From Escherichia phage vB_EcoM_PhAPEC2, in the sequence record NC_024794.1: a DNA stretch of 64,000 bases. One strand, given 5' to 3'. Below the pieces are notes generated by a model, which saw nothing but the letters and a program-made list of their open reading frames with translations, did not search any database and had not been told where the DNA came from. Both the position numbers and the translations under genes were made by a program. How positions within the stretch are numbered: the first letter of the stretch is position 1; the number at the start of each line of letters is the position of its first letter. Shown here piece by piece: positions 1 through 64,000 of this stretch.

Positions 1-1
1 G

Positions 2-1122
<1,121 letters not shown>

Positions 1123-1123
<1 letters not shown>

Positions 1124-1356
1124 TGGACGATTTAATTCAAGCTATTAAATCAAACGACCTCGTTGCTACTCGAAAGTTTTTTGAAAGTGCAATGGCAGAA
1201 AAAACGGTTCGTTTGATTGAAGCACGCAAAGCAGAAATCGCTTCTCAATTTTTGATTGAAGGCGAAGAACCTGAAGAAGAAGAAAAGAACGCTTCGGAAG
1301 ACGACGCTGATGAAGGCGATGACGACGAAGACGAAGATGATGAGGACGATGAATAA
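1123..1356 (+). CDS. 67: Prohead core protein gp67
   Basis: 77 aa with poly-acidic C-terminus ([19 protein letters not shown]); position between 20 and 68; start overlaps gp20 stop. Confidence 0.85.
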
Positions 1357-1781
1357 TGTATCTTATCCCTGAATCTTATGAATTGGTACTCGAAAATGTC
1401 GAAGCACTTATTCCTGAAGCACAGGGCCGAATCGATGCATTGTCTTCTGCTCTCGATATTGACGATATAAATACTATTATCGAGAACATGCTTGAAACTG
1501 AAACGGATTTAGCTGTTGCAATGGCTTCCATTATTAATGAAGAACAGTTAAATGAGTTTATCGTTAAACATGTTTCTTCTCGTGGTGAAGTCACTCGCAC
1601 TAAAGACCGTAAAACTCGTGAACGTAACGCGTTCCAAACAACTGGTCTTTCTAAAGCAAAACGTAGACAAATCGCTCGTAAGGTCGTTAAAGCTAAAAAA
1701 GCTAACCCTTCAGGCCAAGTTAAAGGCTTGCGTAAGCGTAAAAAAGCTCTTAAACGTCGTAAAGCATTAGGATTAAGCTAA
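1356..1781 (+). CDS. 68: Prohead core protein gp68
   Basis: 141 aa, same length as T4 gp68; basic C-terminus; synteny. Confidence 0.8.
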
Positions 1782-2422
1782 TGAATAAACCCGAGTTACT
1801 TATTGAAACTTGGGGTCAACCCGGTGAGATTATTGATGGCGTTCCAATGTTGGAATCTCATGATGGAAAAGATTCTGGCTTAAAACCAGGGCTTTATATA
1901 GAAGGTATTTTTCTTCAGGCAGAGGTTGTTAACCGAAATAAACGTTTATATCCTAAACGCGTTTTAGAAAAAGCGGTAAGTGACTATATTAAAGAACAAG
2001 TCGCAACCAAACAAGCCCTTGGAGAATTAAACCATCCACCTCGTGCAAATGTTGACCCCATGCAAGCCGCTATCATTATTGAAGATATGTGGTGGAAAGG
2101 AAACGATGTATATGGACGTGCTAGAATTATTGAAGGCGACCATGGTCCCGGCGATAAATTAGCCGCTAATATACGAGCTGGTTGGATTCCAGGTGTTTCC
2201 TCTCGTGGTCTTGGTTCTTTAACCGACACCAATAAAGGGTACCGTATCGTGAACGAAGGATTTAAATTAACCGTCGGCGTAGATGCCGTATGGGGACCTT
2301 CTGCTCCAGATGCTTGGGTTACTCCTAAACAAATATCAGAATCAGAAAATTCGGTGGAAATCACCAAAAACAGTGCTGACGAAGCATTTAAAGCTCTCGC
2401 AGAGAGTTTAAAAGCATTATAA
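1781..2422 (+). CDS. 21: Prohead core scaffold protein and protease gp21
   Basis: 213 aa; N-terminus LLIETWG.PGEIIDGVPMLESHDGKD and remainder near-identical to T4 gp21 as recalled. Confidence 0.9.
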   Translation: MNKPELLIETWGQPGEIIDGVPMLESHDGKDSGLKPGLYIEGIFLQAEVVNRNKRLYPKRVLEKAVSDYIKEQVATKQALGELNHPPRANVDPMQAAIIIEDMWWKGNDVYGRARIIEGDHGPGDKLAANIRAGWIPGVSSRGLGSLTDTNKGYRIVNEGFKLTVGVDAVWGPSAPDAWVTPKQISESENSVEITKNSADEAFKALAESLKAL

Positions 2423-2425
2423 ATA
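2418..2425 (+). promoter_or_regulatory. Late promoter TATAAATA upstream of gene 22
   Basis: Exact TATAAATA about 32 nt upstream of gene 22 ATG. Confidence 0.7.
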
Positions 2426-2456
2426 ATAATGTAATCTTAAACCACAGGACACTAAA

Positions 2457-3269
2457 ATGATCAAAGAACAACTTTTGAAAGAAGCTCAGAACATCGAGAC
2501 TTCAGTTGCTCTTAATAGTGTTTTCGAATCAGTAGAACTGTCTCCGGACGTTAAAGCTAATTTCAGCACTGTATTCGAAGCCACCGTTAAGCAGGAAGCA
2601 GTCAAACTGGCTGAATCTCATATCAAAGCCATCGCCGAAAAGGCCGAAGAAGAAGTTGAAAAGGCTAAAGAAGATGCTGAAGAGAAAGCTGATAAAAAAT
2701 TGACTGAACAAGCTTCTAAATTCCTAGACCATCTTGCAAAAGAATGGCTCGCAGAAAACCAAATCGCAGTTGATAAAGGCATTAAAGCTGATTTGTTCGA
2801 ATCCATGCTTGGTGGTCTGAAAGAACTGTTTGTTGAACATAACGTTGTTGTTCCAGAAGAATCTGTAGATGTTGTAGCAGAAATGGAAGAAGAGCTGGCC
2901 GAACATAAAGAAGAAACCGCTCGTTTGTTCGAAGAAGTTACCAAACGTGATGCATATATCAATTACGTTCAGCGTGAAACCGCTATTAATGAAAGCGTAA
3001 AAGACCTGACTGAATCTCAGAAAGAAAAAGTTATTGGCCTGGTTGAAGGTATGGATTATTCTGACGCATTTGGTACTAAGTTAACTGCTATTGTAGAAAT
3101 GGTTAAAGGTTCTACTAAAGAAGAAGCCGCTATTACCGAAAATATAAATACAGTTGACAATGACGCTGCCGGTCTTAATTTTGTTGCCGAAGCAGTTGAC
3201 ACTACCACAACTCAGGTAGAACAGAATTCTAATGTAAGTTTATATGCGAAAGTCGCATCTCGTTTCTAA
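2457..3269 (+). CDS. 22: Prohead core scaffolding protein gp22
   Basis: 270 aa acidic, helical protein; T4 gp22 is 269 aa; TATAAATA late promoter upstream. Confidence 0.9.
   Translation: MIKEQLLKEAQNIETSVALNSVFESVELSPDVKANFSTVFEATVKQEAVKLAESHIKAIAEKAEEEVEKAKEDAEEKADKKLTEQASKFLDHLAKEWLAENQIAVDKGIKADLFESMLGGLKELFVEHNVVVPEESVDVVAEMEEELAEHKEETARLFEEVTKRDAYINYVQRETAINESVKDLTESQKEKVIGLVEGMDYSDAFGTKLTAIVEMVKGSTKEEAAITENINTVDNDAAGLNFVAEAVDTTTTQVEQNSNVSLYAKVASRF
3143..3150 (+). promoter_or_regulatory. Late promoter TATAAATA for gene 23, inside 3-prime end of gene 22
   Basis: Exact TATAAATA about 137 nt upstream of gene 23 start. Confidence 0.55.
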
Positions 3270-3286
3270 TTTAAAGGTTAACACAA

Positions 3287-4855
3287 ATGACTACTATCAA
3301 AACTAAAGCTCAGCTCGTAGACAAATGGAAAGAACTGCTGGAAGGTGAAGGCCTGCCGGAAATCGCTAATAGCAAGCAGGCTATTATCGCTAAAATCTTC
3401 GAAAACCAGGAAAAAGATTTCGAAGTATCCCCTGAATATAAAGACGAGAAAATCGCTCAGGCATTTGGTTCTTTCTTGACCGAAGCTGAAATTGGTGGTG
3501 ACCACGGTTATAACGCTCAGAACATCGCAGCAGGTCAAACCTCTGGTGCAGTAACCCAAATTGGGCCGGCAGTTATGGGTATGGTTCGTCGTGCTATTCC
3601 TAATCTGATCGCTTTTGATATTTGTGGTGTTCAGCCTATGAACAGCCCTACCGGTCAGGTATTTGCTCTCCGTGCAGTATATGGTAAAGACCCTATCGCT
3701 GCTGGCGCTAAAGAAGCTTTCCATCCGATGTATGCCCCAGACGCGATGTTCTCTGGACAGGGTGCTGCTAAGAAATTCCCAGCTCTGGCTGCCGACACTA
3801 CTACTGTTGTAGGTGATATCTATACTCACTTCTTCCAAGAAACTGGTACTGTATATCTGCAAGCTTCTGCTGTCGTAACACTTGATTCTAGTGCGACTGA
3901 TGCAGCTAAATTAGATGCCGAAGTTAAGAAACAAATGGAAGCTGGTGCACTGGTAGAAATCGCTGAAGGTATGGCTACTTCTATCGCTGAACTCCAGGAA
4001 GGTTTCAATGGTTCTACCGATAATCCATGGAATGAAATGGGCTTCCGTATCGATAAACAAGTTATCGAAGCTAAATCTCGCCAGCTGAAAGCTGCTTACT
4101 CTATCGAATTAGCACAAGACCTCCGTGCAGTACACGGTATGGATGCTGATGCTGAACTGAGCGGTATTCTGGCTACAGAAATTATGCTAGAAATCAACCG
4201 TGAAGTTGTTGATTGGATTAACTACTCGGCACAGGTTGGTAAATCTGGTATGACCCTGACTCCGGGTTCTAAAGCTGGCGTATTTGACTTCCAGGACCCG
4301 ATTGATATCCGTGGTGCTCGTTGGGCCGGTGAAAGCTTTAAATCTCTATTGTTCCAGATTGATAAAGAAGCAGTTGAAATTGCTCGTCAAACCGGTCGTG
4401 GTGAAGGTAACTTCATTATCGCTTCCCGTAACGTAGTTAACGTACTGGCTTCAGTTGATACTGGTATTTCTTACGCTGCACAGGGTCTGGCTTCTGGTTT
4501 TAATACCGACACTACTAAGTCTGTATTTGCAGGTGTACTTGGTGGTAAATACCGCGTATACATCGACCAGTATGCTAAACAGGATTACTTCACCGTTGGT
4601 TACAAAGGCGCTAACGAAATGGATGCAGGTATTTACTATGCTCCTTACGTTGCACTTACCCCACTGCGTGGTTCCGATCCTAAGAACTTCCAGCCGGTAA
4701 TGGGCTTTAAAACTCGTTACGGTATCGGTGTTAACCCGTTTGCTGAAAGTTCCCTGCAGGCTCCAGGTGCTCGCATCCAGTCCGGTATGCCGTCTATCCT
4801 GAACAGCCTTGGTAAGAACGCTTACTTCCGCCGTGTATATGTAAAAGGCATCTAA
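3287..4855 (+). CDS. 23: Major capsid protein gp23
   Basis: 522 aa; sequence matches T4 gp23 (521 aa) as recalled; strong codon bias; tetraloop terminator downstream. Confidence 0.95.
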   Translation: MTTIKTKAQLVDKWKELLEGEGLPEIANSKQAIIAKIFENQEKDFEVSPEYKDEKIAQAFGSFLTEAEIGGDHGYNAQNIAAGQTSGAVTQIGPAVMGMVRRAIPNLIAFDICGVQPMNSPTGQVFALRAVYGKDPIAAGAKEAFHPMYAPDAMFSGQGAAKKFPALAADTTTVVGDIYTHFFQETGTVYLQASAVVTLDSSATDAAKLDAEVKKQMEAGALVEIAEGMATSIAELQEGFNGSTDNPWNEMGFRIDKQVIEAKSRQLKAAYSIELAQDLRAVHGMDADAELSGILATEIMLEINREVVDWINYSAQVGKSGMTLTPGSKAGVFDFQDPIDIRGARWAGESFKSLLFQIDKEAVEIARQTGRGEGNFIIASRNVVNVLASVDTGISYAAQGLASGFNTDTTKSVFAGVLGGKYRVYIDQYAKQDYFTVGYKGANEMDAGIYYAPYVALTPLRGSDPKNFQPVMGFKTRYGIGVNPFAESSLQAPGARIQSGMPSILNSLGKNAYFRRVYVKGI

Positions 4856-4879
4856 TCTTAATTGATTAAATCTTATTTT

Positions 4880-4905
4880 GGGAGACTTCGGTCTCCCATT
4901 TTTGG
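4880..4905 (+). terminator. Intrinsic terminator after gene 23 (UUCG tetraloop hairpin plus U-tract)
   Basis: GGGAGAC-TTCG-GTCTCCC followed by ATTTTTGG. Confidence 0.7.
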
Positions 4906-4907
4906 TT

Positions 4908-5177
4908 TTATTTCTGTGCAATTTCGATGTAAGTTTTCAAAATATTTTGCCAATTAGGCATACCTTCTTGGACATATGCTGGAGAACCGTCTTTGTTTTT
5001 GAATGATGCAAGTTTATCAGTGGCCCAATAACCTTTAGCTCGAGCTTCAGAATCAACTTTCATCCATACTTTGTTGAAGGCATTACCATTAACTTTTGCA
5101 CCATATTTTTCTACTAACTTAACTGCTTCAGCTTCCAGAACTTTTAAAGTATCTCGTAAGAAACGTGCTTTAGTCAT
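4908..5177 (-). CDS. Hypothetical protein (89 aa), opposite-strand insertion between genes 23 and 24
   Basis: ORF with GGAG SD 8 nt upstream of ATG and its own early-type promoter; occupies the position of segD in T4 but is not endonuclease-like. Confidence 0.5.
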   Translation of the reverse strand: MTKARFLRDTLKVLEAEAVKLVEKYGAKVNGNAFNKVWMKVDSEARAKGYWATDKLASFKNKDGSPAYVQEGMPNWQNILKTYIEIAQK

Positions 5178-5207
5178 TTTGTTTACTCCTCTGTAGTTGA
5201 TAAGTCT

Positions 5208-5237
5208 ATAGTATCACATACCAAATACGTTGTAAAC
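5208..5237 (-). promoter_or_regulatory. Early sigma70-type promoter driving the 89-aa ORF between genes 23 and 24
   Basis: Minus strand GTTTAC / 17-18 nt / TGaTACTAT (extended -10-like). Confidence 0.5.
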
Positions 5238-5243
5238 AATCTT

Positions 5244-5251
5244 TATAAATA
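5244..5251 (+). promoter_or_regulatory. Late promoter TATAAATA upstream of gene 24
   Basis: Exact TATAAATA 28 nt upstream of gene 24 ATG. Confidence 0.7.
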
Positions 5252-5278
5252 ATCTATATCACATAAGGAAAAAATGCA

Positions 5279-6562
5279 ATGAGTAAAATCCAAAAATTAT
5301 TGCGTGAATCTACAACGTCTACTAGCAACTCAATTGGTCGCCCAAATCTCGTTGCTTTGACTCGCGCTACGACTAAATTAATATATTCTGACATTGTAGC
5401 AACACAAAGAACTAATCAACCTGTTGCTGCTTTTTATGGTATCAAATATCTTAACCCAGATAACGAATTCACATTTAAAACTGGTGCTACTTATGCGGGT
5501 GAAGTTGGATATGTAGACCGAGAAAAAATTACTGAGCTCACAGAAGAATCAAAAGTCACACTAAATAAAGGCGATTTTTTCAAATATAATAATATCGTCT
5601 ATAAAGTGTTAGAAGATACACCATTTGCAGATATTCAAGAAAGTGATCTAGAATTAGCTCTTCAGATTGCAGTCGTTCATTTAAAGGTACGGTTATTTTC
5701 AGATGCAGCGGTAACAAGCAAATTTGAAAGCTCTGGTAGCGAAATTTCTGATGCAAGATTCCAGATTAATAAATGGCAAACTTCAGTCAAATCTCGTAAA
5801 CTTAAAACCGGCCTCACGGTTGAATTAGCGCAAGATTTGGAAGCGAATGGATTTGATGCCCCTAACTTTTTAGAAGATTTGCTTGCTACTGAAATGGCTG
5901 ATGAAATTAATAAAGATATTCTTCAGTCTTTAATTACTGTATCGAAACGTTATAAAGTTACTGGAATTACTGACACTGGATTTATTGACTTGAGCTATGC
6001 ATCCGCTCCAGAAGCAGGTCGTTCATTATATCGAATGGTGTGTGAAATGGTATCACACATTCAAAAAGAGACAACTTATACTGCGACGTTTTGTGTAGCC
6101 TCAGCTCGTGCAGCTGCTATTCTTGCTGCTTCTGGTTGGTTAAAACATAAGCCAGAAGATGACAAGTATCTTTCACAAAATGCTTATGGATTCTTGGCAA
6201 ATGGATTACCTCTTTACTGCGATACTAACAGTCCGTTAGATTATGTTATTGTGGGTGTTGTAGAAAATATCGGCGAAAAAGAAATTGTAGGGTCCATCTT
6301 TTATGCTCCATACACTGAAGGAGTAGATTTAGATGACCCGGAACATGTTGGTGCTTTTAAAGTTGTAGTTGATCCAGAAAGCTTGCAACCGTCTATCGGA
6401 TTACTGGTTAGATATGCTTTATCAGCAAATCCTTACACAGTAGCAAAAGACGAAAAAGAAGCGAGAATAATTGATGGCGGGGACATGGATAAAATGGCAG
6501 GACGTTCAGACTTGTCTGTTTTACTCGGTGTTAAATTGCCTAAAATTATTATAGATGAATAA
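5279..6562 (+). CDS. 24: Capsid vertex protein gp24
   Basis: 427 aa, same length as T4 gp24; sequence matches as recalled; late promoter at 5244. Confidence 0.9.
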   Translation: MSKIQKLLRESTTSTSNSIGRPNLVALTRATTKLIYSDIVATQRTNQPVAAFYGIKYLNPDNEFTFKTGATYAGEVGYVDREKITELTEESKVTLNKGDFFKYNNIVYKVLEDTPFADIQESDLELALQIAVVHLKVRLFSDAAVTSKFESSGSEISDARFQINKWQTSVKSRKLKTGLTVELAQDLEANGFDAPNFLEDLLATEMADEINKDILQSLITVSKRYKVTGITDTGFIDLSYASAPEAGRSLYRMVCEMVSHIQKETTYTATFCVASARAAAILAASGWLKHKPEDDKYLSQNAYGFLANGLPLYCDTNSPLDYVIVGVVENIGEKEIVGSIFYAPYTEGVDLDDPEHVGAFKVVVDPESLQPSIGLLVRYALSANPYTVAKDEKEARIIDGGDMDKMAGRSDLSVLLGVKLPKIIIDE

Positions 6563-6595
6563 ACAAAAAAAAGGGACCGTAAGGTCCCTTTTTCG
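6563..6595. terminator. Bidirectional terminator between convergent genes 24 and rnlB
   Basis: A-run, GGGACC-GTAA-GGTCCC, T-run. Confidence 0.7.
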
Positions 6596-7594
6596 TTATG
6601 ATACTAATTCAATCCATGCAGGACGCAGAACATCTTGCACCATTCGGACTAATTCTTTCTTAACAAGATTCGGATTATCAGATGATGTTAATACAATACC
6701 TTCACGAGAAGTTTCTTCCAGAATATCTTGAACAGTTAATCCCATCACTTTGCCAAAATCTTTTGGCGTTACAGCCCCAATCTTAGAAATCACATTATTA
6801 ACACGATTTAATGTAACATAACAAGCTAGAACATCAAGCAGGTTTTTGTCAATTTCTGTTAATGGAACCTGAGTTTTAATAGGCTTATCAGACTTTTTCT
6901 TTTCACTGAATTTAGAGTTCTTGCACTTAATAGCTACACGAGTACCGTTTGGCAGCCATTTAGGGAAACAGGGCTTCAGAACATAACCTTCTGCCGTATT
7001 ATCGCCAATAACATTAGCATCAAATACACAATTATTTGCTTCTACAAGGTCTTCTGACGCAGTAGCATTATAAGCGGCTAAGACAGAATCAAGGTCGTTT
7101 GGAATCATGATAAGAGAATCAAATGTTCCACGTCCAAGCATTGGTGCCATTTTAAAACCGAATTCATTACAGAAATCTTGCATTTCGTAATCGGTCAAAT
7201 ACGTATTATCACCACTTTCTGTATTGATAAGGATATCGAACACATAAAAATCTTTTTCACCGTAGTCAACACCTTTCTGGATTCCACCACCAGCGAATTC
7301 ACCGAATACTTGATATGATACGGCTCGAGCTGTGTACATGAATTCCTGAACGGCTTTAATAGCTTTATCATACTTCTTGAGTACGATTTCATAACCATAA
7401 AAATCTTCTGCTGGAAGAATAGGGCCTGTGCGCTTGGCGCATGTGACGTTGTCACGTTCAATTATTAACGAGAAGTTAGTCCCATGGATTTTCTCACGTG
7501 CTACCCAAACACCAGTAGTCAAACCATTAGTGTAGAGTTTTTCAATAAACTTAGAGTTGTAGTGGTTTTCAAGACTGCTGTATTTCTTAAACAT
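6596..7594 (-). CDS. rnlB: RNA ligase 2
   Basis: 332 aa; nucleotidyltransferase motif I KIHGTN near N-terminus; matches T4 Rnl2 as recalled; MotA-box middle promoter upstream. Confidence 0.9.
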
Positions 7595-7685
7595 AAATCA
7601 CCATTATAAATAATAATATCAAAATAATTAGCAGAGACTCTATCTCTGGCCCGATGTTTAATTTGAATGGATAGAACCTAGATTC

Positions 7686-7711
7686 ATTATACCATCAAAA
7701 AATGTAAAGCA
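7686..7711 (-). promoter_or_regulatory. Middle (MotA-dependent) promoter upstream of rnlB
   Basis: On the minus strand: MotA box TGCTTTA, 13-nt spacer, TATAAT. Confidence 0.6.
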
Positions 7712-7713
7712 TA

Positions 7714-7965
7714 TTAGAACTTGATTTCTATCCAATGACCATCGCGCTGGTCGTGATTAATTTTATACTGAAAGCCATTATCACGTAACCACTGCCCGAC
7801 TTGCTCGGTGATAGTTAAATCATTCTTTGACGGGTAGTACGTGAATTGTGTCTGACCTTTATCAGCGGCTTTCTCTGCCATCACAGAGAAGTTAGTAATA
7901 AAATCTTTCAACAAATTGGCTTTAGTGGCCAGGGCCCTTTCTCTTAATTCCTGTGCAAAACTCAT
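7714..7965 (-). CDS. Hypothetical protein (83 aa), 24.x-like
   Basis: ORF between rnlB and hoc; start overlaps upstream ORF stop (ATGA). Confidence 0.45.
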   Translation of the reverse strand: MSFAQELRERALATKANLLKDFITNFSVMAEKAADKGQTQFTYYPSKNDLTITEQVGQWLRDNGFQYKINHDQRDGHWIEIKF

Positions 7966-8162
7966 TTCTTCACCTTTTTGTTAATCAAACGTTTACGGTA
8001 TACAACTTTTTCTTTTGCTTTAAACTTTGACCGAGCTGTCTCGGCTTTAGTCCATAATAATCCAACTTCTTTAGGTTGTAAACCGATTTTTTGAGCAATT
8101 TCTACGAATGAAAATCCCGCCTCATGTAATGTATAAACTTCAACTTCAGCTCTCATAATCAA
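7962..8162 (-). CDS. Hypothetical small basic protein (66 aa), possible helix-turn-helix
   Basis: ORF; segment GFSFVEIAQKIGLQPKEV resembles an HTH; lysine-rich tail. Confidence 0.4.
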   Translation of the reverse strand: MIMRAEVEVYTLHEAGFSFVEIAQKIGLQPKEVGLLWTKAETARSKFKAKEKVVYRKRLINKKVKK

Positions 8163-8220
8163 TCCCGTATTATTTGGTTTGTGCCATTATATACATCAAT
8201 CTCAAGTTGTGTTTTGTATG

Positions 8221-8251
8221 CTTTAAAAACGAAGAAAGGGGCCGAAGCCCC
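8221..8251 (-). terminator. Terminator hairpin downstream of hoc
   Basis: GGGGC-CGAA-GCCCC (UUCG loop on minus strand) followed on minus by a U-rich tract. Confidence 0.6.
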
Positions 8252-8257
8252 TTACGT

Positions 8258-9388
8258 TTATGGATATGTATAGATGATACCAGTTTCCAAAGCAGTTTTA
8301 TGGATGATGTATCCATTACGTGATTCTTGAACATCAACTTCTGGATAGTCTTTCATCATCTTCTGAAGAGTGTAACGATGCAGGTAGTATTTACTATCTG
8401 GATCTTCAGTTTTCCAATCTTTACCTTCTTCAGTCATTTTTTGGATTTCATCCATAACCCACCAACCGCACCAGATGTAAGCTGAAGTACGATGTGGAAG
8501 AGGATGAACATAAGGTAGTTCACCTTCTGGTTCCGGCGCAACTTTATCAGTCACTTGAACTTGACCTTCTGCTGTGATAGTTTTGCTATCATAATCAGTG
8601 GCAGTAACAGTTGCAGTAACTTCAATAGTTTGACTTCCAATAGATGATGTATCAACGGTGTATACATTAGTTGACCCTTCTACAGGAGAAGAATCTTTCT
8701 TCCATGAATAAGTAATTTGTGCTTCTTCTGGTGCACCAGTAACATTGGCTGTAAATGTAGCCGAAGCATCTTGTTGAACGTTAATAGAAGGAGGAGTCAA
8801 TGTAACCTGTGGATTCATTGTCTTCTTATTAACTGTTAATGATACTTCATTAGAAGTAACTGTTTTTGCGTCATAATCCGTTGCTGTTACTTGGGCTACG
8901 CATTTAATTCTTTTTACTCCACTTGTAGTTGGAGTGTAATTGAACGTAGCATTAGTTTCTCCACCAACCTGTGAATCATCTACATACCATTGATAAGTAG
9001 CGTTTGCGCCTGATGGCTGCGAAGCTAAAGCGGCCGTAAATTGAACTGTGGTTCCAATTACTCCTGCTGGAGGACTATCAGGAGTTACTGCCAAAGTAGT
9101 CGTTTGTGTCTTGTTTTGAACTGTGATAGTCGTAGTAATTTCTGCTGTTTCAACGTCAGTATCAGGAATAGTATTTGTTGCAACAACTTTAATTGTTTTT
9201 GTTCCAGCAGGTCCTTTTAACACATAATCAAAAGTTTCTGCCGATCCTACTTGAGGAGCATCGTCTACACTCCATGCATAGGTAATAGTTCCACCTCCAG
9301 TTTCACCACTGGGAGTAGCAGTAAACTGCTTAGTCTCATCTATAACTCCAGTAGGTGTTTTAGGAGTTATATCAACTGTAAAAGCCAT
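8258..9388 (-). CDS. hoc: Highly immunogenic outer capsid protein Hoc (Ig-like repeats)
   Basis: 376 aa, same length as T4 Hoc; repeated T/V-rich Ig-like segments; C-terminal W-rich capsid-binding region. Confidence 0.9.
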   Translation of the reverse strand: MAFTVDITPKTPTGVIDETKQFTATPSGETGGGTITYAWSVDDAPQVGSAETFDYVLKGPAGTKTIKVVATNTIPDTDVETAEITTTITVQNKTQTTTLAVTPDSPPAGVIGTTVQFTAALASQPSGANATYQWYVDDSQVGGETNATFNYTPTTSGVKRIKCVAQVTATDYDAKTVTSNEVSLTVNKKTMNPQVTLTPPSINVQQDASATFTANVTGAPEEAQITYSWKKDSSPVEGSTNVYTVDTSSIGSQTIEVTATVTATDYDSKTITAEGQVQVTDKVAPEPEGELPYVHPLPHRTSAYIWCGWWVMDEIQKMTEEGKDWKTEDPDSKYYLHRYTLQKMMKDYPEVDVQESRNGYIIHKTALETGIIYTYP

Positions 9389-9397
9389 AAGTTATCC

Positions 9398-10066
9398 TTA
9401 TTTTAATGTTACGAAAGAAGAATTACGAGTTTCACGAATTAGAACTGATCCATCGCGATTAATATAATAAATTAAGCTAAATAATGTTTGGTGAGCAGAA
9501 GCATGCACAAAACTAGTTGGGCGAGATTTCCAATCTGGGGTTTCGGCTATCCATTGATAAATCCACCAAGGAACAGTAACATACCCTGGGCCTTTGCCTA
9601 ATTTAATGAGTGTAGGACTAAAATTTTCAGGCAGAACAAAATTTACTTCTTTATTTACCTCTGTCTCAGGCTCTTTTTCAGATTCAACAACCTGAGTAAT
9701 TGCTTCTTCAAATTTATCATGGTCGAATTCTTTTTCTTGTTCGACAACTTCTAATACTTCAACTTGTTCTGTTGGAGAATCAAACAACAGAATAGCTTCT
9801 TCTTTAACTTCTTCGTTGGTGAAATTAACACCGTCCACATCATCTGCGGCAGTAATTAAATCGGTGATAGATAATCCATCAGTTTCAGGTAATGGTTCAT
9901 CAGCCAGTGCGTTAAGAGCTTCTTCGATATCAATAACAATATTATCGAATGATTTTGTTTTCTTAACACTAATGCCAAATTGTTTCGCATATTCGAACAG
10001 TTTAGCTTTGGCTTCCTTTTTATCAGAAAGAGCACGTAACTCTTCAATATAGTCTTTATCGATCAT
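9398..10066 (-). CDS. inh: Inhibitor of prohead protease Inh
   Basis: 222 aa acidic protein directly upstream of hoc, as in T4. Confidence 0.7.
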   Translation of the reverse strand: MIDKDYIEELRALSDKKEAKAKLFEYAKQFGISVKKTKSFDNIVIDIEEALNALADEPLPETDGLSITDLITAADDVDGVNFTNEEVKEEAILLFDSPTEQVEVLEVVEQEKEFDHDKFEEAITQVVESEKEPETEVNKEVNFVLPENFSPTLIKLGKGPGYVTVPWWIYQWIAETPDWKSRPTSFVHASAHQTLFSLIYYINRDGSVLIRETRNSSFVTLK

Positions 10067-10079
10067 GGTATTTCCTCAT

Positions 10080-10087
10080 TATAAATA
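10080..10087 (+). promoter_or_regulatory. Late promoter TATAAATA upstream of uvsW
   Basis: Exact TATAAATA about 30 nt upstream of uvsW ATG. Confidence 0.7.
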
Positions 10088-10116
10088 TAACTATATTTAT
10101 TACATGGTAATTTGAC

Positions 10117-11631
10117 ATGACTGACATTAAAGTACATTTTTATGATTTTAGTCACGTGCGCATTGAATGCGACGAAAGTACGTTTTACGAACTTCGTGAC
10201 TTTTTTAGCTTTGAAGCTGACGGGTATAAATTTAACCCAAAATATCGCTATGGGAACTGGGATGGTAGAATTCGACTTTTAGATTACAACCGTTTGTTAC
10301 CATATGGACTTGTAGGACAAATAAAAAAGTTCTGTAACAATATGAGTTATTCCGTATGGATTGACCCTAAAATCTTTGAGACTGAAGACCTTACCAGGGA
10401 AGATTTTGACGCATGGCTTTCTAAACAAGAGATTTATTCAGGCAACTCCAAAATAGAACCACATTGGTATCAAAAAGATGCAGTATACGAAGGACTAGTT
10501 AATCGTCGTCGAATTTTAAACCTTCCGACATCAGCAGGTAAATCACTAATCCAAGCACTTTTAGCTCGGTATTATCTAGAGAACTATGAAGGTAAAATTC
10601 TCATTATCGTCCCTACAACAGCATTGACAACCCAGATGGCTAATGATTTTGTTGATTATCGCTTGTTTAGTCATTCGATGATTAAGAAAATTGGTGGTGG
10701 TGCTGATAAAGCTGACAAATCTAAAAACGACGCTCCAATTATTGTTGGCACATGGCAAACGGTAGTTAAGCAGCCTAAAGAATGGTTCTCTCAGTTCGGT
10801 ATGATGATGAACGATGAATGCCACTTAGCAACAGGCAAAAGTATTTCTTCAATCATCTCAGGATTAAATAATTGCATGTTTAAATTCGGTTTATCTGGCT
10901 CATTAAGAGACGGAAAAGCCAATGTAATGCAGTACGTAGGTATGTTCGGCGAAATCTTCCGTCCTGTTAGCACGTCTAAATTAATGGAAGACGGACAGGT
11001 AACTGAGCTTAAGATTAATAGTATTTTCCTTCGTTATCCAGACGAATTCACTGTTAAATTAAAAGGTAAAACATACCAAGAAGAAGTTAAAATTATTACC
11101 GGACTAAAACGACGTACAAAGTGGATTGCTCAACTTTCAGTCAAATTGGCTAAGAAAGACGAGAACGCCTTTGTAATGTTTAAACACGTTACACACGGTA
11201 AAGAAATATTTGAAGCTATTAAAGAGCTTGGATACGAAAAAGTTTATTACGTATCAGGTGAAGTTGATACTGAAACACGTAACGCGCTTAAAGTCATGGC
11301 AGAAAATGGTAAAGGCATTATTATTGTTGCATCATATGGAGTATTCTCTACTGGTATTTCAGTCAAGAATCTTCATCATGTTATTTTTGCCCATGGTGTT
11401 AAATCAAAAATTATCGTACTTCAAACCGTAGGTCGTGTGCTTCGTAAGCATGGTTCTAAAGCTGTTGCTACAGTTTGGGATCTAATCGATGACGCAGGTG
11501 TAAAACCTAAATCATTAAATACTAAAAAGAAGTATACTCATCTTAATTACTTGTTAAAACACGGTATTGATCGTATCCAACGTTACGCTGATGAGAAATT
11601 TAACTATGTAATGAAAACAATTAATTTATAA
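10117..11631 (+). CDS. uvsW: UvsW DNA/RNA helicase (SF2)
   Basis: 504 aa; Walker A-like PTSAGKS and DEAH-box-like NDECH motifs; late promoter at 10080. Confidence 0.9.
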   Translation: MTDIKVHFYDFSHVRIECDESTFYELRDFFSFEADGYKFNPKYRYGNWDGRIRLLDYNRLLPYGLVGQIKKFCNNMSYSVWIDPKIFETEDLTREDFDAWLSKQEIYSGNSKIEPHWYQKDAVYEGLVNRRRILNLPTSAGKSLIQALLARYYLENYEGKILIIVPTTALTTQMANDFVDYRLFSHSMIKKIGGGADKADKSKNDAPIIVGTWQTVVKQPKEWFSQFGMMMNDECHLATGKSISSIISGLNNCMFKFGLSGSLRDGKANVMQYVGMFGEIFRPVSTSKLMEDGQVTELKINSIFLRYPDEFTVKLKGKTYQEEVKIITGLKRRTKWIAQLSVKLAKKDENAFVMFKHVTHGKEIFEAIKELGYEKVYYVSGEVDTETRNALKVMAENGKGIIIVASYGVFSTGISVKNLHHVIFAHGVKSKIIVLQTVGRVLRKHGSKAVATVWDLIDDAGVKPKSLNTKKKYTHLNYLLKHGIDRIQRYADEKFNYVMKTINL

Positions 11632-11643
11632 GGGCTTCGGCCC
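11632..11643 (+). other. Intercistronic UUCG-tetraloop hairpin between uvsW and uvsW.1 (no U-tract)
   Basis: GGGC-TTCG-GCCC followed directly by SD AGGAG. Confidence 0.5.
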
Positions 11644-11656
11644 TTAGGAGATAAAA

Positions 11657-11890
11657 ATGGTACTTGAATTTAAACAATTTTTATACGAAGCATCTATTGA
11701 CGAATTCATGGGTAAAATTGCTAATTGTCATACCTTAGAAGGGCTTGAAGAATTGGAAGCTTATTACAAGAAACGTATAAAAGAAACGGAATTAAAAGAT
11801 ACAGATGATATTTCTGTCAGGGATGCCTTAGCAGGTAAGCGTGCCGAACTTGAAGGGGACGATGATGAGGATGAGGAAGAAGACTTCTAA
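11657..11890 (+). CDS. uvsW.1: UvsW.1 small acidic protein
   Basis: 77 aa ORF immediately after uvsW with acidic C-terminus; SD AGGAG upstream. Confidence 0.7.
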   Translation: MVLEFKQFLYEASIDEFMGKIANCHTLEGLEELEAYYKKRIKETELKDTDDISVRDALAGKRAELEGDDDEDEEEDF

Positions 11891-11949
11891 TTAAAAAAGG
11901 CCCGACCTTTTTGGAAGGGCCAAAAACCATAGGCAAAAAAAAGGTAACA

Positions 11950-12117
11950 CTATAGTAAAAGTTGGGTTTCGTTCAATTGCTCTTCTGAACTTTCTGAAAC
12001 CGGCAATTGTTGGACATAATTATAACAAGGACCAGGATGTGCTGGACCTTTGTCTGTTTCAACAACCAATGCAGAATCGATTGGAGTTTTACAGACAACA
12101 CAAATCTTATCTGACAT
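11950..12117 (-). CDS. Hypothetical small Cys-containing protein (55 aa)
   Basis: Hand-translated ORF MSDKICVVCKTPIDS...; below the 60-aa cutoff of the ORF track; convergent with uvsW.1. Confidence 0.3.
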   Translation of the reverse strand: MSDKICVVCKTPIDSALVVETDKGPAHPGPCYNYVQQLPVSESSEEQLNETQLLL

Positions 12118-12149
12118 GATTGCCTCCTAAGTTGAAATTACATATCTAT

Positions 12150-12374
12150 TTATACCACTCGCATGCACATATCGATACCCATATCTTTTGTATAAAAATA
12201 CTCGTCGATGTACCCGGCAAATTTTCCTTTAATATAAAGGACATCTTCACCACATGGGTGGTCGGCCAGGATACGAATATCCTGACGACGTAGACGATAC
12301 TTTTCCATTAAGAATTTAATTTCAGTTTCAAATTCTTCATCATTATTAAAGGCATCTTCAATTGAGTACCGCAT
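12150..12374 (-). CDS. Hypothetical protein (74 aa), uvsY-adjacent
   Basis: ORF overlapping uvsY stop by 1 nt. Confidence 0.5.
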   Translation of the reverse strand: MRYSIEDAFNNDEEFETEIKFLMEKYRLRRQDIRILADHPCGEDVLYIKGKFAGYIDEYFYTKDMGIDMCMRVV

Positions 12375-12787
12375 TATTGCCCCGCTTCAAATTCACGCAT
12401 ATCCTGGATATGTTTAAGTGCAAAACTACGAGACTTAACTGCGTCAAGTGCACCACTACAGAACTCAAGTAAAATTCCCCAGTATTGTAAAGTAGTCTCT
12501 ATTTTAAGCACATCTTTATCTGCAGCCAGGACAGTTTTCATTTCAGATTTCTCGTATCGGTCCATACTGAATTCATCACCATCACCTCGTCCCGAGTAGT
12601 AGTCTAATCTTGCTTTTAGAGCAGTTTTCTTCTGAGTCTCTATACGCAACATTTCTTTACGAATAAATGAATGCTTACGTAGCCATTTGCTGTATAACTT
12701 AACATTATTCGCCGTCTCATATTGCAACTTTGTCGTATCAATAGCTAAGTCTGCGTCTAACTCTTCCTGTAAATCTTCCAGCTTCAT
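12374..12787 (-). CDS. uvsY: Recombination mediator UvsY
   Basis: Start placed at internal Met (MKLEDLQEEL...) giving 137 aa, same as T4 UvsY; the ORF track gives a longer 164-aa frame. Confidence 0.85.
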   Translation of the reverse strand: MKLEDLQEELDADLAIDTTKLQYETANNVKLYSKWLRKHSFIRKEMLRIETQKKTALKARLDYYSGRGDGDEFSMDRYEKSEMKTVLAADKDVLKIETTLQYWGILLEFCSGALDAVKSRSFALKHIQDMREFEAGQ

Positions 12788-12867
12788 AATATTCTCTCTT
12801 TTAACTAATAATCTCCCGGCTGTATCGGAAGGACCTAAAACCATTATACACAGGTTGCCTTGAAGCA

Positions 12868-13266
12868 TTACACTCTATTGCTTGACGCTAACTGAAGTTT
12901 AATTTGTTCAATATCGTCAGGGTTGTCTACGACCGAAAATCTAATCTCTACTATAACCGTATAGTCGTCATATACTGGCGTTACACTTACAGAAAGTTTG
13001 TCGATGCGCGGCTCATAGTTACGGACGGCTGCTTGGATATTACGCTCAATCGTATCGGCTGTAAGCGGTGTCATGTTCTCGAAAAGTTCATCAACCAAAT
13101 CGCATCCAAATTCAGGGTCGAAGGGGCGTGAGCCTTTTCTAGTTGTCACTATGCCAAGAAGACTATTTTTAATAGAACGAAGTCCTACAGAACGAGCAAC
13201 GTCCTTGTTCCAATCCATACGCATTTCTGGGTCGATATCTGAATAAAGTTTATTGATATTAGACAT
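12868..13266 (-). CDS. 25: Baseplate wedge subunit gp25
   Basis: 132 aa, same length as T4 gp25; sequence matches as recalled. Confidence 0.9.
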   Translation of the reverse strand: MSNINKLYSDIDPEMRMDWNKDVARSVGLRSIKNSLLGIVTTRKGSRPFDPEFGCDLVDELFENMTPLTADTIERNIQAAVRNYEPRIDKLSVSVTPVYDDYTVIVEIRFSVVDNPDDIEQIKLQLASSNRV

Positions 13267-13892
13267 TATAGTAACTCAAAGAATTCTTTGAGGCCTCGTA
13301 TTGTGTGAACGTGTGACGCCCCGCATTTGGGACATTTAATAGGGGTTGCCAGATAAATTGATGGCGATACCAAAAGATTTTTAATATTGATCATGTCATC
13401 TTCTGTTATAAGGCCGTAAAGGTCATTTATTTCTGCTTCAGTTAAATCTTCAACAGGGATGGACTCTCCATTGACAAAAACAGCCTCAATACATGAAGCA
13501 ATCATTAATGCGATATTTTTATCATCGAATAATTTAGGTTGACGGAACTTAATTTTAATACCGCTGAACGAATACCAGGGATCGGCCTGTTCATCCAATT
13601 GAGTGTGCAATAAATTCATATAGACTTGAAATGAATGCCCACAGGAACAATTCCAGGTGTGTTCTTGATTCACTTCACCTAACGAATGTGCCCACAGATT
13701 TACCAACAATAGCTCGGCTTCTTGTTTAGTCAAGTTTTTAGCATTAGAGCAATTAGTGATAATATTGTTCACTGCTGATTCAATAGTACCGGTAGCCCGC
13801 GCACCTATGAGTCCTAAATATTCTTTTAAAGTAAAGGCTCTACAATTCACTTCTTTATCGCCTAAACGTACGGTAAACGTATATTTGTACAT
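13266..13892 (-). CDS. 26: Baseplate hub subunit gp26
   Basis: 208 aa; synteny 26-25; divergent late promoter shared with gene 51. Confidence 0.85.
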   Translation of the reverse strand: MYKYTFTVRLGDKEVNCRAFTLKEYLGLIGARATGTIESAVNNIITNCSNAKNLTKQEAELLLVNLWAHSLGEVNQEHTWNCSCGHSFQVYMNLLHTQLDEQADPWYSFSGIKIKFRQPKLFDDKNIALMIASCIEAVFVNGESIPVEDLTEAEINDLYGLITEDDMINIKNLLVSPSIYLATPIKCPKCGASHVHTIRGLKEFFELL

Positions 13893-13910
13893 GTTAACTC
13901 CTTTATTGTG

Positions 13911-13922
13911 TATTTATAAATA
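13911..13922. promoter_or_regulatory. Divergent overlapping late promoters (palindrome TATTTATAAATA) for genes 26-25 and gene 51
   Basis: The 12-bp palindrome contains TATAAATA on both strands, between divergent late genes 26 and 51. Confidence 0.65.
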
Positions 13923-13939
13923 ATAGAAAAGGAGTAATT

Positions 13940-14692
13940 ATGGCTAATATAATTCGTTGTAAATTACCGGATGGTGTTCATCGTTTCAAGCCGTTCACCG
14001 TGGCGGATTATAGAGACTTTTTACTAGTTAGAAATGATATCGAACATCGTTCGCCGCAAGAACAAAAAGAAATAATTGCCGATCTGATTGATGATTATTT
14101 TGGCGAGTACCCTAAAACATGGCAACCATTTATATTCCTGCAAGTTTTTGCAGGCTCTATAGGCAAAACAAAAGTTCCCGTTATTTTCACTTGCCCTAAA
14201 TGCTCTAAAGAAAAAACTGCACCATTTGAGATATATCAAAAAGAACTAGTCGAACCTGAACTTGATGTTGCTGGTATAAAAATACGTTTTTCTTTCCCTG
14301 AAAAGTTTTATGACAATAAAGCATTAATGATAAGTGAAAACATAAAAGAAATATATTATAATGATGAATGGTACCCATGGAATGATTTGACTGAAGAGAA
14401 CCAAATCCAAGTAATAGAAGCAATAGACATTGACTCGCTCGAGAAGGTTATTGCTTCTATGAACCCTATTAATTTGACCCTTAGATTAGGTTGTTGTGAA
14501 CGTCATGTTAAAACATATACTGATATCTTAGAGGTTTTTAAATTGTTAGTTAACCCTGATGAGATTTTTACATTCTATCAGATAAACCATTCACTAGTAA
14601 AGAGTCAATACACATTGGATTCTATTATGCAAATGATTCCTGTTGAACGTGGTATTGCTTTAACATTAGTAGAAAAGGACCATAAAAAATGA
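13940..14692 (+). CDS. 51: Baseplate hub assembly catalyst gp51
   Basis: 250 aa; CPKC...CCERH Cys motifs; late promoter at 13915; SD AAGGAG. Confidence 0.85.
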
Positions 14693-15861
14693 CAGTATTC
14701 CAACGTCCAGGATATCCTAACTTAAGCGTTAAATTATACCAAGATTATTCGGCTTGGCAAGAAAATAGATACGTTGAACTCGCAGCAACAATAACAACTT
14801 TAACCATGCGAGATTCGCTATACGGAAGAAATGAAGGGATTCTTCAATTTTATGACACTAAAAACATCCACACTAAAATGGATGGTAGACAGATAGTCCA
14901 AATCTCTGTTTCAAATTCAAACACACCTCTCCAAGTTAGAACTCGAATTTACGGATGCAGACATTATTCTGTGTCTGTGGACTCAAAAGGTGACAATATT
15001 ATTGCAATTGAGCTTGGAACAATACATTCTATAGAGAACCTTAAATTTGGGCGACCATTCTTCCCAGACGCAGGAGAATCTATACGTGAAATGTTAGGTG
15101 TCATATATAAAGACCGTACATTAATTACTCCGCCAATAAACACTATTAATGCTTATGTTCCTGATATTCCTTGGACAAGCACATTTGATGATTATTTGGC
15201 ATATGTCAGAGAATTAGGACTTGCTACAGCGAGTGATAAGTTCGTATTCGTATGGCAAGATATTTTAGGCGTAAACATGATTGACTACGATACTCTTATT
15301 GGTCAGGAAGGCATTAAGATGATTGTAGGCGAGCCAAATACCGTAGGTCAGTATATTCAAGAGCTTGAGTATCCATTGGTATGGGATTTCACCTGGATGA
15401 CTAAAGCTAACCAATTTACAAGAGACCCTATTAAAAACGCCACGATATTCGCCCATTCATTTTTAGATACATCTATTCCGGTTATTGTTACAGGTGATGG
15501 TGATAACGCTATTGTTGTGTCAAGATCCGGTGGATATTCCGAAATGACCTATCGTAATGGATTTGAAGAAGCAAGTCGTCTTCAGACAATGGCTCAATAT
15601 GACGGATATGCTAAATGCACTACTACAGGTAATTTTAACATAACGCCTGCTACTAAAATTATATTTGTTGACCAAAAGAACCAATTCAAATCTGAATTTT
15701 ACGTAGATGAAGTTATTCATGAGTTATCAAATAACAACTCACAAACTCATCTATACATGTTTACCAACTCAATGGTGTTAGAACCTGTTAACCCAGTTAA
15801 GGTTAAAAATGAACTTAAATCTGATTCTACCTCTAAAGAAAATAATTCTACCACAGTCTAA
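14689..15861 (+). CDS. 27: Baseplate hub subunit gp27
   Basis: 390 aa (T4 gp27 391 aa); start overlaps gp51 stop. Confidence 0.9.
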
Positions 15862-16342
15862 TAAAAAGGTAATGATTCCCAAATTAGGGCTCAAACATTA
15901 CAATCTTTTAAAGGACGTTAAAGGTCCTGATGAAAACATGAAAATCTTAGCTGATTCTATTTGTAAAAATATGAGTCCAGCAGATTTTGATTTTGCATGT
16001 CTACACATATTGGAATTTAATAACAAACTTAAGTCTGAAGTTGAAAAAGATGGATTCACTTATAAACTAGATGACGTCTATGTATGCCAACGAACAGAAT
16101 TCCAATTTCAAGGTAATACTTTTTATTTTAGACCCCCAGGCAAATTTGAACAATTCGCTACAATCAGTGAAATGCTATCAAATTGCTTAATAAAAGTTAA
16201 TGACGAAGAGAAAGAAATTTCTTTCCTTGAGATGCCTGCTTTTGTAATCAAATGGGCAGAAGACCTTTCGACAACTATTGCTATTCCAGGCCCTAATGGC
16301 CCTATTAAGGGTATAGCAGAAATTATTGGATTGCTTGAATGA
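15809..16342 (+). CDS. 28: Baseplate hub distal subunit gp28
   Basis: 177 aa, same as T4 gp28; start as given overlaps gp27 by 53 nt, so the true start could be an internal Met. Confidence 0.75.
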
Positions 16343-18111
16343 AACCTGAAGAAATGAAATCCATGCGTAGAAATAAGGTCATTGCCGATAATAAACCACA
16401 AAAAGTAGCTGCAACAGCAGCTACCGATTCATTAGAAGCATTGAATAACATTTCATCAAAACTAGACGATGTCCAAGCCGCGTCTGAACTCACATCACAA
16501 AGTGTAGAAGATAAAGGCAATGGAATTATTGAATCAATTGGAGACTTAAAGAATTCGACAGATAATACTGCTGAAGGCACAGAGCTTATCGCAGAAGTTA
16601 TTGAAAAACAAACTGAAGTCACTAAAAGTATAAACGAAGTTTCTAGTGCAATAAGCTCTAAGTTAGACAGATTAGCTACATTATTAGAGCAAAAATTACA
16701 AACATCTACCGCTATTCAAAATACAGGAGGCACCTCTCTTGAAGTAATTGAGAACGCGATACCTGTTAAAGTGGTTGAGAACGAAACTTCTGATGAGTTG
16801 TTTAAAGCATTACCTACACCTGAAAAGATTGATAATAAGCCAGACGAAGATTTCTTCCCGGTCCCGGTTCAAGAAAGTGCTAATTCTACTTCCGATTCTA
16901 AAGGCGGAATTAGCTTTAAATTGAGCGATAAAATTGCAATGCTCACCAAAACAGTTCAAACCGGGTTTAATAAATCAATATCAATTTCAGACAGAATTGC
17001 TGGAATGCTTTTCAAATACACTATAACGGCTGCTATTGAAGCAGCAAAAATGGCCGCACTTATTCTTGGTATTGTTATCGGTATTGATTTATTGATAGTC
17101 CATTTCAAATATTGGACAGACAAGTTCACTTCTGCCTGGGATTTATTTGATGAAAACTTTACTAAATTCTCCGACGAAGCTAAAGAGTGGGGTAAATTCT
17201 TAAGTGATATATTCACTTCTATTGACTCGATAAAACAATTGTGGGAAGCTGGAGACTGGGGTGGTTTAACCGTTGCTATTGTCAAAGGTGTAGGAACAGC
17301 ATTAATGAACTTAGGTGAACTAATTCAATTAGGAATGGCTAAACTCTCCGCGTCTATATTGCGTGCTATAGGTTTTGGTGATACCGCGGACGAAATAGAA
17401 GGACGTGCTTTGGAAGGATTCCAAGAAACTACTGGGAACAAATTAAAGAAAGAAGACCAAGAGAAAGTCGCTAAATATCAAATGAAGCGTGACGATGGGG
17501 AATTAGGAACCGTTTCTAAAGGTCTTGATATGTTACAGCGCGGCAAAACATTCGTTACTAACTGGGTTCGTGGTAATGACAATAAAGAAGAGTTTAGTAC
17601 AAGCGATGAGCGTGCTGCGGAATCAGCAAAATTAAAAGAGTTACCTGAAGAGGAGCGTAAAGAAGCGTATATAAAAGCTAATGAAACTCGTGCGGCACTT
17701 GTTAGATTTGAGGATTATATCGATAAAATCGATATGACTAATCCGGAAAATGCTAAAAACGTCGAGAAGTCTTATGCTGATTTAAGTAAACTTATTAAAG
17801 ACCCTGAACTTAATAAAACTCCTGTTGTTAAAAAGGAATTAGATGCTAGATTTGAAAAGCTAAATAATAAAATGGCTGAAGCCAAAAAGGCTCAGACAAC
17901 AGTTAAGCCTGAATCTTCGTCTAAATCTCCGGAAGCAAAACAAGTTCAGTCAATAGAGAAAGGACGTGCTTCTGAATCTAAACAACAGCAACCGGTAGCG
18001 GCGATTAGTAACACAAATAATGTCGTCAAAAAGAATACCGTAGTCCAGAATATGACCCCTGTAACAAGTACAACGGCTCCTGGAATTTTCCATGCCACCG
18101 GTGTTAATTAA
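16339..18111 (+). CDS. 29: Baseplate hub subunit / tail length determinator gp29
   Basis: 590 aa, same as T4 gp29; overlaps gp28 stop. Confidence 0.85.
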   Translation: MKPEEMKSMRRNKVIADNKPQKVAATAATDSLEALNNISSKLDDVQAASELTSQSVEDKGNGIIESIGDLKNSTDNTAEGTELIAEVIEKQTEVTKSINEVSSAISSKLDRLATLLEQKLQTSTAIQNTGGTSLEVIENAIPVKVVENETSDELFKALPTPEKIDNKPDEDFFPVPVQESANSTSDSKGGISFKLSDKIAMLTKTVQTGFNKSISISDRIAGMLFKYTITAAIEAAKMAALILGIVIGIDLLIVHFKYWTDKFTSAWDLFDENFTKFSDEAKEWGKFLSDIFTSIDSIKQLWEAGDWGGLTVAIVKGVGTALMNLGELIQLGMAKLSASILRAIGFGDTADEIEGRALEGFQETTGNKLKKEDQEKVAKYQMKRDDGELGTVSKGLDMLQRGKTFVTNWVRGNDNKEEFSTSDERAAESAKLKELPEEERKEAYIKANETRAALVRFEDYIDKIDMTNPENAKNVEKSYADLSKLIKDPELNKTPVVKKELDARFEKLNNKMAEAKKAQTTVKPESSSKSPEAKQVQSIEKGRASESKQQQPVAAISNTNNVVKKNTVVQNMTPVTSTTAPGIFHATGVN

Positions 18112-18119
18112 GGATTATT

Positions 18120-19229
18120 ATGATTAGTGTAAAAGAAATAGTAGTAGATGCAAAGGATTTAAATAAAGCAATCCCAGTCTCAGAAAGTGCTGGGCAAAGC
18201 ACTAAAACCGAAACAACTACTAAAACTTATGTTGCTCAATTTCCTACAGGAAGAGCAGCCGGAAATGACTCCACAGGAGACTTCCAGGTAACAGACCTTT
18301 ATAAGAATGGATTATTATTTACCGCGTACAATATGTCTGCACGCGATTCAGGATCCCTCAGGAATTTACGTCCAGCATACGCCGGGACTTCATCTAACGG
18401 TATCATATCAGATTTAACTGATAATGTGAAAGATGCAGTGACTAAATTCTCAAACGGATTGCTTCCTGCTGGAGCTAATAAATCTACCATAAATAAAACT
18501 CCTGTTGCTAATATACTTTTGCCGCGTTCCAAATCTGACGTTGATACAACTTCACATCGTTTTAATGATATCGGTGATAGTCTTATTACTAAAGGTGGAG
18601 GTACTGCTACGGGTGTTTTAAGTAACATTGCTTCTACTGCAGTTTTTGGTGCATTAGATTCTATTACCCAAGGGCTTATGGCTGATAATAACGAACAGAT
18701 TTATACGACTTCTCGTAGTATGTATGGTGGTGCCGAGAACCGTACTAAAGTCTTTACATGGGATTTAACTCCACGTTCAACTGAAGACCTTATGGCTATT
18801 ATAAACATTTACCAGTATTTTAACTATTTCTCATATGGTGAGACCGGTAAATCACAGTACGCCCAAGAGATTAAAAGTTATTTAGACGAATGGTACCGTT
18901 CAACGTTTATTGAGCCTATGACACCAGACGATGCTGTAAAAAATAAGACATTGTTTGAAAAGATTACTGCGTCGTTAACAAACGTATTAGTTGTAAGCAA
19001 CCCTACGATTTGGATGGTTAAAAACTTTGGACACACATCTAAATTTGACGGGTTAACTGATGTATTTGGCCCATGTCAAATTCAAAGCGTACGTTTTGAT
19101 AAAACTCCAAATGGACAATTTAATGGTCTCGCTGTTGCTCCTAACTTACCGTCAACATTTACGTTAGAGATAACAATGCGAGAAATTATTACATTAAACC
19201 GTTCTTCACTTTATGCGGGGACTTTCTAA
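18120..19229 (+). CDS. 48: Baseplate tail tube cap gp48
   Basis: 369 aa; synteny 29-48-54. Confidence 0.85.
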   Translation: MISVKEIVVDAKDLNKAIPVSESAGQSTKTETTTKTYVAQFPTGRAAGNDSTGDFQVTDLYKNGLLFTAYNMSARDSGSLRNLRPAYAGTSSNGIISDLTDNVKDAVTKFSNGLLPAGANKSTINKTPVANILLPRSKSDVDTTSHRFNDIGDSLITKGGGTATGVLSNIASTAVFGALDSITQGLMADNNEQIYTTSRSMYGGAENRTKVFTWDLTPRSTEDLMAIINIYQYFNYFSYGETGKSQYAQEIKSYLDEWYRSTFIEPMTPDDAVKNKTLFEKITASLTNVLVVSNPTIWMVKNFGHTSKFDGLTDVFGPCQIQSVRFDKTPNGQFNGLAVAPNLPSTFTLEITMREIITLNRSSLYAGTF

Positions 19230-20191
19230 TGTACTCTTTAGAAGAATTTAATAACCAAGCTATAAATGCAGATTTCCAACGAAACAATATGTTTAGTTGT
19301 GTATTTGCTACTACACCATCAACCAAATCGTCTTCACTAATTTCGTCAATTGGTAGTTTTGCTTATAATAACTTAGGGTTGGATTCTGATTGGCTAGGAT
19401 TGACTCAAGGTGATATCAATCAGGGCGTAACAACCCTGATTACAGCAGGAACACAGAAATTAATTCGAAAATCAGGTATAAGTAAATATCTGATTGGAGC
19501 AATGAGTCAACGTACGGTACAAAGCTTGTTAGGTGAGTTCACAGTAGGAGCTTATCTGATAGACTTCTTCAATATGGCATATAATAATACAGGTTTAATG
19601 ATTTATTCTGTAAAAATGCCTGAGAACCGATTATCTTATGAAACGGATTTCAACTATAACTCACCGAACATCCGAATTACCGGTCGTGAAATGGACCCGT
19701 TAGTAATAAGCTTTAGAATGGATTCTGAAGCATCTAACTTTAGAGCAATGCAAGACTGGGTAAACTCAGTCCAAGACCCTGTAACAGGTCTTCGTGCTTT
19801 ACCACAAGACGTCGAAGCAGATATTCAGGTTAATTTACATGCACGAAATGGTTTACCACATACCGCTGTCATGTTCACCGGATGTATTCCTGTTAGTGTC
19901 TCTTCTCCTGAGTTAACGTATGATGGTGATAATCAGATAACAGTTTTTGATGTAACATTTGCTTATCGCGTTATGCAATCAGGTGCTGTAAATAGACAGG
20001 CTGCTTTAGAATGGCTGGAATCAGGACTTATTAGTAGTGTTTCAGGAATGTTTGGAAATAATCAGAATGATTCTGGACTAGGAAGTGCAGTATCAAGACT
20101 TTCTAGATTAGGTGGGACTGCTGGTGGTGTGTCTAATATAAACACATTGACAGGTGTGGTGAATTCTGCGTCAAGAGTTTTAGGACTATAA
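19229..20191 (+). CDS. 54: Baseplate tail tube initiator gp54
   Basis: 320 aa, same as T4 gp54; bidirectional hairpin terminator downstream. Confidence 0.85.
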   Translation: MYSLEEFNNQAINADFQRNNMFSCVFATTPSTKSSSLISSIGSFAYNNLGLDSDWLGLTQGDINQGVTTLITAGTQKLIRKSGISKYLIGAMSQRTVQSLLGEFTVGAYLIDFFNMAYNNTGLMIYSVKMPENRLSYETDFNYNSPNIRITGREMDPLVISFRMDSEASNFRAMQDWVNSVQDPVTGLRALPQDVEADIQVNLHARNGLPHTAVMFTGCIPVSVSSPELTYDGDNQITVFDVTFAYRVMQSGAVNRQAALEWLESGLISSVSGMFGNNQNDSGLGSAVSRLSRLGGTAGGVSNINTLTGVVNSASRVLGL

Positions 20192-20192
20192 G

Positions 20193-20218
20193 AAAAAAGG
20201 GAGACGTTGTCTCCCTTT
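20193..20218. terminator. Bidirectional terminator between gene 54 and convergent minus-strand ORF
   Basis: AAAAAA, GGGAGAC-GTT-GTCTCCC, TTT. Confidence 0.65.
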
Positions 20219-20224
20219 AGGGGT

Positions 20225-20518
20225 TTATTTACGGAATGAAAGGAATGCTGGTGCTCTGAATGGAGTATCATCTTTAGAGTATTTAACTAATACGACCATT
20301 GGTACCTCTGTTTCTAAATGACCTGTCAATACACCGATAAAAATTTGATCAGTGTGCTCAGGGTCACGAAAGTTTTTAAGAGGTTCCATAGCAATATGGA
20401 ATGCACCTGGGAATACTCGATTCAATTCGTCAATCACAGCTTCGTTAAAAGCATCATCCGCTGGGATAACATCTTCAACTACTAGTTCTTGACCATTAAA
20501 GCGAAGCATAGATTTCAT
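20225..20518 (-). CDS. Hypothetical protein (97 aa), alt-downstream ORF
   Basis: Start moved to internal Met with GAGGAAA SD 5 nt upstream; early-type promoter lies within the 3-prime end of alt. Confidence 0.45.
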   Translation of the reverse strand: MKSMLRFNGQELVVEDVIPADDAFNEAVIDELNRVFPGAFHIAMEPLKNFRDPEHTDQIFIGVLTGHLETEVPMVVLVKYSKDDTPFRAPAFLSFRK

Positions 20519-20547
20519 AACGTTTTCCTCATGTTGTTGATGGGATG

Positions 20548-20577
20548 ATAGTATCACACATCCATGTGTTTGTAAAC
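20548..20577 (-). promoter_or_regulatory. Early sigma70-type promoter within the 3-prime end of alt
   Basis: Minus strand GTTTAC / 18 nt / TGaTACTAT, upstream of ORF 20225..20518. Confidence 0.45.
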
Positions 20578-22664
20578 TATCCTTGGACAAATTTAAACGG
20601 AACTGATTCTAAATCCATTAAAGATGCTAACAATTTCAATCCTTTAGGAGCACTAGTTTTTTCTACAAATGAGGAGAACGATACCGGCTCATCTGATTCG
20701 ATTTCACCCGCCATAGCAACCACCTCGCCTGTTTCCATGAGAACATCGCCGTCGTAAATGACAGCTTCATCCAACTGGTCCGAGGACATGACTTCAGCTT
20801 GAATAAATTTAAGGTTGGATTCTAAACCTGCACCGGTGTCAGATGACGCATCTGTAATTTTATTTATCTGCAAGAGAATGCCTCTAGGCAAAATAATTTC
20901 TTGCTCATTAGGGTGATTACTCAACTGTCCTGGATAAATCACGTTAACTTTATGAGCGCCATCAATAGCCCATCCAACGTTAACACGGATTTGTTCTGGT
21001 GCATGCATAGCTGTTCTTACTTGACTCGGAGAAATAGTAACACCTTCGTCATTATTATCAATGTTAAGCTCTTTGCGAACTTCTTCAGGAGCAAGTCCAA
21101 GGGCAACGTTCTCTTTAAACCCACCGAAAATAATAGGAGCTAGTGAAGTGGAAACATAGTTTCTGAAGTAGAATACCTTATTTTTAACCATTGCTTCGTA
21201 AATAGGCATTCTGATAGACTGAGCTCTATATAACGTTAGTCCTTCAGGTAAACGGTCTCCATTTAAAAACGCCGAATCAAGACCATCAATAGCGCGTTTA
21301 ACTTCATCTTCATCCGCAACATCATAAAAATCTGGTTTATAACGACCTAACAACATATTATTGATATCGGTATACGCAGAAGAGGCATATTCACGAATAG
21401 CTCGTTTTTCAGCAACAGAGTATTGTTTAGGGTCCCGATTCATTGTTATATTAAAGGTGCCTTTAGCCGATTCTCGTGCATAAGTATACATCACATTAGA
21501 CAAGAACGCTGATTTACGTTGTTTCCAAGTTTTTTCAGATACTTCAGCTAAAACGTCGTCAGCCAGTTGGAAATTATCTCGTCTAAAATCTTCAAACCAT
21601 TCGTCTTTAATAGAGTCTGCAATTTCATTTGCAGCTTCAACAAAAGCAGCTAATGCTTTAACAGATGTTGTTTTTTCAGTTTTAATTTTCTTAGCAAACT
21701 TTTCTAAAGTTGGTTTAATAACACTACCATAAGAAACTTCATCAGCAAATCTAAAGGATTCATCAATACGATTATAAATCTTATTTTCGATATCAGCAAC
21801 TAAAGTGCCTTTTGCTGTGGATGATGCTTGGGCTAGTACGATTTCATATGCTTCAGGAAGTAATTCGGCTGTAGCCGGGCCACTAACTTCTTTAGCAGAA
21901 TTTTCGTATTTCTGGAATAACTCACCTTCTTGGCGGTCAGCTTCTAAAGATTGGCTTGCGGCAATAGCGCGCCGAGAAATTTTAGTACGAGCAATAACAG
22001 GCTTATCTTTACGTTTTTCTTCTACAGCAGCAATAGAACCAGCGATAGCCGTTTCTTTGGTGACCTTTTCGCCAGTCTTTTTACTCACATAAACTTCGCC
22101 AACATCAGAATCTACTTTCGTGTACAACTCTGTGTTAATGTTAGGGATGCCTTTAATATCTTCAATGTTGGCATTTTTACGAACCATCATCACATAGGTG
22201 TGTTTACCTGTGAATTGATACATTGCAGACAATACTTTAAAACGACCACCGGTTTTAGTAGAAACTAAACGAGCAAGAAGAGTTTGAAGTTGTTGTCCGC
22301 GTCCTTTCAATTTCTTGGTAGGGAATCGGAACAGAACTGCATCCATACGAAGAGCTTTAACCTGTTCATATACCGTATTGAAAATGGTGTTGATTGCATC
22401 AATAGGAGCAGGACCAAGGCCATTTTTCAATTCAGCGAGATTACCCTTTTCAGACAGACTCATAATAACAACATGAGCGTATTTGTCGCCAAGTTTAACT
22501 TGTTTTACAGCGTCGCCTTCGGAAAGGTAAGAGAATAAACGAACTACGATGTTTGTATCGATATCACCAATTTTCCAGACTTGTGGAACTTTAGCTTTAG
22601 GGTTCAAATTGACGACAGGAAGACTGCCTTCAGATTCAAACACTTCATTTAATTGTTCAGACAT
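20577..22664 (-). CDS. alt: Alt, packaged ADP-ribosyltransferase
   Basis: 695 aa; ART R-S-E signature near C-terminus (LYRAQS ... YVSTSL ... EQEIILP); T4 Alt ~682 aa. Confidence 0.85.
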   Translation of the reverse strand: MSEQLNEVFESEGSLPVVNLNPKAKVPQVWKIGDIDTNIVVRLFSYLSEGDAVKQVKLGDKYAHVVIMSLSEKGNLAELKNGLGPAPIDAINTIFNTVYEQVKALRMDAVLFRFPTKKLKGRGQQLQTLLARLVSTKTGGRFKVLSAMYQFTGKHTYVMMVRKNANIEDIKGIPNINTELYTKVDSDVGEVYVSKKTGEKVTKETAIAGSIAAVEEKRKDKPVIARTKISRRAIAASQSLEADRQEGELFQKYENSAKEVSGPATAELLPEAYEIVLAQASSTAKGTLVADIENKIYNRIDESFRFADEVSYGSVIKPTLEKFAKKIKTEKTTSVKALAAFVEAANEIADSIKDEWFEDFRRDNFQLADDVLAEVSEKTWKQRKSAFLSNVMYTYARESAKGTFNITMNRDPKQYSVAEKRAIREYASSAYTDINNMLLGRYKPDFYDVADEDEVKRAIDGLDSAFLNGDRLPEGLTLYRAQSIRMPIYEAMVKNKVFYFRNYVSTSLAPIIFGGFKENVALGLAPEEVRKELNIDNNDEGVTISPSQVRTAMHAPEQIRVNVGWAIDGAHKVNVIYPGQLSNHPNEQEIILPRGILLQINKITDASSDTGAGLESNLKFIQAEVMSSDQLDEAVIYDGDVLMETGEVVAMAGEIESDEPVSFSSFVEKTSAPKGLKLLASLMDLESVPFKFVQG

Positions 22665-22680
22665 AGTGTTTTCCTTTTAG

Positions 22681-22720
22681 TAATAATTTATATTTATGCC
22701 AAAAAGAGCCCGAAGGCTCT
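22681..22720 (-). terminator. Hairpin with U-tract upstream of alt
   Basis: AGAGCC-CGAA-GGCTCT; minus strand reads UUCG loop then UUUUGG. Confidence 0.5.
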
Positions 22721-22929
22721 TAATCCACAATCGGGAGCAAAGTACGATAAACTTCAAAATTAGGGCCTTTTTCGTACCCATTAACGTTATCTACGAAAAC
22801 CCGATACGAATTTTCATTAGGAAAATCTAATATAATCTGAGAGCAAGAGGTGGAAACATCTCCACCATCCTTCTTAGCTACAATAACTGTTTCTAAATAA
22901 GCTTTCATTATAAACCTGTCTGGGACCAC
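22720..22929 (-). CDS. Hypothetical protein (69 aa)
   Basis: ORF between ligase and alt; overlaps ligase 3-prime end by 22 nt, start uncertain. Confidence 0.35.
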   Translation of the reverse strand: MVPDRFIMKAYLETVIVAKKDGGDVSTSCSQIILDFPNENSYRVFVDNVNGYEKGPNFEVYRTLLPIVD

Positions 22930-24401
22930 GGTCCAAATACGTCTTCAAATGAATCCGCTTCTGTTTTATCAAAACGGAACCCTTTAATAATTGGAAGAAA
23001 AATACCTACAGTACCTTCACGGCCTTTAGAATGAACCCAACCGTTACATTCACAATCAGCGATACGTCCAATTAATTTACCTTCACGAGCTTCGGTCATT
23101 AATCGTTCACGGTCTAAATCATGACGCTCGTCTAAAGGAATAAGAACCTTTACACCATCAACTGTTTTATGAGTTGTATCTTTAAAACCTGAACCACAAT
23201 CGGTTGTAATACGACGACAACGTGATACGAGTTCGACACCACCTAATTTGTTAGGGTCTTTAGAGTGTTCATAGTATCCTACAACTTCTAAAGCGATATC
23301 AATAACTTCTTTAAATTTAATTAGGTTCTTAGAGCGTTTGTTTTCCCAATATGAATCACGGTTTTTAAGGATAATACCTTCAAGACCTTGGTCAACATAT
23401 TTTTTATAAACCACTTTAGCTTCGTCAAGATTACGAACTAACTGATTTTCAATTGGCTCAATTCGCTTAAAGCCTTCAGCCATATTTTCAAGAGCAGCAA
23501 AACGAACATCGTATTTCTGACCTTTAATTTTGCCATCAGAATAGACTTCATCTAAAGGAACATAGTCCCAGGCTTGAAGAACCATACCTTCCGCTTCTTT
23601 AGGAGAAATAGTCCCTTGAAGAGATTTATTTGCTAAACCATTTGAAGTGCTACGGTCTGCAACTTGTACTTCTTCGGATTCTTCATTATCACCAAATAAG
23701 AACGACAGGTCATTTCCTGAGCTCACAGCCTTTTTAATATCAAATGAATGATAAACTAATTCACCGTCGATTAAAACCCCATTAGGGTGTCTTTCACGAG
23801 CTTCTTTAGTCATTTCCATTAGTTCATCTGCTAATAGGGTAAGACCATGGTATTCATTACCAGCACGAGAAAAGAATTGAACACCAGCATCGCGAACTTC
23901 AGCGAAACAACGAGCACCATCGGCTTTTAATTGAGCAAATGCAGGCCATTTAATATTTTTAGTAATCAATTTCTCATCATATGCAGATGCTAACATCTGT
24001 GGTTGCAATTGAATAAGTCCAGGCCACACCTTATTCGCGATAGACACTGAAGCACCTACTTCAAGGTCGCGCATCATTACACGACGAAGGACTTCTACAT
24101 CATCAGGTTTACCGTCAGCGATATAACCCATGAGCTCTTTAATTGCAGCATTACCAGTGAGTTTACGAGTGGCTAATGTGAACTCAATAAAATCCAACAT
24201 GTCATCTAATTCAAGAAGACCATATGCTTGAGACCTTTCACCTGGTCCTGGCCATTTCTTAATATAATACTGGATACCACGTGCATATGCTAAACGATAC
24301 ACACGTTCAAGTAATTTGTTGTCCTTATTTTTCTTAAGGATTTCTTGTTTTGTTTTAGTAGAACCGATCGCAGCTATTTGGTTTAAAATATCTAAAATCA
24401 T
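22908..24401 (-). CDS. 30: ATP-dependent DNA ligase gp30
   Basis: 497 aa; adenylation motif I KADGARC; N-terminus matches T4 DNA ligase as recalled. Confidence 0.9.
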   Translation of the reverse strand: MILDILNQIAAIGSTKTKQEILKKNKDNKLLERVYRLAYARGIQYYIKKWPGPGERSQAYGLLELDDMLDFIEFTLATRKLTGNAAIKELMGYIADGKPDDVEVLRRVMMRDLEVGASVSIANKVWPGLIQLQPQMLASAYDEKLITKNIKWPAFAQLKADGARCFAEVRDAGVQFFSRAGNEYHGLTLLADELMEMTKEARERHPNGVLIDGELVYHSFDIKKAVSSGNDLSFLFGDNEESEEVQVADRSTSNGLANKSLQGTISPKEAEGMVLQAWDYVPLDEVYSDGKIKGQKYDVRFAALENMAEGFKRIEPIENQLVRNLDEAKVVYKKYVDQGLEGIILKNRDSYWENKRSKNLIKFKEVIDIALEVVGYYEHSKDPNKLGGVELVSRCRRITTDCGSGFKDTTHKTVDGVKVLIPLDERHDLDRERLMTEAREGKLIGRIADCECNGWVHSKGREGTVGIFLPIIKGFRFDKTEADSFEDVFGPWSQTGL

Positions 24402-24667
24402 TTGATGTCCTCGATTTTGGTTACGGTTCTATTATAAGCCACTTCATCTAGAAGCGATTTCAGCGTTTTCTGATAAGTGGTAATCCATTTACCGAGCCCT
24501 TCAACATAATATTCTGAAATGTAGATGAACCCTTGTTCAACACACTCTTTAAATATTTCTGCGTCTTTTACTGAACGAAACAATGGCCAGTCTCGAAAGA
24601 ACATGTTAACGTGACCGTAGTCACGTGTGGTATTTTTGCCATCTGTAATATCATGAACTACAAACAT
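24398..24667 (-). CDS. Hypothetical protein (89 aa)
   Basis: ORF overlapping ligase start by 4 nt (translational coupling). Confidence 0.45.
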   Translation of the reverse strand: MFVVHDITDGKNTTRDYGHVNMFFRDWPLFRSVKDAEIFKECVEQGFIYISEYYVEGLGKWITTYQKTLKSLLDEVAYNRTVTKIEDIK

Positions 24668-24676
24668 AATTAACCC

Positions 24677-25501
24677 TTAACAATTTATAGACCAAGTCCA
24701 TTTAGACGAATCTAAAGGAAAGTTTTGAATCGTCCACCACGGCTGCATATCAGTTGGTCCTGGGGTTCGCCAGGTATATGGAGTACGTGTTGTCGAGGGG
24801 CCACCAATTTGATTAGGCCATGCGCCTGGACTTGTTGCACCAGATTCTTTAAGCAAATCCGCCAATCGTTTTAAAAGGTCTTCACGATCTGAATCTGAAT
24901 TATGCTCTGGTGGAACCAAACGAGATTCAATATCATCCCACGTGTGTACACGTTGTGCAGTACGAGGAATGGCATCACGTTCACCACGAGCCAACCAATA
25001 AATCGGTACATTAAGAATTTCTGCCGCATGGTCACAGTGATGAGCTAAATCGTCAACATAACAAATCACGTTATATTTTGTTTTAGCTAGTTCGAATAAT
25101 TGTTCCTTTGAAGAATCATGACCACACATCATTACTTCAGAGAAAGCGCCTGGGAACAAAGCATTCAAATTAAATTGTCTATTCAATCGAGCATCAATTG
25201 AATCACCTAGCGCCGTCACGGCTACAAAATTATAGTCTTCTTTTAGTTTATTGATAACTCGAAGAGCATCCGAATAAGGCGCTAAGTAACGAATAAAATC
25301 AGAGCGATTATATTTTTCTATTAATTGTTTACCAAGGTTATCGTCGGTATTGAACAGTTTACCAGGAGAAATAAATTTTTCGTCCTGAATCATTTTTAAA
25401 ATATGTTCTAATGGAAGGTTATATTTTTGGGCAAAATAAGGAAGTCCAGATTGCCAGCTTAAACATACACCATCAATATCAGTCAAAATAGTAGGCTTCA
25501 T
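24677..25501 (-). CDS. Hypothetical protein with HAD-like phosphatase motifs and Pro/Trp-rich C-terminal tail
   Basis: 274 aa; N-terminal ILTDIDGV (HAD motif I DxDG[TV]) and later YVDD (motif IV-like); C-terminal ~60 aa unusually rich in P/T/W. Confidence 0.5.
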   Translation of the reverse strand: MKPTILTDIDGVCLSWQSGLPYFAQKYNLPLEHILKMIQDEKFISPGKLFNTDDNLGKQLIEKYNRSDFIRYLAPYSDALRVINKLKEDYNFVAVTALGDSIDARLNRQFNLNALFPGAFSEVMMCGHDSSKEQLFELAKTKYNVICYVDDLAHHCDHAAEILNVPIYWLARGERDAIPRTAQRVHTWDDIESRLVPPEHNSDSDREDLLKRLADLLKESGATSPGAWPNQIGGPSTTRTPYTWRTPGPTDMQPWWTIQNFPLDSSKWTWSINC

Positions 25502-25965
25502 AAAGAATCTCTTAATAGGTTTAACACATCAATAAATTCAGCTTCAGTTAGTATTGTATCATCTTTTGTTAGACCACTAGCCATGCTGTGCTTCAAAATT
25601 TTTCCTTTAGAGGCTTGTAAGGCATCACGAAACCCCTTGTTTTGGATCGCGGCTTCAAAATATGCATTTGTGTATAATTCTTTCCACGCTTCGGAGTATC
25701 TTGAAAATGGAACTCCTAACCAGAAGAGAGTCCCGCGGTCCTGAGCTCTTGCATAAGACCTTCCAGCTTGCTGTGCAGCCAATCCAGACAACCCAAATAT
25801 ACGTCTTTGTTGTTCAACATTTTTCACCTTACATCCTTGGAGAAATCCTTCAAGACCTCCGAATTGAATACCATCCATAACAAAAGGCCATTGAGCAAAG
25901 TTACTTAATGCACATGACGGCCACTTGAAATTACTTCTTATTTCTAATTCAGACATCTTTAACAC
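25498..25965 (-). CDS. YbiA/NADAR-like (DUF1768-type) protein
   Basis: 155 aa; segment LSNFAQWPFVMDG...LEGFLQGCK resembles the YbiA/NADAR signature (E. coli YbiA FSNFAAWPIKVDG...SEHYFQAQK, from memory). Confidence 0.5.
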   Translation of the reverse strand: MLKMSELEIRSNFKWPSCALSNFAQWPFVMDGIQFGGLEGFLQGCKVKNVEQQRRIFGLSGLAAQQAGRSYARAQDRGTLFWLGVPFSRYSEAWKELYTNAYFEAAIQNKGFRDALQASKGKILKHSMASGLTKDDTILTEAEFIDVLNLLRDSL

Positions 25966-26167
25966 TTATAATTTCAACATCAGCCCAATGGCCGTATCCT
26001 GGTATACGATCTTCGATAGATAAATTTCTGTCATTTTTAGGCATTTTAATTGACGTAACGTATGGTTCTAAACGGTTTTCTGCATAATATGGAAAAACGT
26101 CCGTCACACGATAAGTAACTTCAATCATTTCTGTACCAAACAATTTCTGGATTAATTTTTTAAGCAT
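25949..26167 (-). CDS. Hypothetical protein (72 aa)
   Basis: ORF in early gene cluster; overlaps neighbour by 17 nt. Confidence 0.4.
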   Translation of the reverse strand: MLKKLIQKLFGTEMIEVTYRVTDVFPYYAENRLEPYVTSIKMPKNDRNLSIEDRIPGYGHWADVEIISVKDV

Positions 26168-26171
26168 TTTA

Positions 26172-26459
26172 TTAGAACCTCATCTGAAAGCCATGTGATT
26201 TAACATTACCGCCGCCAATATCAGAAATGTTAATTTCACTTGCAATCGAAGGATCGATGTCAATTTCACGATTAAGTTTAGTGATAGCTAAAGTATCATG
26301 CCCATTTACTGTACGAAACTCCAAAGGACATACTACGTTGACGTAGTGTTTAATTGACTCGCTAGTAGGTTGCAAATGGGCTGGAAGGTCTTTAGGTGCT
26401 TTAGAGAAAACAACTTCACAAAAGTTTTTGCGGGTATCAAAATAAGTGGTCATAAACAT
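26172..26459 (-). CDS. Hypothetical protein (95 aa)
   Basis: ORF in early gene cluster. Confidence 0.4.
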   Translation of the reverse strand: MFMTTYFDTRKNFCEVVFSKAPKDLPAHLQPTSESIKHYVNVVCPLEFRTVNGHDTLAITKLNREIDIDPSIASEINISDIGGGNVKSHGFQMRF

Positions 26460-26500
26460 AATATTTTCCTCAATTGGGAGCCGAAGCCTCCATTTTAAGA

Positions 26501-26929
26501 TTAGATATCGAATTCGTTAAGAACTACATCAAAGATTGCTTCGAGATGTTCAGGTTTAGCTCGGTTACTCAGGATATGACGAATCCAAGTTTTAACCAGA
26601 AGTTTACGATTAACACCGTTCCAGCAAGGATGAGTACCTAAATCACGTTGACGGAAATCGTCATCTAATGCAATTTTGAAGTTGGAACCTTCCATCGTGA
26701 TTGAAACCGTGATGCCATTTTCAAATCGCATATAAACGTAATTAGGAGTCATATACTGCTCAATTTCGCATACTGAACCGTTATTATGCTTCCATAAGCA
26801 AATCGTATCGATAGAACCAGCGATACCGTTAGAAACATATTTGCGTTCGAAGTTGGTGTAGTTCATTTTATTCTCCAGATGTTTAAGTTGTTTGTTGGTA
26901 CAGGTATATAATAACATATCCTGTACCAA
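26501..26929 (-). CDS. Hypothetical protein (142 aa as given; true start may be the internal Met MNYTNFERKY)
   Basis: ORF; start ambiguity. Confidence 0.4.
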   Translation of the reverse strand: MVQDMLLYTCTNKQLKHLENKMNYTNFERKYVSNGIAGSIDTICLWKHNNGSVCEIEQYMTPNYVYMRFENGITVSITMEGSNFKIALDDDFRQRDLGTHPCWNGVNRKLLVKTWIRHILSNRAKPEHLEAIFDVVLNEFDI

Positions 26930-26940
26930 AGTAAACTGGT

Positions 26941-27309
26941 TTATGCAACTTTAATCCAATTGTCTAAATTTAAAACACCTTTGGCTTTCATTTTTTCGAT
27001 CAGGTTATCTGCTGTAATGCGTCCATTTTGATACCATGTAACATCTTCAGAGTAACCAGTTTCTTCATCAACATATGTTTCTGAACGAATTTTACCGGTA
27101 ATAATAGTTTTTAATTCGTATGTGTCACCTGTGAAAAAGTTTGCTAACACAATTTTCCAAGAGAAATCATTTGAAGGGCCTTCAGGGGTCATACAACCTA
27201 CGAACTCAAATTGCTCTTTGTATAACATCCACTGGAATTCTTTAATTTCGATAGCTTTATAACCGTCGTGGTCTTTACATTTGATGTATGAGTTCAGATT
27301 GATTTTCAT
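26941..27309 (-). CDS. Hypothetical protein (122 aa)
   Basis: ORF; early-type promoter-like sequence upstream at about 27330-27380. Confidence 0.45.
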   Translation of the reverse strand: MKINLNSYIKCKDHDGYKAIEIKEFQWMLYKEQFEFVGCMTPEGPSNDFSWKIVLANFFTGDTYELKTIITGKIRSETYVDEETGYSEDVTWYQNGRITADNLIEKMKAKGVLNLDNWIKVA

Positions 27310-27407
27310 TTTATTCTCCGGTTGTTTTATTGATTAGGTGGTACAAGTCTATAGTAACACATCCTACAGGAGAGTAAACATCTTTTTAAACTTTTTCTGC
27401 CCTAAAC

Positions 27408-27433
27408 GCACAAAAGGGAGACCGAAGTCTCCC
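27408..27433 (-). terminator. Terminator downstream of small basic ORF
   Basis: GGGAGAC-CGAA-GTCTCCC (UUCG on minus) followed by a U-run on minus. Confidence 0.65.
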
Positions 27434-27438
27434 TAAAA

Positions 27439-27618
27439 TTATGCAACAACCTTTCCAAAACGAGAAGCATCATCTCGAAGAACTGCACGTGCTCTGCGCA
27501 TGATCTTCTCAACTGTTTGATTAATACGAGAGTTCGACCCACGCTTGTATCCAGCGCGTTTAGAGGTACCATCAACTTTCTTTTCAACTGCTTTCTTTGC
27601 TTTAGCTTGTTTTGCCAT
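27439..27618 (-). CDS. Hypothetical small lysine/arginine-rich protein (59 aa)
   Basis: Hand-translated MAKQAKAKKAVEKK...; ends just upstream of tetraloop terminator 27416-27433. The alternative frame in the ORF track (27402..27587) reads through the hairpin and was not preferred. Confidence 0.4.
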   Translation of the reverse strand: MAKQAKAKKAVEKKVDGTSKRAGYKRGSNSRINQTVEKIMRRARAVLRDDASRFGKVVA

Positions 27619-27881
27619 TATAAATTCTCTTTAAATGAAAATGCAGGACTTATTGACATTGCCTGCGCAAGCCCTCAAGGGGAACATAGGTTTTGGATAT
27701 TTAACGACAGGATAACCATAAACCCGTCATCATACCAACCACGACTTAGACAGATAACCTTTTTCTGACGCGTGATAGTACAAAATACATTCAAGAGGTA
27801 CACCGTAAAACTGTCGGGGTCTTAAAACTATAATGATTCGCAAATCATTAATCAGACAGTTCGACGGCTCCTCGATTTAAC

Positions 27882-28130
27882 TTACTTCAGGGTAATAACA
27901 AAATGACGTACTGCTTTACGAGCCGCAGAAGCCAAAGGCTTAGCATATTTCAGTTCATCTTTTGCTTCCAGTTCAGAGGCCAATACAGCTTGGGCAGGGT
28001 TCAGATGTTTGAAATAACGCAGGATTTCCAATGCTTCGGCTTCAACATCAATAGATGCACCGTAGTTTTCGTGACCATTATTCCATGCGTTTCGTTGCAG
28101 TTCAAGAGCGTGTTGTAATTGTTTAATCAT
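27882..28130 (-). CDS. rIII: Lysis inhibition accessory protein rIII
   Basis: 82 aa, same as T4 rIII; sequence matches as recalled; position between 30.x cluster and gene 31. Confidence 0.8.
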   Translation of the reverse strand: MIKQLQHALELQRNAWNNGHENYGASIDVEAEALEILRYFKHLNPAQAVLASELEAKDELKYAKPLASAARKAVRHFVITLK

Positions 28131-28246
28131 TTTAAATTCTCAATTCGAGATAATATTTAGTAGCCACGTTCGTCTGAATTTCACCTTCTTTCGACAAGTC
28201 TCTCAGTTGTAGGCTACCGCTTAGAAGAGTGTTCTCTTCATATAGT

Positions 28247-28254
28247 TATTTATA
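28247..28254 (-). promoter_or_regulatory. Possible late promoter (TATAAATA on minus strand) upstream of rIII
   Basis: Plus strand TATTTATA immediately after gene 31 stop; about 117 nt upstream of rIII start. Confidence 0.4.
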
Positions 28255-28587
28255 TCACTTATAAAGACACGGAATAGCTTTATAGTGGCATGTTACGAAT
28301 TTCTGTTTAATTTCTTTAGGTTGTTTAAGTCCCAAAGCCACAAATGGATGTGGAACATTTCGAATTTGTCCAACTGGTAGTGGAGTCAAATCACCGACTT
28401 CAACAAAACCTTCAGGAACATCAGGACCTACAGAATGAACTACACATAGTTCAGGAACTTCACCTTGAACACGTTTACCAATCACAAGTCCTGATTCGGT
28501 AACTTCTTCATCACCTGCTTGAGCGGGTTCAGAAACCAGAATGACATATTCACCAACAGCACGAATTGGGAGTTGTACTTCAGACAT
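28255..28587 (-). CDS. 31: Co-chaperonin gp31 (GroES-like)
   Basis: 110 aa; T4 gp31 111 aa; MotA-box middle promoter upstream. Confidence 0.85.
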
Positions 28588-28607
28588 CTTATTTCCTTGT
28601 TGTTTGA

Positions 28608-28632
28608 CGATAGATTAATAATACCATACTAT
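28608..28632 (-). promoter_or_regulatory. Middle (MotA-dependent) promoter upstream of gene 31
   Basis: On the minus strand: MotA box TGCTTTA, 12-nt spacer, TATTAT, about 20 nt upstream of gene 31 ATG. Confidence 0.6.
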
Positions 28633-28644
28633 TCGTAAAGCATA

Positions 28645-28953
28645 TTACATAAGAAGCAAACGTTCTACCGGAGTACCATCAACAGAAATTACTTTATCAA
28701 GGCGGAAAGAACGCCACTGACCTAACTCGGTATCGAATGCTCTAACTGATTCACGAGGTTCATAACGAACTTCTGTTGCCGGATTGTTATTTTCATATTT
28801 GACTTCAAGTTCATCGCGCGAAGCAAACATAGTGCGTACCTCGCCGTTAGCCTTTTCAAATACAACACAATGAACGCCTACAGACAGAATAGTTTTAATA
28901 CGTTCACGAAGAACCATAGTTTCTTGTTCAGTTAAAATCATATTATTCACCAC
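28645..28953 (-). CDS. Hypothetical protein (102 aa), 31.1-like
   Basis: ORF between cd and 31. Confidence 0.45.
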   Translation of the reverse strand: MVNNMILTEQETMVLRERIKTILSVGVHCVVFEKANGEVRTMFASRDELEVKYENNNPATEVRYEPRESVRAFDTELGQWRSFRLDKVISVDGTPVERLLLM

Positions 28954-29524
28954 AAAAGTTTCGGATTTGTTCCCAATTCAGAGAACGAAGATTATTACGA
29001 GAGTACTGAATTACTTCAATACCAGCTTGTTTTAGAATGTCTGCCCAATTTTCAGGAGACCGGTCATATAATTCTGCATATACAACCTTTTTAATACCTG
29101 ACTGTGTAATAGCTTTAGTGCAATCAGGACATGGAGAAAGCGTCGTATACAACGTAGCACCTTCAATAGAATTACCTTTACGAGCTGCAAACAAAATTGC
29201 ATTCAATTCCGCATGGATTTCATTATTAGCAGACCATGCACTATGAGCGGCCCGATGTTCTTTAGCCAAAACAAAATTATCCACCCGTCCAAATGCTGTA
29301 GTGCCTTCTTTATGCCCAGCAACGATGACCGGGCTTGGTTTATTCTTCAACCAACCGTTTTCGGATGCATGTTCGCAACAGTTTGTACCACCTGAAGGAG
29401 AGCCATTATAACCTGTAGAAATAATGCGTCCATCTTTTTCAATGACGGCACCAACTTTCCATGAACAACATTTTGATTCTTGAGAAATCAGATATGCAAT
29501 CTGAAGGTATGTGCTAGCTTTCAT
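28943..29524 (-). CDS. cd: dCMP deaminase
   Basis: 193 aa, same as T4 Cd; zinc-binding HAE ... PCPDC deaminase motifs. Confidence 0.9.
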   Translation of the reverse strand: MKASTYLQIAYLISQESKCCSWKVGAVIEKDGRIISTGYNGSPSGGTNCCEHASENGWLKNKPSPVIVAGHKEGTTAFGRVDNFVLAKEHRAAHSAWSANNEIHAELNAILFAARKGNSIEGATLYTTLSPCPDCTKAITQSGIKKVVYAELYDRSPENWADILKQAGIEVIQYSRNNLRSLNWEQIRNFCGE

Positions 29525-30516
29525 TATTGAACCTTATTAATATAAGTTAACAGCTCTTTAGTTTGTTCCCAACTGATGCACGCATCGGTAATGGAAACGC
29601 CATAGGACATATTATCAGAAATTTTTTGATTTCCTTCATGTAGGAATGATTCTATCATAATTCCTTTGACCAAATCATTAGCTGCTAAATTTTTACCAAT
29701 ACCAATTTGATTGCTATAATGCCCATCAGCGTTTGCATGGCTACAGTCAACCATTACATAATGATTCAGACCTACTGCCCTTGCTTTGTTAGAAGCTTCT
29801 TGAATATCAGAAGAATGATAGTTCGGGCCGTTGGTCCCGCCACGCAATACGATATGCGTATTCTGATTACCTTCAGCTTCAACAATGCCTACAGTACCAT
29901 CGACGTCCATACCCATATACCGATGAGGCCAGGCGGCACTATACATCGCGTCTGTAGCTACTTTAATAGAACCATTGGTTGCGTTCTTGAAGCCTACGCA
30001 CATCGGTAGACCTGAAGCAATTTCACGATGTGTCTGACTTTCAGTCGTACGGGCGCCAATAGCAACCCATGAGAAAATACCAGAAAGATACTTAATCGTG
30101 AATGGGTCTAATACTTCAGTTGCTAATGGAAGTCCCATACGTAGAAGTTTACGACACAATGTTCGTGCAACTATAAGACCGTGGTTCATATCAAAACTTC
30201 CGTCAAGATATGGATCATTTACAAGACCTTTCCAACCTACGGTAGTTCGAGGCTTTTCAAAATAAACGCGCATCACTAACAGAACATTAGGAAGACGAGT
30301 TTGAAGTTCAGCCAGACGTTTGCCGTATTCAACAGCAGCAATAGGGTCATGAATTGAACAAGGACCTACAACAATAAGTTTGCGTGGGTCTTCACCATTC
30401 ATAATCGAATTAACTTGTTCGCGATGAGAAGCCACTTGTGATGCGTAAGCTTCCGACAAAGGAATAATCTCAGCCAGTTCTTTTGGAGAAATAAGTTTTC
30501 CGACGACAGGTAACAT
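29524..30516 (-). CDS. 3-deoxy-D-arabino-heptulosonate 7-phosphate (DAHP) synthase, class I (AroG/AroF/AroH-like)
   Basis: 330 aa; motifs VVGPCSIHDP, VMRVYFEKPRTTVGWKGL, GARTTESQ, GFKN, ILRGG, DCSHAN, ESFLHEGNQ, SITDAC align with E. coli AroG catalytic and metal-binding residues (from memory); start overlaps cd stop. Confidence 0.85.
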   Translation of the reverse strand: MLPVVGKLISPKELAEIIPLSEAYASQVASHREQVNSIMNGEDPRKLIVVGPCSIHDPIAAVEYGKRLAELQTRLPNVLLVMRVYFEKPRTTVGWKGLVNDPYLDGSFDMNHGLIVARTLCRKLLRMGLPLATEVLDPFTIKYLSGIFSWVAIGARTTESQTHREIASGLPMCVGFKNATNGSIKVATDAMYSAAWPHRYMGMDVDGTVGIVEAEGNQNTHIVLRGGTNGPNYHSSDIQEASNKARAVGLNHYVMVDCSHANADGHYSNQIGIGKNLAANDLVKGIMIESFLHEGNQKISDNMSYGVSITDACISWEQTKELLTYINKVQ

Positions 30517-30636
30517 AACAATCCTTAGGAGATATAAACAGATTCTGATTCAACAATACCTTTAACCGGATTAGACAGGCTAAGTTGGTAGTGCTCAGAT
30601 TTATGACCATTCTCGATAGTAATTAGATAGCTCTCA

Positions 30637-30873
30637 TTATAGTGTTCCATATACTCGAGTTGCTTCAACAAGACCATCACTGCCTAATTTAAGATTAGTA
30701 ATTTGGTCACCATCTTTAGGATTAACGATTATGAGAAAAGAACGTGGAGATTCTTGAATAACTCGTAATGTTGCATCCTGGAAACGTTCAGATACTTTAT
30801 TAATCAAAGTCTGAGCGAACTCTTTTACTTTAACATGAAATTCTTGAAGCGTGATAGGTTTTTCACTTAACAT
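30637..30873 (-). CDS. Hypothetical protein (78 aa)
   Basis: ORF in cd-pseT intergenic cluster. Confidence 0.4.
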   Translation of the reverse strand: MLSEKPITLQEFHVKVKEFAQTLINKVSERFQDATLRVIQESPRSFLIIVNPKDGDQITNLKLGSDGLVEATRVYGTL

Positions 30874-30934
30874 TCTGTTTTCCTCATTGTGTTGGTAGAG
30901 TCATAGTATCACAACTCCACCATGTTGTAAACCA

Positions 30935-31210
30935 TTAAATTGCTTTGCATTCAATTTTTTGTGTACCGAAATTGATATCACATTGGATAACTAAATCGCC
31001 GTCAAGATCAAATACCACGATGACGTGTGCAGACCCAGGGAGAAGAGTAATAGCAATAGAGTCTACTTGGCCTGGGAGCAAAGCATTGAGTACATGAGTT
31101 ACTTGAGCATGAACTCTGAGTTCGGCCGCATTATCAAGCACTTCAAACATATTATTAGCAATAATCTGACTGAAGACTACCTTTACAATTTCAGAATAAG
31201 TTGGGAACAT
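30935..31210 (-). CDS. Hypothetical protein (91 aa)
   Basis: ORF in cd-pseT cluster. Confidence 0.4.
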   Translation of the reverse strand: MFPTYSEIVKVVFSQIIANNMFEVLDNAAELRVHAQVTHVLNALLPGQVDSIAITLLPGSAHVIVVFDLDGDLVIQCDINFGTQKIECKAI

Positions 31211-31217
31211 AATTACC

Positions 31218-31442
31218 TCAGTGCACAGTATTTACTTTAACTCGAACAACAAATCGCTCGGTCGGTTCACCTACAGGAACAAACTCTACATGATATTCAC
31301 CTTTGTAACGAGTATTCAGATCATTACGAATTTCGGTAAGCTTGTTGATTAATGTAGAACTCATATTAAGTCCCACTAGTTTACGAAGCATTTTGTATGC
31401 TTCATCTTCGATTTCATGATGTTTATCGTACATAGTTTTCAT
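31218..31442 (-). CDS. Hypothetical protein (74 aa)
   Basis: ORF in cd-pseT cluster. Confidence 0.4.
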   Translation of the reverse strand: MKTMYDKHHEIEDEAYKMLRKLVGLNMSSTLINKLTEIRNDLNTRYKGEYHVEFVPVGEPTERFVVRVKVNTVH

Positions 31443-31613
31443 TTAACCATTCAATTGCCTGGTCAACGTTATCAAATATACCGCCGTCCAAACGTTCTTC
31501 ATGCTCATAGTCCAGCACATCAATACCGAACTGTCCATTTACTAAAGGCCAGGCTACAAACAAATATTCTTTATGCTGTTCGATGGCCTCAATCACTTCA
31601 TATAATCGTTTCA

Positions 31614-31614
<1 letters not shown>
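31423..31614 (-). CDS. Hypothetical protein (63 aa)
   Basis: ORF whose start overlaps pseT stop. Confidence 0.4.
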
Positions 31615-32700
<1,086 letters not shown>

Positions 32701-32701
<1 letters not shown>

Positions 32702-33000
32702 TATTTTATTCCTAAGAAAGTTTCAAGAATACGAATGTTATGCTCGCGCCGGTCTTTATTAATTTCAGCAACGTTTTTATTAATTGACGTACTTCTAACG
32801 TTTGAAGAAATAAATTTAATCATATGACTTTTGAGTTGTTGCAAATCCAACCCTTTTTCTTTAGCAGCTTTACGAAGAGCTTTACCTGCTTCATCTAGTG
32901 CCTTTGCTGCATCTTTATCATAATTGCCAAGTGACATTCCACGGCAGATATCAATATACTCATCCGACCGTTTGATGTAATTCTCTAGTAATGTTTTCAT
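32701..33000 (-). CDS. Hypothetical protein (99 aa)
   Basis: ORF with GAGGAA SD; preceded by a TTTACA-N17-TATAAT early promoter. Confidence 0.5.
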
Positions 33001-33028
33001 TTAGATTTCCTCAATTATCCATAGGAGC

Positions 33029-33058
33029 ATTATACTCTGCTCCCGAGAGTTTGTAAAC
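33029..33058 (-). promoter_or_regulatory. Early promoter with stem-loop overlapping the -10 element (PeSL-like)
   Basis: Minus strand TTTACA-N17-TATAAT; the -10 is embedded in inverted repeat GGAGCA/TGCTCC; leader with GAGGAA SD. Confidence 0.6.
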
Positions 33059-33282
33059 TATTTTACTAAAGATTCAATATACTCATGAAGAGCTTTAGTC
33101 GCTACTGCCCACTTATTCTGATATTCATTTTTCAGATTAGCACGAGACTGAACTAACAAGCGGTCATTAGTAGGAGGCAAAGATTCTAATCGTTGAATCT
33201 GGCGCCCATAAATCATAGCCGCCATTTCAGATTCATAGATAAGCCCTTTAATATATTCATGTTGTTCTTTAGTCATTGGCAT
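33058..33282 (-). CDS. Hypothetical protein (74 aa)
   Basis: ORF downstream of the o-spanin gene. Confidence 0.4.
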   Translation of the reverse strand: MPMTKEQHEYIKGLIYESEMAAMIYGRQIQRLESLPPTNDRLLVQSRANLKNEYQNKWAVATKALHEYIESLVK

Positions 33283-33563
33283 TTTTCCTCTTTTAAACCA
33301 CTACGATAATAACATAACATAGTCTTCTGGTCATGTACATATCTTTTTACGTCGTTTAACCAGATACGAAATTCTTGAGAGTCTTCAAATGGCATTCCAA
33401 CCCATGGATTACCATCAATAACCTTTACTTGCCATTTCTGGTTATATTCAACAATAGATTCAGGCCATGACGGATGTAAAGTTTCTTTAGGGCTTAAGGG
33501 CACATCCTGGGCACATCCAGCCAAAATGCCAATAGATAATACAACTGCGGTTAATTTAATCAT
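33273..33563 (-). CDS. Outer-membrane spanin (o-spanin) lipoprotein, PseT.2-like
   Basis: 96 aa; signal peptide with lipobox LAGC; overlaps the i-spanin gene stop, the typical spanin pair arrangement. Confidence 0.65.
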   Translation of the reverse strand: MIKLTAVVLSIGILAGCAQDVPLSPKETLHPSWPESIVEYNQKWQVKVIDGNPWVGMPFEDSQEFRIWLNDVKRYVHDQKTMLCYYRSGLKEEKCQ

Positions 33564-33916
33564 TCTGAGAGCTTCCTGAGGTCTTCTGCAAAGGAATCGA
33601 AGGACTTGTTGATTTGTTTTTCGACCAATCCTGGTTTACTTGCCACCACGTTCTTCTTCTTCGAATCCTTACGGAGCTTTTCATTTTCGGCCTTAAGTTG
33701 GTCAACTAAAACACGGTTCTTATAAGTCATTTCTTCGATTGACCGATATTGAACCTTGAAGTCGTCTAATACTTTAGCATTGTTTTTAGCGGTCTCTTTG
33801 ACAGAAGCTAATTCAGTATTCAACGAATCAACTTTGTTGTTTAAGACAACTATTGTTACCGTAGAAACTAGAGCAAAAGCTGCTACTATAGCATAAATCG
33901 GATTTACTTTAAGCAT
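33560..33916 (-). CDS. Inner-membrane spanin (i-spanin), PseT.3-like
   Basis: 118 aa; N-terminal TM helix IYAIVAAFALVSTVTIVVL then a charged coiled-coil-like periplasmic domain. Confidence 0.65.
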   Translation of the reverse strand: MLKVNPIYAIVAAFALVSTVTIVVLNNKVDSLNTELASVKETAKNNAKVLDDFKVQYRSIEEMTYKNRVLVDQLKAENEKLRKDSKKKNVVASKPGLVEKQINKSFDSFAEDLRKLSE

Positions 33917-34404
33917 GTTTTAATAATCTCAATGATTTCATCTCGGGATAATCCATTGATAAGAACGGTTTTCAAACCATCACACTGGATTTTGTACGAT
34001 TCAAACAATACACACAACTCTTCTGCTGTATGATACGGACTTGAAATTCCGAGGCGGTTGAATTTGTCGGTAAGAGGGTCGCAAATAATGTAGAATTTTA
34101 TACCTGCGATATGTACGTTTGGTTGACTAATATTAATGAACACATTAGCGTCATATTTAGTCAAATTGTTTTGAAGAAATTCTACCATGGCATTAACTGC
34201 TTCCGGCATTGCTTCACGTTTCTCTTCAGCGTATCGGGTGGAATACTCTTTTTGTTTTACTTTCTTTTTAAGATTTTTGGCCAGTGTAACACGTAGGTCA
34301 GTAAGATAACCAACTGGACGTCCTTTCTTAAAGACCCGGATTCCGTCAGTTGTATCTCCAAAAGCGGTTACGACCATATCGTTAGTAATCAATTGCATAT
34401 TCAT
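33904..34404 (-). CDS. alc: Alc, inhibitor of host transcription
   Basis: Start placed at internal Met with GAGGAG SD 6 nt upstream, giving 166 aa (T4 Alc 167 aa). Confidence 0.75.
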   Translation of the reverse strand: MNMQLITNDMVVTAFGDTTDGIRVFKKGRPVGYLTDLRVTLAKNLKKKVKQKEYSTRYAEEKREAMPEAVNAMVEFLQNNLTKYDANVFINISQPNVHIAGIKFYIICDPLTDKFNRLGISSPYHTAEELCVLFESYKIQCDGLKTVLINGLSRDEIIEIIKTCLK

Positions 34405-34466
34405 AATTTTCTCCTCGTGTTGTTGATAAAAGCCATAGTAGCACCTTCCTTGGTGTTTGTAAACCA

Positions 34467-35600
<1,134 letters not shown>

Positions 35601-35647
35601 TCAGTTAGTTTTTTTTAAATTGTACCACAATCCTTGTGGTGTGTAAA

Positions 35648-36058
35648 CTACTTTTTCTTATGTTGGATATTCCAAGGCGGGTTGAACTTTTTGATAAAAA
35701 GCGGTTCTTCAAGGTCCATTGTTGCGATGGTCATTGAACCAAGTTCGTTGGTGACTGAAAGGTCAAAACATTGGCGGGCCCAGAATTCAACCTTTTTTCC
35801 TTGCATTAAGGCATCCAAAATCATAAGTGATTTTCTTGAATCTGAAGTCTGGTCTTTTCGATTTATGGCTGTTCGATAATAGTTAATGCGTTTCTTTAAA
35901 TTCTTGGTTTTACCAATATACACAAGTTCGTCATCTATAGCAATAGCGTATATGACATTTTTCTTATTAGGGACATCAACTGTTTTAATTGTTGCATCTT
36001 CTAATAGCTCCAATTCTGTATATTTAATAAAGGAATATTCGGCGGCAATATCTTTCAT
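35648..36058 (-). CDS. denA: Endonuclease II (GIY-YIG family)
   Basis: 136 aa, same as T4 EndoII; GIY-YIG-like VIYAIAIDDELVYIGKTKNLKKRINYY. Confidence 0.8.
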   Translation of the reverse strand: MKDIAAEYSFIKYTELELLEDATIKTVDVPNKKNVIYAIAIDDELVYIGKTKNLKKRINYYRTAINRKDQTSDSRKSLMILDALMQGKKVEFWARQCFDLSVTNELGSMTIATMDLEEPLFIKKFNPPWNIQHKKK

Positions 36059-36066
36059 AATAAAGT

Positions 36067-36080
36067 GGGACCGAAGTCCC
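36067..36080 (-). other. Intercistronic tetraloop hairpin between nrdB stop and denA start
   Basis: GGGAC-CGAA-GTCCC (UUCG on minus) 9 nt upstream of denA ATG; no clear U-tract. Confidence 0.5.
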
Positions 36081-36084
36081 GTCC

Positions 36085-37263
36085 TTAGAAATATTTTTTG
36101 TATGAATTGATTACATTTTGGTCTACATCATTATCAATTTGTGCGACAAGATAAGAACTGATTTCAACTTCCTGAGGAGCTGCTTGAACTAAATCAGAGT
36201 TCAGATATTCACGAATCCAAGGATACGGATGCTTGGTCGGAGCATCAGTGATTGGGCATGGCAAACCACACTGTTTCATACGAGACACAGTCAAGTAATC
36301 AACAAAAGCACACATACTCTGTGTATTGATACCCGGACATGTACCGTCTTTAAAGAGGTGTGCAGCCCATTCCTTCTCTTGTCTATTTACTTCCATAAAA
36401 ATGTCAACTGCTTCTTGTTCACATTCTTTAGCAATTTGAACCCACTCATCACCATCGGTACCGGACTGAAGTTGACGGATAATGTACTGAGTACCCTTGA
36501 GGTGGAGTTGTTCGTCACGAGCGATGAACTTCATAATCTTTGCATTACCTTCCATGATTTCCATGTTCTTATGGAAGTTGAAAGTACATGCAAAAGATAC
36601 ATAAAAACGAATAGCTTCTAAGGCGTTAATAACGTGTAAGCAGAGATAAAGAGACTTCATTAATGCACGTTTACATTCTTCCAAATGCATAAGACTATTT
36701 GAATATGCATCCAAATCATATTCATTTTCGGAAAAACATTTAAAAATTTCTTTAGCATTTTCCCATTCACGTGTTTTAACTAGAACATCATCATAATATT
36801 TGCCGATTGATTCCGCACGTTTCATAATTGCTTCATCTAATACAATCTCATCAAATACCTTCGATGGATCAGTATAAAGATTTCGCATAATATGAGTATA
36901 TGAACGAGAGTGAATAGTTTCACTGAATGTCCATGTAGCAACCCATGTATCTAATGAAGGGTCAGAAATCAGTGCCATAAGTACCGCAGATGGGGCCCTG
37001 CCTTGGATAGAATCTAATAATGATTGATACTTAAGGTTGTTTGTAAAGATGTCCTGTTGGAACTGAGGAAGCTTATTGAACTGCGCAGAGTCCAACATCA
37101 AGTTTACCTCTTCAGGGCGCCAGAAAAATGACAATTGCTTTTCGGTCAAATCTTCAAAAACTTTATGGCGTTGAATATCATAACGCGCAATACCAAGACC
37201 TGAACCAAAAAACATAGGTTCTTTTAAAACATCGACTTGTTGTGTGTTAAAAACGGTACTCAT
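36085..37263 (-). CDS. nrdB: Ribonucleotide reductase small subunit (uninterrupted, no intron)
   Basis: 392 aa single ORF; di-iron ligand regions present; synteny nrdA-nrdB-denA. Confidence 0.9.
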   Translation of the reverse strand: MSTVFNTQQVDVLKEPMFFGSGLGIARYDIQRHKVFEDLTEKQLSFFWRPEEVNLMLDSAQFNKLPQFQQDIFTNNLKYQSLLDSIQGRAPSAVLMALISDPSLDTWVATWTFSETIHSRSYTHIMRNLYTDPSKVFDEIVLDEAIMKRAESIGKYYDDVLVKTREWENAKEIFKCFSENEYDLDAYSNSLMHLEECKRALMKSLYLCLHVINALEAIRFYVSFACTFNFHKNMEIMEGNAKIMKFIARDEQLHLKGTQYIIRQLQSGTDGDEWVQIAKECEQEAVDIFMEVNRQEKEWAAHLFKDGTCPGINTQSMCAFVDYLTVSRMKQCGLPCPITDAPTKHPYPWIREYLNSDLVQAAPQEVEISSYLVAQIDNDVDQNVINSYKKYF

Positions 37264-37317
37264 TATATTTTCTCACTTAGTTTTAACTCATCCATGAGTA
37301 AATTATAATCAAAAGTC

Positions 37318-39573
37318 TTAAAGCTTACAAGCAGAGCAATCTTCAGCTTTAGGTGTTTCTAATTCATAGTCATCTGTACCTGACCCATCACGAGTGTTAT
37401 GATAGTAGAGATTTTTTCCGCCAAAGTACCAGAAGTAAAGCAGATCGTCAAGCATTACTGACATTGGCACTTTACCTTTCTCAAAGACTGAAGGGTCGTA
37501 GTATGTATTAGCAGAAGCAGATTGGCACACCCATTTTAACATGATAACAACTTGTGTCAGATAAGGCTTATTACCTTTCTTAGCGAGTTTCCACGCATAG
37601 TCATAAAGACCCATGTTGTGTTCAATATTAGGAACTACTTGACGGAAATTACCTTCTTTAGATTCTTTAATACTTACTGGGCCACGAGGTGGTTCAATAC
37701 CATTTGTGCTATTTGAGACCTGGCTGCTTGATTCGCATGGCATGAGAGCACTGAGTGTACTGTTACGGATCCCGTGTTCTTTAAGTTCGGCTCGTAGTTC
37801 TTCCCAGTCACAGACATAGTTCGGGGCTGCGATTTGGTCAATCTTTTTATTGTACCAGTCGATAGGTAATTCGCCTCTAGACCATTTAGTGTCTGAATAA
37901 TACTCGCAACGTCCTTTTTCTTTGGCAAGTTTGATTGACGCTTTGATAAGGCCATATTGTAATCTCTCAAACAATTCATGAGTCAAATCGTTAGCATCTT
38001 CGTATGAAGCAAAGTTAGAAGCCAACCAGGCTGCATAGTTAGTAACACCAACACCTAGGTTTCGACGCTTTTTAGCTTTTAAAGCTTCTGGAACCGGATA
38101 GTCTTGATAGTCTAACAAGTTATCAAGTGCACGTACTTGCACTTCAGCAAGTTCATTAATTTTATCTTGGTCTTGCCAATCAAATTTATCAAGAACAAAA
38201 GCAGAAAGAGTGCATAAACCAATTTCAGCATCAGGACCATTCACATCATTAGTTGGAATAGCGATTTCACAACATAAGTTACTCTGACGAATTGGAGCTT
38301 TTTCACGAATAAATGGAGTGTAGTTATTCGTGTTATCAACAAACTGTGGATAAATTCGAGCAGTGCCAGAACGTTCAGTCATGAACAATTCAAAGAGTTC
38401 TAGTGCTTTGATTCTTTTCTTTCTGATTGTTGGGTCTTTTTCAGCTTTCTCATAAAGCTCACGGAATTTATCTTGATCTTCAAAGAATGAGTAATATAGT
38501 TCGCCTGACATTTCGTGAGGGCTAAATAAAGTAATATAATCATTTTTACCAAGGCGTTCCATCATAAGGTCATTAATCTGAATTCCGTAGTCCATATGTC
38601 GAATACGGTTTTCATCCACACCTTTGTTATTTTTCAGAACTAATAGGTTCTCTACTTCTAAGTGCCACATCGGATAATACGCTGTAGCAGCACCGCCGCG
38701 AATACCACCTTGAGAACAAGATTTTACTGCAGTTTGGAAATGTTTCCAGAATGGAATAACACCTGTATGTCGAACTTCACCCATACCGATCTTAGAACCT
38801 TCTGCACGAAGCATGCCAACGTTGATACCGATACCAGCTCGTTTAGAAATATATTCGATAATTGATGCTGAAGTTTTGTTAATAGATTTTAACGAATCAC
38901 CGGCTTCAATAACTACACAACTAGAGAACTGGCGAGTCGGAGTACGAGCACCTGCCATAATTGGAGTAGGCAATGAAACTTGATGAGTAGAAACGGCATC
39001 ATAAAAACGAATAATATGTTTCAAACGGTCACGAGTTTCGTCTTGATGTAAAGCCATACCAATAGCCATGATAGCAAACTGTGGAGTTTCATAAATCTTC
39101 CCAGTTGTTTTATCTTTAACTAGATATTTTTCTTTAAGCTGCATAGCACCAGCATAAGTCAGGTCAAAGTCTCGTTCGTGTTTAATCTGTGAATCGAGAT
39201 AAATGATTTCTTCTGCTGAATATTGAGACAACAACTCAGGGTCATATTTGCCTTCATTAACACAATAAGAAATATGGTCGATAAAAGCAGGAGGTTCAAA
39301 CTGACCATACACATCTTTACGAAGTGCAAACATTAGCCCTTTGGCGGCGACATACTGATAATCAGGTTCTTCGACAGAAATCGAGTTAGCTGCAACTTTA
39401 ATACAAATCTTCTGGATATCTTTGGTGCTCATCCCATCGACAAGATGGGTCTTAATTTCTTCGTACAATTCATATGGGTCAATTTGTGTTCCTTCACATT
39501 GCCAAGTTAAGACTTGAATAATTTTCTGTGCATCAAAATTTTGGGATACACCACTGCTCTTAGTTACTTGCAT
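37318..39573 (-). CDS. nrdA: Ribonucleotide reductase large subunit
   Basis: 751 aa; class Ia RNR active-site regions and C-terminal Cys pair (CSACKL). Confidence 0.9.
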   Translation of the reverse strand: MQVTKSSGVSQNFDAQKIIQVLTWQCEGTQIDPYELYEEIKTHLVDGMSTKDIQKICIKVAANSISVEEPDYQYVAAKGLMFALRKDVYGQFEPPAFIDHISYCVNEGKYDPELLSQYSAEEIIYLDSQIKHERDFDLTYAGAMQLKEKYLVKDKTTGKIYETPQFAIMAIGMALHQDETRDRLKHIIRFYDAVSTHQVSLPTPIMAGARTPTRQFSSCVVIEAGDSLKSINKTSASIIEYISKRAGIGINVGMLRAEGSKIGMGEVRHTGVIPFWKHFQTAVKSCSQGGIRGGAATAYYPMWHLEVENLLVLKNNKGVDENRIRHMDYGIQINDLMMERLGKNDYITLFSPHEMSGELYYSFFEDQDKFRELYEKAEKDPTIRKKRIKALELFELFMTERSGTARIYPQFVDNTNNYTPFIREKAPIRQSNLCCEIAIPTNDVNGPDAEIGLCTLSAFVLDKFDWQDQDKINELAEVQVRALDNLLDYQDYPVPEALKAKKRRNLGVGVTNYAAWLASNFASYEDANDLTHELFERLQYGLIKASIKLAKEKGRCEYYSDTKWSRGELPIDWYNKKIDQIAAPNYVCDWEELRAELKEHGIRNSTLSALMPCESSSQVSNSTNGIEPPRGPVSIKESKEGNFRQVVPNIEHNMGLYDYAWKLAKKGNKPYLTQVVIMLKWVCQSASANTYYDPSVFEKGKVPMSVMLDDLLYFWYFGGKNLYYHNTRDGSGTDDYELETPKAEDCSACKL

Positions 39574-39660
39574 ATATTCCTCAGTATAGGTTGATAGACA
39601 TTACTCCAAACGGGATAGTATTTATCCCGTTAATTTATTATACACTTTTAAACTGAAGCG

Positions 39661-39915
39661 TTAATTATTCTTAGCAATAATTTCTTTATATTCTTTAGGA
39701 GTCAAGACCGTGATATCGAAATAAACTAATGGTTCTTTTTCTATACCGAATCCGCCACAGAATTCACGATATTCATAAATTCGTTCATGTGAATAACAAA
39801 TGAATCGTTCACCTTTAACTGTGATTTCACTATTCGGTGAAGGGATATCTAGTTCGGTAGGATTTTTCATTTCAAAAATTGTGGTGCCATATGAATTAAT
39901 AAAACGTAAAATCAT
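39661..39915 (-). CDS. Hypothetical protein (84 aa)
   Basis: ORF between td and nrdA. Confidence 0.45.
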   Translation of the reverse strand: MILRFINSYGTTIFEMKNPTELDIPSPNSEITVKGERFICYSHERIYEYREFCGGFGIEKEPLVYFDITVLTPKEYKEIIAKNN

Positions 39916-40776
39916 TTATACCGCCATTTTAGCTTTGATAGTTGGATGAGATTCGTAATTTTTAAGAACGAAATCAGAATGTGTCATCGTTCCAGTAACC
40001 CAGTCCATTTGGATTTTTGTAGGCCAATTCTCAAAATTACTAGGCCAATTAATTTCAAGAGAACACAACTCTTTAGGTTCACGACGAAGAACTTCTTTGC
40101 ATTGTTCTACATGATTGCTGTAGATATGCGTGTTGCCGCCTGAGAACACTAAATCACCCGGGATAAGGTTACACATCTTCGCTACAATATGCGTCAAGGC
40201 AGCGTACGAGGCAATGTTGAACGGCAGGCCCAAGAAAACATCTACACTGCGTTGATACCATTGTAAATCAAGATGCCCATTACGCACATTAAATTGATAG
40301 AACATATGGCAAGGAGGAAGAGCCATTTGGTCAATTTCGGCAGGGTTCCATGCAGAAACAATTTGACGACGATCATTAGGAAGAGCTTTAATGCGGTCGA
40401 TAGTTTTGACCAATTGGTCTACACCGCCAAAATCACGCCATTGCTTACCATAAATAGGACCAAGTTCACCACTATGATATCCAAGGTCTTTGGCCTGATT
40501 TTCATAGTTGTCGTCCCAAATAGTTTTACCTTCAATTAGACTACCATGAGTACGAATACGCAAATCATTAACATTGGTAGAACCAGACATGAACCACAGT
40601 AACTCGGCAATACAAGCTTTCCATGCTAATTTCTTAGTTGTTACCGCAGGGAATCCTTTAGTCAGATCCCAACGTAATTTAGTTCCGAACAGGGCAATAG
40701 TGCCGGTACCTGTACGGTCGTCTGTTTCATAACCATTTTCTAGGATATCATTAATCAGGTATTGGTATTGTTTCAT
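39916..40776 (-). CDS. td: Thymidylate synthase (uninterrupted, no intron)
   Basis: 286 aa, same as T4 TS; active-site region MALPPCH present; single continuous ORF. Confidence 0.9.
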   Translation of the reverse strand: MKQYQYLINDILENGYETDDRTGTGTIALFGTKLRWDLTKGFPAVTTKKLAWKACIAELLWFMSGSTNVNDLRIRTHGSLIEGKTIWDDNYENQAKDLGYHSGELGPIYGKQWRDFGGVDQLVKTIDRIKALPNDRRQIVSAWNPAEIDQMALPPCHMFYQFNVRNGHLDLQWYQRSVDVFLGLPFNIASYAALTHIVAKMCNLIPGDLVFSGGNTHIYSNHVEQCKEVLRREPKELCSLEINWPSNFENWPTKIQMDWVTGTMTHSDFVLKNYESHPTIKAKMAV

Positions 40777-41360
40777 TTATATACACTCTCAGTAATTTCG
40801 GTGAGTTCATCGATTCTGTAGTAATGAGATTCTACCATAGAACGTTGAAGCATAATATCCTGGACGAAATCTTTATCAAGTTGAACATCGGAATTAACAC
40901 GACATTTCTTAATGATTTTAGTCATCACAATTTCATCGGCATAAGGCAGTGCTTGTTTTAATAAAGCAGGACCGCCGATAATAGATACATCAACATGTTC
41001 AGTAGAAAGTTTAAACGGTACATCAGTTGAAGGGCTAAACAGGTTAATTTCACCACCTGTTACCAAGGTAATAAATTCAGATTGGGTGATATAGAACCGT
41101 GCAAGTTCATCAGTTTTAGTCCTAGGCAGTTTTCTGGCCATATCAGTGACAACCACATGAGTACGATCTGGGAGTAGACGAGGTAATGATGCAAAAGTCT
41201 TAGCACCCATAACCATTACAGTGTTTTTAGTGCGAGCAACAAAGTTACTCATATCTTGTTTGATATGCTTCCATGGAAGTCCATCACCTAATCCAAAAGC
41301 ATATTCCAGTTTATCATCAACTGTTTTAGACGGTGCGCATGCGAATACTAATTTAAGCAT
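40773..41360 (-). CDS. frd: Dihydrofolate reductase
   Basis: 195 aa; start overlaps td region; T4 order frd-td conserved. Confidence 0.85.
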   Translation of the reverse strand: MLKLVFACAPSKTVDDKLEYAFGLGDGLPWKHIKQDMSNFVARTKNTVMVMGAKTFASLPRLLPDRTHVVVTDMARKLPRTKTDELARFYITQSEFITLVTGGEINLFSPSTDVPFKLSTEHVDVSIIGGPALLKQALPYADEIVMTKIIKKCRVNSDVQLDKDFVQDIMLQRSMVESHYYRIDELTEITESVYK

Positions 41361-41362
41361 TT

Positions 41363-41626
41363 TTATTTCCTCAGATTTTTCTTAACAACTTTCCAATCAG
41401 CTTTAAATGATTCAACATCAGAGTGGTGAATCCAGAATCCTGCACTTTCACCATCTTCGTAGAGTGGACATCCATCACATTCTTCGTTCCAACCCATTTC
41501 ACGTAAAGCTTCTTCGGCTTGTTCAAGGAGTTCAGCATCTTTACCAACGACGTTGAAGTACCATTTACCTCTAACTTCAGAATCTTTGATGCTCTGGCGT
41601 TGCAATCTCATTTTATTCTCCTTCAC
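41363..41626 (-). CDS. Hypothetical protein (87 aa), frd.1-like
   Basis: ORF between gene 32 and frd. Confidence 0.45.
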   Translation of the reverse strand: MKENKMRLQRQSIKDSEVRGKWYFNVVGKDAELLEQAEEALREMGWNEECDGCPLYEDGESAGFWIHHSDVESFKADWKVVKKNLRK

Positions 41627-41672
41627 TTTTATTTGATAGGGCTACTATAACATAGCCCTATCTTGTTATAAA

Positions 41673-42065
41673 CTACTTTTTAAAAGTTTTTTGCAAAAGT
41701 TCGATGATTTCGTCGACGTTGGTTTCATCTACGATACAATGGATTTTTGTTACACCTAAAGTTATACCTTCGTTAGAAGGTTGAGGCTTTACTAAATCTA
41801 CCTCAATAAAGTATTTGAACTCGTCAGGATAAATCTCAAAATAAGTTTCAATTTCACCACCGGCAGAACATACAGTACCATCTTCCATAGTTACACTTAC
41901 TACGTTTGACGTATCGCTATCATAATCAGGTTCCATTCCATTTACAACAAAACTAGGCCCGTGGAGTTCAATCAATTTTAACATCTTAGCGTTATTGTGC
42001 GGTGCTTCTTGAACAAAGTCATCTTTAAATAAAGGGTTAATGATATAAGATTTTCCGATTTCCAT
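41673..42065 (-). CDS. Hypothetical protein (130 aa), frd.2-like
   Basis: ORF with early promoter upstream (GTTTAC-N17-TACTAT on minus strand). Confidence 0.5.
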   Translation of the reverse strand: MEIGKSYIINPLFKDDFVQEAPHNNAKMLKLIELHGPSFVVNGMEPDYDSDTSNVVSVTMEDGTVCSAGGEIETYFEIYPDEFKYFIEVDLVKPQPSNEGITLGVTKIHCIVDETNVDEIIELLQKTFKK

Positions 42066-42093
42066 TTTGATTTCCTCATTTGTTGATAAGTCT

Positions 42094-42122
42094 ATAGTAT
42101 CATGTTTAAAGGAAAAGTAAAC
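42094..42122 (-). promoter_or_regulatory. Early sigma70-type promoter upstream of ORF 41673..42065
   Basis: Minus strand GTTTAC / 17 nt / TGaTACTAT. Confidence 0.5.
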
Positions 42123-42145
42123 AACTTTTTCGGCAATTTACAGAT

Positions 42146-42171
42146 ACTCAAAAGGGAGACCGAAGTCTCCC
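42146..42171 (-). terminator. Terminator downstream of gene 32
   Basis: GGGAGAC-CGAA-GTCTCCC (UUCG on minus) followed by UUUUGAG. Confidence 0.7.
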
Positions 42172-42177
42172 GATTTA

Positions 42178-43080
42178 TTATAGACCAGCTAACAGATCAT
42201 CGAGGTCACCATCATCAGAGGATGAGGTAGAGCTCATGAAGTCGTCTTCAGTTTTTGCAGAACTAAAGGCTTCCATGTCTTTATCAAAATCGTCAAGGTC
42301 AGAAGCAACTTTATCTGCAACAGAAGCTGCGGCAGCTGCTGCACCACCAAGAGCGGCAGTACCAAGAACCTTAGCGAAAGATTCATTTAATTTTTCAAAG
42401 GATTTGAACTGGTCTTTAGCCGTCAAAGTAGTAAGATCTACCATCTGGTCATATAGTTCTTTCTGGAATGCTTCGTCATTAATACGAGGAATTTCAGATT
42501 GACCCAAGAATTTAGATTCATCATAGTTGCTAAAACCGGAAACCTGCTTAGCTTTCAGAACGAAGTTAGCACCTTCAAACGGACAAGTAACATCAACTGG
42601 AGTTTCACCCATTTCGGTATCAACTGCAATCATTGCATTGATTTTGTCCCAAATCTTTTTACCGAAACGATATTTAAATACTTTACCTTCGTTATCTGGA
42701 GCTTGAGGGTCTTTAACAACCAGAATATTAGCCCAATAAGAAGTTTTACGTTTCAGTTGAGAATATTCAGCTTTGTTGGTATTGTACAGGTCATTTTTAC
42801 TAATGTACTGACATACAGGACAAGAGTCATAATCACCATGTGTAGAAGAGCAATTTTCAATATACCATTTACCATTTTTCTTGAAACCGTGGTTAACAAG
42901 AATTGCAAATGGTAGTGCATCATCAGTTTTTGCTGGCAAGAAACGAATTACCGCTTGACCATTACCTGATGCATCTAGCTTCAGCTTCCATTCGCCTTTA
43001 TCTTCTGAAGAGAAACCTTTGTTACCATTCAGTTTAGCCATTTGAGCAGCGAGGTCAGCAGTAGATTTACGTTTAAACAT
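42178..43080 (-). CDS. 32: Single-stranded DNA-binding protein gp32
   Basis: 300 aa (T4 gp32 301 aa); zinc-binding Cys/His region; acidic C-terminus; AU-rich autoregulatory leader upstream. Confidence 0.9.
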
Positions 43081-43160
43081 GGATTATTACCTTTTATTTA
43101 GATTATTTAATTTATTTAATTTATTTACAGTTGGTTGCTACGACACTTATACCTCGTAGC
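43081..43160 (-). promoter_or_regulatory. Gene 32 mRNA leader: AU-rich autoregulatory translational operator with upstream hairpin
   Basis: Minus strand leader has tandem AAATAAATTA repeats before SD AAGG and ATG; upstream inverted repeat GCTACGA...TCGTAGC. Confidence 0.6.
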
Positions 43161-43170
43161 TGGTATAATT

Positions 43171-43178
43171 TATTTATA
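43171..43178 (-). promoter_or_regulatory. Late promoter (TATAAATA on minus strand) upstream of gene 32
   Basis: Plus strand TATTTATA about 91 nt upstream of gene 32 ATG. Confidence 0.5.
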
Positions 43179-43207
43179 AAGTAATTTTAACACACAAGAA
43201 ATAAAGC

Positions 43208-43861
43208 TTAATACTTACATGATTTGATTGTTTCTATGAACAATTTCTTAGCAGCATTTCCATCGATTTGAAGTATTTTTCGATATGCCTTTAATTTGGT
43301 AGAATAATTTTGCCAGACTAAGTTATCGGTGAGTTCGTCGTGCTTATCTATAATATTCAAAAATGAGTCCAACAATAAGAAAGTCTCAAATGAAATTATA
43401 TTGCTTTGTAGCAATTTAAATATGTAGCTCGACTGAACTTTATTATTATAATCAAATATCTCTTGAAGCGCACTAACTTCAACTTTCTTACTGAAATAGT
43501 AGATGTTACGTACATCTTCAGCAAACGTCTCCTTGGCTTGTTTGAGACGTCCAATATATTCCCTATAGAAAACTAATGCATCAGCGTCTGATATCTCACC
43601 AATCCATGCGTCTTGGTTAGCAACTAAGTTGCTTATGAATATCAAGGTGAGTTCCTTCAATTTATATTTCTCTGATAGTTTTTCAAAGAAATATTTATCT
43701 CGGCGTTTTTGATACGCATTATCCGAAACACGCATGCACCAGTTATATTTGATTACGTCATACCGACCATTAAAATGTTGTTTGCACATCAAGTATAGTT
43801 TGTATACCGATTTTCCGTTAATATAACGTTCTCCATCAGGAGGCATGCGTATTTTAATCAT
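43208..43861 (-). CDS. 59: Helicase loader gp59
   Basis: 217 aa, same as T4 gp59; sequence near-identical as recalled. Confidence 0.9.
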   Translation of the reverse strand: MIKIRMPPDGERYINGKSVYKLYLMCKQHFNGRYDVIKYNWCMRVSDNAYQKRRDKYFFEKLSEKYKLKELTLIFISNLVANQDAWIGEISDADALVFYREYIGRLKQAKETFAEDVRNIYYFSKKVEVSALQEIFDYNNKVQSSYIFKLLQSNIISFETFLLLDSFLNIIDKHDELTDNLVWQNYSTKLKAYRKILQIDGNAAKKLFIETIKSCKY

Positions 43862-44196
43862 AATAAGAAATCTAACGTATTAGTTTTTTCACCACGAGCA
43901 ACTGATGGGCGAAGCATGTTTTCGTCAATTGCTTCGCTTGTAATTTTTTCAACAATTCCTGTAGGAATAAATTTAGCAAATTGTGTTTCTGGAATAGAAT
44001 TTTCTTCCAAGAAAGCAGTTGTTGCTTCTAAATAAGACATACCAAATTGTTCAACCATGGATTCGATAATGAATCCGTTTTCTTGTCGGTCAAGCAATTT
44101 AGCGATATCATCTTTATCGTGTTTTACTGCTAATTCTTGTTCAGATAAACCGGCCTCATCAACCGGTTTAATATCACTTAGTGAAAACTGTGTCAT
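43858..44196 (-). CDS. 33: Late transcription accessory protein gp33
   Basis: 112 aa, same as T4 gp33; synteny 59-33-dsbA. Confidence 0.8.
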   Translation of the reverse strand: MTQFSLSDIKPVDEAGLSEQELAVKHDKDDIAKLLDRQENGFIIESMVEQFGMSYLEATTAFLEENSIPETQFAKFIPTGIVEKITSEAIDENMLRPSVARGEKTNTLDFLL

Positions 44197-44461
44197 AAAG
44201 CTCGACTACCTCTTCGTTTTCAGCTTCAAATTGATCACGAGCGTCTTTATGATAAAGAGCTAACAAACGATTAAACATTTTTCCATCGACACCAAGCTCT
44301 TCTTTAGCACGAGTACGAATGTCTTTAATCAGTTCATTATAACCAGAAATTTTAAGTTTGTTATCGGAAGCTTCCTTGACTAGTTTAGCCAGTTCTTCAC
44401 CATGCACATCTTGATTAAATTCAACTGCTTCTTTCTTAGCCATGTTTACCTCAGAATTCAT
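44174..44461 (-). CDS. dsbA: dsDNA-binding protein DsbA
   Basis: 95 aa ORF between rnh and 33. Confidence 0.7.
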   Translation of the reverse strand: MNSEVNMAKKEAVEFNQDVHGEELAKLVKEASDNKLKISGYNELIKDIRTRAKEELGVDGKMFNRLLALYHKDARDQFEAENEEVVELYDTVFTK

Positions 44462-45368
44462 TAATTACACTTGTTAATTTAGAAAGACCAGATTTTACAA
44501 AATATGAATAAATCTTGCCTTTAGGTTGTTGTTTATACGAGTTATAATACTCTATAATGGTTGAAGCAATATTATCAGGGATATAATCAAAATCAATGAG
44601 AACCAAATTTTCTTGGTACCGTTTATATTCTTCTGCACTTAATAATACTTCAGCTTGAGAACGATCATTGGCAATTGCTTCAATGATCGTTGTTTTCATG
44701 CTTGGAGTTCGTTCGCCTTCAACTCGAGTAAACCAGAAATCACCACGAACTCGAACAGACGCAACACCATCTTTACGGTCGCCTTTAAGAATTTTAGTCA
44801 TGCAATCAATTTCGGCAGAACCATTCTTAATTTTAACCCATTTTTTCTGTGGTGGTGACCACTGTTTAACGTTAGGATATTTGTGTAATTGTGTAAAGTC
44901 ACCATCTGATGCAACAATACATACCTTATGTCCAGCTAATGACAAATATTTAGTTAATACACCGATATGGTCATCCGCTTCATATTTGTCAATATCCATT
45001 ACAACGTATGGCATGTATTTCTTAATCTCATCAACAACTTGACGGAGCGCAGTAAAATATCCTTCCCAATCCCACTTTGAAGCTTCACGATCGGTTTTGC
45101 GATTTTTCTTGTAATAGTAAGCAAAGTCACGACGCCAATAACCTGAAGTAGCATTATCCATACACAATACAAATTTTGTATAGCCTTGCTTACGGAACAT
45201 CACTACGTTTTTACGAATTGAATTCAAGATTACATGGCGAACCATCGGAACAGTAATTTTATCGCCGTCTTCAAAGTTGTTTAATGCGGCGGCCAATGCA
45301 ATGTTACTAAAGTCGGCAAGTGCAATACCTTCTTTGTAATCTTCATCCAACATCATTTCTAAATCCAT
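44451..45368 (-). CDS. rnh: RNase H (5-prime to 3-prime exonuclease, FEN family)
   Basis: 305 aa, same as T4 RNase H; acidic active-site clusters. Confidence 0.9.
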   Translation of the reverse strand: MDLEMMLDEDYKEGIALADFSNIALAAALNNFEDGDKITVPMVRHVILNSIRKNVVMFRKQGYTKFVLCMDNATSGYWRRDFAYYYKKNRKTDREASKWDWEGYFTALRQVVDEIKKYMPYVVMDIDKYEADDHIGVLTKYLSLAGHKVCIVASDGDFTQLHKYPNVKQWSPPQKKWVKIKNGSAEIDCMTKILKGDRKDGVASVRVRGDFWFTRVEGERTPSMKTTIIEAIANDRSQAEVLLSAEEYKRYQENLVLIDFDYIPDNIASTIIEYYNSYKQQPKGKIYSYFVKSGLSKLTSVINEF

Positions 45369-45446
45369 ATGAACCTCTTGTTCAGTTAGTCAACTTGGAC
45401 TATAGTAACATACTAGTTCGAAAGCGTAAATAGTCTTTTACTCATT

Positions 45447-45454
45447 TATAAATA
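45447..45454 (+). promoter_or_regulatory. Late promoter TATAAATA upstream of gene 34
   Basis: Exact TATAAATA 35 nt upstream of gene 34 ATG. Confidence 0.7.
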
Positions 45455-45488
45455 GTAAAATAGAACACATAATGATAAGAGGACTACC

Positions 45489-48400
45489 ATGGTTGACATC
45501 AAACGTAAGTTCAGGGCCGAAGATGGTCTTGACGCAGGCGGTGATAAGATAGTTAACGTTGCGCTTGCTGACCGCACAGTTGGCACCGATGGCGTGAACG
45601 TTGACTTTTTGGTGCAAGAAAACACCGTACAGAATTATGACGATACGCGCGCGTATACAAAAGATTTTATTGTTCTTTATGATAATCGTTTTTATCAAGC
45701 TTTAAGTGATATTCCAGCTCCGGCAGGCCCTTTCTCTTTGGCTAAATGGAAGGCAACTCGTACAGATGCAGAATGGATTACAGTTCAAGGCGGAGATTTC
45801 CAATTATCAGTAGGTAACTCTATTGCGGTTGATACTTCAGCTGGCACTGATATTAATTTCACTTTGCCTCAAAATCCTTTAGATGGCGATACAGTTATTT
45901 TGTCTGATATTGGCGGTAGAGTAGGCTATGTAAAAGTTCAAATTACTGCAGCGGCTCAAAGTATTGTAGACTTTAGAGGACAACAGGTTCGTTCAGTTTT
46001 AATGACGCACCCAAAATCTAAAATGGTCTTCATTTTTAGCAACCGCCTATGGCAAATGTATGTTTCCGATTACGAACGTAATGCAGTCACAGTAACTCCT
46101 GCCACGCCATATCAAGCGCAACCTAATGATTTTATCATTCGACGTTTTACATCAGCCGCTCCTATTAATATTACATTGCCTCGTAATGCTAATAATGGCG
46201 ATATTATTAATTTAGTGGATTTAGACAAATTAAACCCATTATATCACACAATTGTCAAAACTTACGATGAAACAACTTCTATACGAGAAGCTGGTGTTCA
46301 TGTAGCAGAAGGACGTAATACTGCGGAAGCATTCTTTGTTTATGATTCTGCCAATAGTTTATGGCGTGTTTGGGAAGGTGACCAGAAATCTCGTTTACGT
46401 ATAGTTCGTAATGATACTGATTTACGCCCTAATGAAGAAGTTCTTGTTTTTGGAACTAATAATGATACAATCTCGACGGTAAATCTTACTTTGCCTACAG
46501 ATATTTTGTCTGGCGATACTGTTAAAATATCGTTGAATTATATGCGTAAAGGGCAAACTGTAAAAATTAAAGCTGCTGAAGGCGATACAATTGCTAGCAG
46601 TATTTCTTTATTACAGTTCCCAAAACGTTCGGAGTATCCACCTGATGCACAATGGGTTTCTGTTAGTGAGCTGGAATTTAATGGTGATACTTCGTATGTA
46701 CCTGTACTTGAGTTAGCTTATATAGAAGATTATTCATCTGAAACAAAATATTGGGTAGTTCAACAAAACACCGTAACCGTTGAACGAGTCGATGCATCGA
46801 GCAATACAACTCGAGCTCGTTTAGGTGTTATTGCTCTTGCTTCTCAAGCGCAAGCAAATGTTGATTTAGAAAATGCTCCTGGTAAAGAACTGGCTATTAC
46901 TCCGGAAACATTAGCAAATCGTACAGCAACTGAAACTCGTCGTGGTATTGCTCGTATTGCAACAACTGCACAAGTTAACCAGAATACCGATTTTGCATTC
47001 CAAGACGACTTGATTATTTCTCCTAAGAAATTGAACGAACGTACAGCAACTGAAACCCGTAGAGGTGTTGCTGAAGTTGCAACTCAGGCTGAAACTAATG
47101 CTGGAACAGATGACACCACTATTATTACTCCTAAGAAATTGGATGCCCGTCAAGGTTCTGAAGTTTTATCTGGTATTGTAAAATACACATCTACGACTGG
47201 TACTACAGCTGCTACTATTCGTGGTAATGCTGGGACTAATGTTTATAACAAAGCCGTAGATAATTTAACTATTTCTCCAAAGGCCCTTGACCAATATAAA
47301 GCTACCCCTACTCAGCAGGGTGCAGTAATTCTTGCTATTGAAAGTGAAGTTATCGCCGGCGAATCACAAGCCGGTTGGGCTAATGCTGTAGTGACCCCTG
47401 AAACTCTGCATAAGAAAACTTCTACTGATGGACGTATTGGTTTAATTGAAATTGCTACGCAAGCAGAAACTAATGATGGGACCGATTATACACGTGCAGT
47501 AACGCCTAAGACATTAAATGATAGGAGAGCGACGGAAGGATTATCCGGCATAGCCGAAATTGCTACGCAAGTTGAATTTGATACTGGAACTGATGATACT
47601 CGTATCTCGACTCCACTGAAAATTAAAACTCATTTTGATTCTTCTGACCGTACCAGTGTTAATTCTGATTCCGGACTTATTGAAGAAGGAACCTTGTGGA
47701 ACCATTATACTCTTGATATTTCTAAAGCAAATGAAACACAACGTGGTACACTTCGCGTAGCGACCCAGGCAGAATCTAATGCAGGAACTTTAGATGATGT
47801 TCTTATTACTCCTAAAAAGCTTTTAGGGACTAAGTCCACTGAAACGTCTGAAGGCGTAATTAAGGTTGCTACTCAGGCTGAAACTGTAACAGGAACTTCT
47901 GCTAATACTGCTGTATCACCTAAGAATTTAAAATGGATTGTTCAATCAGAACCATCATGGACTGCTACTACGGCAATTCGTGGATTCGTTAAAACTTCAT
48001 CTGGTTCTATTACATTTGTTGGTAATGATACAGTTGGTTCAACACAATCTTTAGAATCATATGAGAAAAATAGCTATGCGGTATCACCATATGAATTAAA
48101 CCGTGTACTTGCTAACTACTTACCGTTGAAAGCTAAAGCAGCTGATAGTAATTTGTTAGATGGTCTAGATTCTCTTCAGTTCATCCGTAGAGACATCGAC
48201 CAGACGGTTAATGGTTCTTTAAGTCTTACTAAACAGACCAACCTGAGTGCTCCTTTAGTATCTACAAGCACTGCTTCTTTTGGTTCCGAAGCATCTGTTA
48301 CTCGTAGATTAACTCTTAATGACTCTAGCGGTTCCGAAATAGTTTTCACTAAAGGAACCCAATCTCTTAGTAATAAAGAGAATTTCGTTGTTAGAGCATG

Positions 48401-49322
48401 GGGTAATAGCGCTACAGATGGTGCCCGTGATACAGTATTTGAAGCGGGTGATGAAACCGGATACCATTTCTATTCTCAGCGCGCTGCTGATAATAGAGTA
48501 TCATTTAATATTAATGGAACACTTTATTCAACAGGTATTGTTTCTACAAATGGATTAAATGTTACAGGTGTTTCTACCTTTACAGGGCCTATTAGTGCTA
48601 CAGGCGAAATTGTTTCTAGTTCTCCTATTGCATTCAGAGCTATTAACGGTAACTACGGTGTTATGCTTTATAACGCTGGTAACAGTTCTTATATTGCATT
48701 AACTAACTCAGGTGACCAGACCGGGACGTTTAATAACTTACGCCCGATCACGATTAACAACGCAACAGGCTTAGTTCGTCTTGACAATGGTGTTCAAATC
48801 ACAAGTGGTGCAACAATAACTACCGGTGGGTTAACTGTAAATAACAGAATTATTTCTAACGGCGTTAAAACTGCCACTGTTTATACCGATAAACCAACAG
48901 CTTCTACTGTAGGTTTTTGGTCTATTGACATTAACGATTCTGCTGTATATAGCCAATTCCCTGGATACTGGACGCGTGATAACAAAGGTAACCGTGACCA
49001 AGAAATTAAATATCCTGGTACTTTGACTCAATTCGGTAATAGCTTAGATTCACTTTATCAGGATTGGATTTGTTATCCTACAGGTGCAAATGGTGGTAGC
49101 ATTCGATATACTCGTACCTGGCAGAAAAATAAAGATGCTTGGACTTCATTTGCAATGGTATTTGATAGTGGCAACCCACCTTCACCTAGCGATGTCGGTG
49201 CTATCCCATCTGATAATGCTGTTATTGGAAACCTTACTATTCGAGACTTCTTACAATTAGGAAATGTGAGAATTGTTCCAGACCCGGTTAACAAAACAGT
49301 TAAATTTATATGGGTTGAATAA
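45489..49322 (+). CDS. 34: Long tail fibre proximal subunit gp34
   Basis: 1277 aa; internal ~40-aa repeats (TPKKL...ATE...GIA.IATQAE.N); late promoter at 45447. Confidence 0.9.
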   Translation: MVDIKRKFRAEDGLDAGGDKIVNVALADRTVGTDGVNVDFLVQENTVQNYDDTRAYTKDFIVLYDNRFYQALSDIPAPAGPFSLAKWKATRTDAEWITVQGGDFQLSVGNSIAVDTSAGTDINFTLPQNPLDGDTVILSDIGGRVGYVKVQITAAAQSIVDFRGQQVRSVLMTHPKSKMVFIFSNRLWQMYVSDYERNAVTVTPATPYQAQPNDFIIRRFTSAAPINITLPRNANNGDIINLVDLDKLNPLYHTIVKTYDETTSIREAGVHVAEGRNTAEAFFVYDSANSLWRVWEGDQKSRLRIVRNDTDLRPNEEVLVFGTNNDTISTVNLTLPTDILSGDTVKISLNYMRKGQTVKIKAAEGDTIASSISLLQFPKRSEYPPDAQWVSVSELEFNGDTSYVPVLELAYIEDYSSETKYWVVQQNTVTVERVDASSNTTRARLGVIALASQAQANVDLENAPGKELAITPETLANRTATETRRGIARIATTAQVNQNTDFAFQDDLIISPKKLNERTATETRRGVAEVATQAETNAGTDDTTIITPKKLDARQGSEVLSGIVKYTSTTGTTAATIRGNAGTNVYNKAVDNLTISPKALDQYKATPTQQGAVILAIESEVIAGESQAGWANAVVTPETLHKKTSTDGRIGLIEIATQAETNDGTDYTRAVTPKTLNDRRATEGLSGIAEIATQVEFDTGTDDTRISTPLKIKTHFDSSDRTSVNSDSGLIEEGTLWNHYTLDISKANETQRGTLRVATQAESNAGTLDDVLITPKKLLGTKSTETSEGVIKVATQAETVTGTSANTAVSPKNLKWIVQSEPSWTATTAIRGFVKTSSGSITFVGNDTVGSTQSLESYEKNSYAVSPYELNRVLANYLPLKAKAADSNLLDGLDSLQFIRRDIDQTVNGSLSLTKQTNLSAPLVSTSTASFGSEASVTRRLTLNDSSGSEIVFTKGTQSLSNKENFVVRAWGNSATDGARDTVFEAGDETGYHFYSQRAADNRVSFNINGTLYSTGIVSTNGLNVTGVSTFTGPISATGEIVSSSPIAFRAINGNYGVMLYNAGNSSYIALTNSGDQTGTFNNLRPITINNATGLVRLDNGVQITSGATITTGGLTVNNRIISNGVKTATVYTDKPTASTVGFWSIDINDSAVYSQFPGYWTRDNKGNRDQEIKYPGTLTQFGNSLDSLYQDWICYPTGANGGSIRYTRTWQKNKDAWTSFAMVFDSGNPPSPSDVGAIPSDNAVIGNLTIRDFLQLGNVRIVPDPVNKTVKFIWVE

Positions 49323-49330
49323 GAGGTTAT

Positions 49331-50455
49331 ATGGAAAAATTTATGGCAAGGTTTGGACAGGGATACGTCCAAACGCCGTTTTTATCGGAAAGCAATTCAG
49401 TTAGATTTAAGCTAAGTATAGCGGGTTCATGCCCGCTTTCAACAACTAATCCGTATATTTTGTTCCAAAACGAGCCTTTAGGGTTGCAGTCTTTTGGTAT
49501 TGGACTAAATGTTAGGGTGATAAATCCGGAAAATGGAACTATAGTTGATAGTAAATTATACAATTTTGCGCCTACAAATAATGCAACTTCAGCTGCATTT
49601 ATTTCGTTTGTTAATACATACGCAGATAATTTCATTTTCGCATTTATTTCTAATAACAAATTTAATTTGCCACCGGAAATAATTGAATGGTTTAAAGCTG
49701 CTGGGAGTTCAGTTATACCGTCAATTGAAGTTGCTAGTCTTGTTGATATTTCATATTCAGCGTTTTATGTTTCAGGTAAAAATACTATTGCATTAGAACA
49801 CATAAAATACAGTAATAAGAAAACAATTTCTGATTACGCAACTCCATTAGATATTGTATATGACTCTATTGCTGATATAGGTGCTACCGGCTATCCTAGA
49901 CGTACATATGAAGCTCTAGAAACGTTTTTATCTCCTGTTGGAGGAACTAACAATGAAATAAAAAGGATGCCTACGTCATCCCTTGTTACTCCTATCGCAA
50001 ACTATGGATTAAAGCCTACAGATTTTCTTTATTTGAAATTTCAATTAATGGCTGATGAAGAATTATTAGAGGAAGGAACCACAAGACTTTCAATTCGTTT
50101 CTTTAAGTCTCCATCTAGCTCTCCTATATCATCTAAAGATATAAACTTTGATGGAACTGCCGGGGAGTGGAAGCTATATGAAGAATACGTTGAAATACCA
50201 GCTGAAGCTGATGGCTTTACAGTATATTGTTACCGTACGGCCTCAGTCGGTCAAGGTGGACTAAGAAATGTTATTTTCACTGAAGTATCATGTAACGGAA
50301 GTATAGCAAAACCCGCTGAGTTTGGTATAAATGGTATTCGTGTTAATTATATTGATGAATCGTTAACCGGTAATGATATAATGGACTTGCCTACTCAGTT
50401 ATCTAACGACACAGGTAAGGTATTTGGGCAGGAATTTAAAGAGTACACAGAATAA
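49331..50455 (+). CDS. 35: Long tail fibre hinge protein gp35
   Basis: 374 aa; synteny 34-35-36-37; tetraloop terminator downstream. Confidence 0.85.
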   Translation: MEKFMARFGQGYVQTPFLSESNSVRFKLSIAGSCPLSTTNPYILFQNEPLGLQSFGIGLNVRVINPENGTIVDSKLYNFAPTNNATSAAFISFVNTYADNFIFAFISNNKFNLPPEIIEWFKAAGSSVIPSIEVASLVDISYSAFYVSGKNTIALEHIKYSNKKTISDYATPLDIVYDSIADIGATGYPRRTYEALETFLSPVGGTNNEIKRMPTSSLVTPIANYGLKPTDFLYLKFQLMADEELLEEGTTRLSIRFFKSPSSSPISSKDINFDGTAGEWKLYEEYVEIPAEADGFTVYCYRTASVGQGGLRNVIFTEVSCNGSIAKPAEFGINGIRVNYIDESLTGNDIMDLPTQLSNDTGKVFGQEFKEYTE

Positions 50456-50456
50456 A

Positions 50457-50478
50457 GGAGACTTCGGTCTCCTTTTCG
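50457..50478 (+). terminator. Terminator after gene 35
   Basis: GGAGAC-TTCG-GTCTCC followed by TTTTCG. Confidence 0.7.
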
Positions 50479-50480
50479 CG

Positions 50481-50488
50481 TATAAATA
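50481..50488 (+). promoter_or_regulatory. Late promoter TATAAATA upstream of gene 36
   Basis: Exact TATAAATA 27 nt upstream of gene 36 ATG, after the gene 35 terminator. Confidence 0.7.
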
Positions 50489-50514
50489 CTTTAATATTAA
50501 TAAGGAGACACGAA

Positions 50515-51171
50515 ATGGCCGATTTAAAAGCCGGAAGTACAGTTGGTGGTTCCGTCATATGGCATCAAGGCAATTTTCCTTTAATGCCAGCTGGCGATGA
50601 CATCCTATATAAAACATTTAAATTATACACCGAATATAACAAGCCAAAAGCGGCTGATAACGATTTCGTATCTAAAGCAAATGGTGGGGCATATCTCAAA
50701 AAGGTAATCTTTAACGAAGGTATTGCAGTCAAAACAGCAGATGACCAAACGAATGGTATTTTTTCTGGTGGTGGTGACGCCGCGACATTCGACCAAACAA
50801 ACATGGATATTGTTTCGTGGTATGGTGTTGGGTTTAAATCATCTCAAGGTACAGGTGAAAGAACTGTTGTAATTGATACTCGCACCGGTAATATAAGTTC
50901 TAAAGGTGTTATTGAAGCATCTCAATTCAGAGCCACAACGTTAGCACCTTTAAATAATTACGACCTTACTCGCAAAGATTATGTTGATAGTCAAATAAAT
51001 ACAGTTAATGCTAATGCAAACAGTCGTGTACTCCTTTCAGGAGATACGATGACCGGGGCGCTAACCGCCCCAAACTTTTTCTCACAGAATCCTGCATCTC
51101 AACCCTCGCATGTTCCACGATTTGACCAAATTGTTATTAAGGATTCTGTTCAAGATTTCGGCTATTATTAA
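50515..51171 (+). CDS. 36: Long tail fibre distal subunit connector gp36
   Basis: 218 aa; late promoter at 50481. Confidence 0.85.
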   Translation: MADLKAGSTVGGSVIWHQGNFPLMPAGDDILYKTFKLYTEYNKPKAADNDFVSKANGGAYLKKVIFNEGIAVKTADDQTNGIFSGGGDAATFDQTNMDIVSWYGVGFKSSQGTGERTVVIDTRTGNISSKGVIEASQFRATTLAPLNNYDLTRKDYVDSQINTVNANANSRVLLSGDTMTGALTAPNFFSQNPASQPSHVPRFDQIVIKDSVQDFGYY

Positions 51172-51179
51172 GAGGACTT

Positions 51180-54100
51180 ATGGCTACTTTAAAACAAATA
51201 CAATTTAAAAGAAGCAAAACTGCAGGAGCACGTCCTGCCGCTTCAGTATTAGCCGAAGGTGAATTGGCTATAAACTTAAAAGACCGTGTACTTTTTACTA
51301 AAGATGACCAAGGAAATATTATTGATCTGGGTTTTGCTAAAGGCGGTAGTATTGACGGGAATGTTATTCATACAGGCAATTATAACCAAACTGGCGATTA
51401 TACTTTAAATGGCACCTTCACTCAGACAGGTAATTTTAATTTAACCGGTATTGCTCGAGTAACTCGTGATATTATTGCCGCTGGGCAGATTATGACTGAA
51501 GGCGGAGAACTTATTACAAAAAGTTCAGGTACAGCGCATGTTCGTTTTTTCGATGGCAATAGTCGCGAACGTGGAATCATTTATGCCCCGGCTAATGATG
51601 GATTAACTACACAAGTACTTAATATCAGGGTTCAAGACTACGCCGCTGGTAGCGAAAGCACTTATGCATTTTCAGGCAGTGGCCTATTTACTTCACCTGA
51701 AGTATCAGCATGGAAATCTATGTCAACTCCTCAGATTTTGACTGACAAAGTCATTACAGACGGGAAGAAGACAGGCGATTATGATATCTATTCATTATCA
51801 AATAACACTCCAATGGCAGAAGGCGAAACGGCTATTAACCACCTCCGTGTTATGCGAAATGCTGTAGGAGCAGGTATTTTCCACGAAGTTAATGTTAATG
51901 ACGGAATAACCTGGTATTCCGGAGATGGACTTGACACTTATCTTTGGTCGTTTAACTGGGCCGGTGGATTGAAAGCCGGTCATTCTATTTCTGTAGGTCT
52001 TCCAGGTGGCCCCAAAGGATATTCTGAATTAGGAACGGCCTCAATTGTTCTTGGGGATAATGATACCGGGCTAAAATGGCATCAGGACGGATATTTCTAT
52101 ACAGTAAACAACGGAACAAAAACTTTCATCTATGGTCCAGGAGAAACGCAAAGCCTTAGAAAAATGGTTATGGCTTATTCTCCAGATGGGCTTCTTATGA
52201 CAACGCCGCCGACAGAAAACTATGCTTTGGCTACTGTTGTTACTTACCATGATAATAATGCGTATGGTGACGGTCAAACTCTTTTAGGATATTATCAAGG
52301 CGGTAACTATCATCATTATTTCCGCGGCAAGGGTACCACAAACATTAATACTCATGGCGGTTTGTTAGTTACTCCAGGTAATATTGATGTTATTGGCGGT
52401 TCTGTTAATATAGATGGTAGAAATAATTCTTCTACACTAATGTTTAGAGGCAACACAACAGGATACAGCTCGGTTGATAATATGGATATTAAAGTTTGGG
52501 GTAATACGTTTGTTGATCCAAGCGGAGGTATCCGTAAAAACATTATGGAAATTTCTGATGCAACTAGCTGGATGAGCTATATTCAAAGACTTACTACTGG
52601 CGAAGTAGAAATGAACGTTAATGGTTCATTTGAATCATCTGGTGTTACTGCTGGAGATAGAGGAGTTCACACAACAGGTGAAATTTCATCTGGAGCAGTG
52701 AATGCTCTTCGTATTTGGAACGCAGATTATGGAGCCATTTTTAGACGTTCAGAAGGAAGTCTTCATATTATTCCAACTGCTTATGGCGAAGGCAAAGATG
52801 GCGATATCGGTCCACTTCGCCCGTTTAGTATGGCTTTAGATACCGGTAAAGTTACTATTCCAGATTTACAATCAAGTTACAATACGTTCGCTGCGAACGG
52901 CTATATTAAATTTGTTGGCCATGGTGCAGGCGCAGGTGGATATGATATTCAATATGCCCAAGCGGCTCCTATTTTCCAAGAAATTGATGATGCTGAGGTA
53001 AGCAAATATTATCCTATTGTTAAGCAGAAATTTTTACAAGGAAAAGCAGTTTGGTCTTTAGGTACTGAAATTAATTCAGGTACATTCGTGATACACCATA
53101 TCAAAGAAGACGGGACTCAAGCTCATACATCAAGATTTAATGCTGACGGTACAGTTAATTTCCCTGATAATGTTCAGGTTGGTGGCGGTGAAGCTACTAT
53201 TGCTCGAAATGGTAATATCTTCTCCAACATTTGGAACGTATTTACCTCTGCTGGTGATATAACCAACATTCATGATGCCATTGCCTCCCGTGTGGCTAAA
53301 GAAGGCGACACGATGACAGGTAAGTTGAGTATTAATGCCCCAGACGATGCTTTAGTATTAAATGCTCCTAGTGCAACTAACTCATCTCATATTCGTTCGA
53401 CTGTCGCTGGAGCAAATAGCTGGTTCATAGGTAAAGGTGGAGTGTCAGACACCGTATCTTTTTATAACTATAAGTCCCAGACAGGTATAGATATATCAGC
53501 AGAAGGTAATATTTCATTTAACCCACAATCGGGTAACCTGGTCAGCATGAGCCAGAACCGTATGTATGTTAACGGCGAAAGATGGGTGGCCACAAACCAA
53601 GGTGCAATTAATGTGCAATACGGCGTTGAAGCTCCAGTATTTGTTAACTTAGGCGAGTTAAATGGTAACGTATACTATCCATTGATAAAGGGTCGAAGCT
53701 CTTCCACCGGATATGGTTACCTAAGTAGTGTTGAGCTTGGCCAATTACGTACAGGTGACAATAACTGGGGTATTGGTTGTATAATTGTTCGCTCGGCTGA
53801 AAATACACCAGAACAAGGACATCCGGCAGCAGTATACCAGTTTGACGCTAGAGGTAACTTTAGTGCTCCAGCCGGGGTTTATTCGAACGTTAATATGGGC
53901 ATTGGCACTATTCCTGTATGGGGTGGTCCATCTCTTGCAATCGGTGACAATGATACTGGATTTGTATGGGAAGCAGACGGTATTTTCAACGCATATGCAA
54001 ACGGCCAAGGTGTGTTTAGTTTTAGACCTGGTTTAGCTCAGACATTCGGTAATGTTAACTTCCACTGTAATGCAGGTATGTATGTTCGTGATAACATTGA

Positions 54101-54443
54101 TGTTAACGACGTTTATATTCGTTCTGATATTCGTTGTAAGTCGGAAATTAAGCTTATTAAGAACGCTCAAGAGAAATCTAAACTATTGGGCGGTTATACT
54201 TATCTGCTTAAAAACTCTGTTACAGACGAAGTTAAACCGTCCGCAGGTTTAATTGCTCAGGAAGTTCAAGAAGTATTACCTGAACTTGTTTCTGAAGATA
54301 AAGAGACCGGACTGCTTCGTTTGAACTATAACGGTATTATCGGTTTAAATACTGCTACTATCAACGAGCATACTGACGAAATCAAGGAATTGAAATCTGA
54401 AATTGCTGAATTGAAAGCATTAATTAAATCATTGATAAAATAA
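51180..54443 (+). CDS. 37: Long tail fibre distal subunit gp37 with C-terminal intramolecular chaperone-like domain
   Basis: 1087 aa; C-terminal ~110 aa (YIRSDIRCKSEIK ... LIAQEVQEVLPELV ... coiled coil) resembles the autoproteolytic chaperone domain of fibre/tailspike proteins. Confidence 0.9.
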   Translation: MATLKQIQFKRSKTAGARPAASVLAEGELAINLKDRVLFTKDDQGNIIDLGFAKGGSIDGNVIHTGNYNQTGDYTLNGTFTQTGNFNLTGIARVTRDIIAAGQIMTEGGELITKSSGTAHVRFFDGNSRERGIIYAPANDGLTTQVLNIRVQDYAAGSESTYAFSGSGLFTSPEVSAWKSMSTPQILTDKVITDGKKTGDYDIYSLSNNTPMAEGETAINHLRVMRNAVGAGIFHEVNVNDGITWYSGDGLDTYLWSFNWAGGLKAGHSISVGLPGGPKGYSELGTASIVLGDNDTGLKWHQDGYFYTVNNGTKTFIYGPGETQSLRKMVMAYSPDGLLMTTPPTENYALATVVTYHDNNAYGDGQTLLGYYQGGNYHHYFRGKGTTNINTHGGLLVTPGNIDVIGGSVNIDGRNNSSTLMFRGNTTGYSSVDNMDIKVWGNTFVDPSGGIRKNIMEISDATSWMSYIQRLTTGEVEMNVNGSFESSGVTAGDRGVHTTGEISSGAVNALRIWNADYGAIFRRSEGSLHIIPTAYGEGKDGDIGPLRPFSMALDTGKVTIPDLQSSYNTFAANGYIKFVGHGAGAGGYDIQYAQAAPIFQEIDDAEVSKYYPIVKQKFLQGKAVWSLGTEINSGTFVIHHIKEDGTQAHTSRFNADGTVNFPDNVQVGGGEATIARNGNIFSNIWNVFTSAGDITNIHDAIASRVAKEGDTMTGKLSINAPDDALVLNAPSATNSSHIRSTVAGANSWFIGKGGVSDTVSFYNYKSQTGIDISAEGNISFNPQSGNLVSMSQNRMYVNGERWVATNQGAINVQYGVEAPVFVNLGELNGNVYYPLIKGRSSSTGYGYLSSVELGQLRTGDNNWGIGCIIVRSAENTPEQGHPAAVYQFDARGNFSAPAGVYSNVNMGIGTIPVWGGPSLAIGDNDTGFVWEADGIFNAYANGQGVFSFRPGLAQTFGNVNFHCNAGMYVRDNIDVNDVYIRSDIRCKSEIKLIKNAQEKSKLLGGYTYLLKNSVTDEVKPSAGLIAQEVQEVLPELVSEDKETGLLRLNYNGIIGLNTATINEHTDEIKELKSEIAELKALIKSLIK

Positions 54444-54448
54444 TAAAA

Positions 54449-54462
54449 GGGCCTTCGGGCCC
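54449..54462 (+). other. Intercistronic UUCG hairpin between genes 37 and 38 (no U-tract)
   Basis: GGGCC-TTCG-GGCCC immediately followed by GGAGG SD of gene 38. Confidence 0.5.
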
Positions 54463-54473
54463 TGGAGGTTTAT

Positions 54474-55262
54474 ATGGCAGTAGTAGGAATCCCTGGTTGG
54501 ATTGGGACCTCAGCCGTTGCTGAAACGGGTCAAAGATGGATGACGGCTGCTTCAAGGGAACTTCGTTTAGGAAACCCTTCATGGATGTCCCAATTCGCGG
54601 GCCGTTCAAGAGAAATAATTCATACACTCGGTGCAGACCATAACTTTAACGGACAATGGTTCCGTGACCGTTGCTTTGAAGCTGGCGGCGCTCCTATAGT
54701 GTTTAATATCACTGGAGATTTAGTATCATATTCTAAAGATGTTCCATTGTTCTTTATGTACGGTGATACTCCTAATGAATATGTTACTTTGAATATTCAT
54801 GGTGGTGTTCATATGTGGGGACGTGGCGGTAATGGCGGGACCCGTGTTTGGGTAGCAGGTACAAATGGGGGCGATGTAATTCAAAACGACATTGGAGGCA
54901 GACTCCGTATTTGGAACTATGGTGTTATAGCTTCAGGTGGTGGCGGCGGCGCCGGATGTGCTTCAAATAACTCTTGGGTTGCAGCGGGTACGGCAGGCGG
55001 CGGTGGTGGCAGACCATTTGGATTAGGCGGTACTAATGGCGCAGTAATGCCAGGTGGCGACGCTAGTTATACCAGCCCTGGTGGTGGCGGTAGCTTTGCC
55101 GGTCAGTGGGGCGGCGGCGGTGGCGGTGATGCTGGTGGTGGCGGTGGTGGCGCTTACGGTCGAAACGTTACATACGGCTCGCCGGGCGCTGCTGGCAGAG
55201 CAGTATTCGGAAGTTCACCGACATGGGGTGCTACAGGCACAATCTACGGCTCCTGGATTTAA
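54474..55262 (+). CDS. 38: Tail fibre adhesin gp38, glycine-rich (T2-type)
   Basis: 262 aa; several poly-Gly motifs ([28 protein letters not shown]) separated by variable segments; GGAGG SD. Confidence 0.85.
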
Positions 55263-55280
55263 ACGATAATACCTCTCAAT

Positions 55281-55288
55281 TATAAATA
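55281..55288 (+). promoter_or_regulatory. Late promoter TATAAATA upstream of holin t
   Basis: Exact TATAAATA 20 nt upstream of t ATG. Confidence 0.7.
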
Positions 55289-55307
55289 TTGATAAATGGG
55301 AGGTAAT

Positions 55308-55967
55308 ATGGCAGCACCAAAAGTATCATTTTCGCCTAGTGATATTTTATTTGGGTTGCTAGACCGCATTTTCAAAGATAACGCCACTGGAAATATTCTT
55401 ATTTCAAGAGTTGCTGTTGTAGTTCTTTTGTTCCTAATGGCACTAATATGGTACAAAGGGAATATTTTTATGGATTATTACGTGAGGTCGAAATATGATA
55501 CTTACACAGAAGTAATTCAAAAAGAAAGAAATACACGATTTGAATCTGCGGCTTTAGAACAACTACAAATAGTCCACGTCACATCAAGGGCGGATTTTAG
55601 TTCGGTGTATTCTTTCAGACCTAAAAATCTAAATTATTTCGTCGACCTTATTGCGTATGAAGGTAAGTTACCTAGCACAGTAACTGAAAAATCTATGGGA
55701 GGATTTCCTGTTGATAAAACGACAGCAGAATATTCGGTCCATTTAAGTGGACTTCACTTTACTTCTAAAACAGATTTTGCTTTCTTACCTACCAAATCAA
55801 AAACTCCGGAACTGGCGTATATGTATAGTTGTCCTTACTTCAATTTGGATAACATATATGCGGGAACTGTTTCTATGTATTGGTATAAGGGGTCGGATGT
55901 GTTAAATGAAGAACGCTTGGCTGCAATATGCAACCAAGCAGCAAGGATATTAGGGCGGGCTAAATAA
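55308..55967 (+). CDS. t: Holin T
   Basis: Start at MAAPKVSFSPSDILFG with GGGAGG SD; single N-terminal TM helix and large periplasmic domain; matches T4 T as recalled; late promoter at 55281. Confidence 0.9.
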   Translation: MAAPKVSFSPSDILFGLLDRIFKDNATGNILISRVAVVVLLFLMALIWYKGNIFMDYYVRSKYDTYTEVIQKERNTRFESAALEQLQIVHVTSRADFSSVYSFRPKNLNYFVDLIAYEGKLPSTVTEKSMGGFPVDKTTAEYSVHLSGLHFTSKTDFAFLPTKSKTPELAYMYSCPYFNLDNIYAGTVSMYWYKGSDVLNEERLAAICNQAARILGRAK

Positions 55968-56240
55968 TTAGTTGTTAGAATACATCGTCAAATGGCGATA
56001 AATATTTTCAAAACCTTCATTGAATTCACTAATCAGTGTTTTCTTTTCTTCGGCAGTTAAATTTGTAATTAGTTTTCTGAACGAATTCTGATTTAGCTGC
56101 CGACCATCTTTTTTAATTCCAATCTCATTCAAGAATCCTATGAAATTTGCTCGGTCTTCAACAATATCTTCCCTAGAGAATTTAATCAAAATAGAAGCAA
56201 CAGTAATAATTTCACGTACAATTTCAATATCTTTATTCAT
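55968..56240 (-). CDS. asiA: Anti-sigma70 factor AsiA
   Basis: 90 aa, same as T4 AsiA; N-terminus MNKDIEIVREIITVASILIKFSREDIVE matches as recalled. Confidence 0.85.
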   Translation of the reverse strand: MNKDIEIVREIITVASILIKFSREDIVEDRANFIGFLNEIGIKKDGRQLNQNSFRKLITNLTAEEKKTLISEFNEGFENIYRHLTMYSNN

Positions 56241-56286
56241 AACGTTTTATTCATTCCATTTGGTTGATACGAGTATAGTACCATTA

Positions 56287-56448
56287 TCAGTGTTGATTGT
56301 AAACAGCTTTTTCTACACTTTTAACGTAATCAGTGTAGTCTTCCTGTTCATACGAGTGTAAGGCCAAGAATGTGGCTAATAGTTCATTATAGACTAAAGC
56401 CTCACGCTCACGTTCTGCCTCTACTACGTTCTGAAGATTATGGCTCAT
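56287..56448 (-). CDS. Hypothetical small protein (53 aa from internal Met)
   Basis: AAGGAA SD 4 nt upstream of internal ATG; the longer 71-aa frame would overlap the upstream ORF. Confidence 0.35.
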   Translation of the reverse strand: MSHNLQNVVEAEREREALVYNELLATFLALHSYEQEDYTDYVKSVEKAVYNQH

Positions 56449-56449
56449 A

Positions 56450-56737
56450 TCATTCCTTATAACTATCAATGTAGTCCTGTATGTCAAAGAATGACATTTC
56501 ATATTCTAGGACATTAAGAGCCCGTTCTTCAGTATAGTCAGAACCAAATACGATAGTGATTTCACCAGGCTTCATATGATTGAAATCGACACTAAAAGGA
56601 ATACGAGAACATACTTCGTCTGCCATATCTGCAACAACACTACGATACACTTCTCGGTTAACCTGATAAAGCTCTGCGAGTTCTTCGCAACGAATAACAA
56701 GTTCAGTGGCAGGATTTTCTTTGATTTTAGTAAGCAT
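56450..56737 (-). CDS. Hypothetical acidic protein (95 aa), possibly Arn-like
   Basis: About 20 D/E vs about 9 K/R; located where T4 encodes the acidic anti-restriction protein Arn; no sequence confirmation. Confidence 0.4.
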   Translation of the reverse strand: MLTKIKENPATELVIRCEELAELYQVNREVYRSVVADMADEVCSRIPFSVDFNHMKPGEITIVFGSDYTEERALNVLEYEMSFFDIQDYIDSYKE

Positions 56738-56811
56738 AGTCTTTACCCTTATGTTTTTGTTTGCGTTTAGATTGAAGATCTGATTTCTTCTTGTCCTTAT
56801 GGACAGAAGCC

Positions 56812-57036
56812 TTATTGAAATCGTGTTTTGCTACAAGATTGTTCATAATGATTTATAACCTCATTTAAACATTTATCGGTAAAAGAAAACTTTTTAGCCA
56901 CAGAACATTCGATAATGTGCTCTTTCAAATCTTTAGAGTCGGTATAACCCATCTCAGTAATAAAGTGGCGAATTAAAGCTTTATTCTTATCATTAACAGA
57001 ATTAAAATAATCTGCTTTAGAATCAATTATTCTCAT
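56812..57036 (-). CDS. Hypothetical protein (74 aa)
   Basis: ORF in asiA-motA cluster. Confidence 0.4.
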   Translation of the reverse strand: MRIIDSKADYFNSVNDKNKALIRHFITEMGYTDSKDLKEHIIECSVAKKFSFTDKCLNEVINHYEQSCSKTRFQ

Positions 57037-57304
57037 CGTCTAATTTCCTTAATTGATATTGCAACGAGCTAATAATTTCTTCGTTCATTTTAATATACAT
57101 GTCACGCAAGAAAGGTTTTAACCCTTCACGAATAATTGCTAATGTATCACCTTTACATAGATTGACCAAATAAGGATGATCTAAAGCATCCCAACCCGGC
57201 TGATTAGCATACATGCCATAGTTTTCTTCCATCATATGATTAAGACGTTTGATATCTTGGATACGTGATTCAATAGCATCTTTCTGGAGTTGTTTAATAT
57301 TCAT
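57023..57304 (-). CDS. Hypothetical protein (93 aa)
   Basis: ORF in asiA-motA cluster. Confidence 0.4.
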   Translation of the reverse strand: MNIKQLQKDAIESRIQDIKRLNHMMEENYGMYANQPGWDALDHPYLVNLCKGDTLAIIREGLKPFLRDMYIKMNEEIISSLQYQLRKLDDENN

Positions 57305-57552
57305 TAATAAAGGTCCTCTGAATAAAGTTCTTTCTCACTTCCGCCACGTTCAATACGTACCTGACCAGCATATGTTGCAATAATCATTGCTTCTTCACGC
57401 GTCCAGTAATTAGAGTATTGGTCAATAAAGCCTTGGTCGTCGCCACAAACTTGTTGTGAGACTAATTGAGGACCAACTATATCAAGTACTTCAGCCATAT
57501 CTTTAGAGTAATGACGAACTCCAGGAATAACCAGAGTTCCGCCGCTCTTCAA
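57304..57552 (-). CDS. Hypothetical protein (82 aa)
   Basis: ORF in asiA-motA cluster. Confidence 0.4.
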
Positions 57553-57575
57553 TTTAAACCTATTAGCTGCACATA

Positions 57576-57767
57576 CTATAACACACGTTGAACTTTTTGG
57601 TCATTGTTCCAATAGCACGTTTGCCAACAGATTTCAGGAACTTCATTCATTATATCGTCAGCAGAATAATTATAACCGTAGGACTGGAATTTTTCTGCTA
57701 GACTTTCAGGAGTCTCACGAGACAAGGCCAAATCTAATAGCTCTAAACGTTCTTTAAATGATTTCAT
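57576..57767 (-). CDS. Hypothetical acidic protein (63 aa)
   Basis: ORF in asiA-motA cluster. Confidence 0.4.
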
Positions 57768-58108
57768 TTAAACCATTCCTTAATACGTTGCCAAATAGAT
57801 TTTTGTGCTTGTTTATTTACACCAATCGAACGAATAACCGGTTGTGACTGCTGATATTCTTTATAATCTTCTTTATAGATTTCGTAAGCTGCATCAACAA
57901 ATGAACTGATCGCTGCCATGTAGTTTTTACGTACACCACCAGGAGCTACTCCATTAGGGAATTCAGAATTTTCGCGAATAATTAAATATAACCCAGCTCT
58001 AACTTTAACGATAGTTCCAAGATAAGCCCCGTGGTACCAAATATCCCATCCTTCCTGAGTAGGTTCTGCACATTTACGAAGTTCGTTAATAATATTCAGC
58101 TTATTCAT
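57764..58108 (-). CDS. Hypothetical protein (114 aa)
   Basis: ORF immediately downstream of motA. Confidence 0.45.
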   Translation of the reverse strand: MNKLNIINELRKCAEPTQEGWDIWYHGAYLGTIVKVRAGLYLIIRENSEFPNGVAPGGVRKNYMAAISSFVDAAYEIYKEDYKEYQQSQPVIRSIGVNKQAQKSIWQRIKEWFK

Positions 58109-58118
58109 TATGTATTCC

Positions 58119-58751
58119 TCACAGTACGTTAGTTACAAGGGTAATGATTTCTTTGGACACATTAGGGAAGTCAATGTAAGTATATTTACCACCGATCTTA
58201 ATCTTAACATCATTTTCAAGAGAAGTAAACAGCTTTGATTCAGTTTCTGACATGTTGTATGCAAAGATTCTAAGAGCGCCGTCTCGACGAATTTCGATCT
58301 GACGAATACCTAGAACTCGTTTTGCAAATCGAACTTCCAAGTTACTACGGTTTTCACCAATTTCTTTAACTTCAACTTTATCTTTAATATTTTCAAAAAC
58401 AAAGTTTGCTAGTTCATGCATTTCAGGAGTAACTCCACGTGCTTTTCTAGTGTTACGTTTCTGAAGAAGTTCTGGAGCATTTTCTTGGGCAAAGAGGTCT
58501 GCAGCTTTTTGGATAATATCCATTGCTTCACCAGTTGCCACAAGTCCATCACCAGATTTTTCGACTAAACCTTTCTTAATCAATACACCAATGTTAGAGT
58601 TAACAACCGATGCATTGTATTCCGCTTCTAGAGCTTCACGGACATTGGCAGCAGTGGTGAAGTTGTTCTTAATGATATAAACCATTATTGCAGCAGTTTT
58701 TTCATTCAGAGCGTTTTCAGAAGCTTTGATGATGTAAGTAACTTTAGACAT
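58119..58751 (-). CDS. motA: Middle transcription activator MotA
   Basis: 210 aa (T4 MotA 211 aa); sequence matches as recalled; early promoter upstream. Confidence 0.85.
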   Translation of the reverse strand: MSKVTYIIKASENALNEKTAAIMVYIIKNNFTTAANVREALEAEYNASVVNSNIGVLIKKGLVEKSGDGLVATGEAMDIIQKAADLFAQENAPELLQKRNTRKARGVTPEMHELANFVFENIKDKVEVKEIGENRSNLEVRFAKRVLGIRQIEIRRDGALRIFAYNMSETESKLFTSLENDVKIKIGGKYTYIDFPNVSKEIITLVTNVL

Positions 58752-58808
58752 TTTATTTCTCCAAATTAGTATTTGTTTTGATAGGTCTATAATATCATGT
58801 TTGAAGCA
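58744..58808 (-). repeat. Promoter/leader cassette copy A (upstream of and including the motA start codon)
   Basis: Shares 21-nt and 33-nt identical blocks with 59065-59129 (TTAGACATTTTATTTCTCCAA ... TTTTGATAGGTCTATAATATCATGTTTGAAGCA). Confidence 0.7.
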
Positions 58809-58817
58809 AAAGTAAAC
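58789..58817 (-). promoter_or_regulatory. Early promoter upstream of motA
   Basis: Minus strand GTTTAC-N17-TATTAT; part of a duplicated cassette. Confidence 0.55.
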
Positions 58818-58855
58818 TTTATTTTGGGCTCTTTTTCCAAAAGCCCTGGTAAAAT

Positions 58856-59071
58856 TTACAAACTCATTTCTTTAATAAGGTCAATAAGTTTTGCCTTTTT
58901 AGAACGAAGCTTTTCTAAATGATGACCATTTGAACCGCGAACCACTAAAGAATTGATTTCAACTTCTAAGAAATTTAATTCTTCGACAAGTGCTTTACGG
59001 GGAGCATTCATACCAGGTTTAACTTTACCGAAACGAGTAGTTGTGTTTTGGGTTAATTTCATTTTAGACAT
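58856..59071 (-). CDS. Hypothetical basic protein (71 aa)
   Basis: ORF sharing a duplicated promoter/leader/start (MSK...) cassette with motA. Confidence 0.5.
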   Translation of the reverse strand: MSKMKLTQNTTTRFGKVKPGMNAPRKALVEELNFLEVEINSLVVRGSNGHHLEKLRSKKAKLIDLIKEMSL

Positions 59072-59129
59072 TTTATTTCTCCAATTTGGTTGTTTTGTTT
59101 TGATAGGTCTATAATATCATGTTTGAAGC
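59065..59129 (-). repeat. Promoter/leader cassette copy B (upstream of and including start of ORF 58856..59071)
   Basis: Direct repeat of cassette A about 320 bp away; both genes begin ATG TCT AAA. Confidence 0.7.
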
Positions 59130-59139
59130 ACGTGTAAAC
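59111..59139 (-). promoter_or_regulatory. Early promoter upstream of ORF 58856..59071
   Basis: Minus strand GTTTAC-N17-TATTAT; near-identical to the motA promoter. Confidence 0.55.
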
Positions 59140-59164
59140 TGTTTTGTGAGAAAAATGCACAAAA

Positions 59165-59180
59165 GGGAGCTTCGGCTCCC
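59165..59180. other. Tetraloop hairpin between gene 52 and upstream ORF; loop is UUCG on plus strand
   Basis: GGGAGC-TTCG-GCTCCC; orientation is the exception to the pattern of UUCG on the transcribed strand. Confidence 0.4.
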
Positions 59181-59256
59181 TAATCATGTTTATCCAACCA
59201 ATACAGCCAAATCACTAGTGCAGCTATTGCACCGAGAAATCCTAAGGCTAGGGCAC

Positions 59257-60582
59257 TCAAAGCGCCTCCAAGTCTTTAGTGTACTCTGTCACAACATCAG
59301 TAGACTTCCAATACTCATTTTCTTCTTTCTTAGCTTTAGCTTCTTCTGCTAGTTTACGTGCTTCATCGGAAGTGATATGGAAGATGTTAAGACCTACCAG
59401 TTTATCGACATGTTCTTTATACATTTTTATTTGTGCTAGCTCTTCAGTCAAAGCTTTACGAGTCTTGCCCTGAATCACAATTTCGCCACTGATAACTTTT
59501 TTGATGAAGTGTGCCTTAGCAAAAGCAAGTTTAAATGCTTTTTCAGATTCAAGGATTTTGTTGTCAATACGTTTCTGAACGTAAGTCTTACGGACTTCAA
59601 CAAAATCTTTGATTAAGTCCACTACGTTGTCGTAGACCGCTAATTTACCCTTTTCATTAATCACTGTGATGTTTTGTGAACGACGTTCGATGAGACTAAA
59701 ATCTTTCATGATTTTTTCATGACGTAGCTCTTCATCATCAGGAAGCGAGTACTCTTTACGGAACTTCACCTTAAACCCAAAGCCATGTTCACCGCAATCA
59801 TCTTCCCATGAGATTAGACCTTTGTCTTCCAACGGGTCGAGAACCTTACTCACATACGTTTCACGGTCGAATTTATATGGGATTTCAGTTATCTGCATTT
59901 GAGTGCGAGATGTGAACTTATATGTTCCGTGAATCTCATAACGCCCATCAACTTCATGTACTTCACCACGGAATTCTGGGAATTCAACTTTTGGCTTAGT
60001 GACATTTTTACCTTGAAGAGCTTGTAATACAGCCTTTTTAACTGATTTAAAACTATGAGGCAGAATATTTGTTGCGTAACCGGTTGCAATACCAGAGACA
60101 CCATTCAAAAGAACTGTCGGAATAATAGGAAGATAGAATTTTGGTGGAATGTGTTCTTTATCTTCATGAGCTGGAGCATATTCAGTATCTTTATATACGT
60201 TATAGAAATTTTTACTTACACGAGCAAAAATATAACGAGATGCTGCAGCCTTTTGGACTGTTCTAGAGCCAAAGTTACCTTGACCATCTAACAGTGGATA
60301 GTTGTTGTTCCATGTGTTAGCCATCAATGCACCTGCATCTTGTGCAGAGGATTCACCATGGTGATAACCTAAATCTGCAACACCTCCTGCAATTGACGCA
60401 AGTTTATGAAATTTTTCTTTATTACCACGAGCCAAATCTAACGCACGATGAACCACAAAACGTTGAACCGGCTTAAATCCATCAATCATGTTTGGGATTG
60501 CACGGTTTTCAACGGTGTACATCGCATATGCTAAGGCTTCGTTATCAATAATACTTTTTAGATTACGAGAATTCAATTGCAT
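59257..60582 (-). CDS. 52: DNA topoisomerase II medium subunit gp52
   Basis: 441 aa (T4 gp52 442 aa); GyrA-like N-terminal region; matches as recalled. Confidence 0.9.
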   Translation of the reverse strand: MQLNSRNLKSIIDNEALAYAMYTVENRAIPNMIDGFKPVQRFVVHRALDLARGNKEKFHKLASIAGGVADLGYHHGESSAQDAGALMANTWNNNYPLLDGQGNFGSRTVQKAAASRYIFARVSKNFYNVYKDTEYAPAHEDKEHIPPKFYLPIIPTVLLNGVSGIATGYATNILPHSFKSVKKAVLQALQGKNVTKPKVEFPEFRGEVHEVDGRYEIHGTYKFTSRTQMQITEIPYKFDRETYVSKVLDPLEDKGLISWEDDCGEHGFGFKVKFRKEYSLPDDEELRHEKIMKDFSLIERRSQNITVINEKGKLAVYDNVVDLIKDFVEVRKTYVQKRIDNKILESEKAFKLAFAKAHFIKKVISGEIVIQGKTRKALTEELAQIKMYKEHVDKLVGLNIFHITSDEARKLAEEAKAKKEENEYWKSTDVVTEYTKDLEAL

Positions 60583-60926
60583 ATTTTCACCATATTAATG
60601 AACGAATAACCATTATAACATCTGAAATGAAAAGCACTACTTGGATTAGTCCAAACATCACACCGTAGTACAGAACCGTAAGCAATAACAAGAGCCCGAA
60701 GGCTCCTGCTAAGATTTTCTTAATCATTACTCGCCTTTTAATACGTTAAGAAGAGCTAAGACCGCTAAGGTACCTTGTGATACAGCCTGTTGAAATACTG
60801 ATGTTTCGCCTGTAACTAAAGTGCTAACGAATAAAAACGTCCAACACAGCAATGCAATAATCCATGCTACCATTTTAATTACCTCAAAAAATAAATTAAA
60901 GGCCCAACTTAATAGGCCCGTATAAA

Positions 60927-61373
60927 TTAGTAACTCTGCAGAATGAATTTGAAATTATCTGCCAGAAGACGGTTCATTTCAGTGAGTGTTTGATATTCTG
61001 ATGTATGGTTGCGAGTGAATGCCAGAGCCAATTGTCCTTTACCGTAACCAGTAGTCAGTGGTTTCATGTTCTTAGCTGCAACAAAGATTACATCATATTC
61101 AATATTGTTAGTGCCCATAGTACGAGCCAGTTGCGAACGACCTTGACGAATGTGAGAAAGAATTGCATCTAACCCTTGTTTAGAACGTTGACGTCCTACA
61201 AAGAATCGTGCTGCTACTTGTCGCCAATCAGATGAACCTTTAACAAAGAAGTAAAAACCTTCACGAGAACGAAACTCTTTAGAAACTTCGGAACCGTATT
61301 CGCCATTACGAACTACTGCAACAACTTCACCGCCAACTGCCAGAAGGTCTTTACGAGTTAAATATTTAGACAT
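60927..61373 (-). CDS. ndd: Nucleoid disruption protein Ndd
   Basis: 148 aa; C-terminal region [34 protein letters not shown] matches T4 Ndd as recalled. Confidence 0.85.
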
Positions 61374-61417
61374 GCTAATTTCCTCAATTGATTAATGTTT
61401 TTGTAATCCATGAGAGC

Positions 61418-61446
61418 ATTATACTCTGCTCTCAAGAGTTTGTACA
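61418..61446 (-). promoter_or_regulatory. Early promoter upstream of ndd, with stem-loop overlapping -10 (PeSL-like)
   Basis: Minus strand TGTACA / 17 nt / TATAAT; -10 embedded in inverted repeat GAGAGCA/TGCTCTC; about 40 bp near-identical to the element at 33020-33060. Confidence 0.6.
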
Positions 61447-61449
61447 ATT

Positions 61450-61650
61450 TTATTCGGCTATATCAGAACGTTCAAAAAGCTCTTCAACGGTTAAACATTC
61501 GGTGTCATCCTCAATAAAGAATCGGGTCCAACACGTTGGGGCGATGCAGTTATGAGTTTGTCCGGCTATAGAAGCTACACGAATAAGCTGCTGGCCATTA
61601 TTCAGGACAAATTTTTCACCAATTTCAACATCTTTAAAAAGCTTAGCCAT
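61450..61650 (-). CDS. Hypothetical protein (66 aa)
   Basis: ORF with early-type promoter upstream. Confidence 0.45.
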   Translation of the reverse strand: MAKLFKDVEIGEKFVLNNGQQLIRVASIAGQTHNCIAPTCWTRFFIEDDTECLTVEELFERSDIAE

Positions 61651-61900
61651 TTTGTTTTCCTCTTGATTTGATGTGATTACTATACCATAATCCTATCGTG
61701 ATGTAAACAATTAAATTACATTAAAATATGTTAAAGCCAACCATGTTCCAGTGAACGAACATGCAATGTAAAAACCAGTATCACAAATTGTTCTTAGTAC
61801 AATAAGAAGTGCATTTTTCATAAGTACCTCAATGCAATTGAAAATATTATACAAATCATAGGGATACTAAGCAACCATATTCCAATCCACATTTTAGAGC

Positions 61901-62164
61901 TCATATCTCAACTTCCGCGAGTTCCATATATCCTTTGTTGATAACCTCTTTAAGGTCTTTAGAAAGAATGACATTAAAATGGTCGTTCATATGTCCATTA
62001 ACTAAACGAGTTATTTCGGCTTCAGATGACATATAAGGCACGTCTGAGTCCCAATGAGATAGACCTAAATGGGTATAAATCATCCCTTCGTCGTCTGCAG
62101 TGTTGTACATTGAAACAAATTCGCCTGTTACTTTATGTTTTGCGTAGAAAAATTTAAATTTCAT
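61901..62164 (-). CDS. Hypothetical protein (87 aa)
   Basis: ORF between denB and ndd. Confidence 0.45.
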   Translation of the reverse strand: MKFKFFYAKHKVTGEFVSMYNTADDEGMIYTHLGLSHWDSDVPYMSSEAEITRLVNGHMNDHFNVILSKDLKEVINKGYMELAEVEI

Positions 62165-62232
62165 GATGTTATCCTCTTTTAGATAGGACTACTATATCAT
62201 AGTCCTACTTAGTTGTAAACACTTTTATGAAA

Positions 62233-62790
62233 TTAAAGATGAAGATACCACCCGTTGTAGTTGCTCTTGCGGACGATTTTCTTTAGGTCTTCATGGTCTC
62301 CCACGAACTTTATAGAATAGGAGAAGACGTCAGGTGAGGTTTCTTTGACATCTAATATAATAATGCAATCTGCGACTCGATGGTTCAAGAAGGGCCCTAT
62401 ATTGATTCCATTACCACCAGGATAATCACCACTGTATCCTGTGGTAACCGAAATCCATTTAGAATCTATCTGGTGCGTCTTGACTTCTACACGAATTCCA
62501 CAATACTTGGGATGAGCTAACACGTCCCATGCATACGTGTACGGGTCTTCGACGTCTTCAATACCTTTATTAACATATCCGTCTAGCCAATTTGCTACTA
62601 CATACTCTGCAAAGACTGCAACCTTACAACGTCGAACAACGTCTTCTTTTATTTGACCTGGATCTTGTTTCAACGAGTACCGAGCAGTATCAGCGATCTT
62701 AACCTTCATTTCGCTAGTCAAAAACTCATTCGACAGGATAAATGTCGGAAGACTCTTCAGCCTCAACAGCCCCAAGTTCGTCTTTACCAT
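62233..62790 (-). CDS. denB: Putative endonuclease IV (DenB); start uncertain
   Basis: Start at internal Met with GAGG SD gives 185 aa (the T4 EndoIV length); position between ndd and rIIB. An alternative start at 62709 would remove the overlap with the upstream ORF. Confidence 0.55.
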   Translation of the reverse strand: MVKTNLGLLRLKSLPTFILSNEFLTSEMKVKIADTARYSLKQDPGQIKEDVVRRCKVAVFAEYVVANWLDGYVNKGIEDVEDPYTYAWDVLAHPKYCGIRVEVKTHQIDSKWISVTTGYSGDYPGGNGINIGPFLNHRVADCIIILDVKETSPDVFSYSIKFVGDHEDLKKIVRKSNYNGWYLHL

Positions 62791-63013
62791 AGATACCTCT
62801 GATGTGTAGTTCACCAAAATAAATGCGGTCACCTTCTTCAAGATATTCTGCATCTACAGGCGGAATTTCAATAACAACTTCGTCGCATTCTAACCAGCCG
62901 TAGTGTGCATCGCCAGGATGTTTTACCAATTTAGCACAATAAACTGATTTACACTTATGATGACCACGAAGATTAGCAATTTTGGATTCTGATACGTCAA
63001 ATGGATGAATCAT
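62726..63013 (-). CDS. Hypothetical protein (95 aa), denB.1-like
   Basis: Start placed at MIHPFD; the longer frame in the ORF track would run through the rIIB terminator hairpin. Confidence 0.4.
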   Translation of the reverse strand: MIHPFDVSESKIANLRGHHKCKSVYCAKLVKHPGDAHYGWLECDEVVIEIPPVDAEYLEEGDRIYFGELHIRGIYGKDELGAVEAEESSDIYPVE

Positions 63014-63020
63014 AATTACC

Positions 63021-63050
63021 CCTAAAGAAAAAAAGGGGACCGAAGTCCCC
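63021..63050 (-). terminator. Terminator downstream of rIIB
   Basis: GGGGAC-CGAA-GTCCCC (UUCG on minus) followed by U7. Confidence 0.7.
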
Positions 63051-63055
63051 ATTTA

Positions 63056-63991
63056 TTATTCTGCAAATAATTCAGTAACGTCTGAAATTACTTCATAACG
63101 ACAAGTACGCATCTTAGCATCGCCATAGTCAACTGGGATAGATACAACATCACGTGGATGAACTTTAACCTTAACAACTTTATCTGAGCTAGAACCAAAG
63201 TAACGAATATACGATTTAGCGCAAACATGTAGACCACTGGAGCAGGTTTGAGTATCATCATCGTTAACACGAGTCCGAGGCATTGAAACAACTTTACCTG
63301 GTGAGTTATCAAATGTACCACTATAACAGTCTAAATAGTCCTTACGAACTACTTTCCATGCATAGAAATACCCATCTTCAGTGATTTCAATATCATTTGC
63401 AACCAAGAAGTCGAATAAACGTTGTACAGCTTTTTCGCTTGGGTTTTCTAACAGGTTTTCAAGGAACGGCAGATAGAATTTAAAGTCTTCGCCTTTTTCC
63501 ATGGAATCAATAATACGATTAACCAGTCCTGAACGAATCTCTATACCTTGATAAAATAAACTACCACCTTCAATAGTAACATTACCATCAACAAACTTAG
63601 TAATAGCTTTCTTGATGTTAATAAGTTCGACAGCTTTACTAAGGTTTCCTGCGACCAGATTAGCTTTAATTTCTTCAAAATTTGCATGACTTGATGGAGT
63701 CGCATTGTATGCTACGCGTCCTTCAATAATTGAAATAAATTTAGATGACGCGTTCCATACGATTTCAGGACGATGTCCGCCGATAATAGGTTCATTATTT
63801 TCTGGGACCTGTTCTTCGTCTTCAAATTCAGCTGCTTTCTCTTCAGCTTTAAAATTCTTAACAATCTTACGAAGAGTATCTGTTGAAATGTCAAAGTAAT
63901 CGGCAATTTCTTTACGAGTCCATTTGCCTGATTTAACCAGGCCGTAAGCTTCTAACTGTTCTTCTTGGGACAAGCATTTGATATTGTACAT
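63056..63991 (-). CDS. rIIB: rIIB protein
   Basis: 311 aa (T4 rIIB 312 aa); N-terminus MYNIKCLSQEEQLEAYGLVKSGKWTRKEIADYF matches as recalled; complete within window. Confidence 0.85.
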   Translation of the reverse strand: MYNIKCLSQEEQLEAYGLVKSGKWTRKEIADYFDISTDTLRKIVKNFKAEEKAAEFEDEEQVPENNEPIIGGHRPEIVWNASSKFISIIEGRVAYNATPSSHANFEEIKANLVAGNLSKAVELINIKKAITKFVDGNVTIEGGSLFYQGIEIRSGLVNRIIDSMEKGEDFKFYLPFLENLLENPSEKAVQRLFDFLVANDIEITEDGYFYAWKVVRKDYLDCYSGTFDNSPGKVVSMPRTRVNDDDTQTCSSGLHVCAKSYIRYFGSSSDKVVKVKVHPRDVVSIPVDYGDAKMRTCRYEVISDVTELFAE

Positions 63992-64000
63992 AATGTTTCC

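Follow-up and report, generated by a model that had tools for sequence, protein, structure and literature searches.

Short exact DNA matches in the quasi-repeat array of gene 34 of Escherichia phage vB_EcoM_PhAPEC2, and constancy of the array among T4-like relatives

Gene 34 and its quasi-repeat array

The window analyzed here is a continuous 64-kb stretch (64,000 nt) of the genome of Escherichia phage vB_EcoM_PhAPEC2 (NC_024794.1). It contains a 1277-aa ORF preceded by rnh and followed by gene 35, and the order rnh-34-35 is that expected for a T4-like gp34. The features of the locus and the units of the repeat array are as follows.

44451..45368, minus strand: rnh (RNase H), upstream neighbor; Pfam RNaseH_C (2.1e-59), annotated likewise in relatives
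45489..49322, plus strand: gene 34, long tail fiber proximal subunit gp34; 1277-aa ORF with Pfam, nucleotide, and structure-chain matches
46806..48119, plus strand: quasi-repeat array R1 to R10 (aa 440-877), rod of the proximal half-fiber; from unit alignment, HMM, and gp12 matches
46806-46922, plus strand: R1, 39 aa
46923-47042, plus strand: R2, 40 aa
47043-47150, plus strand: R3, 36 aa
47151-47297, plus strand: R4, 49 aa
47298-47417, plus strand: R5, 40 aa
47418-47525, plus strand: R6, 36 aa
47526-47636, plus strand: R7, 37 aa
47637-47723, plus strand: non-repeat linker from R7 to R8, 29 aa
47724-47831, plus strand: R8, 36 aa
47832-47942, plus strand: R9, 37 aa
47943-48119, plus strand: R10, 59 aa
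48393..49163, plus strand: Gp34_trimer (aa 969-1089) and Gp34_2nd (aa 1136-1225), Pfam domains within the length-variable C-terminal third
49331..50455, plus strand: gene 35 (hinge/proximal connector), downstream neighbor; an ORF annotated gp35 at that place in relatives

Two Pfam domains were detected in the encoded protein, both far over the cut-off: Gp34_trimer (PF21446; 1.7e-42) and Gp34_2nd (PF21560; 2.7e-42). At the DNA level, the gene was 99.1% identical to its counterpart in Escherichia phage ST2 and 97.4% identical to gene 34 of RB69, and the T4 gp34 chain 9x3r_M (1289 aa) matched residues 1-1277 end to end (E = 0; 72% identity). Given the homology to T4 gp34, the C-terminal domains, the gene order, and the central array, the ORF at 45489-49322 can be assigned on sequence grounds to gene 34 of an RB69-like Mosigvirus, in agreement with an earlier reading of this DNA made from the sequence only.

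An HMM built from the gp34 units recovered nine of them, the tenth being degenerate. When this HMM was run against all open frames of at least 80 aa in the window, the motif was found in gp34 alone. When the halves of gp34 were scanned separately against Pfam (E up to 10), the array matched only gp12-short_mid; at the same threshold, the N-terminal part of the protein gave nothing credible. PDB chains of gp12 (5iv5, 9f4b, and 5lye) matched gp34 at aa 476-574 and 745-856. Separately, three weakly similar segments of ~105 aa lie in the N-terminal part (45774..46733, plus strand; aa 96-200, 201-305, and 306-415), each bearing an N(F/I/L)TLP...GD(T/I)(V/I) motif with a spacing of 312/315 nt; their local alignments had z-scores of 6.6, 4.9, and 2.9 against shuffles.

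The feature is an ordinary one, in that the gene, the repeat, and the structure are textbook T4 biology and already known. The quasi-repeat is a structural unit of both gp34 and gp12 of T4 (PMC5537660, Granell et al. 2017; PMC3004832), and PMC3004832, reporting Cerritelli et al. 1996, places a quasi-repeat cluster at residues 438-797 of T4 gp34 and records the repeat also in gp12 and once in gp37. The repeats of gp12, the short tail fiber, represent the same structural unit as the gp34 array, although in a different protein and with a different unit number. With T4 gp34 (structure references, Granell et al. 2017 [PMC5537660] and full-length chains 9x3r and 9f4a), PhAPEC2 shares the gene, the array, the positions, and the unit lengths, the HMM units spanning aa 437-815 in T4 and aa 439-817 in PhAPEC2. 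The common motif has a G at the turn, IATQxE, and (S/T)P at the helix cap. What sets the PhAPEC2 protein apart is a C-terminal third that is 12-14 aa shorter (400 versus 414 aa) and otherwise only sequence divergence. For T4 gp34, PMC5537660 proposes tail-sheath contacts for the insertions peculiar to the fourth unit and to the unit at residues 822-868. The PhAPEC2 counterparts are those of R4 (49 aa) and R10 (59 aa), at positions conserved family-wide.

Exact DNA matches and exchange of short patches between units

The sequence-only reading had drawn attention to a 17-mer, CGTACAGCAACTGAAAC, as an example of near-identical DNA encoding the repeats. The 17-mer does exist, and the 64-kb window contains precisely two copies of it, in frame with each other and separated by 120 nt (40 codons); the second starts at 47040 as reported, and the first starts at 46920 rather than at about 46917. 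None of the window shuffles contained two matches to it. Its two copies and the next exact repeat are located as follows.

46920..46936, plus strand: 17-mer copy 1 (CGT ACA GCA ACT GAA AC), last R1 codon and R2 head, at the R1/R2 boundary
47040..47056, plus strand: 17-mer copy 2, last R2 codon and R3 head, at the R2/R3 boundary
47448..47463 (R6) and 47556-47571 (R7), plus strand: 16-nt exact repeat GAAATTGCTACGCAAG, spacing 108

Both copies of the 17-mer encode R-TATET, with R from the final codon of one unit and TATET from the five opening codons of the next, and they lie at unit heads in register with units of ~36-40 aa, which bears out the earlier assignment of the short matches to the gp34 repeat motif. 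Five exact repeats of at least 13 nt were detected in gene 34, and each of them keeps both the reading frame and the unit register. The exact nucleotide matches of T4 gene 34 fall in the same register as those of PhAPEC2 and are of another sequence.

We compared these matches with two kinds of shuffled gene. The longest exact repeat in gene 34 is 17 nt, and none of 300 shuffles with random codon order attained this length, so that the observed exact repeats exceed what random codon order would give. When synonymous codons were permuted within the gene so that the protein stayed unchanged, 18% of trials gave an exact repeat of 17 nt or longer, and the longest in-register run between units of PhAPEC2 gene 34 had a P value of 0.27 against this protein-preserving null. 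The longest extended match, between R2 and R3, covers 69 nt at 72% identity. Unit-versus-unit nucleotide identity reached a maximum of 0.69 and was mostly 0.4-0.6, with a typical pair at ~48% and the best pair 69-72% identical over 69-108 nt. Repeats of ~36-40 aa are therefore present much as described, whereas their DNA is not near-identical, exact identity ending at 17 nt and whole units agreeing at 0.69 or less.

Codon choice was also close to expectation. Identical residues between units used the same codon in 252 cases, versus 239 expected from the codon usage of the gene (z = 1.2), and in-register codon sharing within the PhAPEC2 genome was 0.470, compared with 0.452 for sharing between genomes and 0.445 for sharing out of register (z = 1.1). 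R2-R3 was the one unit pair over expectation, with 17 of 23 codons shared versus 10.5 (z = 2.8; P of ~0.1 once corrected for 45 pairs). Because the longest-repeat, codon-sharing, and run-length tests all sit near the null, the DNA similarity of the units is that expected from a conserved peptide and biased codon usage, without a signature of recent homogenization. The gene 34 repeats of PhAPEC2 are ancient and structurally distinct, and their synonymous sites are saturated.

Among the other explanations of the 17-mer, the one that survives best, though we regard it as rather unlikely, is that it was left behind by a short-patch gene conversion, in which ectopic exchange through phage recombination would have copied ~15-30 nt from one of the R2 and R3 heads to the other, with the unit number unchanged. 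The shared-codon excess of R2-R3 speaks for such an event, as does the behavior of the head codons, which agree between R2 and R3 within a phage and differ between phages, so that they co-vary in both copies across PhAPEC2 (ACA GCA ACT), T4 (ACT GCT ACA), PM2 (ACT GCA ACA), and FBB1 (ACA GCG ACT). Across 33 lineages of <80% identity, the R2/R3 head patch showed within-genome sharing of 0.63 versus between-genome sharing of 0.50, a difference reached in 0 of 2,000 permutations that retain some of the relatedness between lineages. On the other hand, the match in PhAPEC2 is no longer than protein-preserving shuffles yield. Over all unit pairs of the family, within-genome sharing was 0.479 versus 0.439 between genomes, and the out-of-register control gave 0.422 versus 0.398; about half of the within-genome excess is thus shared codon usage. 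We accordingly set aside a general signal of concerted evolution and claim only discrete patches.

Such patches do exist elsewhere in the family, where some lineages carry exact in-register patches longer than the protein-preserving null permits. In Enterobacter phage Q7622, R3 and R6 share an exact patch of 59 nt that is missing from the close relatives L056 and L030: R3 of Q7622 has the FRFITPKKLNDR of R6, and L056 and L030 retain ARIVTPKKLNDR. The Q7622 patch is a conversion from R6 to R3. Further patches were found in PM2 (27 nt; R2/R3), kvi (23 nt; R6/R8), and Lw1 (25 nt; R3/R8). Units are thus occasionally converted over short patches in this family, in no case with a change in unit number, and such a conversion may have taken place in PhAPEC2 gene 34 as well. 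The proposal that the repeats serve intragenic recombination is upheld to this extent: units have exchanged sequence in Q7622, PM2, kvi, and Lw1, and the R2/R3 head patch shows a modest codon-sharing excess family-wide, all of this without a change in unit number. For the 17-mer of PhAPEC2 itself, we continue to favor a conserved peptide written in biased codons.

Unit number and length across relatives

The array was compared in 16 annotated orthologs from more than 13 genera together with IMG/VR loci, which gave 64 distinct full-length gp34 proteins of 29-100% identity; gene 34 sequences covering 80% or more of the protein number roughly 1,250 in all. No gain or loss of a unit was detected among them, and the array was the same in 64 of 64. 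Individual unit lengths (39/40/36/49/40/36/37, the linker of 29, and 36/37/59) were conserved one by one across the 64 proteins, with standard deviations of 0.6-3 aa. Nearly all of the length variation of gp34 is carried by its C-terminal third, which ranges from 280 to 451 aa (standard deviation, 38 aa).

Each unit has also kept its identity. PhAPEC2 units scored much better against the positional ortholog than against any paralog, with concordance at 10 of 10 positions for T4, HY126, and VR26 and at 7 to 9 of 10 for orthologs of ~40% identity. A test for concerted evolution, under which paralogs within a genome would be closer than orthologs between genomes, came out against it, as ortholog scores far exceeded paralog scores. 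Long stretches of high identity between units, expected of a recombinogenic array of variable copy number, were absent from the array.

We further searched for recombinant forms. Among the matches listed, the 60 records that matched the repeat region were all colinear and in a single piece. Queries built on the junctions that a deletion or a duplication between the 17-mer copies would create returned, from the phage collection, only ordinary copies of ~90% identity, a search whose power is limited to ~41 close relatives. Among close relatives, gene 34 contained extra DNA in vB_EcoM_WFK alone, as a 258-nt insert near the 3' end that begins with CTGTCTCTTATACACATCTGACGCTGCCGACGA and has a 55-nt duplication at its flanks. 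The CTGTCTCTTATACACATCTGACGCTGCCGACGA at the insert start is Illumina Nextera adapter read-through. Because of this adapter start, the flanking duplication, and the location at the 3' end outside the array, WFK was rejected as a length variant and judged an assembly artifact.

These comparisons bear on the suggestion, which we consider very improbable, that the repeats actively serve unequal intragenic recombination, with units being gained or dropped and fiber length varying as a result. The geometry would suit it, since the repeats are direct and in frame, and a deletion or duplication of 120 or 108 nt would change exactly one unit and keep the frame; exchange between units does, moreover, occur in relatives. 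However, the absence of any unit-number variant from the 64 orthologs contradicts it as an evolutionary outcome, and the colinear records, the missing junctions, and the artifactual nature of the sole length variant among close relatives all point the same way. Exact homology is, in addition, at most 17 nt within ~70% identity. The comparison of repeat number across related phages, which the sequence-only reading had proposed as a check, gave no support to changes of fiber length.

Length change had also been called a known property of T-even fiber genes. For gene 34, this is not supported by the literature consulted: in PMC7002106, the duplications and motif-mediated recombination documented in T-even fibers concern gene 37 (Tetart et al. 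1996, cited therein), and the gene 34 changes reported from a T4 evolution experiment are point substitutions only. Gene 37, encoding the distal fiber, is likewise a tail-fiber gene with internal repeated motifs in which intragenic exchange is conceivable. In that gene, duplications are documented and altered host range, whereas gene 34 had no copy-number change in any of the 64 orthologs, and gp34 has no receptor contact. Our literature search, with older subscription papers outside its scope, found no report of repeat-mediated length change, deletions, or duplications in gene 34.

Origin of the matches and constancy of the array

The least probable source of the matches, which can practically be dismissed, is a DNA or RNA element whose repetition has a function in itself, for example, as a regulatory site or as part of an RNA structure. 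The only point in its favor is that the patch is identical in two places. Against it, CGTACAGCAACTGAAAC is lacking in T4 and in 13 of 15 orthologs checked, whereas the encoded peptide is conserved, and every match follows the reading frame and the register of the protein repeat.

We consider it highly probable that an ancient protein quasi-repeat, now strongly diverged, gives rise to the short matches as a passive by-product and that the ten-unit array has been fixed since the common ancestor of the T4-like phages sampled. The repeat is a mixed α/β fibrous unit, found in gp12 too, from which the trimeric rod of the proximal half-fiber is built in gp34. According to this explanation, where the same peptide is kept in two units, as R-TATET is at the R2 and R3 heads, biased codon usage would sometimes produce an exact match of 13-17 nt. 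The array would have been complete in the common ancestor of the sampled T4-like phages, with ten units each having its own length and insertions, and would have neither gained nor lost a unit since.

Two causes may account for this stasis. Efficient homologous recombination in T4 needs tens of base pairs, and unequal exchange is probably rare because the usable homology between units is tiny. Alternatively, products of unequal exchange may be removed by selection on fiber geometry and on unit-specific contacts; those with an added or lost unit would be purged because the unit count and the specific insertions matter for fiber geometry. Selection as the reason for the stasis is what we infer, and the stasis itself and the sequence statistics are what we observed. 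Two observations count against the by-product explanation, namely, the shared-codon excess of R2-R3 and the family-wide excess at the head patch, and a past short conversion may have contributed to the 17-mer.

For the gp34 family, the comparisons describe a protein whose length variation is confined to its C-terminal third and whose units bear rare conversion patches with an unchanged unit count. The repeats of gene 34 should not be taken as evidence of fiber-length plasticity. Rather, the ten units, with individual lengths held down to ~30% identity, represent a constraint that is useful for engineering fiber length or for modeling retraction geometry. As a tentative proposal, to which we give somewhat less than an even chance, the gp34 rod may be a length-locked array, in which units occasionally exchange short patches, clearly in Q7622, probably at the R2/R3 heads of several genera, and perhaps also in PhAPEC2, and all unit-changing products have been purged over T4-like history. 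If this is true, the proximal half-fiber would be a ruler, in which the unit count and the unit-specific insertions are each individually required.

Exchange and length variation among the gp34 repeat units

The quasi-repeat units of gp34 (R1 to R10, aa 440-877) and the units discussed here are placed as follows.

45489-49322, + strand: gene 34, long tail fibre proximal subunit (gp34, 1277 aa)
46806-48119, + strand: R1 to R10
47043-47150, + strand: R3
47418-47525, + strand: R6
47943-48119, + strand: R10

Gene 34 of Enterobacter phage vB_EclM_Q7622 (locus L007) carries a 59-nt exact direct repeat shared by R3 and R6 (L007 1909-1967 and 2284-2342). Because R3 differs from that of Q7622 in two close relatives (gene 34 loci L056 and L030), this repeat is a lineage-specific gene conversion from R6 to R3, which left the number of units in Q7622 gene 34 unaltered.

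Within the repeat array, notable indels were found in R10 only. R10 and its orthologues fall into discrete length classes of 57-61, 65, 69, 71, and 75 aa across genera, and the differences lie in a loop corresponding to the beta-hairpin insertion of Granell et al., which may contact the tail sheath (Granell et al.). Against Mosigvirus relatives of the LF82 and O157 group, DNA identity was lower in the repeat region (46700-48200; 94.9%) than over the whole of gene 34 (96.8-96.9%).

Interrupted gene 34 records

In the record of phage vB_EcoM_WFK, gene 34 is split by a 258-nt insert (GenBank MK373775.1, about 149749-150006; locus L001, 5131-5388) and is annotated as two CDS plus a "hypothetical protein". 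The insert begins with the Nextera adapter sequence CTGTCTCTTATACACATCTGACGCTGCCGACGA, and a 55-nt stretch of gene 34 is duplicated at its flanks; it is an assembly artefact in the public record.

In another contig (L054, IMGVR_UViG_2974754850_000001), the gene 34 ORF stops after 664 aa, within R5/R6. Nonetheless, residues 4-1276 were matched by tblastn, and the early end probably reflects either a frameshift or an error in the sequence of the contig.

The gene 35 position and the N-terminal part of gp34

The sole Pfam match of the protein at the gene 35 position (49331-50455, + strand; annotated gp35 in relatives) was ILEI, an interleukin-like EMT inducer (residues 58-131, E 6.5e-07), with a score barely over the gathering threshold.

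No Pfam model covered gp34 aa 96-415 (45774-46733), where three successive segments of ~105 aa have a common N(F/I/L)TLP...GD(T/I)(V/I) motif. Their overall similarity is weak (z of 6.6, 4.9, and 2.9 versus shuffles). This pattern points to a baseplate-proximal globular domain that was triplicated long ago.

Follow-up and report, generated by a model that had tools for sequence, protein, structure and literature searches.

The tail-fiber locus formed by genes 37 and 38 raises the question of whether the fiber tip is of the T4 type, in which gp38 is an assembly chaperone, or of the T2/T6 type, in which gp38 is the adhesin, and whether such a tip is foreign to the genome that carries it. In the window (the whole 64,000-nucleotide stretch of DNA that was analyzed), the locus consists of two plus-strand open reading frames, at 51180 to 54443 (1,087 amino acids [aa]) and 54474 to 55262 (262 aa), exactly where the initial annotation had placed them. 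The two genes sit within the T4 gene order 34-35-36-37-38-t, with gene 38 directly 3' of an S74-bearing gene 37 and 5' of the holin gene t. The order 37(S74)-38-t was also found in T2, T6, JS98, ST2, AlbertHofmann, and Shf125875. We consider it very likely that the locus is a standard T2/T6/S16-type long-tail-fiber tip of the genus Mosigvirus that works by the mechanism proposed below. The amino acid sequences are identical to those of PhAPEC2 gp37 (AHV82943.1) and gp38 (AHV82944.1), without any difference at the protein level (species Mosigvirus phapec2). The locus is thus already published and annotated, and it is a known adhesin arrangement rather than an unusual one. In GenBank, PhAPEC2 gp38 carries the product name "distal long tail fiber assembly catalyst," which misrepresents its function; the RefSeq and UniProt entries already describe a host-specificity or receptor-recognizing protein.

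Gene 37 (51180 to 54443, plus strand) encodes the distal subunit of the long tail fiber as a 116.7-kDa precursor, which matched PHROG 1699 over aa 1 to 1085 with an E value of 0. T4 has its gene 37 at the same position, and the homology between the two proteins (35% identity) is limited to the proximal shaft, aa 1 to 640. T4 gp37, in which no S74 domain was found, ends in a receptor-binding tip of its own that includes Collar and Phage_fiber domains, neither of which was detected by Pfam in the gp37 studied here. Its C terminus instead carries the self-cleaving chaperone-type module that had been proposed from the sequence. The Pfam family Peptidase_S74 (PF13884) matched aa 982 to 1037 with an E value of 8.5e-12 and a score of 45.6 bits (curated cutoff, 22 bits), and both YIRSDIRCKSEIK and LIAQEVQEVLPELV lie within this match. 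The S74 domain is also present in the gp37 proteins of T2, T6, and JS98. The predicted intramolecular chaperone domain comprises aa 982 to 1087 (54123 to 54440, plus strand) and would be released as an 11.8-kDa fragment. The predicted autocleavage site, Arg981/Ser982, and the catalytic dyad of Ser982 (54123 to 54125) and Lys987 (54138 to 54140) fall at 54123 to 54140 on the plus strand, in the motif SDIRCK, with a Ser-Lys spacing of i, i+5. The corresponding pattern SDxRxK was invariant across eight gp37 sequences, including those of T2, T6, JS98, Bp7, LHE83, and S16. The only PDB sequences matching the domain were S16 gp37 (6F45_A; E value of 6e-24) and MYRF (7DC3; E value of 0.023). SDIRCK aligned at the dyad with ADLRAK of the MYRF ICA domain chain 7DC3, which has Ala at the position of the dyad Ser and retains the Lys. 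The domain ends in a heptad coiled-coil tail, aa 1051 to 1087, with Ile or Leu at 8 of the 10 a/d positions in the best register, and a helical coiled-coil tail is also conserved in S16. The S74 match, the i, i+5 spacing of the dyad, the C-terminal location, and the helical coiled coil that follows are shared with S74 chaperones (endosialidase K1F type, as in the Pfam family description) and the MYRF ICA domain. Here, however, the domain sits on a T-even fiber shaft and not on an endosialidase or tailspike.

The moderate Pfam score (45.6 bits) might suggest that the S74 domain has degenerated, so that gp37 stays uncleaved and keeps its C-terminal coiled coil on the fiber. This is very unlikely, as neither the Ser982/Lys987 dyad nor the motif around it is disrupted, and both are invariant across the homologues. 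The DNA of the domain is 100% identical to that of ST2 and 93 to 100% identical to that of other Mosigvirus genomes, indicating strong constraint. An uncleaved chaperone would also occupy the dock for the gp38 N terminus, judging from published descriptions of 6F45. T2 gp37 is reportedly processed at its C terminus, as Drexler et al. are said to have shown biochemically in 1986. We conclude that gp37 probably removes its own folding chaperone. The distal tip that cleavage would leave behind, aa 914 to 981 (53919 to 54122, plus strand), is the predicted dock for gp38. It aligned with the S16 gp37 tip (PDB 6F45_A; E value of 2.2e-30) and has a conserved GDNDTG motif, and descriptions of the S16 complex suggest its docking role.

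Gene 38 (54474 to 55262, plus strand) encodes the tail-fiber tip adhesin, a protein of 262 aa and 26.3 kDa that is predicted to be monomeric. Its assignment to the T2/T6-type adhesin family, also made initially, held up in every comparison. Pfam GP38 (PF05268) matched aa 47 to 262 over profile positions 1 to 218 of 218 (E value of 1.3e-79; 267.6 bits), Gp38_N (PF21721) matched aa 1 to 42 (E value of 8.1e-21; 74.2 bits), and PHROG 2056 matched with an E value of 1.3e-106; the curated Pfam cutoff is 25 bits for GP38 and 25 bits for Gp38_N. The crystal structures 9V85 (E value of 7e-77) and 6F45_D (E value of 3e-48) were matched in gap-poor alignments that cover all glycine-rich motifs. The matches of gp37 and gp38 to their families lie well outside what chance would produce.

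It is extremely unlikely that gp38 is instead a T4-type assembly chaperone, absent from the virion, with gp37 itself as the receptor binder. The position of the gene is that of T4 gene 38, and GenBank labels PhAPEC2 gp38 and many homologues "assembly catalyst" or "chaperone," but "catalyst" is an inherited annotation. T4 gp38 is an unrelated chaperone of 183 aa without any Pfam match. When membership in its family was tried as a candidate assignment, BLASTP against it returned an E value of 2.3 over 8 aligned residues, so that alignment did not identify gp38 as the T4-type chaperone, one of the outcomes that the initial annotation had named as refuting its proposal. In contrast, gp38 matches the adhesin family over its full length, and its crystal-structure homologues bind OmpC (PMC12892980), and the T4 RefSeq note calls the gp38 of the T2 subfamily the unrelated adhesin. 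Furthermore, gp37 lacks the receptor-binding C terminus of T4 gp37, the homology stopping at about aa 640, as well as its Collar and Phage_fiber domains.

The gp38 adhesin begins with an attachment domain, aa 1 to 42 (54474 to 54599; Gp38_N), which is predicted to bind the gp37 tip and whose DNA is 100% identical to that of ST2. This is followed on the plus strand by a linker and beta-helix domain, aa 43 to 117 (54600 to 54824), delimited by alignment with 9V85 and 6F45_D, a poly-glycine (PGII sandwich) domain with hypervariable receptor loops, aa 118 to 237 (54825 to 55184), and a conserved C-terminal tail, aa 238 to 262 (55185 to 55259). Glycine runs occur at aa 155 to 159, 175 to 179, 203 to 206, 213 to 218, and 221 to 226. 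Poly-glycine motifs split by variable segments had been noted previously, and alignment with T2 and T6 resolved them into five glycine-rich motifs and four hypervariable segments. The five motifs align with those of T2, T6, S16, and PP01. In a comparison with T2, T6, S16, PP01, AlbertHofmann, and LHE83, the blocks GRGG, GGGGG, GGGGGRP, and GG.GG and the tail P.W..G.I.G were invariant, with variable segments separating the glycine-rich blocks. An AlphaFold2 model of gp38 based on a shallow alignment had a pLDDT of only 25.7 and could not be used; the fold is therefore assigned by sequence homology to the two crystal structures, which strongly implies a beta-helix followed by a three-layer poly-glycine-II sandwich.

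Receptor loops were mapped through alignment from PP01 gp38, for which the loops and their contact with OmpC have been described (PMC12892980). Predicted loop A (GTRVWV) is at aa 122 to 127 (54837 to 54854; PP01 W119-I124), loop B at aa 164 to 173 (54963 to 54992; PP01 Q161-V170), loop C (TNGAVM) at aa 187 to 192 (55032 to 55049; PP01 N184-W189), loop D (SFAGQW) at aa 207 to 212 (55092 to 55109; PP01 N204-Y209), and loop E (YGRNVT) at aa 228 to 233 (55155 to 55172; PP01 N225-S231), all on the plus strand. The PP01 receptor-binding domain (9V85), which recognizes OmpC of E. coli O157, is the best structural homologue (E value of 7e-77) and has the same loop A-E architecture (PMC12892980), but the loops are only 19% identical, and the specificity-determining loops D and E (NTGTGY and NPGAGYS in PP01) are completely different.

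T2 and T6 share the gene order, the C-terminal S74 domain of gp37, the Gp38_N and GP38 domains, and the five glycine-rich motifs and four hypervariable segments, but the receptor-binding domain is only 48 to 50% identical and the loops 12 to 22%. Their gp37 lengths (1,341 aa in T2 and 994 aa in T6) also differ from the 1,087 aa found here, and their genomes are those of Tequatrovirus, not Mosigvirus. The S16 gp37-gp38 complex (PDB 6F45), whose receptor is Salmonella OmpC, serves as the structural template for the attachment domain, beta-helix, and poly-glycine-II sandwich. Its gp37 tip and chaperone align with an E value of 2e-30 and its gp38 aligns end to end with an E value of 3e-48, with 45% identity in the receptor-binding domain but 6% in the loops. 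The same type of receptor-binding domain as here was found in JS98 (Dhakavirus), in TH40, MN01, TH44, and vB_EcoM_RZ (Gaprivervirus), and in vB_YenM_P8 and EAWsc9. These JS98/TH40-type gp38s are 90 to 91% identical in the domain and 82 to 88% in the loops and share a 90% protein cluster with the gp38 studied here, whereas the phages have other backbones, with about 60 to 80% DNA identity to the window outside the cassette. JS98 gp38 differs at 16 amino acids, several of them in loops. No literature report of a receptor was found for JS98, TH40, MN01, TH44, vB_EcoM_RZ, vB_YenM_P8, or EAWsc9, and the five loops are at most 22% identical to those of every receptor-assigned Gp38 compared. Receptor prediction from similarity is unreliable here, because AlbertHofmann and Bp7 gp38 align as nearly identical in their first three hypervariable segments although the reported receptors differ, with OmpF for AlbertHofmann and LamB/OmpC for Bp7 (PMC8594841; PMC10987938).

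The glycine-rich region is also a local GC-rich island, as had been noted, with a GC content of 0.55 to 0.64 in 200-nucleotide windows at 54800 to 55300 compared to 0.38 for the whole window; the poly-glycine cassette (54825 to 55184) has 0.59. Glycine makes up 68 of the 262 residues of gp38 and 36% of aa 115 to 262 (54 of 148 codons are GGN), where alanine is the next most common residue. The non-glycine codons of this region have a third-position GC content of 0.35, compared to 0.28 to 0.32 in the rest of the locus. Codons for glycine and alanine account for the island. Import from a high-GC organism that does not belong to the T-even gene pool might explain values of up to 0.64 over a 0.38 background in a cassette that really was exchanged horizontally, but we give it next to no credence given this codon usage, the near-local third-position GC content, the presence of glycine-rich motifs in all gp38 receptor-binding domains compared (including T2, T6, and S16), and the fact that every DNA relative of the cassette is a T-even-type phage.

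Mosaicism of the locus is likewise real, but it is finer than the initial description of a T2-type tip in a T4-like genome implied; the functional elements of that description all hold, and only its framing needs correction. Between 20 and 40 kb, the window is 95 to 97% identical to the Mosigvirus genomes Shf125875, phiC120, ST2, and AlbertHofmann (96 to 97% for the first three), and the segments 48700 to 51400 and 55225 to 57500 are about 99 to 100% identical to Mosigvirus genomes, compared to only about 68 to 73% for T4, T2, and T6. By these identities, the backbone is that of Mosigvirus (RB69/PhAPEC2 group), and the mosaic junctions fall within the two genes, 37 and 38, rather than at gene boundaries. 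The gp38 cassette at about 54825 to 55184 (aa 118 to 237) is of the JS98/TH40 type (about 86 to 92% DNA identity), and its flanks on both sides are about 99 to 100% Mosigvirus. The nearest relative is ST2, in which gp37 is almost identical but gp38 has a T6-like cassette; ST2 matches the window at about 100% identity as far as about 54640 and at about 45% across 54800 to 55260. AlbertHofmann and Shf125875 are 99 to 100% identical to the window from about 55225 on. Informative sites switch from Mosigvirus type to JS98 type in a transition zone at about 54689 to 54810, inside the linker and beta-helix region, and are of the JS98 type at 54824 to 55180; the 5' junction is thereby placed at about 54700 to 54824. 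The 3' junction is at about 55181 to 55193, with 57 consecutive Mosigvirus-type sites from 55193. Mosigvirus-type sites are also scattered within the cassette, and the junctions are therefore zones rather than points.

Compared with JS98, gp38 has a dS of 0.49 over the cassette and of 1.23 over its N-terminal part, with a dN/dS of 0.1. As the closest relatives of the cassette are only about 86 to 90% identical at the DNA level (dS of 0.49), this divergence indicates that the exchange is not recent. Receptor-binding domains of the same type are also carried by phages with a Dhakavirus (JS98) or Gaprivervirus (TH40 and MN01) backbone, and MN01 and P8 combine theirs with a different N-terminal domain. 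Gp38 modularity with shuffling at glycine-rich motifs has been described previously (PMC3157838; PMC12032242), and the mosaicism of the cassette is of the modular shuffling type of Trojet et al. (2011).

An exact T4-type late promoter motif, TATAAATA, lies upstream of gene 36 at 50481 to 50488 on the plus strand and is the probable start of a 36-37-38 late transcript, presumably with the role established for T4 late promoters. Copies of the motif also precede gene 34 (at 45447) and gene t (at 55281). The hairpin AGGGCC-UUCG-GGCCCU (54448 to 54463, plus strand) lies in the gap between genes 37 and 38, and the ribosome-binding site of gene 38, GGAGG (54464 to 54468), comes directly after it. The hairpin is a possible mRNA stability element; its folding energy is -12.3 kcal/mol, with a z-score of only -1.06.

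Following late transcription of genes 36, 37, and 38, the 1,087-aa gp37 would trimerize, assisted by the S74 chaperone at its own C terminus. A cut between Arg981 and Ser982, catalyzed by Ser982 and Lys987, would then remove the chaperone, freeing a 106-aa (11.8-kDa) fragment and uncovering the tip, aa 914 to 981. A single gp38 monomer would dock there through aa 1 to 42 and so be part of the virion; cleavage, docking, virion location, and receptor binding are all modeled on homologues. The glycine-rich motifs would pack into the poly-glycine-II sandwich and display the five loops, which would touch extracellular loops of an outer membrane protein receptor and thereby set the host range. The cassette at about 54825 to 55184, of the JS98/TH40 type between Mosigvirus flanks, is an exchangeable module, most likely gained by homologous recombination in the conserved sequence bordering the hypervariable region. 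Because every relative examined has the same tip arrangement, it represents the default state and not the transfer of a T2 tip to a T4 genome. The Gp38-adhesin arrangement is the norm in the genus Mosigvirus, and T4 is the exception.

Genes 37 and 38, which encode the long tail fibre distal subunit and the tip adhesin, lie on the plus strand in a tail-fibre block with T4 gene order (45489-55262), made up of gene 34 (45489-49322), gene 35 (49331-50455), gene 36 (50515-51171), gene 37 (51180-54443; 1087 aa), and gene 38 (54474-55262; 262 aa). The holin gene t follows on the same strand, with its start at 55296 or 55308. The coordinates proposed in the initial annotation coincide exactly with genes 37 and 38 in the ORF listing. 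By exact-sequence look-up, gp37 is identical to PhAPEC2 AHV82943.1/YP_009056826.1 and gp38 to PhAPEC2 AHV82944.1/YP_009056827.1. The PhAPEC2 genome of 167,318 bp is the type of the species Mosigvirus phapec2, a name taken from the AlbertHofmann record. From 20 to 40 kb, the window is 95 to 97% identical to the Mosigvirus phages Shf125875, phiC120, ST2, and AlbertHofmann, and ST2 was 98.9% similar to PhAPEC2 in a published comparison (PMC9404725). The locus is therefore part of a known, annotated phage. Identity of the tail-fibre locus to T4, T2, and T6 is only about 68 to 73%, in the alignable parts. The initial annotation had read the feature as a gp37 with a chaperone-like C terminus capped by a T2-type gp38 adhesin. 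This functional reading was correct; what it describes, though, is the normal, well-characterized tail-fibre tip of a published Mosigvirus, and its architecture, structure, and modular evolution are textbook knowledge for T-even phages. Separately, the ST2 record (OM982647) carries the taxonomy line Guernseyvirinae/Kagunavirus, yet its 171-kb genome is of the Mosigvirus type. In gp35, aa 58-131 (49502-49723) matched Pfam ILEI (interleukin-like EMT inducer, PF15711; E 6.5e-7, 30.2 bits, cut-off 27).

The assignment of gp38 to the T2-type adhesin family was supported by Pfam GP38 across the entire profile (E 1.3e-79) and by Gp38_N (E 8.1e-21), and the poly-glycine motifs were recovered as five runs of 4 to 6 glycines each. 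Crystal structures of the PP01 gp38 receptor-binding domain (9V85, E 7e-77) and of S16 gp38 (6F45_D, E 3e-48) both aligned with the protein end to end, and this homology settles family membership. Among the gp38 cluster members, one (P0013) is 97% identical in protein sequence. That gp38 might instead be a T4-type chaperone was rejected, as similarity to T4 gp38 was undetectable (E 2.3). The predicted poly-glycine sandwich fold rests on homology, since AlphaFold2 returned a pLDDT of only 25.7 from a shallow alignment of 13 cluster members. Among the comparison sequences, Bp7 gp38 as deposited (HQ829472; positions 3391-4182 of the compared locus) looks frameshifted from about aa 225 on, its C terminus (...EDGIITYLD...LLVIIRKY) being without the conserved tail present in all other Gp38 proteins. 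The hypervariable segments up to this point are near-identical to those of AlbertHofmann, yet the reported receptors differ (LamB/OmpC versus OmpF).

The GC-rich island noted earlier was also recovered, with a GC fraction of 0.55 to 0.64 at 54800-55300 compared to 0.38 for the whole window. Glycine and alanine account for 54 and 16, respectively, of the 148 codons of gp38 aa 115-262, and the GC fraction of this region, 0.59 overall, falls to 0.45 for the non-glycine codons. A foreign origin of the island was rejected because the third-position GC of the non-glycine codons (0.35) is at the level of the local background (0.28 to 0.32). The island is a product of protein composition, not of foreign base composition. 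Glycine codon usage is shifted in the receptor-binding domain (54816-55259), where GGC makes up 25 of 54 glycine codons (46%) compared to 24% in gp37; this preference may keep long G runs or repeats in check. An alternate-frame ORF at 55054-55269 is an artefact of the GC-rich stretch in gp38.

The C-terminal chaperone motifs of gp37 fall within a match to Pfam Peptidase_S74 (aa 982-1037, E 8.5e-12), and the heptad-like tail has I or L at 8 of 10 a/d positions in the final 37 residues, as had been proposed. A domain search found S74 in gp37 of T2, T6, and JS98 as well. In contrast, T4 gp37 is without it and has Collar and Phage_fiber domains in its place, and homology of the present gp37 to it is limited to aa 1-640 (35% identity). 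The motif S-D-x-R-x-K, here S982-D-I-R-C-K987, was invariant in the C termini of eight aligned gp37 proteins and is spaced like the Ser-Lys dyad of S74. Compared with solved structures, the last 128 residues matched S16 gp37 (6F45_A, E 6e-24), with a weak further match to the autoprocessing domain of MYRF (7DC3, E 0.023). In the latter alignment K987 lies opposite Lys and S982 opposite an Ala of the crystallized chain, presumably a mutated nucleophile. From the invariant dyad motif and the alignment to both structures, we predict cleavage between Arg981 and Ser982, for which the computed masses are 105.0 kDa (mature gp37) and 11.8 kDa (released fragment). Elsewhere in gp37, aa 453-550 (52536-52829) matched both a Pfam domain, Gp34_trimer, and solved structures of gp34 (E about 1e-12), a module common to proximal and distal half-fibre proteins. 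The motif GDNDTG(L/F)xW..DG occurs twice, mid-shaft at aa 292 (52053-52070) and at the predicted gp38-docking tip at aa 922 (53943-53960); the tip copy is kept in S16, JS98, and T2.

We mapped mosaicism across the locus by sliding identity and informative sites against ST2, AlbertHofmann, Shf125875, JS98, and TH40. From the end of gene 34 through genes 35 and 36 to the start of gene 37 (48700-51400), the window is 99 to 100% identical to the three Mosigvirus phages. Across the gp37 shaft (51400-54000) identity of about 100% is kept to ST2 only, with AlbertHofmann and Shf125875 at 43 to 80% across much of it. One shaft patch (51775-52000) is 97 to 98% identical to JS98, with Mosigvirus relatives other than ST2 much less similar (about 58 to 77%). 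In a second (52750-52975), these relatives (89 to 95%) are comparable to TH40 (90 to 95%). The distal shaft segment at 53250-53960 (aa 691-927) is shared with ST2 only, at 99.9%, the next best match among 50,697 phage records being about 73%, and is a rare shaft module. Gene 37 itself is a fine-grained mosaic. The gp37 tip, the chaperone domain, and the gp38 N terminus (53950-54550) are conserved among Mosigvirus. Within this stretch, a patch of about 90 nt in the coiled-coil tail (54320-54410) is closer to JS98/TH40 (0.97 to 0.98) than to ST2 (0.87 to 0.88) and explains two of the three gp37 amino acid differences from ST2 (T1060A and A1076T).

After a transition zone with mixed informative sites (54689-54810), gp38 aa 118-237, including all hypervariable segments, is of the JS98 type (54824-55180). 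From 55193 onward, the gp38 tail and the downstream genes return to 57 consecutive Mosigvirus-type sites, with AlbertHofmann and Shf125875 at 99 to 100%; in the holin gene, identity is likewise 99 to 100% to these two but only 73 to 87% to ST2. ST2 differs across the loop and poly-glycine cassette (about 45% identity) and has T6-like loops, predicted to recognize Tsx, whereas AlbertHofmann, whose receptor is OmpF (PMC8594841), carries an RB69-like type. Close relatives of PhAPEC2 thus carry three different cassettes. In the comparison with JS98, the cassette has a dS of 0.49 and the almost identical N-terminal part one of 1.23, with dN/dS at 0.1. These values fit a cassette that is under purifying selection and has a more recent shared ancestry than its flanks. 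JS98 itself was rejected as the donor. The same type of receptor-binding domain is found in JS98 (Dhakavirus) and in the Gaprivervirus phages TH40, MN01, TH44, and vB_EcoM_RZ; MN01 and P8 combine it with another N-terminal attachment domain. The cassette has moved between genera, at least among Mosigvirus, Dhakavirus, and Gaprivervirus. The pattern agrees with published modular shuffling of Gp38 at glycine-rich motifs (PMC3157838; PMC12032242). Of the 50,697 phage records, only 9 have the cassette with an identity of 90% or above.

Copies of the T4 late-promoter motif TATAAATA precede genes 34 (45447), 36 (50481), and t (55281). The whole window holds 14 copies compared to 7.9 expected, with plus-strand copies directly upstream of these three genes. 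From these positions, genes 36, 37, and 38 probably form a single late transcription unit. Gene 38 is preceded by a GGAGG ribosome-binding site. For holin t, listed from ATG 55296, the positions of the late promoter motif (55281-55288) and of GGAGG (55299-55303) favour a predicted start at ATG 55308; this gives 219 aa, as annotated for ST2 and AlbertHofmann. GC-rich UUCG-tetraloop hairpins lie 3' of gene 37 (54448-54463) and gene 35 (50454-50475) and resemble the C(UUCG)G hairpins of T4 intercistronic regions. The former, in the gap between genes 37 and 38 (AGGGCC-UUCG-GGCCCU, -12.3 kcal/mol), did not differ significantly from shuffled sequence (z -1.06). Scans for sigma-70 promoters and for terminators stayed at chance level, and no tRNA genes or Rfam matches were found within the 64-kb window.

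By alignment, the published receptor loops A to E of PP01 (PMC12892980) correspond to gp38 aa 122-127, 164-173, 187-192, 207-212, and 228-233, the predicted loop E reading YGRNVT. We compared these loops with those of seven receptor-assigned Gp38 proteins, from T2 (FadL), T6 (Tsx), AlbertHofmann (OmpF), PP01 (OmpC), S16 (OmpC), LHE83 (OmpA), and Bp7 (LamB/OmpC). Loop identity was at most 22% to any of them and 82 to 88% inside the JS98-type group. No reported receptor was found in the literature for that group (JS98, MN01, vB_EcoM_RZ, vB_YenM_P8, EAWsc9, and PhAPEC2; Dhakavirus and Gaprivervirus). By analogy, an outer-membrane beta-barrel protein is the most likely receptor of gp38. The loops might recognize a receptor or porin-loop combination other than Tsx, OmpA, OmpF, OmpC, FadL, and LamB, an improbable reading to which the low loop identity, the rarity of the cassette, and its spread over at least three genera lend support. 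If true, JS98/PhAPEC2-type loops would form a distinct, rare specificity class. The gain for basic biology is small, as the architecture is textbook and the genome already public. For PhAPEC2-type phages, which serve to combat avian pathogenic E. coli, there is a modest practical gain: a predicted host-range cassette of about 360 bp (54825-55184), for which close relatives carry different versions, would ease targeted engineering and cocktail design.

Follow-up and report, generated by a model that had tools for sequence, protein, structure and literature searches.

Paralogous early-promoter cassettes flanking a 71-codon gene between gp52 and motA of Escherichia phage vB_EcoM_PhAPEC2, and their probable recombination in related phages

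The motA gene of Escherichia phage vB_EcoM_PhAPEC2 (NC_024794.1) and the neighbouring 71-aa ORF begin with nearly the same sequence. The initial annotation of this locus described a duplicated cassette of promoter, leader and start codon, and proposed that the repeats could mediate deletion of the ORF between them. The locus therefore raises the question of whether the two copies resemble each other beyond the generic consensus of early promoters, and whether the ORF has been gained or lost at them. The stretch of 64,000 nucleotides analysed here is called the window, and all positions refer to it. The surroundings of the locus are 95–98% identical to Mosigvirus (RB69-like T4-type) phages, e.g. 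vB_EcoM-ZQ3 and ATK47, and gene 52 of the window is only ~79% identical to that of T4. By this similarity, the window is an RB69-like Mosigvirus. All genes relevant to the cassette pair are on the minus strand, and the features are listed below from gp52 to motA.

59257-60582, minus strand: gp52, DNA topoisomerase II medium subunit, the conserved upstream gene (ORF list and annotation of near-identical relatives).
59180-59260, minus strand: hydrophobic mini-ORF of 26 codons, MSALALGFLGAIAALVIWLYWLDKHD, whose TTG start overlaps the gp52 stop (translation).
59150-59181, minus strand: hairpin B and U-rich tract, with the stem GGGAGC-CGAA-GCUCCC at 59164-59181 (fold -14.6 kcal/mol, z -2.6).
59063-59149, minus strand: cassette B, from the A-rich region to the start codons of the 71-aa ORF (sequence and alignment), with -35 GTTTAC at 59134-59139, -10 TATTAT at 59111-59116, a putative transcription start near 59104, Shine-Dalgarno (SD) GGAG at 59079-59082 and ATG TCT AAA at 59063-59071.
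58856-59071, minus strand: 71-aa ORF (ORF71), phrog_6200 (ORF list).
58826-58846, minus strand: hairpin A, GGGCUUUU-GGAAA-AAGAGCCC, 8 bp (fold -12.2 kcal/mol, z -2.1).
58743-58825, minus strand: cassette A, from the A-rich region to the start codons of motA (sequence and alignment), with -35 GTTTAC at 58812-58817, -10 TATTAT at 58789-58794, a putative transcription start near 58782, SD GGAG at 58759-58762 and ATG TCT AAA at 58743-58751.
58119-58751, minus strand: motA, activator of middle transcription (ORF list and annotation of relatives).

The stop codon TAG of the mini-ORF abuts hairpin B. According to the alignment, substitutions in the mini-ORF among relatives are conservative or synonymous, and a counterpart of 34 aa is annotated in Dhakavirus C6 and in pEK20. 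T4 motA.1 (49 aa) likewise overlaps the gp52 stop and thus has the same position as the mini-ORF; it is unrelated to the 71-aa ORF. Two plus-strand ORFs, 58797-58922 and 59119-59352, both begin with MFEA and start inside the repeats. They were rejected as by-products of the repeats, without coding evidence.

The two cassettes share two exact blocks. One is 22 nt long (minus strand TTGGAGAAATAAAATGTCTAAA; 58743-58764 and 59063-59084), and the other is 37 nt long (minus strand TGCTTCAAACATGATATTATAGACCTATCAAAACAAA; 58772-58808 and 59094-59130). The initial annotation had located both blocks correctly and quoted them slightly shorter than they are. A correction concerns the -10 hexamer, which is TATTAT on the gene strand; TATAAT is obtained only as the reverse-complement reading of the plus strand. 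The alignment from the -35 hexamer through codon 3 has 77 positions, of which 69 match and 6 are mismatched. One 2-nt indel lies in the leader, so that the repeat finder and the pairwise alignment give two periods, 320 and 322 bp. With up to 3 mismatches allowed, both blocks occur in the 64 kb at these two sites only, and none was expected from 100 shuffles.

For comparison among promoters, all pairs were aligned among 16 minus-strand sites of the window that resemble early promoters. The cassette pair ranks first, with 83% identity over 85 nt and an exact run of 37 nt, whereas the remaining 119 pairs have a mean identity of 60% (sd 4%, maximum 74%). In a repeat scan of the whole window, too, no promoter-type direct repeat ranks above this pair. 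The shuffle controls and the all-pairs comparison speak against generic consensus as the source of the similarity, so the duplicated promoter, leader and start-codon cassette of the initial annotation is upheld. Part of the core identity nevertheless reflects the promoter family: over a 42-nt core, the promoter at 42122 shares 88% identity with the motA copy. Upstream of -35, in the hairpin and the A-rich region, copies A and B are only 36% identical and are not homologous.

One explanation that dispenses with recombination between the copies is that the similarity is purely functional, maintained or reached convergently by selection on the promoter and on the needs of translation initiation and RegB, and that the indels described below arose from unrelated illegitimate events. 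The long consensus of T4-type early promoters and the promoter at 42122 fit this explanation, as do an over-representation of MSK starts and a core identity that is equal between orthologs and paralogs. On the other hand, positions outside the consensus match as well, namely the 17-nt spacer save 3 nt and the first ~20 nt of the transcript. Moreover, the indel among relatives is exactly one repeat period with every junction inside shared sequence, and private variants are common to both copies in single genomes, e.g. TAGTAT in NHEP11. We therefore consider a purely functional origin very improbable.

On the gene strand, both copies run from GTTTAC through a 17-nt spacer, with TGA at its end, to TATTAT and AGACCTATCAAAACAAA; a leader stretch that is short and variable comes next, and then TTGGAGAAATAAA followed by ATG TCT AAA. 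Upstream of each promoter lie a hairpin and, after it, an A-rich region. The initial annotation recognized the promoter, leader and start of each cassette and left the upstream hairpins unmentioned. Both cassettes fit the T4-type early promoter, with GTTTAC, a 17-nt spacer, an extended -10 (TGn), TAnnnT and an A-rich UP region near -42. According to the position of the -10, the leaders should be ~31–33 nt long, and they are unstructured (-1.7 and -2.6 kcal/mol, z about 0). At their 3' end both have the spacing GGAG N8 ATG, with an A-rich tract after GGAG. The single cassette of RB69 corresponds to the predicted early promoter Pe:162713 and the predicted terminator 'motA<--52' (Nolan et al.).

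By prediction, the gp52 transcription unit ends at hairpin B, an intrinsic terminator that is also the 5' part of cassette B. Its counterpart is annotated as a terminator in ATK47 and NBG1, and the TransTerm prediction 'motA<--52' in RB69 corresponds to it; in the terminator prediction within the window, the match at hairpin B fell on the plus strand. Hairpin A, the 5' part of cassette A, is located 10 nt after the stop of the 71-aa ORF (TAA, 58856-58858), and according to the alignment it is conserved across Mosigvirus and Dhakavirus. Because it has no U-tract, hairpin A may not terminate transcription.

T4 RegB cleaves within the GGAG of the motA SD, and the consensus of strong sites is GG*AGRAYARAA. 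A regB gene is reported in RB69; its location is outside the window. In both leaders, GGAGAAAUAAAA matches the strong-site consensus at 5 of 7 positions, or completely with a 1-nt shift. The GGAG in the leaders is a candidate site of the RegB endoribonuclease. Both spacers also contain TGCTTCA, which resembles a MotA box (TGCTTtA). A MotA-dependent middle promoter was rejected, since the heptamer is only 7 nt from the -10, where 11–13 nt are required, and occurs 62 times in the window. Its presence in the spacers may be chance.

The relatives of PhAPEC2 differ at this locus. With a 3-kb query in megablast, some Mosigvirus records match in two pieces, with ~335 bp absent between them. Among ~153 Mosigvirus genomes, ~76 records contain the 71-aa ORF and ~77 lack it, and RB69 is one of the latter. 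The interval between gp52 and motA is 504–507 bp in Mosigvirus genomes with the ORF, against 183–190 bp in those without it and 209 bp in the chimera pEK20. The indel is exactly one repeat period. All junctions lie within shared sequence with no bases extra or missing, and one chimeric cassette is retained. In S143_2 and O157 typing phage 3, exactly 320 bp are absent, and a single cassette, B-type through the leader, joins motA after ATGTCTAAA.

According to the sequences retained, the junctions fall into two classes. In type 1, the upstream region, the spacer and the leader are all from B (S143_2, O157tp3, FL31, VIPECOMC06, FL18, JQD51, p000v and 2 IMG/VR contigs). A scan of IMG/VR with MotA gave 2 loci only, both type 1 without the ORF. 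In type 2 (RB69, PTK and pEK20), the upstream region and the spacer are from B and the leader is from A; the crossover should therefore lie inside the 37-nt block. For the commoner type 1 deletion, the 22-nt SD/start block is a compatible crossover zone. The type 1 crossover could equally have occurred elsewhere, because an NHEP11-like ancestor offers ~71 nt of continuous identity, and it is not pinned to the 22-nt block. These exact one-unit losses at two crossover positions agree with the deletion of the intervening ORF that the initial annotation had suggested. Both classes could also stem from one deletion followed by recombination between phages. Trees of the flanks interleave genomes with and without the ORF, but the clade has too little depth and too much recombination for independent deletions to be counted.

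We consider it highly probable that A and B are paralogous early cassettes of the PeSL (promoter-early stem-loop) type, and that crossover between them as direct repeats deletes one unit. The genome comparison itself shows the repeat anatomy, the natural variants by deletion, addition and replacement with their joints inside the cassettes, and the ancestral origin of the ORF. From sequence we infer the activity of promoter, terminator and RegB site, the pathway of recombination and which copy was the donor in conversion.

The junctions alone give no direction of change, and a circle with one cassette recombining with a resident cassette would yield the observed structure. Thus, the state without the ORF could instead be ancestral in Mosigvirus, with ORF71 and a cassette inserted from a PeSL mini-circle or from a Dhakavirus-like co-infector and the repeats left as the scar of insertion. 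Insertion at these cassettes does occur, as in IME08, where a copy of the B leader precedes a second ORF, and pEK20 shows intergeneric exchange at the same locus (both described below). However, Mosigvirus and Dhakavirus are the only genera with ORF71, in each case between gp52 and motA and with the same hairpin A, and searches of 50,697 phage records and of 5.8 billion proteins gave no copy elsewhere. Between the two genera, the nucleotide identity of ORF71 (71%) equals those of gp52 (72%) and motA (71%), and within Mosigvirus ORF71 is 98% identical, as uniform as its flanks. The two junction classes are also explained more easily as separate deletions. According to these results, the insertion of ORF71 in Mosigvirus is unlikely.

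Because its divergence equals that of the flanking genes and its dN/dS is ~0.2, the sequence comparison indicates that ORF71 is a real gene, ancestral and inherited together with its neighbours, and that the genomes without it are deletion derivatives. Since it is lost in half of the isolates, ORF71 is, on this distribution, dispensable. The protein belongs to phrog_6200 (function unknown). Its homologues make up 8 protein clusters only, and a Pfam search gave no match. The AlphaFold model (pLDDT 76) has a disordered basic N-terminus and a generic two-helix hairpin, and a Foldseek search of the model against the PDB gave nothing informative (best E-value 0.7).

In Dhakavirus, different ORFs are found behind the same cassettes: the 71-aa ORF, an unrelated ORF, or both. 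IME08 has three cassettes, with an unrelated 73-aa ORF (ORF-X) between ORF71 and motA, and ORF-X is preceded by an exact copy of the B-type leader. AnYang has the 73-aa ORF alone, without ORF71. A homologue of the 73-aa ORF, 63–66% identical, is present in ~29 Mosigvirus genomes at a distance of 80–90 kb; there, as in ZQ3, it is flanked by another near-identical early promoter pair, in which the hairpin overlaps the -10. More distant relatives of this ORF are found in Aeromonas phages. In pEK20, the terminator T-tract of cassette B is the exact point at which Dhakavirus-type sequence gives way to Mosigvirus-type sequence. Four natural states of the gp52-motA pocket are thus known (none, ORF71, ORF-X, both), with the cassettes as the joints. 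From the distribution in both genera, the cassette arrangement predates the split of Mosigvirus and Dhakavirus. The initial annotation had likened it to a mobile regulatory cassette. The type of cassette is borne out by its PeSL-like anatomy, but the evidence shows recombination between resident cassettes and not mobility.

The identities between the two copies and between the orthologs of the two genera were compared by segment.

Upstream hairpin and UP region: A–B 36% in Mosigvirus and 37% in Dhakavirus; orthologs between genera 66% (A–A) and 48% (B–B).
Core, from -35 to TATC: A–B 92% in Mosigvirus and 97% in Dhakavirus; orthologs 92% (A–A) and 87% (B–B).
Leader: A–B 73% in Mosigvirus and 51% in Dhakavirus; orthologs 45% (A–A) and 64% (B–B).
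SD, ATG and codons 2–3: A–B 100% in Mosigvirus and 66% in Dhakavirus; orthologs 86% (A–A) and 70% (B–B).

In the core, the identity of the paralogs (92%) is no higher than that of the orthologs (92% and 87%), so selection alone could hold the core identity. Two genus-specific core substitutions, GCTTC/GCTTT and TATTAT/TACTAT, are common to both paralogs. The N-terminus of ORF71 is MNK in Dhakavirus, whereas it is MSK in Mosigvirus, as in motA. Single genomes show a patchwork of the two types. NHEP11 has TAGTAT and B-type leaders in both copies, which are identical for ~71 nt; MRostami has an A-type spacer in copy B; and Bp7 has the B-type GGAGATACAAAATG in the motA leader. The A and B copies are also alike within JS98 (TTC/TTC) and within VR5 (TTA/TTA). 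The block from SD to codon 3 that is 100% identical only in Mosigvirus, the shared substitutions and the patchwork in single genomes favour gene conversion. These results suggest that conversion in Mosigvirus ran past the SD and into the first codons, motA being the putative donor, and T4 motA natively has ATGTCTAAA. The same sequence starts ndd and is found at 3 of 68 SD-preceded ORFs. Since ndd also starts with it, this start may be favoured by selection. In a permutation test within each genus, the similarity of A and B from the same genome was not significant (p=0.24 and 0.14). For this reason, ongoing conversion is argued from the individual cases and from the comparison between genera.

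The following course of events is proposed. The hairpin of each cassette would insulate its own gene from upstream transcription. Each cassette would fire a strong T4-type early promoter and supply an unstructured A-rich leader. With such a promoter and a candidate RegB site in each leader, ORF71 and motA should be expressed together in an immediate-early burst and be shut off together by RegB after transcription. Exact runs of 37 and 22 nt in direct orientation would allow the recombination and replication machinery of the phage to cross over between the copies. The crossover would remove one 320-bp unit, the ORF with one cassette, and leave a chimeric cassette driving motA. In Mosigvirus, the leader and the block of SD, ATG and codons 2–3 would have been homogenised, most likely by gene conversion, and the start of the ORF would have changed from MNK to MSK.

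The deletions could alternatively have arisen by replication slippage (copy-choice) and not by strand exchange of the UvsX type, with the same products and no circular by-product. Short repeats (22–37 nt exact) at 320 bp are a classic substrate of slippage, and the 5-nt AAAAC expansion in the leader of p000v is a signature of it. Slippage is nevertheless an improbable source of the deletions, because the analogous cassettes of RB49 and phi1 gave physically detected mini-circles, with crossovers between SD and -10 (PMC2839356), and because the two-way patchwork (MRostami, NHEP11, Bp7) and the intergeneric joint of pEK20 look like strand exchange.

Crossover between PeSL-type cassettes thus remains our preferred reading, and it can be extended tentatively. 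Possibly, the cassette reaches functionally into the coding sequence, as in the MNK to MSK conversion, and forms an excision-ready module, from which circles of ORF71 and a cassette reinsert at related cassettes. If this is true, homogenisation of the cassettes rewrites the N-termini of proteins. More speculatively, MotA might feed back on its own early promoter through the conserved, mis-spaced TGCTTYA in both spacers.

PeSL cassettes were described in the coliphages RB49 and phi1 (Arbiol et al. 2010, PMC2839356), and a later study added PST/T4 and nt-1/KVP40 (Comeau et al. 2014, PMC4122927). The locus resembles them in several respects. The cassette is a composite of an upstream stop codon, an AT-rich region, a hairpin, -35 and -10, an SD and a start codon. 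A small ORFan is flanked, and close relatives lose it exactly and retain a single chimeric cassette. The crossover zones lie between the -10 and the SD/ATG. A stem-loop upstream of -35 is one of the five permitted positions, and both hairpins qualify. PeSL motifs recur as a family across a genome, for the most part ahead of ORFans where the genome is plastic; likewise, the minus strand of the window has at least 16 promoter cassettes related to A and B. On the other hand, the promoter here is of the T4 early type (GTTTAC), whereas that of RB49 is of the E. coli consensus type. The hairpins are located upstream of -35 and differ between the copies, and in many other cassettes of PhAPEC2 the hairpin overlaps the -10. 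The cargo is a one-gene pocket between the core genes gp52 and motA, and not a large hyperplastic region. In addition, the identity runs three codons into the ORFs. The gp52-motA cassette locus is mentioned neither in the two PeSL papers, from both of which Mosigvirus is absent, nor in the other literature searched. The mechanism is already described in T4-type phages, and the locus is a clear new example of it and not a new mechanism.

Other known arrangements are similar in part. According to the description in PMC2839356 of the work of Repoila et al. (1994), T-even phages have 'PeSL-like analogs' at the internal-protein (IP) loci. As described there, repeated T4-type early promoters and weaker AT-rich hairpins bracket variable small T-even genes; the locus and the cargo are different from those found here. 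T4 motA has the same order of terminator hairpin, GTTTAC promoter, leader, GGAG SD and ATG TCT AAA, but it has a single cassette, and the sequences of its promoter spacer and leader differ. By analogy, integron gene cassettes and the 'morons' of lambdoid phages are also small, self-expressed accessory genes gained and lost as units at defined sites. Unlike these, the present locus has no integrase or attC, and exchange would occur via the homology of the regulatory cassettes themselves.

With four allelic states, two crossover classes and an intergeneric joint, all from public genomes, the locus illustrates the PeSL model by a natural series of unusual clarity. Judging by it, homogenisation of regulatory cassettes may run on into coding sequence, and the type phage RB69 is a deletion derivative at the gp52-motA locus. 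As a single-gene pocket between core genes, the locus is also well suited to measurements of deletion, insertion and circle formation at cassettes. A second adjacent promoter pair in the window, at 26862 and 27305, is located in a region that is variable among relatives.

The mini-ORF located between gp52 and hairpin B, the predicted terminator 5' in the cassette of the 71-aa ORF (ORF71), was analyzed in the window and in the relatives.
59180-59260, minus strand: unannotated hydrophobic mini-ORF of 26 codons, encoding MSALALGFLGAIAALVIWLYWLDKHD
The start codon is TTG, which overlaps the TGA of gp52, and GGAGG is located 4 nt upstream. The changes of the mini-ORF between relatives are synonymous or conservative substitutions. 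The Dhakavirus version consists of 34 aa, and it is annotated in C6 and pEK20. In T4, motA.1 (49 aa) is located at the same overlapping position as the mini-ORF of the window.

The 4-nt loop of hairpin B (59171-59174) is inverted between isolates that are otherwise near-identical, according to the comparison of L001-L004 and L011-L020. On the gene strand, CGAA is the loop sequence of the window, S143_2, NBG1 and RB69, and UUCG is that of ZQ3, ATK47, O157tp3 and the majority of the others. The UUCG loop forms the stable cUUCGg tetraloop, and UUCG is also present in Dhakavirus. All four combinations of loop orientation and presence or absence of ORF71 were observed. Therefore, either one of the two changes, the loop flip or the deletion, has occurred more than once, or the two sites have been separated by recombination.

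In pEK20 (MZ868638, L027 about 560-730), which is classified as Mosigvirus, the 3' end of gp52, the mini-ORF and the hairpin are of the Dhakavirus type. The recombination joint is located at the terminator T-tract, between CCTTTTT and GTGCATTTTTC. Three small lesions were found in relatives. The leader of p000v (L020) shows a 5-nt AAAAC expansion, the 3' end of ORF71 is frameshifted in ECCR664 (L007), and motA of Bp7 (L022) is annotated as two CDS.

Other repeats are present in the window.
26862-26936 and 27305-27379, minus strand: second adjacent promoter-leader cassette pair, 75 nt, 77% identical, 443 bp apart
26941..27309: 122-aa ORF, flanked by this cassette pair
33017-33062 and 61406-61451: pair of promoter-type repeats, 46 nt with 85% identity, separated by 28 kb
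46893-47603: several direct repeats, imperfect (69-77% identical), spaced at 108-120 bp and 375 bp
Both copies of the second cassette pair end with GGAGAATAAAATG, which matches the RegB strong site perfectly. The length of this region differs across the relatives in Mosigvirus; in FL18 and SSE1, for instance, it is greater by about 590 bp. In the repeats 28 kb apart, the -10 is overlapped by a hairpin. The direct repeats at 46893-47603 may lie inside coding sequence.

Some Dhakavirus genomes carry a member of a 73-aa ORFan family (MKTLNINSFFYNANTDH...) in the gp52-motA interval. The Mosigvirus members are located far from this interval and are flanked by a different pair of near-identical promoters. 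In Aeromonas T4-like phages, relatives of about 39% identity are present.
IME08 (L023), about 1820-2045: 73-aa ORFan family
AnYang (L026), 1201-1422: 73-aa ORFan family
ZQ3 (L025), 859-1122: 73-aa ORFan family

The heptamer TGCTTCA is present in both promoter spacers of the motA and ORF71 cassettes (58802-58808 and 59124-59130, minus strand), and the Dhakavirus counterpart is TGCTTTA. The heptamer fits the MotA-box consensus TGCTTtA, whereas its distance to the -10 is only 7 nt instead of 11-13. Since the window contains 62 copies of the heptamer, against 21 expected, the match may be due to chance. MotA autoregulation via this heptamer is only a speculation.

Two ORFs overlap the repeats on the opposite strand.
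58797..58922 and 59119..59352, plus strand: two ORFs, both with the N-terminus MFEA(K/R)VN
The two ORFs are by-products of the repeat: the N-terminus is shared because both starts lie within the promoter block that is present twice. In some relatives, questionable annotations are found at these sites, such as NICP_013 and the small CDS of FL31 and FL18.

The ATG TCT AAA start is also used by another gene.
60927..61373, minus strand: ndd homologue, starting with ATG TCT AAA, with an SD different from the cassette SD
All three occurrences of ATGTCTAAA in the window are minus-strand gene starts.
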